Shown: positions 1 through 34,022, counted from the stretch's first letter. The stretch: DNA of 34,022 bases from Candidatus Deferrimicrobiaceae bacterium (GCA_036555205.1 DATBLU010000203.1:1-34022), one strand, 5' to 3'. Program-made: numbers and translations. The notes: generated from the letters alone by a model not told the origin.

Positions 1-543
1 GTATTTCGGATTCTTTTCCTCGCAGACGTTGCACGGCGCGCCGACCGGCACGTAAAGATATCCGTCCGGCCCGAACCGTATGAACTTCCAGCCGTGATGG
101 GTATCGCGCGGGAAGGTGTCGTTGACGACGGCGGGCTTCGGAGGATCCTTCAGGCGGGCTTCGATGCCGTCGTACCGCAGCACCCGGCTCACCTCCGCCA
201 CGAAGAGCGCCCCGTCCCGGAACGCCACTCCGTTCGGCATGTTCAATCCCCTGGCGACGGTGATGACCTCGTCGGCGCGGCCTTTCCTGCCGCGGTCGAG
301 CACCGCGTAGACGTTTCCCGCGGTGCGCGTTCCGACGAACAGGACTCCTCCGGGAGAGAGCGCCATCGAACGGGCGCCCGGCACGCCGGCGGCGTATACG
401 TCGATTCGGAATCCCGGCGGCAGGCGGATATCGCCGAGCGGCAGGTCGGCCCCCCCGCTCGCAGCGGCGTACAGGAGAACCGTCAGCAGCAGCGCGGCGC
501 CCGTGCCCGCCCTGCGGAGCGCTTCCAAGACTTCGCGGGACAC
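1..543 (-). CDS. PQQ-dependent sugar (glucose/sorbosone) dehydrogenase family protein, N-terminal part; the gene runs off the window start
   Basis: Not in the ORF track because there is no stop in the window. The reverse frame from GTG at 543 stays open to position 1. It reads VSREVLEALRRAGTGAALLLTVLLYAAASG (signal-like), then NMPNGVAFRDGALFVAE and HHGWKFIRFGPDGYLYVPVGAPCNVC. These are typical of soluble PQQ sugar dehydrogenase propellers. GGGAG lies 6 nt upstream of the GTG. Confidence 0.65.
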   Translation of the reverse strand, partial: MSREVLEALRRAGTGAALLLTVLLYAAASGGADLPLGDIRLPPGFRIDVYAAGVPGARSMALSPGGVLFVGTRTAGNVYAVLDRGRKGRADEVITVARGLNMPNGVAFRDGALFVAEVSRVLRYDGIEARLKDPPKPAVVNDTFPRDTHHGWKFIRFGPDGYLYVPVGAPCNVCEEKNPKY

Positions 544-560
544 GGCCTGCTCCCGCCTCC

Positions 561-932
561 CTAGATGAGGGGCCTCGCCTCGACGACCCTGAAGCAGGCC
601 ACGTACTTGACGGCGGCCCCTGCCTGCGGATTCACGGCCCTGGAGGCGCGGGCGCGTATCTCTTCAAGCAATTTCCCGGAGGTCTCGACGTTCGTGAGCT
701 CAAGGGTCAGCCGGATCCCCTTTCCGTTTCCGTCCGGCGAGAAGTAGATGTAGGAGGCATGCGGATTCTCCTTCGCGAACCGGTAGGTCCGGCCCTCCGT
801 CATTCCCCACGCCACCGTTTCCTCGTCGACGACTCGAGGGACGGCGTACACCGCGGTGTTGACGGCCCCGCTCGCGCCGGACGTCGCCATGACGCCGGTG
901 CCCCCTTCCTTGAATTGCTCCTCAAGCTTCAT
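561..932 (-). CDS. Pyridoxamine 5'-phosphate oxidase-like FMN-binding split-barrel family protein
   Basis: 123-aa ORF with an ATG start and GGGGGAG upstream. Its size and pattern (GVMATSG...VYAVPRVVDEETVAWG...NPHASYIYF...GIRLTLEL) resemble small PNPOx-family proteins. Confidence 0.5.
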   Translation of the reverse strand: MKLEEQFKEGGTGVMATSGASGAVNTAVYAVPRVVDEETVAWGMTEGRTYRFAKENPHASYIYFSPDGNGKGIRLTLELTNVETSGKLLEEIRARASRAVNPQAGAAVKYVACFRVVEARPLI

Positions 933-965
933 GCGCTCCCCCCTTTTGTCGCGCTTCCCCCGCGC

Positions 966-1379
966 CTATCGCACGACCGGCAATCCCTCCTTGACCCACC
1001 CCGTGATGCCGCTCGACATGTGCAGGATTTTCCCGAACCGCATCTCCTCCATCATAGCCGCTGCTTTTTCGCTTCGATTCCCGGTCCGGCAATACAAAAG
1101 GTATGTCTTCCCGCGGTCAAGCCGCTCCGCCTCGTCCTTGAAGCGGCCTGAGGAAATGTCGATAAGCACGGATCCCTCGATGTGCCCTTCCCGGTATTCC
1201 GCCGGCGTACGGACGTCCAGAAGCACGAAATCCTTCCCCGGTCCGTGCTCACGGATCGCCGCGGCGGCCTCCTTCGGAGAAAGGTTTTGTATCGCGCCGG
1301 CCGCGTATCCCGCGCCGGGGAAGAATATCGCCCCCAGCATCGCGGCCAGCAGGACCGCGGCGCCTTTCCATGATTTCAT
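966..1379 (-). CDS. Secreted rhodanese-domain sulfurtransferase
   Basis: 137 aa. N-terminal signal-like MKSWKGAAVLLAAMLGAIFFPGAGYA. Rhodanese motifs LLDVRTPAEYREGHIEGS and the active-site loop CRTGNRS. AGGAGG RBS upstream. Confidence 0.85.
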   Translation of the reverse strand: MKSWKGAAVLLAAMLGAIFFPGAGYAAGAIQNLSPKEAAAAIREHGPGKDFVLLDVRTPAEYREGHIEGSVLIDISSGRFKDEAERLDRGKTYLLYCRTGNRSEKAAAMMEEMRFGKILHMSSGITGWVKEGLPVVR

Positions 1380-1435
1380 GCGACGCCTCCTGAAAAAAAC
1401 GGTCTTTCGGACAAGTTAGATGCAGGGCCGCCCGC

Positions 1436-1867
1436 CTAGATTTCCTCAAGAAGGGTAGAAAAGGTGTCGTGATGGCCTTCCTCGTCGGACAATATTTCCC
1501 GGAAAAGGTGATTCGTCACCTCATCCCCGTCCTTCCTCGAAACCTCGATGATCTTCTTGTAGAGGACGATCGCCCCCTCTTCGTCCTTCTTGTCCTGCTC
1601 CAGCATCTCCTTGAGGGTGTTCCCTACGAAAATCGGGGTGGGTTTCGTGGTCGGTATTCCACCCAGGTAATTCAGCCTCTCCGCGATGGCCTCCGCGTGC
1701 TTCATCTCTTCTATTGCGATCTTTTTGAACGCATCCTTCACCGCGTAGCCTTTAACCCCTTTCCACAGCACGTGCTGCCACATGTACTGAACCGCGACCT
1801 GGATCTCCCTGGCGATCGCCTGGTTGAGCAGCTCTATGAGCTCCTTGGGCGCTTTTCCTGCGGTCAT
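1436..1867 (-). CDS. bfr: Bacterioferritin-like ferritin-fold protein
   Basis: 143 aa. Di-iron/heme ligand pattern: [23 protein letters not shown] (E-M-x-H) and [19 protein letters not shown]. Confidence 0.7.
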
Positions 1868-2002
1868 GTCCTATGCCTCCTGGCGTGGAATATTGATGAC
1901 GCTTCAAGTTACCATCATAATCCAACGGCCGCATCCACCTTGACAAGCATTGCCTCCGGAAGTAACACTTCATCGGAACTACGACACGCCTGGAGGAATG
2001 GA

Positions 2003-2923
2003 ATGGTTCGCAACGTGATCATACTGGGATCGGGGTGCGCCGGCTCCACGGCGGCGATATACACCGCCCGCGCCAACCTGAATCCGCTGGTGCTCGAGGG
2101 CCGTGAGCCCGGCGGCCAGCTCGGCCTCACGACCGAAGTGGAGAACTTTCCCGGCTTCGTGGACGGCATCCAGGGGCCGGAGCTTGTGGACATAATGAAG
2201 CGGCAGGCGCAGCGGTTCGGCGCCGAATACATTTCCGAGGCCGCCGCGGAAGTCGATCTCCAATCGCGCCCTTTCACGGTCAAAGCCGACGAAGGGACTT
2301 ATCGCGCCAGGACGCTGATAATCGCGACCGGCGCTTCGGCCAGGATGCTGGGCCTCGAGTCCGAGAGAAAGCTGCTGGGCAGGGGGGTGTCCACCTGCGC
2401 CACCTGCGACGGCGCCTTCTTCCGCAACAAGGAGGTGATGGTCGTGGGAGGCGGCGACACCGCCGTCGAGGAGGCGGTTTTCCTCACGCGGTTCGCCTCG
2501 AAGGTTTTCCTGGTCCATAGGCGCGACCAGTTCCGGGCATCCAAGATAATGGTCGACAGGGCGATGAAAAATCCTAAGATCGAATTCCTCTGGAATTCGG
2601 TGATCGCGGATATCCTGGACGCGGAGAAGAGCGAGGTTTCGGCGGTGCGCCTGAAGAACACCAGGGACGGGAAGGAGGAAACCCGAAGGATAGACGGCGT
2701 ATTCGTCGCGATCGGGCACGTGCCCAACACGAAGATCTTCGAAGGCAAGCTGGACCTGGAGAAGGGATACATCGTCCTGCACGGCGGTTCCCGGACCAGC
2801 GTCGAGGGGGTGTTCGCCGCGGGGGACGTCCATGATTTCGTCTATCGCCAGGCGGTGACGGCCGCAGGCTGCGGGTGCCGCGCCGCCATCGACGCGGAGC
2901 GCTTCCTGGAGGCCGGCGGGTAG
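2003..2923 (+). CDS. trxB: Thioredoxin-disulfide reductase
   Basis: Track ORF 1469-2923 is trimmed to the ATG at 2003, with GGAGGA 5 nt upstream. The protein starts [20 protein letters not shown] (FAD GxGxxG), carries the redox [16 protein letters not shown] (NADPH site) and GVFAAGDV. 306 aa. Confidence 0.92.
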
Positions 2924-2945
2924 GGATCTCCCCGGGCCTTATCCT

Positions 2946-3308
2946 TCAAGTCCCTTTTCCCCCCGAGTCGGTGTCCGCGGGAGGGATCTGCATGCGACGC
3001 GCGATCTCCGCCGTGTTGCGGGCGATGTCGGCGGTGTTATCCGAGATCCGGAAAACGACGATCGCCAGCTCGTAAACGATCCGGGAGGATATGACCAGTA
3101 TAAGGAAGGCCAGTGGGGCGACGAAAAACAGCGACAGCATCCCCTTGCCCGCCGACTCGGAGAACCCCTCGATGATCAGCACGATCGATATGAATCCCGC
3201 CGCGACTATGGAAAGGGCGTACAGGACCTTTATTACGCGCGGCGTGACGAGGGTCTTGAACGAAACATCGAAGAGCGGCTCGTAGATCCGCCTGCCTTTC
3301 TCCTCCAT
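2946..3308 (-). CDS. DUF4282-like small membrane protein
   Basis: Track ORF 2946-3362 starts at TTG inside the csp terminator hairpin, so it is trimmed to the ATG at 3308 (MEEKGRRIYEPLFDVSFKTLVTPRVIKVLYAL...). Two hydrophobic helices follow. The FD-SF...TP..IK.LY pattern recalls DUF4282. Confidence 0.5.
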   Translation of the reverse strand: MEEKGRRIYEPLFDVSFKTLVTPRVIKVLYALSIVAAGFISIVLIIEGFSESAGKGMLSLFFVAPLAFLILVISSRIVYELAIVVFRISDNTADIARNTAEIARRMQIPPADTDSGGKGT

Positions 3309-3318
3309 CCTGCCCCCT

Positions 3319-3353
3319 AAAAAAAAACCCCGGCGAGCGCTCGCCGGGGTTTT
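3319..3353 (-). terminator. Rho-independent terminator downstream of csp (palindromic, potentially bidirectional)
   Basis: Perfect GC-rich palindrome CCCCGGCGAGCGCTCGCCGGGG (3328-3349). It is flanked by A9 (3319-3327) and T4 (3350-3353). On the minus strand the hairpin is followed by T9. Confidence 0.85.
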
Positions 3354-3390
3354 CATTGTCAAGGGGTTAAACCCCTTGGGCGGTTCCCGC

Positions 3391-3594
3391 TTACTTCACC
3401 TTTGTTACGTTGGAAGCCTGCGGTCCCTTGGGGCCTTGGGTGATTTCGAACTCGACGCGGTCACCTTCGTTCAGCGACTTGAATCCTTCGGCCTTGATCG
3501 CGCTGAAGTGCACGAACACATCCGGGCCGCCTTCCTGGGAGATGAAGCCGAACCCCTTCGCGTCATTGAACCACTTCACTGTGCCTTGTGCCAC
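3391..3594 (-). CDS. cspA: Cold-shock protein, CspA family
   Basis: 67 aa: (M)[32 protein letters not shown]..., with RNP1 KGFGFI and RNP2 VFVHF. GTG start at 3594 with AAGGAGG 8 nt upstream. Confidence 0.95.
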
Positions 3595-3664
3595 TTGCCG
3601 TTCCTCCTTAAATTTTTACTGCTGCAAAACCTGAGCGCAAAGCTCAAATTTGACAACATTCGTA

Positions 3665-3693
3665 AATCTAACAGGTAATCCACCTTGCGTCAA
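3665..3693 (-). promoter_or_regulatory. Predicted sigma70-type promoter of csp
   Basis: Minus strand reads TTGACG (3693-3688), a 17-nt spacer, then TAGATT (3670-3665). This implies a leader of about 60 nt before the GTG at 3594. Confidence 0.45.
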
Positions 3694-3703
3694 GAAAAGA
3701 TCT

Positions 3704-4813
3704 TTACGGAAGCAGCTCCAGGAATCTGTCGAACAGGCGCGGCTCGAACTCCTTCCCCCTGCCCTCTTTCATTATGGAGATCGTCGTTTCCCTGTCCAGG
3801 CTTTTCCTGTAGGGACGATAGGTGCGAAGCGCGTCGTAGACGTCGGCGATCTGGGTCATGTACGAAGCGGGCTGCATGGCCCCTTCGAACCGGACGGCCG
3901 GATATCCCGACCGGTCGTATTTGACGTGGTGCTCGAAGGCGACGATCATCGGCAGGTCGGAGCCGCAATCCAGTTTCCTGAGTATTTTCGCGCCGGTTGT
4001 GGGGTGCTCAGCCATCCTTTCGAACTCGCCGGCATCCAGCCTGCCCGGCTTGTTGAGTATTTCCTGCGGGATCGTCTCCTTCCCGACGTCGTGCAGCAGG
4101 GCGGCCATGCCGAGCTCCTGTACCTGGGGCTCGGAAAAACCGAGGTGGATCGCCTGCGCCACGACGATTACGCAGACGTTCAGGGAATGCGTCACCGTGT
4201 AGTCGTCGTGCGCCTGCAGGCGCATCAGGCGGTCGACGAGCATCCCCTCCTGGCGAAGCCCCTTCATCACCGCCGCAACCAGGTCGCGCCCTTCGGAGAC
4301 GCGCCCTCCCGCCCCTTCCCCCGCGAGCGACGTCAGAAGGCTCTTCAATACTTCGGCGGCTCCCTGAAGGACGTGGGACCTCATCACAGGCGAAAGTCCT
4401 GAAGGGATATTCCCCCCTTCCGCGATCTCATGGATCCGGCCGCAGGTTATATGCTCCCATCGCATTTCCGCGGCCCCCTCCTTGCCCCCTCCAACGTAAT
4501 ATACGAACCGCTTCAATTCACCGAAAGTGATCCCCTCGCCGAACGAGACCTTCTCTATCCCCCTTTCCTGCATCCTGCGGATCAGTTTGATCAGGGTGGG
4601 GGAAAGTCCCAGGAAGGGGAACTCGTCAACGATGGCGTGATCGCCCATGAAGCCCATGTGCAGGGTCTTGAGCCTTTCCGTTTCATCCTTTATGCGCTGA
4701 TGGAGGCGCGTCAAAAGTTCCTGGACGCGCTGATGGGTATCCGGATAGACGGACACCGCCTGGACGGCCAGTGCAAGGTCGGATACCACGCCGAAGAGAT
4801 CCTGCTTCTTCAT
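3704..4813 (-). CDS. HD-GYP domain c-di-GMP phosphodiesterase-type protein (no receiver domain)
   Basis: Track ORF 3704-5143 is trimmed to the ATG at 4813 (MKKQDLFG...), with GGAGGG upstream. This ATG overlaps the upstream stop as ATGA. Motifs: HSLNV, HDVGK and HHVKYDRSGYP. 369 aa. Confidence 0.85.
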   Translation of the reverse strand: MKKQDLFGVVSDLALAVQAVSVYPDTHQRVQELLTRLHQRIKDETERLKTLHMGFMGDHAIVDEFPFLGLSPTLIKLIRRMQERGIEKVSFGEGITFGELKRFVYYVGGGKEGAAEMRWEHITCGRIHEIAEGGNIPSGLSPVMRSHVLQGAAEVLKSLLTSLAGEGAGGRVSEGRDLVAAVMKGLRQEGMLVDRLMRLQAHDDYTVTHSLNVCVIVVAQAIHLGFSEPQVQELGMAALLHDVGKETIPQEILNKPGRLDAGEFERMAEHPTTGAKILRKLDCGSDLPMIVAFEHHVKYDRSGYPAVRFEGAMQPASYMTQIADVYDALRTYRPYRKSLDRETTISIMKEGRGKEFEPRLFDRFLELLP

Positions 4814-6843
4814 CGACCCTCCGTGGATTTCAGCAGGGCCGCGCAATGTTCGCGAACCGCCGCCCTGCGCGACTCCTTTCCCCGATGCAGGAATCCGGTC
4901 GCCTCCGCGCCGCCTATGCGGAAAATGGCGGTCGCTGCGTCCAGCCTCAGGGAAACCTCCTTGGTTGACGCGAATATAGCCTCCGCGAGGAGGATCCTTC
5001 CCAGCGAGGGAACCGCCTCCGGGACCTTGAGCTTTCCGAGCGCAAGCACCGCCTCCCTCTTCACCCGGAGGTCCGTGTTGTCGAGCGTACGCACAAGTTC
5101 CTGCCCGGCTGCGCGGTCGCCGAGCTCGCCCAGCAGGAAGCACAGGTTGCGGACGAAATACCAGCGGGGATGGGAAAGCCTGTCCAGGATCGCCGGAACA
5201 GCCGTCCTCCCCATTCGGACTCCCAGGGAAAGCAGGAGCTTTCGCTTGCCCGCTTCCGGCTCCGTCAGGAGGCGGTCAAGCACGGCGGCTATCGCATCCT
5301 CGCCGAATGCGGCGAAAAAGGCGGGAATCCTTTCTTCGTCCTCCGGGGTCATCGCCCGGGAAAGGAACAGATCCACGATGTGGCCGAAATCCGTCCCCTG
5401 TATCGTCCTTCGCACCTCATCCCGCCCCGCCCCGGCGGCATTTTCGCTTATCGAGGACAGCGCGCCGAGCACGGTTTCGAGCAGGGCGAACTCCATCCGC
5501 GAGATGATGTTGGGGAGGTATTTCCGGATATCCTCGAGCAGCTGTAGGAACTCCGCATCGTTTTTCTCGCGGGCCAGAAGCTCCAGCAGCACGAGGACCG
5601 CCTTCCTGTGCCTGGCCTCCTCCCGGAAATGTTCGAGCAGCGTCGGATCCGGCTCCGCGGAAGGCACGGCGCCCGTCTGCATGCCCGCGCCGGCCGACAG
5701 CGCCTCCATGAAACGGGAATGGTCCTCCCCGGCATATGCCTTTTCCGACCTGGCCAGGAGGAGCTTCTCGACGGCCTCCCAGGTCTTGACGGCGTAGTAC
5801 TCCTTTGCCCGAAGGCTTTCCCGGGCGCGCTCCTTGAGCCGCGGAAGAAGGGAGCCGTGCACGTCGCGCTCGGCGGCGATGATTTCGAAAATCCTCCGAA
5901 GCCGTTTCCCCCCCTTGTCTTCGGCGGACAGGAGGCTGGCGGTAAGGTCGAGAAAATCGTCATCTGTGTAATCCGCCGACAGGGAGCGGGCGAATGAAAC
6001 CGGAAGGGAAAGTTCGGCGCCGCCCTGCTCCTCGTCTGCGGGACCATCCGGCCAGGCGGTTCCCTCATCCAGGAAATGAAGGACTTCCTGCCTCCGGTCC
6101 TCGGGAAGGGACCGCATCGTATCCCCCAGGCGGCGGAACATGCGGCGAAGGACCTCGGGTGACACGGCATCTTCATTCGCATGCGTACCGGGCGGGCCCG
6201 GGCCTTTCTGCGCGCAAGCCTGGGCGTGTCTGAGTATGGCGGGAATAAGCTCCGGCGACCCGGAAAGCTCTTCCACGACCTTTCTCTCGCCTCCCTCGTC
6301 CGCGATGTTCGCGGTCAGAAGCATCCGCCACAACGTATCCCCGCGGCCCGAAAGCTCGACGCTTTCTTCCGGGTTCACTATCCGCCGCGAGAGGACCTCT
6401 TTGTAGTTATAGGGATAAAGGAAGATTCCCGGCAGCCGCTCCCGCTGCAGAAAAGCCTCGGGGGATTCGTCCGACTTGCCCGACCTCGAATCGTGCAGGC
6501 TGCGGAAAAACGAGAGGAGCCCTTCGGCGGTGGCGTCCCCGCTGAAACCGAGCGTGGCTACCTGATTGATATAAAGATTCTCCGCGAAGGGGGAAATCAA
6601 TGCGTGTCCTTCGCCCAGGAAGGCATCCCGGTACAGGACACGGTCCCGCGCGATTCCGAACAGAAGCCGGTTTCCCGGCTCCTGCGCGATCCGCGCTACG
6701 AGCGCTGCGTGGATCTGCTTTATGCGCTCGGCAAGGAAAGGATGCCCGGCCTGGTAAAGGCCCGTCCAATGGCATACGCGGGCCAGGTCCAGGAGAAGCC
6801 GTTCAACCTCGGGGAATACGCTCTCGCGCTGCTCCACTGCCAT
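4810..6843 (-). CDS. HEAT-repeat protein with an N-terminal domain related to the N-terminus of the downstream HD-GYP protein
   Basis: Long ORF in which the ATG at 6843 has GGAGGG 9 nt upstream. The alternative GTG at 6885 has none. C-terminal HEAT-like repeats: AVPAILDRLSHPRWYFVRNLCFLLGELGD, DLRVKREAVLALGKLK, EAVPSLGRIL. Confidence 0.7.
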   Translation of the reverse strand: MAVEQRESVFPEVERLLLDLARVCHWTGLYQAGHPFLAERIKQIHAALVARIAQEPGNRLLFGIARDRVLYRDAFLGEGHALISPFAENLYINQVATLGFSGDATAEGLLSFFRSLHDSRSGKSDESPEAFLQRERLPGIFLYPYNYKEVLSRRIVNPEESVELSGRGDTLWRMLLTANIADEGGERKVVEELSGSPELIPAILRHAQACAQKGPGPPGTHANEDAVSPEVLRRMFRRLGDTMRSLPEDRRQEVLHFLDEGTAWPDGPADEEQGGAELSLPVSFARSLSADYTDDDFLDLTASLLSAEDKGGKRLRRIFEIIAAERDVHGSLLPRLKERARESLRAKEYYAVKTWEAVEKLLLARSEKAYAGEDHSRFMEALSAGAGMQTGAVPSAEPDPTLLEHFREEARHRKAVLVLLELLAREKNDAEFLQLLEDIRKYLPNIISRMEFALLETVLGALSSISENAAGAGRDEVRRTIQGTDFGHIVDLFLSRAMTPEDEERIPAFFAAFGEDAIAAVLDRLLTEPEAGKRKLLLSLGVRMGRTAVPAILDRLSHPRWYFVRNLCFLLGELGDRAAGQELVRTLDNTDLRVKREAVLALGKLKVPEAVPSLGRILLAEAIFASTKEVSLRLDAATAIFRIGGAEATGFLHRGKESRRAAVREHCAALLKSTEGR

Positions 6844-7299
6844 TCGGGGGAACCCTCCGAAAGCGGGTGATATCCCGACAGACACGTCTTCCGGAGACCT
6901 TTATCGCCATAACACTTCAAGATCTTTACCGGAAAATCGTGTCCGTCCCCCGCCCCTCCCCCATGCCTCCCCTATTGGATATCACACGACCGCCGCCGCG
7001 TCGACATAAGTCCGCATCCGCGAATCTCCTTGCCATGGGGGGCACCGGATGGTAAGGTGTTTAAAGCCAGAAAAAACACAAGACGCAATCCTCTCCCCAA
7101 CGGTCCTTTCGCGGAAGCGGACCGGATGCCCGATAAGGGCACGAGCGGCGCTTCCCCGGACGGCTTCCCCTTCGGAAGATCGGACAAGGCTTCAAAGCCT
7201 CCTCCACGGGTTGTGCTTGGTGAACATCCGGCACCGCGCCGTCTTTCCGCGTCATGCGGAAGGCCCCGCGAAAAACATCCTTCGAGGAGAAGAGAAAAA

Positions 7300-8541
7300 A
7301 TGTCATTCGAAACGTTCGGGCTCTGCCCCGAGATCCTTCGCGCCGTGAGCGCGAAAAACTACAAGATACCGACGCCCATACAGGAGAAGGCCATCCCTCA
7401 CGTGCTCGAGGGAAGGGACCTTCTGGGGTGCGCCCAGACGGGCACGGGAAAGACCGCGGCGTTCGCGCTCCCCATCCTTCAACGCCTTTTCGGCACGCGC
7501 GAAAAAGGCCGCGGGCGGCGCGCGATCCGCGTCCTGGTGCTGACCCCGACGCGCGAGCTGGCCGTACAGATCGCCGACAGCTTCGGCGCTTACGGCAAGC
7601 ACACGGGATTGCGGCACGCCGTGGTCTACGGCGGCGTAAGCCAGAAGCCCCAGGAGCAGGCGCTCCGGCAGGGCATAGACATCCTTGTGGCGACCCCCGG
7701 GCGGCTGCTGGACCTTTTCTCGCAGGGACTCGTGAATCTCCGCTCCGTCGAAACATTCGTGCTGGACGAGGCCGACCGGATGCTCGACATGGGCTTCCTC
7801 CCCGATATACGGCGGATCATAGACAAGCTACCGGAGAAGCGGCAGACCCTGTTCTTTTCCGCCACGATGCCGCCCGATATCCGGAGGCTTTCCGACACGA
7901 TCCTGCGCGATCCGGTCCGCGTGGCCGCGACGCCGGCGTCATCGCCGGCGGAACTGGTCGAGCACTCGGTCTATTTCGTCGAAAGGCAGGGCAAGGGGGA
8001 CCTTCTCCTGCATCTTCTGTCGGGAGATTCGATCAAGAACGCCCTCGTCTTCACGCGGACAAAGCGCGGAGCCGACCGGGTCGCCCGGCAGCTCTCACGC
8101 GCCCGCGTCCGGGCGGAGGCGATTCACGGCGACAAATCCCAAAGCTCCCGCGAGAGGGCCCTGGCCGACTTCAAGCGGGGCGCCACGAGGGTGCTGGTGG
8201 CCACCGACATCGCCGCCCGCGGCCTGGACATCGTCGACCTCTCCCACGTCGTCAATTTCGACCTGCCGGCCGAGCCTGAAGCCTACGTGCATCGTATCGG
8301 CCGAACCGGCCGGGCAGGCGCGTCCGGCATCGCCCTTTCCTTCTGCGGATTCGAGGAGCGACCCCTGCTCGCCTCGATCGAAAGGCTGATCCACAAGCAC
8401 CTGAGCGTGGTGGACGATCACCCGCAGCGCTCCGCCGTACGCCCGATGCCCAAGACGAACCTGGACCCGCGCGGGGTGCATAGCGCCCCCCGCCCCTACA
8501 TGATCCGCGCGGAGGAGCTGTTGAAGGAAGGCCGCGCGTAG
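7300..8541 (+). CDS. rhlE: DEAD-box ATP-dependent RNA helicase (RhlE-like)
   Basis: Track ORF 7030-8541 is trimmed to the ATG at 7300 (MSFETFGL...). Motifs: Q-motif TPIQ, AQTGTGKT, PTRELA, DEAD (VLDEADRMLDMGF), SAT, and HRIGRTGRAG. 413 aa. Confidence 0.92.
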   Translation: MSFETFGLCPEILRAVSAKNYKIPTPIQEKAIPHVLEGRDLLGCAQTGTGKTAAFALPILQRLFGTREKGRGRRAIRVLVLTPTRELAVQIADSFGAYGKHTGLRHAVVYGGVSQKPQEQALRQGIDILVATPGRLLDLFSQGLVNLRSVETFVLDEADRMLDMGFLPDIRRIIDKLPEKRQTLFFSATMPPDIRRLSDTILRDPVRVAATPASSPAELVEHSVYFVERQGKGDLLLHLLSGDSIKNALVFTRTKRGADRVARQLSRARVRAEAIHGDKSQSSRERALADFKRGATRVLVATDIAARGLDIVDLSHVVNFDLPAEPEAYVHRIGRTGRAGASGIALSFCGFEERPLLASIERLIHKHLSVVDDHPQRSAVRPMPKTNLDPRGVHSAPRPYMIRAEELLKEGRA

Positions 8542-8562
8542 AGACGGGACCGATGCGGGCCG

Positions 8563-9549
8563 TCAACGATTGACCGCCCGCATCGCCTCCTCGCCGTATC
8601 GCATGCCGGAAGCGGCCCCCGGCGGCAGAAACTCGTCGATCCGCTCCATGTCCCGCTTCGTCAGGGTCACGTTGAAGGCTCCCGCGTTCTCCTCCAGCCT
8701 GTCCCGCCTCTTGGTGCCGGGTATGGGCACCGTGTCCTCGCCCTGCGCCAGCAGCCAGGCAAGCGCCAGCTGCGAAGGCGTGCATCCCTTTTCGGCCGCG
8801 ATTTCCTCGACCAGCCGCACAAGTTCGAGATTGCGCTCGAAGTTATCCCCCTGGAAGCGCGGCGAGTTCTTCCGGTAGTCTCCTTCCGGAATGTCCTCGG
8901 GTCGCCTGATCTTCCCTGTCAGGAAACCTCTGCCCAAAGGACTGTAAGGCACGAACCCGATGCCGAGCTCCCGGCACACGGGAATGACTTCCCTCTCCGG
9001 GTCGCGCGTCCAGAGGGAATATTCGCTTTGAAGGGCGGCTATCGGGTGGACGGCGCAGGCTCTGCGGATGGTTGCGGGAGCCGCCTCGGACAGTCCCAGG
9101 AAACGGACCTTCCCCTCCCGGACCAGCGCCGCCATGGCGCCGACCGTGTCCTCTATGGGGGTATCCGGGTCGACCCGGTGCTGGTAATAGAGATCGATGA
9201 CGTCGACTCCCAAACGGCGAAGGCTCGCCTCGCACGCCGATCGGACGTATTCAGGCTTGCCGTTGACTCCCTTCCAGCTTCCGTCGCTCCCCCTGACGAT
9301 GCCGAACTTGGTCGCCAGGACCACCTCTTCCCGGCGGCCGCTGATGGCCTCCCCGACGAGCTCCTCGTTATGGCCAAGCCCGTAGATGTCCGCGGTGTCG
9401 AGGAAATATATTCCCATGTCGAGCGCCCTGTGAATGGTCGCCGTCGATTCGTCGTTGTCGCGCCGGCCGTAGAACTCCGACATCCCCATGCAGCCCAGTC
9501 CAAGCGCCGATACCGCCGGCCCGCCTTTTCCCAACCGCCTGGATTCCAT
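8563..9549 (-). CDS. Aldo/keto reductase family oxidoreductase
   Basis: Track ORF 8563-9870 is trimmed to the ATG at 9549, with AAGGAGG upstream. Sequence: [24 protein letters not shown]...FLDTADIYG...LATKF...IDLYYQHR...PIPGTKR. 328 aa. Confidence 0.9.
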
Positions 9550-9815
9550 GAGCCCCTCCTTTCGGATCGACCGCCCCGCCGCCCGGAAAATAATCGCGCG
9601 GGCGGCATTGATTTCGTATCCCGGTGGTATAATTTTAACCGAGTGGTGCGGTGGGGCGATATGACCCACAGTTCCATGCGGGACGACGGAAGGACGGTTG
9701 ACGGCAGACCGCTTCCGCCCCATTGAAGGGATCGCCTCAGATCCCGACAAAATATGGGTAAGCAACGCATGGGAACCGCAAGCCGGGGCAGGACCGGCCG
9801 CCACCCGCTTTTTTT

Positions 9816-10229
9816 TTAAGAAGCGCGCAGCGCCTTCGCCGCCTTTGCGGCGTCCCTCTGCTCCACCCACAGGATGGCGCCGTACCGGCCCGCTCCCGCG
9901 GAAATGCCGTCCAATGCCCTGATGCCGACTCCCGCCGCCGCCAGTTTACCCGCGACCGCGGCGATCGCTCCTGCCTTGTCCGATCCCTGGATCAGGAAGC
10001 AGCTTTTTTTGCCGGCGATCTTCAGGCCCGCACGTTTCGCCGCCTTCCGGAAACGCTCCGCATTTTTCGGCACGAAGTCCAGCTGGATGCGCCGTCCGCG
10101 CGGGAATCCGGTGAAAGCGAGCAGGTCGACCCCATCGTCCCGCAGGGCCTCCAGAATCCTTGCACCCTCGCCGGTCCTGTTCGGGATAATGACCTTGAAA
10201 TATTCCGCCTTTCGAATCGAGTCGGCCAT
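9816..10229 (-). CDS. Small ACT-like domain protein (uncharacterised family)
   Basis: This is the C-terminal 137 aa of track ORF 9816-11582. The ATG at 10229 has GGGGAGGAAAAA upstream. Sequence: [43 protein letters not shown]...[26 protein letters not shown]. It looks like a tandem ACT-like architecture, assigned from memory. Confidence 0.5.
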
Positions 10230-10301
10230 TTTTCCTCCCCTTGTGCGCGATTTGGTTAACTTCAATTTATTATAGATTACTTTCCCGGGAGTGACGGTAC
10301 T

Positions 10302-11759
10302 ATGTCGCTTATCCGGTCCGTCACCCGAGAGGCGCCCATGACTGGACAGGTCACACTTCCCTTGTGGCTCGCCGCGCTGCTCGTCCTGCTTGCCGCCTGG
10401 GCGGCGCTCGACCGACTGCTGATCCCGAGCGTACGCTGGTTCCTGAGGCGCAGGGCCAACCTGTTCATCGAAGAGATCGGCAAGCGGCTGAACCTCGAGA
10501 TTCATCCCTTCGCGTTGACGAAACGACAGGTGCTGATCGACCGCCTGATGTACGACCCCAAGGTTCAGCAGGCCTGCGCCTCGCACGCCCGGGAGAACAA
10601 CGTCCCCCGGGATGTCGTAATGGCCGAGGTCGAGCGGTACGCCCGGGAGATCGTCCCCTCGTTCAACGCCTACGCCTATTTCCGGATCGGCTACTGGCTG
10701 GCGCGCAAAACCGCCCGCATCCTCTTCCGGGTTCGCGTGGGATACGCCGACGACGAGGGCCTCTCGCGCATCGCCCCCGGATCCAGCGTCGTATTCGTGA
10801 TGAACCACCGGAGCAACATGGACTATATACTGGTCGCCTACCTCGCCGCGACCCGGACGGCCTTGAGCTACGCCGTGGGGGAATGGGCCAGGATCTGGCC
10901 GCTTCAGACCCTTATTCGCGCCATGGGGGCGTATTTCATACGACGCAACTCGGGCAATCCGATGTACCGCCTCGTGCTCGAGCGATACGTAAACATGGCC
11001 ACCGAGTGCGGAGTGGTTCAGGCCGTCTACCCTGAAGGCGGCCTGACGCGCGACGGCGCGCTGCGCCCGCCGAAGCTGGGCCTTCTCGATTACATGGTGA
11101 GATCCTTCAATCCGGACGCCGGGCGGAACCTGGTGTTCGTGCCTGTCGGAATAAACTACGACCGCACCCTCGAGGACCGGAGCCTGATTCTCGAGCTGTC
11201 CCCGGGGGCGCGCAGGAAAAGCATGCCCTTCGTGCTCGGCACCTCGCTCGGATTCCTTCTTCGCAACCTGTACATGATGGTTGTGGGCCGGTGGTACAGG
11301 TTCGGATACGCATGCGTCAACTTCGGATCCCCGGTCTCCATGAGAGAGTACTGCAATGCCCGCGGGATCGATTTCCGGTCGATGGGCAGGGAGGAGCGTT
11401 TCCAAAAGGTGGAGGACCTCGCAAAAGCCCTGATGGCGGAGGTGGGCAGGGTAATCCCGGTTACGCCGGTCTCCCTGGTTGCGACGGCGTTCGTCCGGAA
11501 CCCGGAGAACCGTTTCAGCGGGCTTGAATTGAAGGCCGAGGTGCAGCGGCTGATCGAAGAGCTCATCGCCGCCGGATCCCACGTCTATGTGCCCCGCAAG
11601 GACAGGGAATACGCGGTCGAAGTCGGCCTTCGCATGCTGATGCTGCGGCGCCTGGTCGAAGATGAGGACGGTCTATGCCGCGCGAGGCCCGAGGAGCTCA
11701 CCTTGCTGCGCTACTACGCCAACTCGATCGCGCACCTGCTGCCGGCGTCCGGGCCATAA
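10302..11759 (+). CDS. PlsB-type glycerol-3-phosphate / lysophospholipid acyltransferase
   Basis: 485 aa with an N-terminal TM segment. GPAT blocks present: VMNHRSNMDY (HX4D), GAYFIRR, YPEGGLTRDG and VFVPVGINYDR. Confidence 0.75.
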   Translation: MSLIRSVTREAPMTGQVTLPLWLAALLVLLAAWAALDRLLIPSVRWFLRRRANLFIEEIGKRLNLEIHPFALTKRQVLIDRLMYDPKVQQACASHARENNVPRDVVMAEVERYAREIVPSFNAYAYFRIGYWLARKTARILFRVRVGYADDEGLSRIAPGSSVVFVMNHRSNMDYILVAYLAATRTALSYAVGEWARIWPLQTLIRAMGAYFIRRNSGNPMYRLVLERYVNMATECGVVQAVYPEGGLTRDGALRPPKLGLLDYMVRSFNPDAGRNLVFVPVGINYDRTLEDRSLILELSPGARRKSMPFVLGTSLGFLLRNLYMMVVGRWYRFGYACVNFGSPVSMREYCNARGIDFRSMGREERFQKVEDLAKALMAEVGRVIPVTPVSLVATAFVRNPENRFSGLELKAEVQRLIEELIAAGSHVYVPRKDREYAVEVGLRMLMLRRLVEDEDGLCRARPEELTLLRYYANSIAHLLPASGP

Positions 11760-11786
11760 GCAATCATCCTGACGGGACTTGTTTTT

Positions 11787-12053
11787 TCAGGACTTGTTAC
11801 GCTTGAGAACGGGGACCCACTTCGCGTTTCGCCAGATGTAGGCGTGGTCTTCGGTGATTTTCAGGGAAAGGACCCCGTGATGCCTGGCGAGGCTCACAAG
11901 CGTATCTTTCGGCACCCACAGTTCATCGAAGGACGGGAACTTCTTGGGCGCTTCTTCGATGCCCATGCCGCACATTATGACAAGGATTATTAACGCCAGA
12001 TAGGTTCGCACGGTCCCTCCTGCACGCCAGGCCGGCGATCGGATGTTCTGCAT
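11787..12053 (-). CDS. Hypothetical small protein with an N-terminal hydrophobic anchor
   Basis: 88-aa ORF directly after the 816-aa gene. It contains the hydrophobic stretch YLALIILVIMCGMG. An alternative GTG start (VRTYLAL...) has AGGAGG 4 nt upstream. I recognise no family. Confidence 0.35.
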   Translation of the reverse strand: MQNIRSPAWRAGGTVRTYLALIILVIMCGMGIEEAPKKFPSFDELWVPKDTLVSLARHHGVLSLKITEDHAYIWRNAKWVPVLKRNKS

Positions 12054-12097
12054 GCTCCAGGCGTTTTATTTAGGATTCCGGGCCGGTAGGGACGGTT

Positions 12098-14548
12098 TCA
12101 GTATCTGTGGCTTTTCCCGACCCGGGAAAAGAGCCATCCGGCGGCGAGGTAAAGGAGCCCGCCGGCCGCGACGGTACCTCTAAATCCGATCCACATCGCA
12201 CCGGCCGATGCCAGCGAGGCCCCCGCCACCGAGAAAAAGCCATTTATTCCCCATGCATACGGGATCGCGGGCGCGGCCGATCCGGCCAGGCGCGAGAGTC
12301 CCGCGGGGAACGGCATCCCCATGAGAAACGCCGCCGGCCCCAGTGAAACGATGAATATCGCCGTCCTCGCGGTTTCCCCCAGCGGCAGGAGCACCCCTGC
12401 CGACAGGGAGAGGAACAGGAACCCGGCAAGCGCAAGAAACGCGATCCCGGGAAAGACGCGTCCCTTCATGGTCTTTTCCGACCCCCATCTCCCGGAAATC
12501 GCGCTGCCGAGCCCGGAGAAAAATGCGAATCCGCCGATGGCGGCGGTGGCGGCCCGGATAGCGTCGCCCAGAAGGAGAATCCCGATTTTCAGGAACGTCA
12601 GCTCGATCAGCATGTACGCCAGGCCCAGCGCCGAAAAATAGACCGCAAGGCTTGCCCCGCCCGCCTTGTCAGGCAGGCGCACGGCCGCAAGCGGAGCCAG
12701 CAGGCAGACCGAGGCCAGCGCAAGAGAAACGGCGAGGGAAGCAAGGAGGAAGACAACACCCCATTCGACGAAAGGGACCCACTGGTTTCCAAGCAGCCTG
12801 CGGAACTCGGGCAGCGAGCCCAGCCGCAGGAAGCGGTGGAAATACGGGGAATCGTCGACCACTGGCAATAGATCGAACAGTTCTGCGCCGGGCCCGCCGG
12901 ACCGGCCGGCGATCACGCCCGCAACGGCCGTTCGAAGCCCCTTTTCCGCCGCCCCCTCCCCGGCTTCCGGTCCGTCCCCGGGGGGCCACACTATCGAAAA
13001 CCCCGTCTCCCCGCAGAAACGTTCCAGACGCCTCATCTCCTCTGCGGCAAAGGGGAGCCGCCTCGCGATAATGGCGAACGACCCCCAGCCCCGGACCATG
13101 ACCACCTTGGCCGATGCCGGGGCGCGGTCGTCCCTTTCCAGCTCCAGGCGCAGCGTAGCGAGGATCTTGACGCTTTCCCTGGGCGGAGCCTTGAGCCACC
13201 CGGAGAATGCGATAACGCCGCTTTCCGTAAGACGGGACATCGCCGCCCGAATCCCCTCCCGCGTCAGGAGGTACGTCTCGCCGGTCGCATGAATCCCGAG
13301 AGATGAATACGTCGCCGACGATATCTCCGACACTTCGATCAGGTCGAACCTGCCCCCCTCGCGCGCCAGGAAATTCCGCGCGCCCTCCGTCCGGATCTCC
13401 GCCGGCATTTCCGCAGGCAATCCCGCGGAGAACCGGAACAGATCCGACCGCACCAGCGCCGCCAGTTCCGCGGCGGGCTCCACGACGGTGACCGACGAGG
13501 CGCCGTTCCTGGCGGCCGTAAGGATGCCCTCCGTCCCCCTCAGTCCGAATTGAAGCACCGCGGGACGGTCGACCATCCGGTACGCCGCCACCAGGGGAAA
13601 TCCGTCGAGGTAGGCGGGAGGGCTCTCTCCTCCGTCTTGCGGGACGACTCCGCGGGCTTCGCCGTCGAAGAAGAGCGCCGCCTGCGGGGGAATTTCTCCC
13701 GCGAACCGGAAGCTCAGTCCCGGTGCGACATGTATGCCGCTTGCGAAGAGCGCACGGTAATCCCCGGAGGGGCCGAAGCGATATGCGATCGTCTCCGCGC
13801 CCGGAAGCCGCGCGGCGACGGCCAGGTCCTTGTACGGGGACAGCGCCAGTTCGGCCGGCGGCAGGAAGAGCAGCAGCGACGAGGCCGCAAGGACCGCCAG
13901 GCGCGACCTGTACATCCGTCCCCCGAACAACCCCGCCGCAAAAAGGGACGCCGCAAGGGCGATCGCAAGCGGCACGCGCATGAGCGATTCCGTTCCCAGG
14001 AATGAAAAGGCCGGAAGGGCGAGGACGGCTCCGGCGGCGGACCCGGCAAACGCGGCCGCGTAGACCGGACCCGGCTCTTCGAACCGGAAGGCGAACGGGA
14101 CCGCTATTGCCCCTCCGGCGAGGAAAAAAGGAACCGCAAGCAGAAGGAAGAACCATCCGAAACCGATCCAGGCGGAGGGCTCCCACATAAGGAGGAACGG
14201 ATCGAAGGAGATCACCTGCGAGGCGCGGAAAGCGAGGTCGAACGACGGGGCGGAAAGGAGCGCCAGCCATGCGAAGAAAACCGTCGGGGCATTTTCGATT
14301 CTCCGGCGGAGAAGGTGCAGCGCGAGCCCCGCGGCGCCGAATCCCAGCATGGCCTGCGAAACGATAAGCGGCACGAAGTGCGGCCAGAAACGGAAAGACA
14401 GGAGCCTTATGAGGAATATCTCGTCGGCCAGGGCGGCCGCCGACAGGAGGAAGACGGCCGCAAGGACCGCCTCGCGCCCGGGCCGGTCAGTGGCCGAGGA
14501 GACGGACGAAGGCGACCGGGAGGACGTTTCGCTGGGAGACCGAGCCAT
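12098..14548 (-). CDS. Polytopic membrane protein with a central spermidine-synthase-like (SAM-fold) domain
   Basis: 816 aa. It has about 7 hydrophobic helices at the N-terminus and about 6-7 at the C-terminus. The central soluble region resembles aminopropyltransferase order but has degenerate motifs: VLQFGLRGTEGILTAARNGASSVTVVEPAAEL...GRFDLIEVSE...LLTREGIRAAMSRLTESGVI. Confidence 0.6.
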   Translation of the reverse strand: MARSPSETSSRSPSSVSSATDRPGREAVLAAVFLLSAAALADEIFLIRLLSFRFWPHFVPLIVSQAMLGFGAAGLALHLLRRRIENAPTVFFAWLALLSAPSFDLAFRASQVISFDPFLLMWEPSAWIGFGWFFLLLAVPFFLAGGAIAVPFAFRFEEPGPVYAAAFAGSAAGAVLALPAFSFLGTESLMRVPLAIALAASLFAAGLFGGRMYRSRLAVLAASSLLLFLPPAELALSPYKDLAVAARLPGAETIAYRFGPSGDYRALFASGIHVAPGLSFRFAGEIPPQAALFFDGEARGVVPQDGGESPPAYLDGFPLVAAYRMVDRPAVLQFGLRGTEGILTAARNGASSVTVVEPAAELAALVRSDLFRFSAGLPAEMPAEIRTEGARNFLAREGGRFDLIEVSEISSATYSSLGIHATGETYLLTREGIRAAMSRLTESGVIAFSGWLKAPPRESVKILATLRLELERDDRAPASAKVVMVRGWGSFAIIARRLPFAAEEMRRLERFCGETGFSIVWPPGDGPEAGEGAAEKGLRTAVAGVIAGRSGGPGAELFDLLPVVDDSPYFHRFLRLGSLPEFRRLLGNQWVPFVEWGVVFLLASLAVSLALASVCLLAPLAAVRLPDKAGGASLAVYFSALGLAYMLIELTFLKIGILLLGDAIRAATAAIGGFAFFSGLGSAISGRWGSEKTMKGRVFPGIAFLALAGFLFLSLSAGVLLPLGETARTAIFIVSLGPAAFLMGMPFPAGLSRLAGSAAPAIPYAWGINGFFSVAGASLASAGAMWIGFRGTVAAGGLLYLAAGWLFSRVGKSHRY

Positions 14549-15197
14549 CGGCGCTCTTCTCGATGAAAACCAGGTTCTGGGTCAGAAAGGGTCCTCCGAC
14601 CGGCATTACCATTCTCCCGCCGTTCTTCAGCTGTCGCAGCAGCGGCGGCGGGATGTGGCCCCCTGCGCATGTGACGATGATCGCATCGAACGGCGCCTTC
14701 TCCTCCCAGCCGTAATACCCGTCCCCCTGGCGGACGTGGACGTTCGCGAATCCAAGCTCCGAGAGCGTCCTGCGGCTCCCGGCGGCCAGGGACTCGAAGA
14801 TCTCCACCGTATAAACCTCGCGTGCGATCCTGGATGCGACCGCCGCCTGGTACCCGGAGCCGGTTCCCACCTCAAGCACGCGGTCGGAAGGCTTCAGGCG
14901 CAGCATCTCGGTCATGAAGCCGACTATATAGGGCTGGGATATCGTCTGCCCCTCGCCGATGGGCAGCGGGCGCGGATCGTACGCCCGGGAGCGCATTTCG
15001 CGGGGGACGAAGAGATGGCGGGGAACATCCCGCATCGACTGCAGGACCCGTGGATCGGAGATTCCCTCGCGCTGTATCTGTTCTCCGACCATGGCGAGGC
15101 GGGCGGCAAGATACGGATCCTCCATTGCGGCGGAGGGGACGCCGCCCGCAATCAGCACCAGGATCGACAGGAACGCCGTCCAACGCGGTAAAATCAT
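14487..15197 (-). CDS. pcm: Protein-L-isoaspartate O-methyltransferase with an N-terminal hydrophobic leader
   Basis: Track ORF 14487-16040 is trimmed to the ATG at 15197, which overlaps the Lon-like stop as ATGA. Motifs: PRHLFVP, GEGQTISQPYIV, VLEVGTGSGYQAAV and PLLRQLKNGGRMVMPVG. 236 aa. Confidence 0.9.
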   Translation of the reverse strand: MILPRWTAFLSILVLIAGGVPSAAMEDPYLAARLAMVGEQIQREGISDPRVLQSMRDVPRHLFVPREMRSRAYDPRPLPIGEGQTISQPYIVGFMTEMLRLKPSDRVLEVGTGSGYQAAVASRIAREVYTVEIFESLAAGSRRTLSELGFANVHVRQGDGYYGWEEKAPFDAIIVTCAGGHIPPPLLRQLKNGGRMVMPVGGPFLTQNLVFIEKSADGSVSQRNVLPVAFVRLLGH

Positions 15198-17608
15198 TTT
15201 CCTTCCTTGCCCTTCTCCTCTTCTTCCTTCTTGACGGCCTCGCGCAGCTCGGACAGCCGTTCCTCGACGAGACGGTTCAGCGTATTTTCCGGATACTTCC
15301 CGTCCGGTCCCGGCTCCCCCGCCGGCATCCCCATGAGGATCCCGATCCCCTCCTCCACGTGCTCGATGGCGTGTATGTGGAATTTCCCCTGCCCCACGGC
15401 CTCCACGACCTCTCTCTTCAACATCAGGTTCTTCGCGTTCCTTAAGGGAATGACGACCCCCTGCGTCCCGGTCAGTCCCCGCAGCCTGCACAGGTCGAAG
15501 AAACCCTCGATCTTCTCGTTCACTCCGCCGATGGGCTGAACGTCCCCGTTCTGGTCCATGGATCCGGTAACCGCCACGCCCTGTCGGACGGGGACCCCCG
15601 ATACGGCGCTCAAGAGCGCGTAGAGCTCCGCGCAGGTGGCGCTGTCCCCCTCGATCATCCCGTAGAGCTGCTCGAAGGTTATCGAAGCCGATAGGCTTAT
15701 CGGCTTCCTGGACGCGTATTTCCTGCCTAGGTAGTTCGAAAGGATGAGCACAGCCTTCTCGTGGATCTTCCCCGAGAGCTTGGTCTCCCTTTCGATGTTG
15801 ACCACGCCGCCTTTGCCCGCGTAGACCGTCGTGGTGATCCTTGACGGCTTCCCGAAACTGTGGTCCCCCATGTCCAGCACCGCCAGTCCGTTCACCTGTC
15901 CCGCCTTCTCGCCGGACGTCTCCACGATCAGCGTCCCCTCCGCCATCACTTCCCGCGTCCGGTCCTCCATCATTCCGTGCCTGTAGATCTTCTCGCCCAG
16001 CGCCTTTTCCACGTGCGTCCCGGACACGACGTCGGCGCAATCCTTCCTGGCCCAGTAATGGGACTCGCGGATCAGGTTCGAGACGTCGCTGAACTTCGAG
16101 GAGAGCTTCTCCTGGTGCTCCGCCAGCCGGGACCCGTACTCCACGACTTTCGCCACGCCGGAAGCGTCGAACGGCAGGAGGCGCTCCTCACGGGACTTCG
16201 TCGAGACGAACGCGGCGTATTTCAGGATGTTCTCGTCCGACCGGTCCATCCGGTTGTCGAAGTCCGCCTTGACCTTGAAAAGCTCCCCGTACTCCTCGTC
16301 GAGCCCGAGAAGCAGGTAATATATCTCCGGGCTTCCGATGAGGATCACCTTCACGTCCATCGGTATCGGCTCCGGCCTCATCGTCGTCGTCGTGATCAGC
16401 CTGTACTGCTCCCAGACGTCCTCTATCTTCACTTCCCGGTTCTTGATCGCCCGCTTCAGCGCGTCGTAGGAGAACAGGTTCCGCAGGAGATCGAGCGCGT
16501 TAACGACCAGGTATCCGCCGTTCGCCGCATGAAGCGAACCCGCCTTGATCATGGTGAAATCGGTCATCGCGGCGCCGAACTGCAACTTGTGCTCGACCCT
16601 GCCGAAGAGGTTGTAGTACGTGGGGTTGCTCTCGAATACGCAGGGGCTGCCTTTCCGCTTTCCGTTGTTCACGAGGACGTTCACCGAATACCGCGTGAAA
16701 TTCGGCTCCTGCTTCGGCATCTTGAGGAACGGAAGCGCAGGCGCCGGATTCTCCTCCGGCACCGCTTTGAAGTCCTCTACGTTCTCGAGGACGTCATCCT
16801 GAACCGCATCCAGGTATGCGAGCATCTTTTCGTTTTTCGGATACTTGTTCTTGAGGTCCTCGACAAGGTGCCCGAGGACGGAAAGCGCGGTATTCCGTTC
16901 GAGCTTCTCCAGCTTCTCCCCGGTCTCCTTTTCCTCCCTCTTAAGCAGTCGCAACACGTCGTCCAGCTTTTCCTGGACGTATTTCCCGTTCTCCCTCAGC
17001 TCCTCCCTGCGCTTGGCGTCGAAGGAGTTGAACTCTTCCTCGGTAAGAGACTCCCCGGACTTGCCGATGGCCACCAGCGAGAACCCGCCCATTGCGGCCT
17101 TTACCTTGAACCCCTTCGATTCGGCCTCGATTTCCAGGGCTTCGAAAAGCTCCTTCTGCCTGCGCTGGACCTCATCCGTGATGACGCTCTTCTGTTTCTT
17201 GTATTCCTTCGACTCGAATATCTTGGGTATCTCGTTTTTCAGGTGGTCGACGAGCTCCCGCATGTCCTTCTGGAACTCGATCGACCTGCCCGGCTCGAGC
17301 CAGATAGCGATGGGATCGCCCGCGTCCTTGAAGTTGTGAACGTAGCACCAGTCGGGCGGGACGATTTCTTTCTCCGCTTTCCTGGATATGAACGACCTGA
17401 TGGCGGATGTCTTGCCTGTCCCGCTGTCTCCCAGGACGTAGATGTTGAACCCGGCGCTCTGCAGGTTCAGGCCGAAATCGATCGCGTCCAGCGCCCTCTG
17501 CTGGCCGATTATCCCGTCCAGCGGCGACAGCTCCTCGGTTGTCCTGAAAGTGAATATCCCGGGGTCGCAACGCTTGCGGAGGTCGTCCGGGCCCAAGGAT
17601 CTCGCCAT
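15194..17608 (-). CDS. Lon-like protease with a long helical insertion in the AAA module (LonC-type)
   Basis: 804 aa, GGAGGG RBS. Walker A GDSGTGKT is at aa 59-66. A charged helical insertion of about 200 aa follows. The protease domain has GDS(656)AT and GGVNEK(699)IEG, with Ser and Lys 43 residues apart as in Lon. Confidence 0.85.
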   Translation of the reverse strand: MARSLGPDDLRKRCDPGIFTFRTTEELSPLDGIIGQQRALDAIDFGLNLQSAGFNIYVLGDSGTGKTSAIRSFISRKAEKEIVPPDWCYVHNFKDAGDPIAIWLEPGRSIEFQKDMRELVDHLKNEIPKIFESKEYKKQKSVITDEVQRRQKELFEALEIEAESKGFKVKAAMGGFSLVAIGKSGESLTEEEFNSFDAKRREELRENGKYVQEKLDDVLRLLKREEKETGEKLEKLERNTALSVLGHLVEDLKNKYPKNEKMLAYLDAVQDDVLENVEDFKAVPEENPAPALPFLKMPKQEPNFTRYSVNVLVNNGKRKGSPCVFESNPTYYNLFGRVEHKLQFGAAMTDFTMIKAGSLHAANGGYLVVNALDLLRNLFSYDALKRAIKNREVKIEDVWEQYRLITTTTMRPEPIPMDVKVILIGSPEIYYLLLGLDEEYGELFKVKADFDNRMDRSDENILKYAAFVSTKSREERLLPFDASGVAKVVEYGSRLAEHQEKLSSKFSDVSNLIRESHYWARKDCADVVSGTHVEKALGEKIYRHGMMEDRTREVMAEGTLIVETSGEKAGQVNGLAVLDMGDHSFGKPSRITTTVYAGKGGVVNIERETKLSGKIHEKAVLILSNYLGRKYASRKPISLSASITFEQLYGMIEGDSATCAELYALLSAVSGVPVRQGVAVTGSMDQNGDVQPIGGVNEKIEGFFDLCRLRGLTGTQGVVIPLRNAKNLMLKREVVEAVGQGKFHIHAIEHVEEGIGILMGMPAGEPGPDGKYPENTLNRLVEERLSELREAVKKEEEEKGKEGK

Positions 17609-17689
17609 GATCCCTCCAGATCTCCGACGTATGTGGCCAGCCCTATCCTAGCGCCATCTCCCGGGAGGATTAAGAAAAATCATCGCTTG

Positions 17690-17723
17690 AAAAGCGGGGC
17701 CGGCAAGCCGGGGCCGGCCCCGC
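17690..17723 (-). terminator. Rho-independent terminator after the Cache-domain gene
   Basis: Minus strand reads GCGGGGCCGG, a 10-nt loop, CCGGCCCCGC, then TTTTC. It starts 14 nt after the stop at 17738. Confidence 0.55.
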
Positions 17724-17737
17724 GGATTTATTTTACG

Positions 17738-18211
17738 TCACTCGTAGATCCCCGCGCCGACGTACGCGTTCTTGCCCGGCACCCGGTACACGTAGGTGAC
17801 CTTCTTGCGCGCCTTCGGATCCCCGGGGTTGGTCCACATGTAGTCGACCCAACCTTCACCCTTCCCCTTGGCCACATCCGTGAATTCCTTGAACAGGAGC
17901 TTCCCGGGATCCCCCTTGTCCTTCATTCCGAGAACGTTTGTCCCGACAAGGGCGGGGCTCATCGGATGCGCCAGCATCTTTCCGTCGAAGTCCGTCATGA
18001 ACACATACGTGTCCTTCCAGACGAATTTTCCCTGCTTGTTGTTGATCTCCTTGATCGCTTCCGCCTCGCCCTTCTCGGTGTACAACTTGGCCGCTTCCTT
18101 GGTCTTTGCGATGCACTCTTCCTTCGTGGCTTTCTCCGCCGCCACGACATTCGAGGTCAGAAAAAGGCCGAACAGCAACAACAGGGTCAATACCGCAGCT
18201 TTCTTCATCAT
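17738..18211 (-). CDS. Secreted single-Cache (sCache_2-like) domain protein
   Basis: 157 aa. Signal peptide MMKKAAVLTLLLLFGLFLTSNVVAA. Cache-like core: YVFMTDFDGKMLAHP...GWVDYMWTNPG...KVTYVYRVPGKNAYVGAGIY. GGAGGGGAG RBS. Confidence 0.7.
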   Translation of the reverse strand: MMKKAAVLTLLLLFGLFLTSNVVAAEKATKEECIAKTKEAAKLYTEKGEAEAIKEINNKQGKFVWKDTYVFMTDFDGKMLAHPMSPALVGTNVLGMKDKGDPGKLLFKEFTDVAKGKGEGWVDYMWTNPGDPKARKKVTYVYRVPGKNAYVGAGIYE

Positions 18212-18338
18212 TTCTCCCCTCCTCGGAATCTCTGTGTCGGTTGATTGCCGCCCGGAGCTCCGATCGCCTGTCCAGGTTTTCCCGCCGCCCGCCTCCTTTC
18301 CATATCACGTACGGCATCTTTACATAATACCGGATTTT

Positions 18339-19112
18339 TTAACCGGATGGCTTCTCCCTCTCATGAAGTTTCATGACGCGGAAAGCTTCGGCGTATTCGG
18401 GCGCCCCGGGGACTCCGGGATCGGCGCATCCGGCGCCATTCCCTTGGACCCTGGCCCTCTCCGCTTCGTTCCTTGCCCATTCGAGAATTCTGGCGGCGGG
18501 ATCCCACCCTTCCAGCTGGCTGGCATGCGCCTTCAGGGCTTCTATCTTCCTGTCGATCGTGCCGGAAATGTCGATCCAGGTGTTGGGCGACGGAGTCGAC
18601 CCTATGTACACGGCCCGGACCTTGTGCGGCAGCCCCTCCTCGGGCCACAACAGCTCCATCTCGGCGGCGGGGAACACGGCCTCGAGCGCGGCCGCGGCCG
18701 CTGCGCGATGGTCAGGGTGGTTGATGTAGCTGTCGTTGAAGAACCACGCTTGCGGATCTCCGCATACCACCACCTCCGGACGGAACCGGCGGATCTCGCG
18801 CACCAGCTCGCGGCGCAATTCCAGCGTGGGCAGCAGGGCGCAGTCGTCGTGGCGCAGGAACACCACTTCCTTGACCCCCAGGATCCCGGCCGCGGCCCTC
18901 TCCTCCTCCTCGCGCGCAATCGCAAGCGTTTCGCGCGTAAATGTGCGGTCGTGCGTGCCCGCGTTGCCGCTCGTCAGCACGACGAGCGCGATCTCGCACC
19001 CGGCCTTCGCCCATCCCGCCATGGTTCCGGCGACCGTAAATTCGGCGTCGTCCGGGTGGGCGAAAATCGCCATCGCGGACCCGGGGACGTAGCCGGCGTC
19101 GTATCTGGGCAT
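18339..19112 (-). CDS. PIG-L/LmbE family N-acetylglucosaminyl deacetylase
   Basis: 257 aa. Hallmark AHPDDAEF, then LTSGNAG and YINHPDHRA. GGAGGGGAG RBS. Confidence 0.85.
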   Translation of the reverse strand: MPRYDAGYVPGSAMAIFAHPDDAEFTVAGTMAGWAKAGCEIALVVLTSGNAGTHDRTFTRETLAIAREEEERAAAGILGVKEVVFLRHDDCALLPTLELRRELVREIRRFRPEVVVCGDPQAWFFNDSYINHPDHRAAAAAALEAVFPAAEMELLWPEEGLPHKVRAVYIGSTPSPNTWIDISGTIDRKIEALKAHASQLEGWDPAARILEWARNEAERARVQGNGAGCADPGVPGAPEYAEAFRVMKLHEREKPSG

Positions 19113-19263
19113 CGGATCTCCCCTCCGGCTTTCAGATGCCGGAACGGGCTGCCCGGATTTAATCCCGTCCGGTACCAGTTTTACAGGAAAAGCTGCGGCC
19201 GCGACCGGCGCCTGAAGGAGCTCTGGGGGGGCGGGAGCCGGATCGTGACCGCGGTCCGTTCGG

Positions 19264-19279
19264 CCCGATAACCCGATAA
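19264..19279. repeat. Exact tandem 8-mer CCCGATAA x2; a third CCGATAA lies at 19307-19313
   Basis: Read directly: cccgataacccgataa. It sits in the AT-rich part of the divergent PIG-L / sensor-kinase intergenic region, 113-128 nt upstream of the kinase ATG. Confidence 0.6.
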
Positions 19280-19391
19280 AATAAATAAAGTTATATCGCT
19301 GGACTTCCGATAATTACCTCAAATGGGATCCATGAAGCGAGGCCCGGGCAATCCCATGGCCTGACATTTTTTGCTCTTGCGGAGCTAACAC

Positions 19392-21971
19392 ATGGATATA
19401 AAAGGGGTAATTCTGGCCCCCGTCAAAAAGCTCAAGTCCCGCATAAACGGAAGGCTGGACTCGGAGCACGAGCAATCCCTTATCCGGCTCGCCTTGACTC
19501 TTATATGTTTCCTGTATTTCCTCTCGGCTTTCATCGCCAACCGGCATGAACAGGGCGGAGTCGGCTGGGCCTTCTACTCGGCCGGCTGTTACATAATATT
19601 TTCCCTGGTGGTTTTCGCGGCCATCGTCATCCGGCCGGGGATATCGCCGGTCCGCAGGATCGTCGGGATGCTGGGGGACATCGGCATAACCTCCTACTGC
19701 CTTTACGTGGGAGGCGCCAATACCGCCCCCATTTACATCCTGTATCTTTGGGTGACTGTCGGCAACGGCTTCCGGTACGGCAACAAGTACCTGTTCGCGA
19801 GCACTTTGGCCAGCGCCGCCGGATTCACGTTCGTGATCTGGTCGACCAGCTACTGGCGCGACCAGCTTCCCCTTTCGATCGGACTTTTCGTGGGGCTGAT
19901 CATTCTGCCGCTGTACATCTCGACGCTGATCCGAAAGCTGACGGACGCGATGAAGAAGCTCAAGGACGCGACGGCTCGCGCGGAAGACGCGAACCACGCG
20001 AAGAGCCAGTTCCTGGCCAACATGTCCCATGAGCTTCGCACCCCGTTGAACGGAATTATGGGAATGGCGGAGCTGCTTCAAGACACGCGCCTCTCCGACG
20101 AGCAGAAGAACTTCACCGACACGATCTACGATTCGACCCGCACCATGCTTTCCCTGGTGAACGACGTCCTGGACATCTCCAGGATCGAAGCCGGGAAGAT
20201 CGTGATAGAGAAAACGGATTTCGATCTGCACGACCTGCTGAAAGAAACCGCGTCCATGCTGCATCACTCCGCCAACGCAAAGGGACTGCAGCTTTCCACG
20301 ATCATACCCCCCAACGTTCCGTTCCTTTTGCAGGGCGACCCGCTGCACATACGCCAGGTCGTCCTCAACCTTCTATCGAACGCGGTCAAGTTCACGGAAT
20401 CGGGAGAGGTCACGCTGCGCGTCCAGCGCGTCCTCGAGACGCCCGACAAGGTTTCGCTCAAGTTCGAGGTGTCCGACACCGGCATCGGGATGACCGAGGA
20501 GCAAAGGGAGAAGATCTTCGAGCGGTTCGCGCAGGCCGACGGCTCCATCACTCGCCGTTACGGCGGAACCGGGCTCGGGACCACCATCTCCAAGCAGTTG
20601 ATCGAACTTATGGGCGGGGATATCGGCGTCGAGAGCGCCGCCGGCGTCGGCAGCACCTTCTGGTTCACGCTGTCTTTCGACAAGCAGGCCGCGGCCGATG
20701 CGCCCCTCGCCCCGGACAAGGCGACCGATTGCAGGTTCCTCGTCGTATCTTCGGATCCGGAGACGATGGACGCCTTGTGCGGGCATATGAAATCCTGGAA
20801 CATAGAGACCGATGCGATCCCCCGCGCGGCAATGGCGTTCTCGAAGCTGGTCTCGGCGTTCGACCAGGGCAATCCGTATCACGCGGTCATAGTCGTAGAG
20901 CAAAACCTCGACATGGGGCTGTCCGAATTCGCCACTGTAGTGAAAACCGTCAAGAAGATCGCCAAATCCCGCCTGATCGTCGTTTGCCGCCCCTTCGCAG
21001 TTCCCAGCCTGGACGACCTCGCCCGGAAGGGGTATTGCGTCGCCCTCGAGAGTCCTCTCGACAAGACGATGCTCTTCAACGCCATACACTTCGTCAGGCC
21101 GGACACCCCCGACAAGGAAGACGTGGCGTTTCTCGCCAACCGCTACAGGCAGAAGAAGTCCGGCGCGGACAGGCTGCGCCTCCTCGTGGCCGAAGACAAC
21201 GCGGTCAACCAGAAAGTCATCAGCCTCATATTGGAAAAGGCCGGGCACAGCGTACGCCTCGTCGAAAACGGGGAGCTTGCCCTGGACGCGCTGCAGAACG
21301 AGAAATTCGACCTGGCCCTCCTGGATCTCAACATGCCCGTAATGGGAGGAATCGAAGCCGCCAAAATGTACCAATTCATGTCGCTGAACCGCCCGCGGGT
21401 CCCCCTGGTTGCGCTTACGGCCGATGCGACGCCCGAGACCCGGAAAAAATGCGAAGAAGCGAAATTCAACGCGTACGTCACGAAGCCCTTCGAGTCGAAA
21501 AACCTGCTCGAGGTCATTTACAGGCTGACTCCAAAGGCGGCTGACAGGCGCGAAAGCGCGCATTTCCATGCCCTTTCCGAGGGCCAGGAGAAAAAACCGG
21601 CAGGTCTTGAAGAACCGCTCGATTTCTCCGTCATACGGGATCTTGTAAGCCTCGGGGCCGACGGGAATTTCATCCGCAACATGACCCGGCTGTTCATGGA
21701 AGGGACGGAAGAGAAGATCCGGCAGATGAAGGATGCCTTGTCGACGCGTAACTCGGAGGAATTCAGGAGGCTCAACCACGCCCTGAAGGGTTCGGCGGGC
21801 CAGATCGGGGCGATGCCATTATCGTCCCTGTGCGGCGAATATGCGCTCGCCGGCCACGATGAGTTCGTCCGTTCGGGGAAGGAGATGGTCGACAGGTTGA
21901 ACGCGGAGTTTCAAAAAGTCGGCGAGGCCCTAAGCGGCCAGGCCGAGGATCTCAAAAAAACCAATCCTTGA
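19392..21971 (+). CDS. Hybrid sensor histidine kinase, RpfC-like: multi-pass TM sensor, HisKA, HATPase, degenerate receiver-like segment, REC, HPt
   Basis: 859 aa, with GGAG 7 nt upstream of the ATG. About 5 TM helices contain [15 protein letters not shown]-box [10 protein letters not shown]. HATPase DTGIGM...[23 protein letters not shown]...[11 protein letters not shown]...TKPF. HPt [13 protein letters not shown]. Confidence 0.88.
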
Positions 21972-21974
21972 ATT

Positions 21975-22880
21975 CTAGGTACGGATTCCTTCGTCGGCGA
22001 TGAGCCGGGGGCCGCCGCTCTCCTTGGCGACCTGCGCGCGCACAAGCCTTTCCATGATTCTCAGATCGGAATCGTCCAGGCTGAGGGCTGTGTCCACCCA
22101 GATATCGGCGGTTCTCTCCAGTTCTTCCTTGGCGACGCGGAACACATCCTGTCGGACCTTGCTGATCCCCTGCCTTGCTTTCAGCCTCCTGGAATGGTTT
22201 TTTATGAACTCGTATACCGCCTTCTCCCCGCCGCCGTCCTCCGCAAGGATGTCCACCACGCCTTTTTCATGCAACTCTTCGGCCGTGTACACGTTTCCGC
22301 TGGTCATTATTTCCTCTACCTGCTTCATTCCCACCCTTCTGGCAAGGAAGTGATAAGCCCCCATGCCGGGAAACAGGTTGAACAGGATTTCCGGCAGGCC
22401 GAACCTCGCGCGCTTCTCGGCGATCATTATCGAACAGCACAAGGCCGCCTCGAATCCGCCTCCGAGGGCATCGCCCTGGACCAGGGATATCGTGGTCATC
22501 GGGAGATTGTAGTTGGCCGACTGGATGTAGACGTTGTCGATGCAAAGCTGCGCGTATCTCCTGAGCCCTTCGCGGTCCCGCTCCGATATCATTTTCTTGA
22601 AGAGAAATATATCTCCCCCGTAGCTGAATATGGCGGGATGTTTCGATGCGAGAACGGTGTAAAGGATGGGAAGGGAACCCGACTTCGAAAGGTGACCCCT
22701 GCCGTAATCCTCGATATTGTCGTAGCAGCGCTTCAGGCTCTCCAGCAACGGTTCGTTGAAGCAGGACCTCCCCTCGGGATCGAGGAATGTCCAAAGGACT
22801 TTGTGGGAGTGATCGAATCTTAATTTGAGCTGCTTCGCCGACTCGAACACCGGGGGGAATTGCTGGACGGGAACCTGCAT
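21975..22880 (-). CDS. rpfF: Crotonase-fold DSF-family signal synthase homolog (RpfF-like enoyl-CoA hydratase/thioesterase)
   Basis: 301 aa, with GGAG 5 nt upstream of the ATG. Motifs: GDALGGGFE(144)AAL and GLPE(164)ILFNLFPGM(173)GAYHF. C-terminal ADIW(261)VDTA...MERLVRAQ. As I recall it, this matches the Xanthomonas RpfF layout at a constant +3 offset. Confidence 0.75.
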   Translation of the reverse strand: MQVPVQQFPPVFESAKQLKLRFDHSHKVLWTFLDPEGRSCFNEPLLESLKRCYDNIEDYGRGHLSKSGSLPILYTVLASKHPAIFSYGGDIFLFKKMISERDREGLRRYAQLCIDNVYIQSANYNLPMTTISLVQGDALGGGFEAALCCSIMIAEKRARFGLPEILFNLFPGMGAYHFLARRVGMKQVEEIMTSGNVYTAEELHEKGVVDILAEDGGGEKAVYEFIKNHSRRLKARQGISKVRQDVFRVAKEELERTADIWVDTALSLDDSDLRIMERLVRAQVAKESGGPRLIADEGIRT

Positions 22881-23040
22881 GGAATCTCCTTTTATCGGAT
22901 TTCCCGCGTCAATATCGACATGACGATAAATTTACCCATATTGTGAAAATTAAACACCCGATGCCGCGCTCATCCCTCCTCGCCAAAATGGAGAAATATT
23001 CGCATTCGGTTACACTCATATGCGGCCGAATAAAATTCTG

Positions 23041-23055
23041 CTGAATCTAATTCAG
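23041..23055. repeat. Perfect palindrome CTGAAT-CTA-ATTCAG in the AT-rich island upstream of the rpfF-like gene
   Basis: Read directly. It lies about 160-175 nt upstream of the ATG at 22880 and is a candidate operator. The binding factor is unknown. Confidence 0.5.
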
Positions 23056-23177
23056 TACCGTGACCCCCCGGTCGTGCATAAAATAATATAACCGGATCGT
23101 AAAATTGCAAATCTTATTTTTTGCAGGGAGTTCGAAGCGTCGATTCAAAGGAAATACTTATATACATTTTCACTCGA

Positions 23178-24227
23178 TCATCCGCGCCGCCGGTGGTCGT
23201 CGATCAGGGGAAAAGTTTTCCCATAAACGATCTGCCGGACCCCATCGAGGAAATCGAGCGGGAACCCCAGCTCGATCCTGCTCGCTTCGTCCAGTCGCTT
23301 CATATGCTCCGGCGTCAGGCTGAACTCGAGCACGCCCAGGTTGTCCCTTAGCTGGGAAACCTTCGTCGCGCCGACTATCGGGATCATCACGCCGCGCTCG
23401 CGCTGCCTCACCCAGGACATGGCCACCTGCGAGGCGCTGTGGCCCGTTTCCCCGGCTACCGCCGCGACTTCTTGCGCGATCCGGAAGTTCCGTTCCGTCA
23501 GGAATGCGTCCCCCCACTGTGCGGCGGTCGAAAAACGCGTCTCTTTCGGACGGTCCTTGCCGGCCTTGTATTTTCCGGTAAGGACGCCGCCCCCGAGCGT
23601 CCCCCACGGCGTCACGGCGAGGTCCAGCGCCTCCGCCATCGGCAACAGGTCCCGCTCCGGGGTGCGCTCGATGAGGCTGTAAGGTATCTGCAGCCCGGCG
23701 AATGGCGTCCACCCCTTCAGGTCCGCGAGAGTGTTCGCCCGCGCAACGGCCCACGCAGGAGTGTCGGAGATGCCGGCATAAAGGATTTTCCCCGAGCGCA
23801 CCGCGTCGTCCAGGGCGCGCATGAGCTCGTCCGCGGGGGTCATGGGGTCCCATGCGTGGACCCAGTAGAGGTCGATGTAATCGGTGCGAAGCCGCGCCAG
23901 GCTGGCTTCCAGGGACTGCGCCAGGTTCTTGCGATGGTTCCCGCCGGCGTTGGGATCGTCCGGGCTCATGCTCAGGGTGTACTTCGTGGCGATAACGAAT
24001 CGCTCGCGCTCCGAAGCCACGAACTCCCCGACGAACCTTTCGCTCGTGCCGTTCGTGTAGTAGTTGGCGGTGTCGATGAAGTTCCCGCCCGCTTCGGCAT
24101 ATGCTTCGAATATCCTGCGGCTCTCCTCCTTGGACGCGCCCCACCCCCACTCTTCCCCGAAGGTCATCGCTCCAAGGCAGATTTCGGACACCCTGAGGCC
24201 GCTTCTTCCCAGCAGCTTGTACCGCAT
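23178..24227 (-). CDS. Aldo/keto reductase family oxidoreductase
   Basis: Track ORF 23178-24269 is trimmed to the ATG at 24227, with GGAGGG upstream. Sequence: MRYKLLGRSGLRVSEICLGAMTFG...FIDTANYY...IATKY...IDLYWVHAWD. 349 aa. Confidence 0.9.
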   Translation of the reverse strand: MRYKLLGRSGLRVSEICLGAMTFGEEWGWGASKEESRRIFEAYAEAGGNFIDTANYYTNGTSERFVGEFVASERERFVIATKYTLSMSPDDPNAGGNHRKNLAQSLEASLARLRTDYIDLYWVHAWDPMTPADELMRALDDAVRSGKILYAGISDTPAWAVARANTLADLKGWTPFAGLQIPYSLIERTPERDLLPMAEALDLAVTPWGTLGGGVLTGKYKAGKDRPKETRFSTAAQWGDAFLTERNFRIAQEVAAVAGETGHSASQVAMSWVRQRERGVMIPIVGATKVSQLRDNLGVLEFSLTPEHMKRLDEASRIELGFPLDFLDGVRQIVYGKTFPLIDDHRRRG

Positions 24228-24297
24228 GTGCCCTCCTTTCGTACGAAGAACCCCTCGAGGCAGGCTCATACGGCCAGTATGATGTCGTTACGGCCCG

Positions 24298-24771
24298 TCA
24301 GGTCTCAATCCACTCCTCCTGCAGGACTTCGCCCTGGAGGCTCACCACCGCGTACCGGATCGGGACCTTCCTAGAGCTTCCCTGCAGGGCCTGGACCGCC
24401 GTCGCCAGGAGTCCCCTGCAACAGGGAACCTGCATGATAAGCACCGTCAGCGTGTTGATCCCCGATTCCTCGTAAAGCGCCCTGATCTTCTCGATATAAA
24501 CTTCCTGCCCTCCGTCGAGCTTCGGGCAGGCGATCGCCAGGGCCTTCCCCTTCAGGTAATCGTTATGGAAGTTCGCCATTGCGAACGGGACGCAGTCCGC
24601 CGCCAGGACCACATCCGCTCCCTGGAAATACGGCGCCGCCGGGGATACCAGGTGCAGCTGGATCGGCCACTGCCGCAGCTGCGAGGGAACCTTAGCGGCG
24701 GTCCCTTCATGCGCCTCCTCCTTCTTGAACTCGATCGTCCTGGACCCCGGGCATCCTGAAAATCCGCTCAT
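24298..24771 (-). CDS. Cys-containing hypothetical protein resembling the C-terminal domain of Hcp-associated Fe-S oxidoreductases
   Basis: 157 aa. Its ATG overlaps the hemerythrin stop as ATGA. Motifs: WPIQLHLVSPAAPYF, LAADCVPFA, NFH, CPKLD and QVPCCRGL. The family assignment is from memory only. Confidence 0.4.
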   Translation of the reverse strand: MSGFSGCPGSRTIEFKKEEAHEGTAAKVPSQLRQWPIQLHLVSPAAPYFQGADVVLAADCVPFAMANFHNDYLKGKALAIACPKLDGGQEVYIEKIRALYEESGINTLTVLIMQVPCCRGLLATAVQALQGSSRKVPIRYAVVSLQGEVLQEEWIET

Positions 24772-25571
24772 CGCCTCACCTCCGCGCTTCGCTCAAGAAA
24801 CGTTTCCTCCAGCGTATCGACAAAAATCCCGTACTTTGCTCGTGCATCCGTGAACCGTTCATCCGCCTCGCGGAACTTCGAAAACATCTCGCCCACCTGG
24901 CGGACCGACAGGCTCCTGTCCATCCATGGATAAAGGATCTCGTCCTCCTTTTTTATGTGCTCCGAAAGGACCCCCGCATAGCCGAAGAGGTTTGCGGCGA
25001 CCCCATCCCGATCCCTCCGCTCCAGGGCGCCCAGGATCCCCTTCACGTAGCCCCTGCCCCGCCTGTGGTCCTCGTGCATCGCCTTGAGTATGTCGAGCTC
25101 CGGATCGAAATACGCGAACAGGATGTCTTCCTCCTTGGCGTGATGGCAGCGGTCCGCATAGCTGCGTATGAAGTCCACGCCGTCGAGAACTAGCTGCCGC
25201 CCGCCCTCCGATTCCAGCTCCAGCCTTTCGGCCAGCTCGGGGACGAGGGCGATGAACCTCTTTATAAGCGTGTGCTCTCCTACCAGGAGCTTCATGGGGG
25301 GCGACAAGGCGGCGCCGCCCGGGCGGGCCGGGCGGGATTTCCTCGATTCCGGCAGCCTGACATCCTCTCCCGGGGCGACGACGGAGGCGACCTGCTTCAT
25401 CAAGGCGTTCTCGTCCTCGAGGGACAGGTTATGAATTTCCATTATGTCTCCGAAGAGGCACGACCCCACGCTGCAGGGAACGCAGCCGATGCCGCGTCCG
25501 TCGAGAATCGCTCCCACATCCGGGAACCGGTCGATCAGCTCCTTTATCGGGATTCCCAGATACCGCTCCAT
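24768..25571 (-). CDS. Hemerythrin-domain protein with an N-terminal DUF1858 / redox-disulfide-like domain (RIC-like)
   Basis: Track ORF 24768-26348 is trimmed to the ATG at 25571, with GGAAGGAG upstream. The N-terminus has IGCVPCSVGSC. The C-terminus carries hemerythrin ligand motifs HHAKEEDILF, HEDHRRG and HIKKEDEILYP. 267 aa. Confidence 0.72.
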   Translation of the reverse strand: MERYLGIPIKELIDRFPDVGAILDGRGIGCVPCSVGSCLFGDIMEIHNLSLEDENALMKQVASVVAPGEDVRLPESRKSRPARPGGAALSPPMKLLVGEHTLIKRFIALVPELAERLELESEGGRQLVLDGVDFIRSYADRCHHAKEEDILFAYFDPELDILKAMHEDHRRGRGYVKGILGALERRDRDGVAANLFGYAGVLSEHIKKEDEILYPWMDRSLSVRQVGEMFSKFREADERFTDARAKYGIFVDTLEETFLERSAEVRR

Positions 25572-25679
25572 GGATTCTCCTTCCGTTTCCCTTTTGCGCC
25601 ATTCTCCGGCAGGAGGTCCCCATTGTCCTTGACGGAGATCAAGTGTGAATTTTCCCTTCCGGTCCGGCGATAAGAATCT

Positions 25680-27908
25680 ATGATGAGAAGCGAAAACACA
25701 TTTTCGGGGCGTTCCACGAAGTCCTTCTTCTCGTGGCCTATCCGGCGCCATCTCATGCTGCTCGTTTTCCTGGCGGTCCTTCCTGCGTTGGGGATAATCC
25801 TTTACACGGGTCTTGAAACCCGGCGCAATACCCTCGCGGAGGCGCGGCGGGACCTGTCGCATCTCATGGAACAGCTCGTTTCGGCCCAGGAACACCTCGC
25901 GGACAAGTCGCGTTACATGTTCGAGACGCTTGCGGAGCTGCCCGAGGTCCATAATCTGGATCCTGCCGCCTGCAACCGCCTTTTCGACTCCCTTCTGCGC
26001 CGCATGCCCTATTACGCCAATGTCTTTTCCATGGACACGAAGGGAAACGTCATAGCCTCGGGGGTGCCCTTCAAGGCCATAAACGCTTCGGACCGGAAAT
26101 ATTTCCGCGAGGCGGTCGAGACTCGTGGCTTCTCCGTCGGGGAATACGCCATCAGCAGGACGACGGGTAAATCGTCGCTTCACTTCGCATATCCCGTGTA
26201 CAACAAGGACAGGGATCTGCTGACGGTGATCGGAGCCGCGTTCGACATCCAGCACTTCGAGATGACCTACGCCAGGCAGGGGATGCCGAAGGATTCGGTT
26301 CTCCTTATCACGGACCACGCCGGGGTTGTCCTGCACGACTCGCGACACCCTTCCGGGGGCGGAACCGTCACCGGGGAGGCGAAGATGCTCGAAGCCTTGA
26401 AGAATCCGGGACGCGAAGGGATGTTCAACGCCCGATTATCCGACGGGGTCCAGCGGCTTTTTGCGTATCGAAAGCTTCGCCTGTCCCCTTCCATGCCTCC
26501 CTACCTGCTCGTCGCCGTCGGCATCCCGGAGACCCATATTTTCGGCGGCCCTCGAGATATCCTCACGCGCAACCTCCTGTTTCTCGGCATCGCCACCCTC
26601 CTCGCCGCCGCGGCCGCCTGGATCCTGGGGAACTTCGTCATAGTCGACAGGATCAAGGCATTGGTCGCCGTCTCGCAGCAGTTCGGCAACGGAGACCTGT
26701 CGGCGCGAGCCGGGCTTCATCATTCGGGCGGAGAGCTGGGGGTCCTGGCGAAATCCTTCGACGAGATGGCCGAATCGGTCGAGCGGGACATCTCGGAACG
26801 CAAACTGACGCAAGAAGCGCTCCGCCACTCGGAGGAGAGATATCGCCAGGTCGTGGAGAACGCCAGCGACGCCATCTTCGTGGCAAAGAACGGATTCATC
26901 ACGTTCACGAACCCGCGGCTGACGGAGAAGACGGGGTATTCCCCGGAGGAAATCGCGGCCGTTCCCTTCACGCGGTTCATCCATCCGGAAGACCGGGAGA
27001 TGGTGGCGGACCGCCACAGGAAACGGCTGCAGGGACAAGCGCCCCCATCCAGCTATCCTTTCCGGATCCTCACCAAATCGGGAGAGATGCTGTGGGTGGA
27101 AATCGCCTCGGTTCTCGTCAACTGGGAGGGTGAGCCGGCTACGCTCAATTTCCTGAGGGACATCACCCATCAAAAAAACCTGGAGGGGCAGCTTATCCAC
27201 TCTCAGAAAATGGAAGCCGTAGGCGCCCTGGCCGGGGGGATCGCCCATGACTTCAACAACCTCCTCCAAGCCATATCCGGATTCGCCGCGCTCGTGCTCC
27301 TGGACATGCCGGATGACGACAGGCGCCGCTCCCATCTCCTGAACATCGAGAAGGCGACCGGGCGCGCCTCCGATCTCGTGAGAGGGCTCCTGGCTTTCAG
27401 CCGCCGGGAGGATTCCCCGCAGGTGCCCCTGGATTTGAACGAGGCGGCAGCTTCCGCGGTCGAGCTTTTACGGCGCGCAGTCCCGAAGACGATCCGGGTC
27501 GAGGCGCGCTTCTCGCCCGGCCTTCGGCAGGTCCGGGGCGCCGCCGCCCAGATAGAACACGCGATCATGAATCTGGGGACCAACGCCCGCGACGCCATGC
27601 CCCAAGGGGGAGTTATATCCGTCGAAACGGACCGGTGTCAGATTTCGGCGGACGACCCCCGCCAGCCCGACGACGCCGTCCCCGGCAGTTACGTCGTCCT
27701 GCGGGTCAAGGACACGGGCGTGGGAATGGATGCCGGGACGATGAACAGGATGTTCGATCCCTTTTTCACGACGAAGGAGGTCGGGGCGGGGTCCGGCCTG
27801 GGCCTTTCCGCCGTCTACGGGATCGTAAAGAGCCACAACGGATGGATCCGCTGCGAGAGCGAACCCGGGAAGGGCGCCTGTTTCGAGATCTTATTCCCCG
27901 CCCTCTAG
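25680..27908 (+). CDS. Sensor histidine kinase (TM, Cache-like periplasmic domain, TM, HAMP, PAS, HisKA, HATPase)
   Basis: 742 aa. Two TM segments flank a domain of about 270 aa. HAMP FGNGDLSARA. PAS SEERYRQVVENASDAIF. H-box IAHDFNNLLQAI. HATPase NARDAM...DTGVGMD...GSGLGLS. Confidence 0.9.
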   Translation: MMRSENTFSGRSTKSFFSWPIRRHLMLLVFLAVLPALGIILYTGLETRRNTLAEARRDLSHLMEQLVSAQEHLADKSRYMFETLAELPEVHNLDPAACNRLFDSLLRRMPYYANVFSMDTKGNVIASGVPFKAINASDRKYFREAVETRGFSVGEYAISRTTGKSSLHFAYPVYNKDRDLLTVIGAAFDIQHFEMTYARQGMPKDSVLLITDHAGVVLHDSRHPSGGGTVTGEAKMLEALKNPGREGMFNARLSDGVQRLFAYRKLRLSPSMPPYLLVAVGIPETHIFGGPRDILTRNLLFLGIATLLAAAAAWILGNFVIVDRIKALVAVSQQFGNGDLSARAGLHHSGGELGVLAKSFDEMAESVERDISERKLTQEALRHSEERYRQVVENASDAIFVAKNGFITFTNPRLTEKTGYSPEEIAAVPFTRFIHPEDREMVADRHRKRLQGQAPPSSYPFRILTKSGEMLWVEIASVLVNWEGEPATLNFLRDITHQKNLEGQLIHSQKMEAVGALAGGIAHDFNNLLQAISGFAALVLLDMPDDDRRRSHLLNIEKATGRASDLVRGLLAFSRREDSPQVPLDLNEAAASAVELLRRAVPKTIRVEARFSPGLRQVRGAAAQIEHAIMNLGTNARDAMPQGGVISVETDRCQISADDPRQPDDAVPGSYVVLRVKDTGVGMDAGTMNRMFDPFFTTKEVGAGSGLGLSAVYGIVKSHNGWIRCESEPGKGACFEILFPAL

Positions 27909-30790
27909 TCCAGGACATCCCTTATTTTTTTCAGGAGGCCGCTCGGCGAAACGGGCTTGGAAACGAAAGCGACGCCCTTTTGCAGGATCCCGTCCTTGGT
28001 GAACACGTCCTCGGCGTACCCGCTGATGAACAGGGCCTTCACTTCCGGGCGCAGTTTCTTCATTTCTTCGTATGCTTCCTTCCCGTTCTTCCTCGGCATG
28101 ATCCCGTCAAGGATGACCAGGTGGATGCGATCTGCATTCTCCGCGTATTTCCTCACGGCATCCTCGCCGTCCACCGCTTCGATTACTTCATAACCGGATT
28201 GCCCGAGGACGGAAACGGCGAGTTTCAGAAGATCTGCGTCATCCTCCGCCACAAGGATCGTTTCGGTCCCGCCGCCGGCTGATGCCGGCTCCCCCCCACT
28301 GCTTTCATCCGATCCGGCCTGTTCTCTCGCCAGTGGAAGGTAGATCCTGAATATGGTTCCGCGGCCGGGCTCGCTGTAAACGTTTATGAATCCTTCATGC
28401 TTTTTGACTATACCGTAGACCATCGCGAGTCCGAGTCCCGTCCCCTTCCCCCGCTCCTTGGTCGTGAAGAACGGTTCGAATATGTGCTTCCTCGTCTTCT
28501 CGTCCATGCCGCAGCCAGTATCGGATACGGAGAGAAGCGCGTACTCCCCCGGATTTCCGTAGCCGTGGGCCTCGACGAACGCGTCGTCGACCTTGGCGCG
28601 CCTGGTCTCTATCGCCAGCTTTCCGCCGCCGGCCATGGCGTCGCGCGCGTTGGTAACCAGGTTCATGAGCACCTGCTCCATCTGCCCCGCGTCGGCCAAA
28701 ACGGATAACTCCGCCGGGGCGCAAGCGGTCGTCATCTCGATGTCCTCGCGGATAAGCCTCAGCATGATTTTTTCGAATCGCTTTATCAAACCGTTCAGAT
28801 CCAGAAGGACGAGATTGACCGGCTGTTTCCTGCTGAAGGCAAGCAGGCTCTGGGTCAAAACCGTCGCCCTTTGCGAGGACTCCAGCACCTGTTCGATGTA
28901 GTGCCGCGCCGGATCGTCGTCCTTCATCTTCATCAGTGCAAGGTGTGAAAATCCTATGACTGCCGACAGGATATTGTTGAAATCATGCGCGACGCCCCCC
29001 GCAAGCGTCCCCACGGCCTCAAGCTTCTGGATATGCCGGAGCTGTTCCTCGAGTTTTTCCTTCTCCCTTTCCGCCTTGCTCTGCTCCGTGATGTCGATTC
29101 CGAATGAAACGGTGCCGATCACCCGTCCTTCCTCGGATATAACGTTATTCTGCCAGGTGATCAGCCTCTCCTCCCCCGATTTCGCCAGAACCGGGTTTTC
29201 AAAGGTTTCAGGCGTCCCTCCCCCGAGGAGACGATGGAATTCTTCCCACGCGGAAGGATATCTGTCTTTCGGCACGACCGCTTCGAACCAGTTCCTGCCT
29301 GCAATCTCTTTCCTGTCGTACCCCGTGATCCTCTCCGCCGTCCTGTTGAACACGGCGACGGCTCCGGAAGTGTCCAGGCAGACGATCATCGCGTTGGCCG
29401 TTTCGATCAGGTTTTCCACGTATTCCTTCGCGTGCAGGAGATCCGTTTCGATACGGGCGCGCTCGGCGATCTCGCTTTCCAGCTCCCTGTTCGCTTCGCT
29501 CAACTGCGACGTGCGCGCCTTGACCGCGTCGTCCAGCTCCTCGTGCCAGCGCTGAACGCGCTCCATCATAGAATTAAAGGACCTCGCGAGGGCGCCGACT
29601 TCATCGCCGCTGACGAAATCGGCTCGCGCGCCCAGGTCTCCCTCCTCGATCCTTTTCGCGATTTTGCCGAGCCTCTCGATAGGCTGCGAAAGCCGCCCGG
29701 AGACCAGGTAGATGAGTCCCAGCATCACTAAAAGCCCGGTCATGGATACAGCCGTCGAATGGATGACGGCTTGCCGGACCGGCTCGTAAATCTCGTCCCT
29801 GTCGCTCTTGACGATCATCCCGATTCCGAAATCAGATGTGATCCGGGCATGCCGGACGACCGCGAGTACGGGGACTCCCCGGTAGTCTTCCGCGAACACC
29901 GTCCCGTCGATCCCCCAAGCGGCCAGTTCGGCCGGCTTGGTCGTCAGCCTATAATCCAATGGATTCGGCCGCTTCCCGTCCCGTAGGGGGTATTTCAACG
30001 GGCCGAGGATTCTCCTGTCCGCATTGACCAGGACGACCTCGCCGGATTTTCCGAGGCCCTCTCCCGTATGGAACATGCTTCTGAAAAAATCCTCATGGTT
30101 CACCTTGAAGATCATGAATCCCGGGATTTTCCCGTCACCGCCCGGAAACAGGCCCGCTTCCCTCACCGGATGGATGAAGTAAATATGTGTCCTGTCGCTG
30201 CCCGGGTTCTTCGCGAAAAATATCTTCTCCTCGCTCCCGGAAATTATCTTCGTCATCAGATCGCCGGGAAACTTCGTGCCCACATCTTTTTCATCCGTGG
30301 ATATCACGACCGTGCCGCTCTTCGCATCAGCTATCTGGATCGTTTCGTATTCACTGTAAACATCCAGGATGAGCCTGTTCCTGCGGCTTAATTCCCGATA
30401 GCTCTCGTTATTCTGGAGGTTGCGCAATAATTCCTTTCCCCCCGGTCCCGCGCGGCCGTTCCGCCTTATCGCGCGAAAGACCTCCGCCAGTTTGGCCCTG
30501 AATATATTGCTGTTCACTATTATCTTTACGTTGTTCCTTCGCTCGTCGAACCAGTGGATTATCTCGGACTTCTTGAGATCGGCGTAGGTGCTGAAGTTCC
30601 GCAAAACGCTCGCGCGATGTATCTCTATTTCGCCTTTGAAGCCGAAAACGGGGATGCCGAAGAGAATGACGAGCCTTACGACGAGAAAAAGCAAGGTAAG
30701 ACCGAAACCGAAATAAACGAGCATCTTTGCCCTGAACCCAAACCGTAAACGCTTCGCTGCGTTCCAGGCTCCCGGTTGCAAGGGCATCAC
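27905..30790 (-). CDS. Hybrid sensor histidine kinase (TM, Cache-like, TM, HAMP, PAS, HisKA, HATPase, REC)
   Basis: 961 aa. H-box VAHDFNNILSAV. HATPase NARDAM...DTGCGMD...GTGLGLA. C-terminal REC ILVAEDDADL...VILDGIMPRKNG...SKP. The start is GTG at 30790 or ATG at 30787, either one overlapping the upstream stop. Confidence 0.9.
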   Translation of the reverse strand: MMPLQPGAWNAAKRLRFGFRAKMLVYFGFGLTLLFLVVRLVILFGIPVFGFKGEIEIHRASVLRNFSTYADLKKSEIIHWFDERRNNVKIIVNSNIFRAKLAEVFRAIRRNGRAGPGGKELLRNLQNNESYRELSRRNRLILDVYSEYETIQIADAKSGTVVISTDEKDVGTKFPGDLMTKIISGSEEKIFFAKNPGSDRTHIYFIHPVREAGLFPGGDGKIPGFMIFKVNHEDFFRSMFHTGEGLGKSGEVVLVNADRRILGPLKYPLRDGKRPNPLDYRLTTKPAELAAWGIDGTVFAEDYRGVPVLAVVRHARITSDFGIGMIVKSDRDEIYEPVRQAVIHSTAVSMTGLLVMLGLIYLVSGRLSQPIERLGKIAKRIEEGDLGARADFVSGDEVGALARSFNSMMERVQRWHEELDDAVKARTSQLSEANRELESEIAERARIETDLLHAKEYVENLIETANAMIVCLDTSGAVAVFNRTAERITGYDRKEIAGRNWFEAVVPKDRYPSAWEEFHRLLGGGTPETFENPVLAKSGEERLITWQNNVISEEGRVIGTVSFGIDITEQSKAEREKEKLEEQLRHIQKLEAVGTLAGGVAHDFNNILSAVIGFSHLALMKMKDDDPARHYIEQVLESSQRATVLTQSLLAFSRKQPVNLVLLDLNGLIKRFEKIMLRLIREDIEMTTACAPAELSVLADAGQMEQVLMNLVTNARDAMAGGGKLAIETRRAKVDDAFVEAHGYGNPGEYALLSVSDTGCGMDEKTRKHIFEPFFTTKERGKGTGLGLAMVYGIVKKHEGFINVYSEPGRGTIFRIYLPLAREQAGSDESSGGEPASAGGGTETILVAEDDADLLKLAVSVLGQSGYEVIEAVDGEDAVRKYAENADRIHLVILDGIMPRKNGKEAYEEMKKLRPEVKALFISGYAEDVFTKDGILQKGVAFVSKPVSPSGLLKKIRDVLD

Positions 30791-32013
30791 CCCTCGATAT
30801 CCCGGTAGTCGAACCTGTTAAGCAGGTATTTCCCCGGATTGGAGACGACTTCATTCATCATCGCCTGGTCCATGCTGTCCCGTATTTTTTCCCACGGGGT
30901 CGAAGCGGGGATCTTCCCATGCCTTTTCAGAAATTCGAACGCCATTTGCATGCGCCCGTCCTGAGCGAGATCGCCGGCCGGGATGAAGGGATCGGAAATC
31001 AATTTGAGGGAATCGGTTCTTACGATTGCCGCTATCTGCTCGACCGACCAATCCGGCGGCGAGCCTTTGAGGCCTTTTCCCGCCTCGAGCGTCCACACGG
31101 CGGCCCGGATCAGGTTTCTTTCATCGGCCTTCATCCACCGCAACGCCCGGACAAAGGACGCGACGACCTGGGTCGCTTCTTCGGGATGGCGCTCGACGAA
31201 CTTCCGTCCAAGATAAAAGTAGCTTGCATTGAGAAATTTCTGGATCACGACGAATCCCTTGTGCTTCGACAGCGAAGCGGTCGGCACCGGCTCGAATGCC
31301 GAAAAGGCGTCGATCCTGCCGCTCGCCAGCGCTTCGGAGAGTTCCGAGTTTTCCATCGGCACATGCCTTATGTCTGTTTCCTTCAAGCCGGCGTAAGTCA
31401 GCGCGATAAGAAGCCCGTAATGCGCGGTCGACCCTCCCGGATACCCTATGCGTTTCCCCTTGAGGTCGCCCAACAGCATCGCTTTTTTCGCCACGAGGGA
31501 GGAAACGCCCTGTCTTGCCAGTCCGGCCACTATAATGTCCGTGGTCGCCGCAAGGGTTATCACTGGCATGTCGCCCGCAATCGCCGCTTCGATGTCCCCC
31601 CGCCTGAAAAAGTAATTGATGTCCGGACCTTTGAGAAACGGGTGGAACCTGATTTCCATTCCTTTTTTGCGCAAGGCCGATTTCAGGACTTGGTCGCGCT
31701 TTATTACCTCGGAGATGACCCCTATCGGAACCGCCAACGGCTGCGTGGCGAAATCGATCACGTTTTCCTTTTGGCCGAATTCGTATTTCGAATAAGCGGA
31801 ATGTCCCGGAAAATCCTTAGGCTCCGCGAACACGTGGTCTGCGAACAGAACCAGCGCGGGAATGACGATCGTCATCGCCGCAAAACGGGACAGGAAACGG
31901 TAAACGGGTTTTCGAACCGCCATGGAGGATTGATCGGAAACTCTGGCCATTGAACGTCGAAGGCCGATGATAGGCGGGGGAGGGGGCGGAACATGATCCT
32001 TCAAGCAGGCCAT
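30787..32013 (-). CDS. Periplasmic substrate-binding protein, NMT1/SsuA-TauA-like (no transporter partners in the window)
   Basis: Longest ORF is 408 aa. The likely true start is the internal ATG at 31950 or 31923 (MAVRKPVYRFLSRFAAMTIVIPALVLFADHVFA, signal-like). Type-2 SBP pattern: GKRIGYPGGSTAHYGLL...GRIDAFSAFEP. Confidence 0.7.
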   Translation of the reverse strand: MACLKDHVPPPPPPIIGLRRSMARVSDQSSMAVRKPVYRFLSRFAAMTIVIPALVLFADHVFAEPKDFPGHSAYSKYEFGQKENVIDFATQPLAVPIGVISEVIKRDQVLKSALRKKGMEIRFHPFLKGPDINYFFRRGDIEAAIAGDMPVITLAATTDIIVAGLARQGVSSLVAKKAMLLGDLKGKRIGYPGGSTAHYGLLIALTYAGLKETDIRHVPMENSELSEALASGRIDAFSAFEPVPTASLSKHKGFVVIQKFLNASYFYLGRKFVERHPEEATQVVASFVRALRWMKADERNLIRAAVWTLEAGKGLKGSPPDWSVEQIAAIVRTDSLKLISDPFIPAGDLAQDGRMQMAFEFLKRHGKIPASTPWEKIRDSMDQAMMNEVVSNPGKYLLNRFDYRDIEG

Positions 32014-32142
32014 TCGGGAATGACCCCCGGCGTAGCCGATATTTTCAACGCCCCGTCAAATGGTTACCCCCCCACCCGTTTATCAAAACCTATCAACCGA
32101 TATTCCGCGTGCAAAGCGATCGAAGCCCGAACCGGAAGCAGG

Positions 32143-32328
32143 CTATGCGGCCTTTTCCTCGCGTATCAGCTTCCGCATCTTTTCCTTCAGGTCCTGCGGG
32201 ATTTCAGTCATCCCGTGGTATTCCCTTCCGTGTTCCAGCGCCTTGCGGAAAAGCTCCTCTTCCGTATCTCCGCGGACCACGAAATCGCAATCGACGCCGG
32301 CATCCCTGCAATGAATGGCCTTCGACAT
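32143..32328 (-). CDS. DUF1059 small protein
   Basis: Track ORF 32143-32445 is trimmed to the ATG at 32328, with GGAGGTG upstream. Sequence: MSKAIHCRDAGVDCDFVVRGDTEEELFRKALEHGREYHGM, the typical DUF1059 pattern. 61 aa. Confidence 0.78.
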   Translation of the reverse strand: MSKAIHCRDAGVDCDFVVRGDTEEELFRKALEHGREYHGMTEIPQDLKEKMRKLIREEKAA

Positions 32329-32425
32329 TTCGCACCTCCATCCGCCCGATGGTTTCGGGACAATAGATAAGATTCCTGTTGTCGTCACGGAGATGCCGGC
32401 CGGTTGTATAATTTGCTTTCGGGAC

Positions 32426-34022
<1,597 letters not shown>

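Follow-up and report, generated by a model that had tools for sequence, protein, structure and literature searches.

Knowledge of DSF signalling comes almost entirely from pathogens of plants and humans. The convergent orientation of rpfF and rpfC is the canonical layout of the described loci (PMC4504480), and rpf clusters have already been published from unrelated bacteria and from metagenome-assembled genomes (MAGs) (PMC4504480, PMC12781772). The active-site and pocket residues of RpfF from Xanthomonas campestris (Xcc) are G85, L136, G137, G138, E141, E161, G169, M170, W258 and L276 (PMC9864630). In Xcc RpfC, R15, D17, S18, E19 and Q22 are essential for DSF sensing, the exchange S18T being functional (PMC5391125).

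An rpfF/rpfC-like pair was analyzed in a window of 34,022 nucleotides, i.e., the whole stretch of DNA studied here, which belongs to a MAG of Candidatus Deferrimicrobiaceae, an uncultured sediment or soil bacterium. Based on sequence comparison, the pair is read as a DSF-family quorum-sensing core of the RpfF/RpfC type that would work by the scheme proposed below; the probability of this reading is estimated at roughly 0.85. The pair itself is not new, because both genes have already been named by JGI and rpf clusters are published from outside the xanthomonads. With this and with the convergent layout being canonical, the first-pass annotation of the region overstated the novelty of the find. 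The new part is a pseudo-receiver insert in the kinase, which defines a widespread long form of RpfC; no description of a long-form RpfC with an additional pseudo-receiver was found in the searchable literature.

Predicted synthase and receptor genes

The features of the locus are listed in Table 1. Both open reading frames, the spacing of their stop codons and the residues quoted for the crotonase (E144, E164, M173, W261) and for the kinase (GNGFRYG, aa 124-130) were found exactly as given in the first-pass annotation.

Table 1. Features of the rpfF/rpfC-like locus; positions are counted from the first nucleotide of the window.
Feature	Position	Strand	Basis
rpfC-like gene, 859-aa long-form hybrid sensor kinase (TM sensor, HisKA, HATPase, pseudo-receiver, REC, HPt)	19392..21971	+	ORF, Pfam, BLASTP, alignment, JGI name
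Sensor peptide motif R21-L-D23-S24-E25-H-E-Q28, equivalent to Xcc RpfC R15/D17/S18/E19/Q22	19452..19475	+	Alignment, PMC5391125
Multi-pass TM input domain, ~5 hydrophobic segments incl. [12 protein letters not shown]; collinear with the RpfC/RpfH input domain	19479..19931	+	BLASTP, alignment, hydropathy profiles
Kinase core, HisKA (phospho-His H213, nt 20028-20030) and HATPase_c	19998..20678	+	Pfam
Pseudo-receiver insert, aa 448-568, ~120 aa; conserved alpha5 segment D557[10 protein letters not shown]	20733..21095	+	Alignment, AF2, Foldseek, per-column conservation
Pseudo-receiver-to-REC linker, conserved basic motif L-A-x-R584-Y585-R-Q-K-K	21096..21176	+	Alignment, conservation
True receiver, catalytic set complete (E601/D602, D645, T676, K698)	21183..21518	+	Pfam REC 1.5e-21
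HPt domain, phospho-His H796 in [12 protein letters not shown] motif	21681..21842	+	Pfam Hpt 2.7e-08
3-bp spacer between convergent stop codons, TGA-att-CTA	21972..21974	.	Sequence
rpfF-like gene, 301-aa RpfF-family crotonase, candidate DSF-family signal synthase (E144/E164 catalytic, M173/W261 pocket)	21975..22880	-	ORF, phmmer vs PDB, NCBIfam, residue alignment
Intergenic region upstream of rpfF, candidate promoter region	22881..23177	-	Sigma-70-like consensus matches, e.g. 23111-23083 minus strand

In a phmmer search of the PDB, the best matches of the crotonase were 7zq7 (4e-55, 190 bits) and Xcc RpfF (3m6m; 1e-52, 182 bits), and RpfF proteins of the 6dgn/5fus type scored 150-152 bits. The best ordinary enoyl-CoA hydratase reached 57.6 bits (~1e-14), which places the ordinary crotonases about 125 bits behind those of the RpfF family. 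The NCBIfam model PRK08788 was scored with 346 bits at a cutoff of 177, which is also reached by Xanthomonas RpfF and by the PDB RpfF 6dgn. For the RpfF equivalog NF053515 the score of 221 bits lies under the cutoff of 550. Since Luteimonas RpfF (452 bits) and 6dgn (182 bits) fall short as well, both passing PRK08788, this narrow cutoff looks like a mark of lineage rather than of function; the two curated models disagree on RpfF membership, and the shortfall was given little weight as evidence against it. Pfam detected only the generic ECH_1/ECH_2 families, and the protein is named 'crotonase/enoyl-CoA hydratase family protein' by NCBI, a generic name that understates what can be inferred from the sequence, although this annotation point is modest.

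All ten published Xcc RpfF residues are kept in the alignment, and the offset of +3, which the first-pass annotation had given for the catalytic and pocket residues, is exact. The catalytic glutamates E144/E164 align with Xcc E141/E161 and are invariant in 35 of 35 aligned sequences, and M173, W261, L139, G140, G141, G88 and L279 are the pocket or substrate-coordinating equivalents. In PaaF of Escherichia coli, M170 is replaced by an alanine and W258 falls in a gap. The crotonase has 38-41% identity to RpfF proteins whose genes lie beside rpfC, 33% to those of the 6dgn/5fus type and 25% to PaaF; in a neighbor-joining tree with one outgroup and no bootstrap it was placed within the RpfF group, distant from PaaF. 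Whether the protein groups with RpfF or with the hydratases had been named as a check in the first-pass annotation, and the PDB scores and the tree both place it with RpfF. It is thus a predicted DSF synthase of the RpfF family.

For the kinase, a word-indexed search for homologs of the TM sensor alone yielded two matches and was replaced by a comparison to RpfC from canonical rpf loci, i.e., to the genes adjoining rpfF in Xanthomonas, Stenotrophomonas, Lysobacter and Luteimonas. The TM sensor alone gave nothing significant against Pfam, NCBIfam or the PDB sequences. By BLASTP, the kinase aligned with these RpfC proteins in a single segment from aa ~10 to 430-456 with an identity of 42-46% (E ~1e-115), and RpfH ORFs matched aa 13-187 (~31% identity). 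The motif LWVTxGNGxRYG is common to the kinase and RpfC, and the hydropathy profiles of both input domains are collinear. The five DSF-sensing columns are invariant in 25 aligned sequences from both clades, position 18 being S or T. Of the juxtamembrane residues of RpfC, A178 is kept as A193 (alanine in 24 of the 25 sequences), and L172 is conservatively changed to I180 in the window kinase and its closest relatives, most others having leucine. The relationship of the N-terminus to RpfC sensors, the other check named beforehand, could therefore be established, and the kinase is an RpfC homolog and a predicted DSF receptor. An identical protein is named RpfC by JGI, where the crotonase of the window likewise bears the label 'DSF synthase'.

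The domain order expected from the first-pass annotation was confirmed by Pfam, which detected HisKA (aa 203-268), HATPase (315-429), REC (598-709) and HPt (764-817). H213 aligns with the H-box histidine of Xanthomonas RpfC, the REC domain matches that of RpfC (3m6m_D) with 1.3e-22, and the phosphorelay residues H213, D645 and H796 are complete.

The gap between rpfF and rpfC is 13 bp in Xanthomonas, and gaps between -42 and +36 bp occur commonly among the orthologous loci. The first-pass annotation had seen no room for terminators at the junction in the window. In a search for a bidirectional terminator, no terminator-like hairpin was found there; the two terminator-like matches of the search both lie within the kinase gene. 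Between positions 19000 and 23300, six promoter-like matches were counted vs. 1.7 expected from shuffles. All six are located upstream of rpfF, and these sigma-70-like consensus matches mark a candidate promoter region only. No Rfam family was detected at the gathering threshold across the entire window.

Upstream of the kinase there is a divergently oriented PIG-L deacetylase gene. No rpfG, rpfH or rpfB was found near the pair, and the flanks of the pair within the window carry neither fatty-acid nor c-di-GMP genes. The absence of partners claimed earlier holds across the window for RpfB, REC-HD-GYP (RpfG) and GGDEF/EAL proteins, and no response regulator or RpfR was found there either; an HD-GYP protein at 3704-~4813 (minus strand) had, however, been overlooked. 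Because of its lack of a REC domain and its distance of about 15 kb, this protein was rejected as the missing RpfG.

The pseudo-receiver insert

The degenerate receiver-like segment between HATPase and REC that the first-pass annotation had pointed out is real: it is missing from all eight Xanthomonadales RpfC proteins in the alignment, and its AF2 model has a (beta-alpha)5 receiver fold with a mean pLDDT of 83.5. With this model, the best Foldseek matches in the PDB were DivK, CheY and PhoB (TM-score 0.8-0.88, normalized to the target). The insert alone gave nothing significant against Pfam, NCBIfam or the PDB chain sequences. At its catalytic positions it carries S453-S454 for the acidic pair, E503 as the acceptor, C532 at T and E553 at K, and by per-column conservation none of the five positions is conserved as a catalytic residue. 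The insert is therefore predicted to be a catalytically dead receiver fold. Its conserved surface is the alpha4-beta5-alpha5 face, which is used by receivers for protein contacts (PMC6969517).

Due to the insert, the spacer between ATPase and REC measures 151 aa in the window kinase vs. 10-26 aa in short-form kinases, and the linker of the window kinase aligns with the canonical RpfC CA-REC linker F-L-R-H-R-A-R. The short CA-REC linker of canonical RpfC is thus absent, which is the sign of a structural variant and compatible with homology to RpfC. The insert was found in 205 clusters among 1.84 billion representatives.

Orthologous loci and proposed mechanism

Orthologous loci were surveyed (n = 44), and the long form was called by the length of the ATPase-REC spacer, which is sharply bimodal; BLAST with the insert of the window had missed pseudo-receivers in divergent kinases. 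Long-form RpfC was found in 30 of the 44 loci, with spacers of 141-174 aa. In 43 of the 44, as in Xanthomonas, rpfF and rpfC are convergent, and this pairing with an RpfC-type kinase spans synthases that are only 45-50% identical to that of the window, the catalytic and pocket residues being invariant across the clade. The long-form pairs occur in environmental metagenomes and MAGs of Deferrimicrobiaceae, Desulfobacteria, Gemmatimonadota and others.

The output partners were counted in the 20 long-form loci whose sequence extends at least 1.5 kb upstream of the kinase. Five of them have an RpfG-type gene and two a REC-GGDEF gene, and 13 have no adjacent regulator. Among the short-form loci, 5 of 12 have an RpfG-type gene. 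The partners of the long form include REC-HD-GYP (e.g. in L088), REC-GGDEF with or without a stand-alone HPt (L082, L083) and FlK thioesterase, TetR and RND efflux genes (L085, L087, L114, L130); other loci have nothing adjacent, as in the window. Since the window holds none of the known output partners, the output has to be read from other genomes, and the REC-HD-GYP or REC-GGDEF genes beside the orthologous kinases suggest, by analogy, a change in the c-di-GMP level as the likeliest one.

By homology, the RpfF-like crotonase would dehydrate 3-hydroxyacyl-ACP from fatty-acid synthesis and cleave the thioester, and the product would be a diffusible cis-2-unsaturated fatty acid. As the conserved and experimentally defined residues suggest, this signal would be sensed by the N-terminal peptide (R21, D23, S24, E25, Q28) together with the adjoining 5-TM domain. 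Sensing may then release the juxtamembrane autoinhibition and start a phosphorelay from H213 via D645 to H796, whose final phosphoryl acceptor would be a response regulator encoded outside the window. The pseudo-receiver would most likely act as a docking or autoinhibitory module via its conserved face; more speculatively, it could tether the true REC domain or take over the sequestration of RpfF, which is done by REC in Xanthomonas. A further, tentative proposal is that the long form is a distinct class of DSF receptors, in which the dead receiver serves as a second control layer, either by sequestering RpfF and so freeing REC for the relay or by binding an intracellular ligand, and that the relay of the Deferrimicrobia may feed a REC-GGDEF cyclase and raise c-di-GMP instead of lowering it as in Xanthomonas.

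The same dead receiver could also be the domain that sequesters the synthase for good, so that the pair would not produce a quorum signal of its own and would mainly listen to the fatty-acid signals of its neighbors. RpfF can be locked inactive by the REC domain of RpfC (PMC9864630), the long form has a second receiver-fold domain with a conserved alpha4-beta5-alpha5 face, and in Stenotrophomonas maltophilia strains with RpfC-2/RpfF-2 no DSF is detectable, RpfF-2 being permanently repressed by RpfC-2 (PMC4504480). The S. maltophilia variants, however, differ in the N-terminal TM region and not by a pseudo-receiver (PMC4504480), and the synthase residues, intact here and invariant across the clade, argue for selection on activity, so permanent repression is considered unlikely. 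Even less probable is an incidental neighborhood of a metabolic enoyl-CoA hydratase/isomerase and a kinase sensing an unrelated membrane or envelope cue. The generic Pfam families and NCBI name, the score below the equivalog cutoff and the lack of fatty-acid or c-di-GMP genes in the flanks would fit such a reading, but it is largely refuted by the score gap to ordinary crotonases, the RpfF-specific M173 and W261, the near-constant convergent pairing and the invariant DSF-sensing residues, and very little weight is left to it.

For the insert itself, a c-di-GMP sensor like that of Caulobacter crescentus ShkA was considered, by which the kinase would integrate the extracellular fatty-acid signal with an intracellular second messenger. 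Both proteins have the order DHp-CA-pseudoREC-REC, and the HMMER alignment of the kinase with the 6qrj chain extends over this entire region. In both, the acidic pair that follows beta1 has been exchanged, here for Ser-Ser (PMC6969517 for ShkA Rec1), and the orthologous loci tie the system to c-di-GMP enzymes. The ShkA contacts R324, Y338, I340, R344, S347 and Q351 nevertheless correspond to V537, A551, E553, D557, M560 and N563, with none of the six matching in a HMMER alignment that is weak in this region; the linker is basic (R-Y-R-Q-K-K) in place of the acidic DDR tether (PMC6969517), and no sequence match between the insert alone and a PDB chain was detected. Because no contact residue matches, c-di-GMP binding of the ShkA kind was rejected as unsupported, and this role of the insert is regarded as improbable, though less so than a purely metabolic crotonase.

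Read as a self-produced DSF-type signal with its receptor, the locus and its relatives show a wide distribution of the complete core of synthase and receptor, with its ligand-sensing residues, among uncultured anaerobic lineages of soil and sediment. The majority of the sampled loci carry the receptor form with the pseudo-receiver. If this domain controls synthase sequestration or kinase autoinhibition, the system bears on the general question of what pseudo-receivers do in bacteria. The variable partners (HD-GYP, GGDEF or none) offer a natural series for the wiring of one signal to opposite c-di-GMP outputs, and if both the additional control layer and the REC-GGDEF relay apply, a rewired DSF circuit would be common in soil and sediment bacteria.

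Comparison with known systems

Among the characterized relatives, Pseudomonas aeruginosa PA1396 has an RpfC-like input domain and senses DSF and BDSF (PMC4504480); unlike the window kinase, which has an HPt domain and rpfF beside its gene, it lacks HPt and a cognate synthase. BCAM0581/BCAM0580 of Burkholderia cenocepacia and the BDSF-type RpfF of Cronobacter share the RpfF-family crotonase and the model PRK08788. Compared with this BDSF-type RpfF/RpfR system, the window synthase is nearer to RpfC-linked RpfF (182-190 vs. 150-152 bits; 38-41% vs. 33% identity), and its predicted receptor is an RpfC-type kinase and not RpfR (PAS-GGDEF-EAL).

The one characterized precedent for the pseudo-receiver is Rec1 of ShkA (DHp-CA-Rec1-Rec2; 6qrj), likewise a dead receiver that is placed between ATPase and true receiver and has its acidic pair replaced (PMC6969517). 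ShkA is, however, cytosolic and has no HPt, the sequence of the insert does not match Rec1, and the c-di-GMP contacts and the DDR tether of ShkA are not kept in the window kinase.

With RpfF/RpfC(+RpfG) of X. campestris and other Xanthomonadales, the window pair shares the synthase family with all published catalytic and pocket residues, the N-terminal sensor peptide, the 5-TM input, the HisKA-HATPase-REC-HPt relay and the convergent layout (PMC4504480). It differs from them in its sequence (38-41% identity for the synthase, 42-46% for sensor and kinase core), in the added pseudo-receiver of about 120 aa, in having no rpfG, rpfH or rpfB nearby and in a host that is not a gammaproteobacterium. 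The long-form pairs from metagenomes and MAGs, labeled 'RpfC' and 'DSF synthase' by JGI, are convergent and have the identical architecture including the pseudo-receiver; they vary among one another in the neighboring partner, the window pair being one with none adjacent.

The gene pair and its genomic setting

The DSF-type pair proposed in the first-pass annotation, an rpfF-like crotonase gene (DSF synthase candidate) convergent with an rpfC-like hybrid kinase gene (DSF receptor), was found with the coordinates, strands and lengths described there (see the table), as were the quoted residues E144, E164, M173 and W261 of the crotonase and GNGFRYG (124-130) of the kinase. The two stop codons are separated by the reported 3 bp (TGA-att-CTA). 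No terminator-like hairpin could be detected at this junction and no Rfam families were found within the 34,022-bp window.

Identical proteins are deposited at NCBI (HEY7586211-HEY7586215) for a Candidatus Deferrimicrobiaceae MAG, of which the window is a complete contig of 34,022 bp. Since the NCBI taxonomy places this family under the phylum Candidatus Deferrimicrobiota, and a near-identical contig carries the older record name 'Deltaproteobacteria bacterium', the impression of deltaproteobacterium-like neighbouring genes was reasonable. The host is not a xanthomonad, as had been emphasized, but the pair itself is already a known type and not new, because rpf clusters have long been noted outside xanthomonads in Leptospirillum, Thiobacillus, Methylobacillus and Methylophaga (PMC4504480), RpfF, RpfC and RpfG are widely reported by metagenomic surveys (PMC12781772), and the JGI pipeline already annotates these exact genes, with the label 'two-component system sensor histidine kinase RpfC' for the identical kinase and 'DSF synthase' for the crotonase family.

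The 34,022-bp window was searched for an RpfB-like ligase, GGDEF, EAL and REC-HD-GYP proteins and a stand-alone response regulator, none of which was found. The absence of RpfB- and RpfG-type partners was thus upheld, but an HD-GYP phosphodiesterase-type protein had been overlooked (Pfam HD_5, 1.6e-19; motif HHVKYDRSGYP). MKKQDLF is the likely start of its gene, as the longer ORF would run into the HEAT-repeat gene upstream. The protein shares 33-36% identity with RpfG HD-GYP domains and was rejected as an RpfG equivalent due to its N-terminus of about 200 aa, which is not a receiver.

Further genes were recorded on the contig. Two large dCache kinase genes are convergent with 3′ ends overlapping by 4 bp and form a second tail-to-tail pair without intergenic space. 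An 816-aa ORF without Pfam match adjoins a PCMT-type methyltransferase and a LonC-like protease, in a gene order shared with the related contig L084. Two genes upstream of rpfC, a position also kept in L084, lies a gene for a 157-aa protein with a signal-peptide-like N-terminus and a single Cache domain (sCache_2/dCache_2) without an output domain.

Features of the window and of related loci (L handles; coordinates of the respective contig)
Feature	Location	Strand	Remarks
Kinase gene (rpfC-like)	19392-21971	+	859 aa
Kinase Pfam domains	HisKA 203-268; HATPase_c 315-429; Response_reg 598-709; Hpt 764-817 (aa)
Kinase alpha5 helix and linker	21060-21176	+	aa 557-595
Crotonase gene (rpfF-like)	21975-22880	-	301 aa
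HD-GYP phosphodiesterase-type gene	3704-~4813	-
816-aa ORF	12098-14548	-
157-aa Cache protein gene	17738-18211	-
dCache-HAMP-PAS histidine kinase gene	25680-27908	+
dCache-HAMP-PAS-HK-REC hybrid kinase gene	27905-30790	-
REC-GGDEF response regulator gene, divergently upstream of long-form rpfC	L082 8485-9848; L083 8808-9860		Deferrimicrobiaceae-type relatives, kinases 57% identical
FlK/4HBT hotdog thioesterase, TetR regulator and RND efflux genes next to rpfF	L085 14051-18664; L087 11536-18571; L114 8401-9786; L130 8277-9891		four long-form loci

Family membership of the synthase and the receptor

Pfam assigns the crotonase to the generic ECH_1/ECH_2 families only. A comparison with all PDB sequences resulted in 7zq7 (4e-55), Xanthomonas campestris RpfF 3m6m (1e-52) and 6dgn/5fus (~1e-43) as best matches, whereas the best ordinary enoyl-CoA hydratase reached ~1e-14, about 125 bits below the RpfF-type matches. 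The crotonase was aligned with full RpfF sequences from canonical rpf loci, 26 relatives, the PDB RpfF 6dgn and E. coli PaaF. All ten catalytic, pocket and substrate-coordinating residues of RpfF (G85, L136, G137, G138, E141, E161, G169, M170, W258 and L276; PMC9864630) are kept at a constant offset of +3, which includes the four residues named in the first-pass annotation (E141, E161, M170 and W258), while PaaF lacks M170 and W258. The identity amounts to 38-41% with Xanthomonadales RpfF, 33% with 6dgn and 25% with PaaF, and in a neighbour-joining tree with a single outgroup and no bootstrap the clade of the crotonase lies inside the RpfF group. Both the profile scores and the phylogeny thus separate it from ordinary hydratases. 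It passes the broad NCBIfam model PRK08788 (346 bits, cutoff 177) and fails the narrow 'RpfF' equivalog NF053515 (221 bits, cutoff 550). Xanthomonas RpfF passes both models; the failure is nevertheless not informative on function, because Luteimonas RpfF (452 bits) and 6dgn (182 bits) pass PRK08788 but likewise fall below the NF053515 cutoff. Judged by its sequence, the crotonase is an RpfF-family enzyme with an intact active site.

Sequence-profile searches with the first 198 residues of the kinase gave nothing, and a word-indexed homolog search with its sensor was uninformative. The predicted relationship to RpfC-type sensors was confirmed by BLASTP against the kinases whose genes face rpfF tail-to-tail in Xanthomonas, Stenotrophomonas, Lysobacter, Luteimonas and related genera, which revealed a first matching segment that extends over aa ~10 to 430-456 (42-46% identity, E ~1e-115) and a second one spanning REC and HPt. 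RpfH ORFs match aa 13-187. The TM sensor, HisKA, HATPase, REC and HPt make up the RpfC architecture. In RpfC, DSF perception requires Arg15, Asp17, Ser18, Glu19 and Gln22, which lie in an N-terminal sensor peptide of 22 residues (Cai et al., PMC5391125); these five columns are invariant in 25 of 25 aligned sequences (position 18 being Ser or Thr) and correspond to R21, D23, S24, E25 and Q28 in the window. The kinase and RpfC also share the TM motif LWVTxGNGxRYG and have collinear hydropathy profiles. Of the juxtamembrane residues, A178 is kept (A193) and L172 is replaced by Ile. Phosphorelay residues H213, D645 and H796 are present together with the full REC catalytic set, and by its sequence the kinase belongs to the RpfC family of receptors, with the residues for ligand sensing and relay all intact.

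Conservation of the locus and its neighbours

Eight orthologous neighbourhoods with gene calls and 80 loci from metagenome contigs were examined, of which 44 hold both the synthase and a sensor-bearing kinase. Because the loci were chosen by similarity to the window synthase and ORF calling ran from stop to stop, all fractions are indicative only. Synthase and kinase are convergent in 43 of the 44 loci, where distances between -42 and +36 bp are frequent, and the gap is 13 bp in Xanthomonas. The near-zero-gap, tail-to-tail layout, which is also stated in PMC4504480, is therefore ancestral rather than peculiar, and the convergent linkage is conserved at the sequence level.

The length of the spacer that joins the kinase core to REC has a bimodal distribution, 30 loci having 141-174 aa and 14 having 10-26 aa. 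In the loci whose sequence extends at least 1.5 kb upstream of the kinase, 5 of 20 long-form kinases (with the segment described below) and 5 of 12 short-form kinases (without it) are accompanied by a REC-HD-GYP gene of the RpfG type. A REC-GGDEF gene is found beside two of the 20 long-form kinases (L082 and L083), in L082 together with a stand-alone HPt protein, and would imply c-di-GMP synthesis, not degradation, as output. The thioesterase, TetR and RND efflux genes at four long-form loci may have a role in handling or export of a fatty-acid signal. Two paralogous long-form rpfF/rpfC pairs occur in one MAG (GCA_040960625.1), on the separate contigs L085 and L086.

The pseudo-receiver and the proposed signalling route

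The degenerate receiver-like segment noticed between HATPase and REC proved to be real. Kinase residues ~448-568 have no counterpart in eight of eight Xanthomonadales RpfC and are found in 16 of 16 environmental relatives aligned. An AlphaFold2 model of aa 440-585 (84-sequence alignment, mean pLDDT 83.5) shows a receiver fold from beta1-alpha1 through beta5-alpha5, and the best PDB matches by Foldseek are the receivers DivK, CheY and PhoB (target-normalised TM-score 0.8-0.88, 13-19% identity). The acidic-pair positions are Ser453-Ser454, the acceptor position 503 is Glu and variable among relatives, and the Thr/Lys positions are Cys532 and Glu553. Because these catalytic positions are not receiver-like, the modelled domain is assigned as a pseudo-receiver. 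Conservation peaks in the beta5-alpha5 segment D557-K-T-x-L-F-N-A-x-H-F and is next strongest at W469 and L506-D507-M508. The segment is followed by a basic linker motif, L-A-x-R-Y-R-Q-K.

MAFFT pairs the alpha5 helix and linker (...ANRYRQKK) with the linker joining ATPase domain and receiver in canonical RpfC (NVIAFSxPF.RHRAR, also written NVIAFxxPFxRHRAR). This alignment, of modest similarity, suggests that only beta1-beta5 of the receiver was gained or lost between the long and the short form. An exhaustive HMMER scan with the insert yielded only 205 clusters (E <=1e-3) in 1.84 billion representative proteins, most of them 840-890-aa proteins matched at ~430-590 with the architecture of the window kinase. 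RpfC was not found mentioned together with a pseudo-receiver in the literature searched; the long-form receptor is an undescribed yet common variant.

By analogy with characterised homologs, the RpfF-like enzyme would produce a cis-2-unsaturated fatty acid from 3-hydroxyacyl-ACP, which the kinase would perceive through its N-terminal peptide and TM domain and relay via His-Asp-His to a regulator encoded elsewhere. The orthologous loci point to an output linked to c-di-GMP. In Xanthomonas, the REC domain sequesters RpfF (PMC9864630); speculatively, the pseudo-receiver could serve for docking or autoinhibition, perhaps with RpfF as its target.

Among precedents, ShkA is the best understood: its pseudo-receiver binds c-di-GMP via the alpha4-beta5-alpha5 face (PMC6969517). 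A HMMER alignment matches the window kinase to ShkA (6qrj) across the pseudo-receiver region, but ShkA-like c-di-GMP binding was rejected as unsupported: none of the six c-di-GMP contact residues match in this alignment, and a basic motif takes the place of the acidic DDR tether of ShkA.
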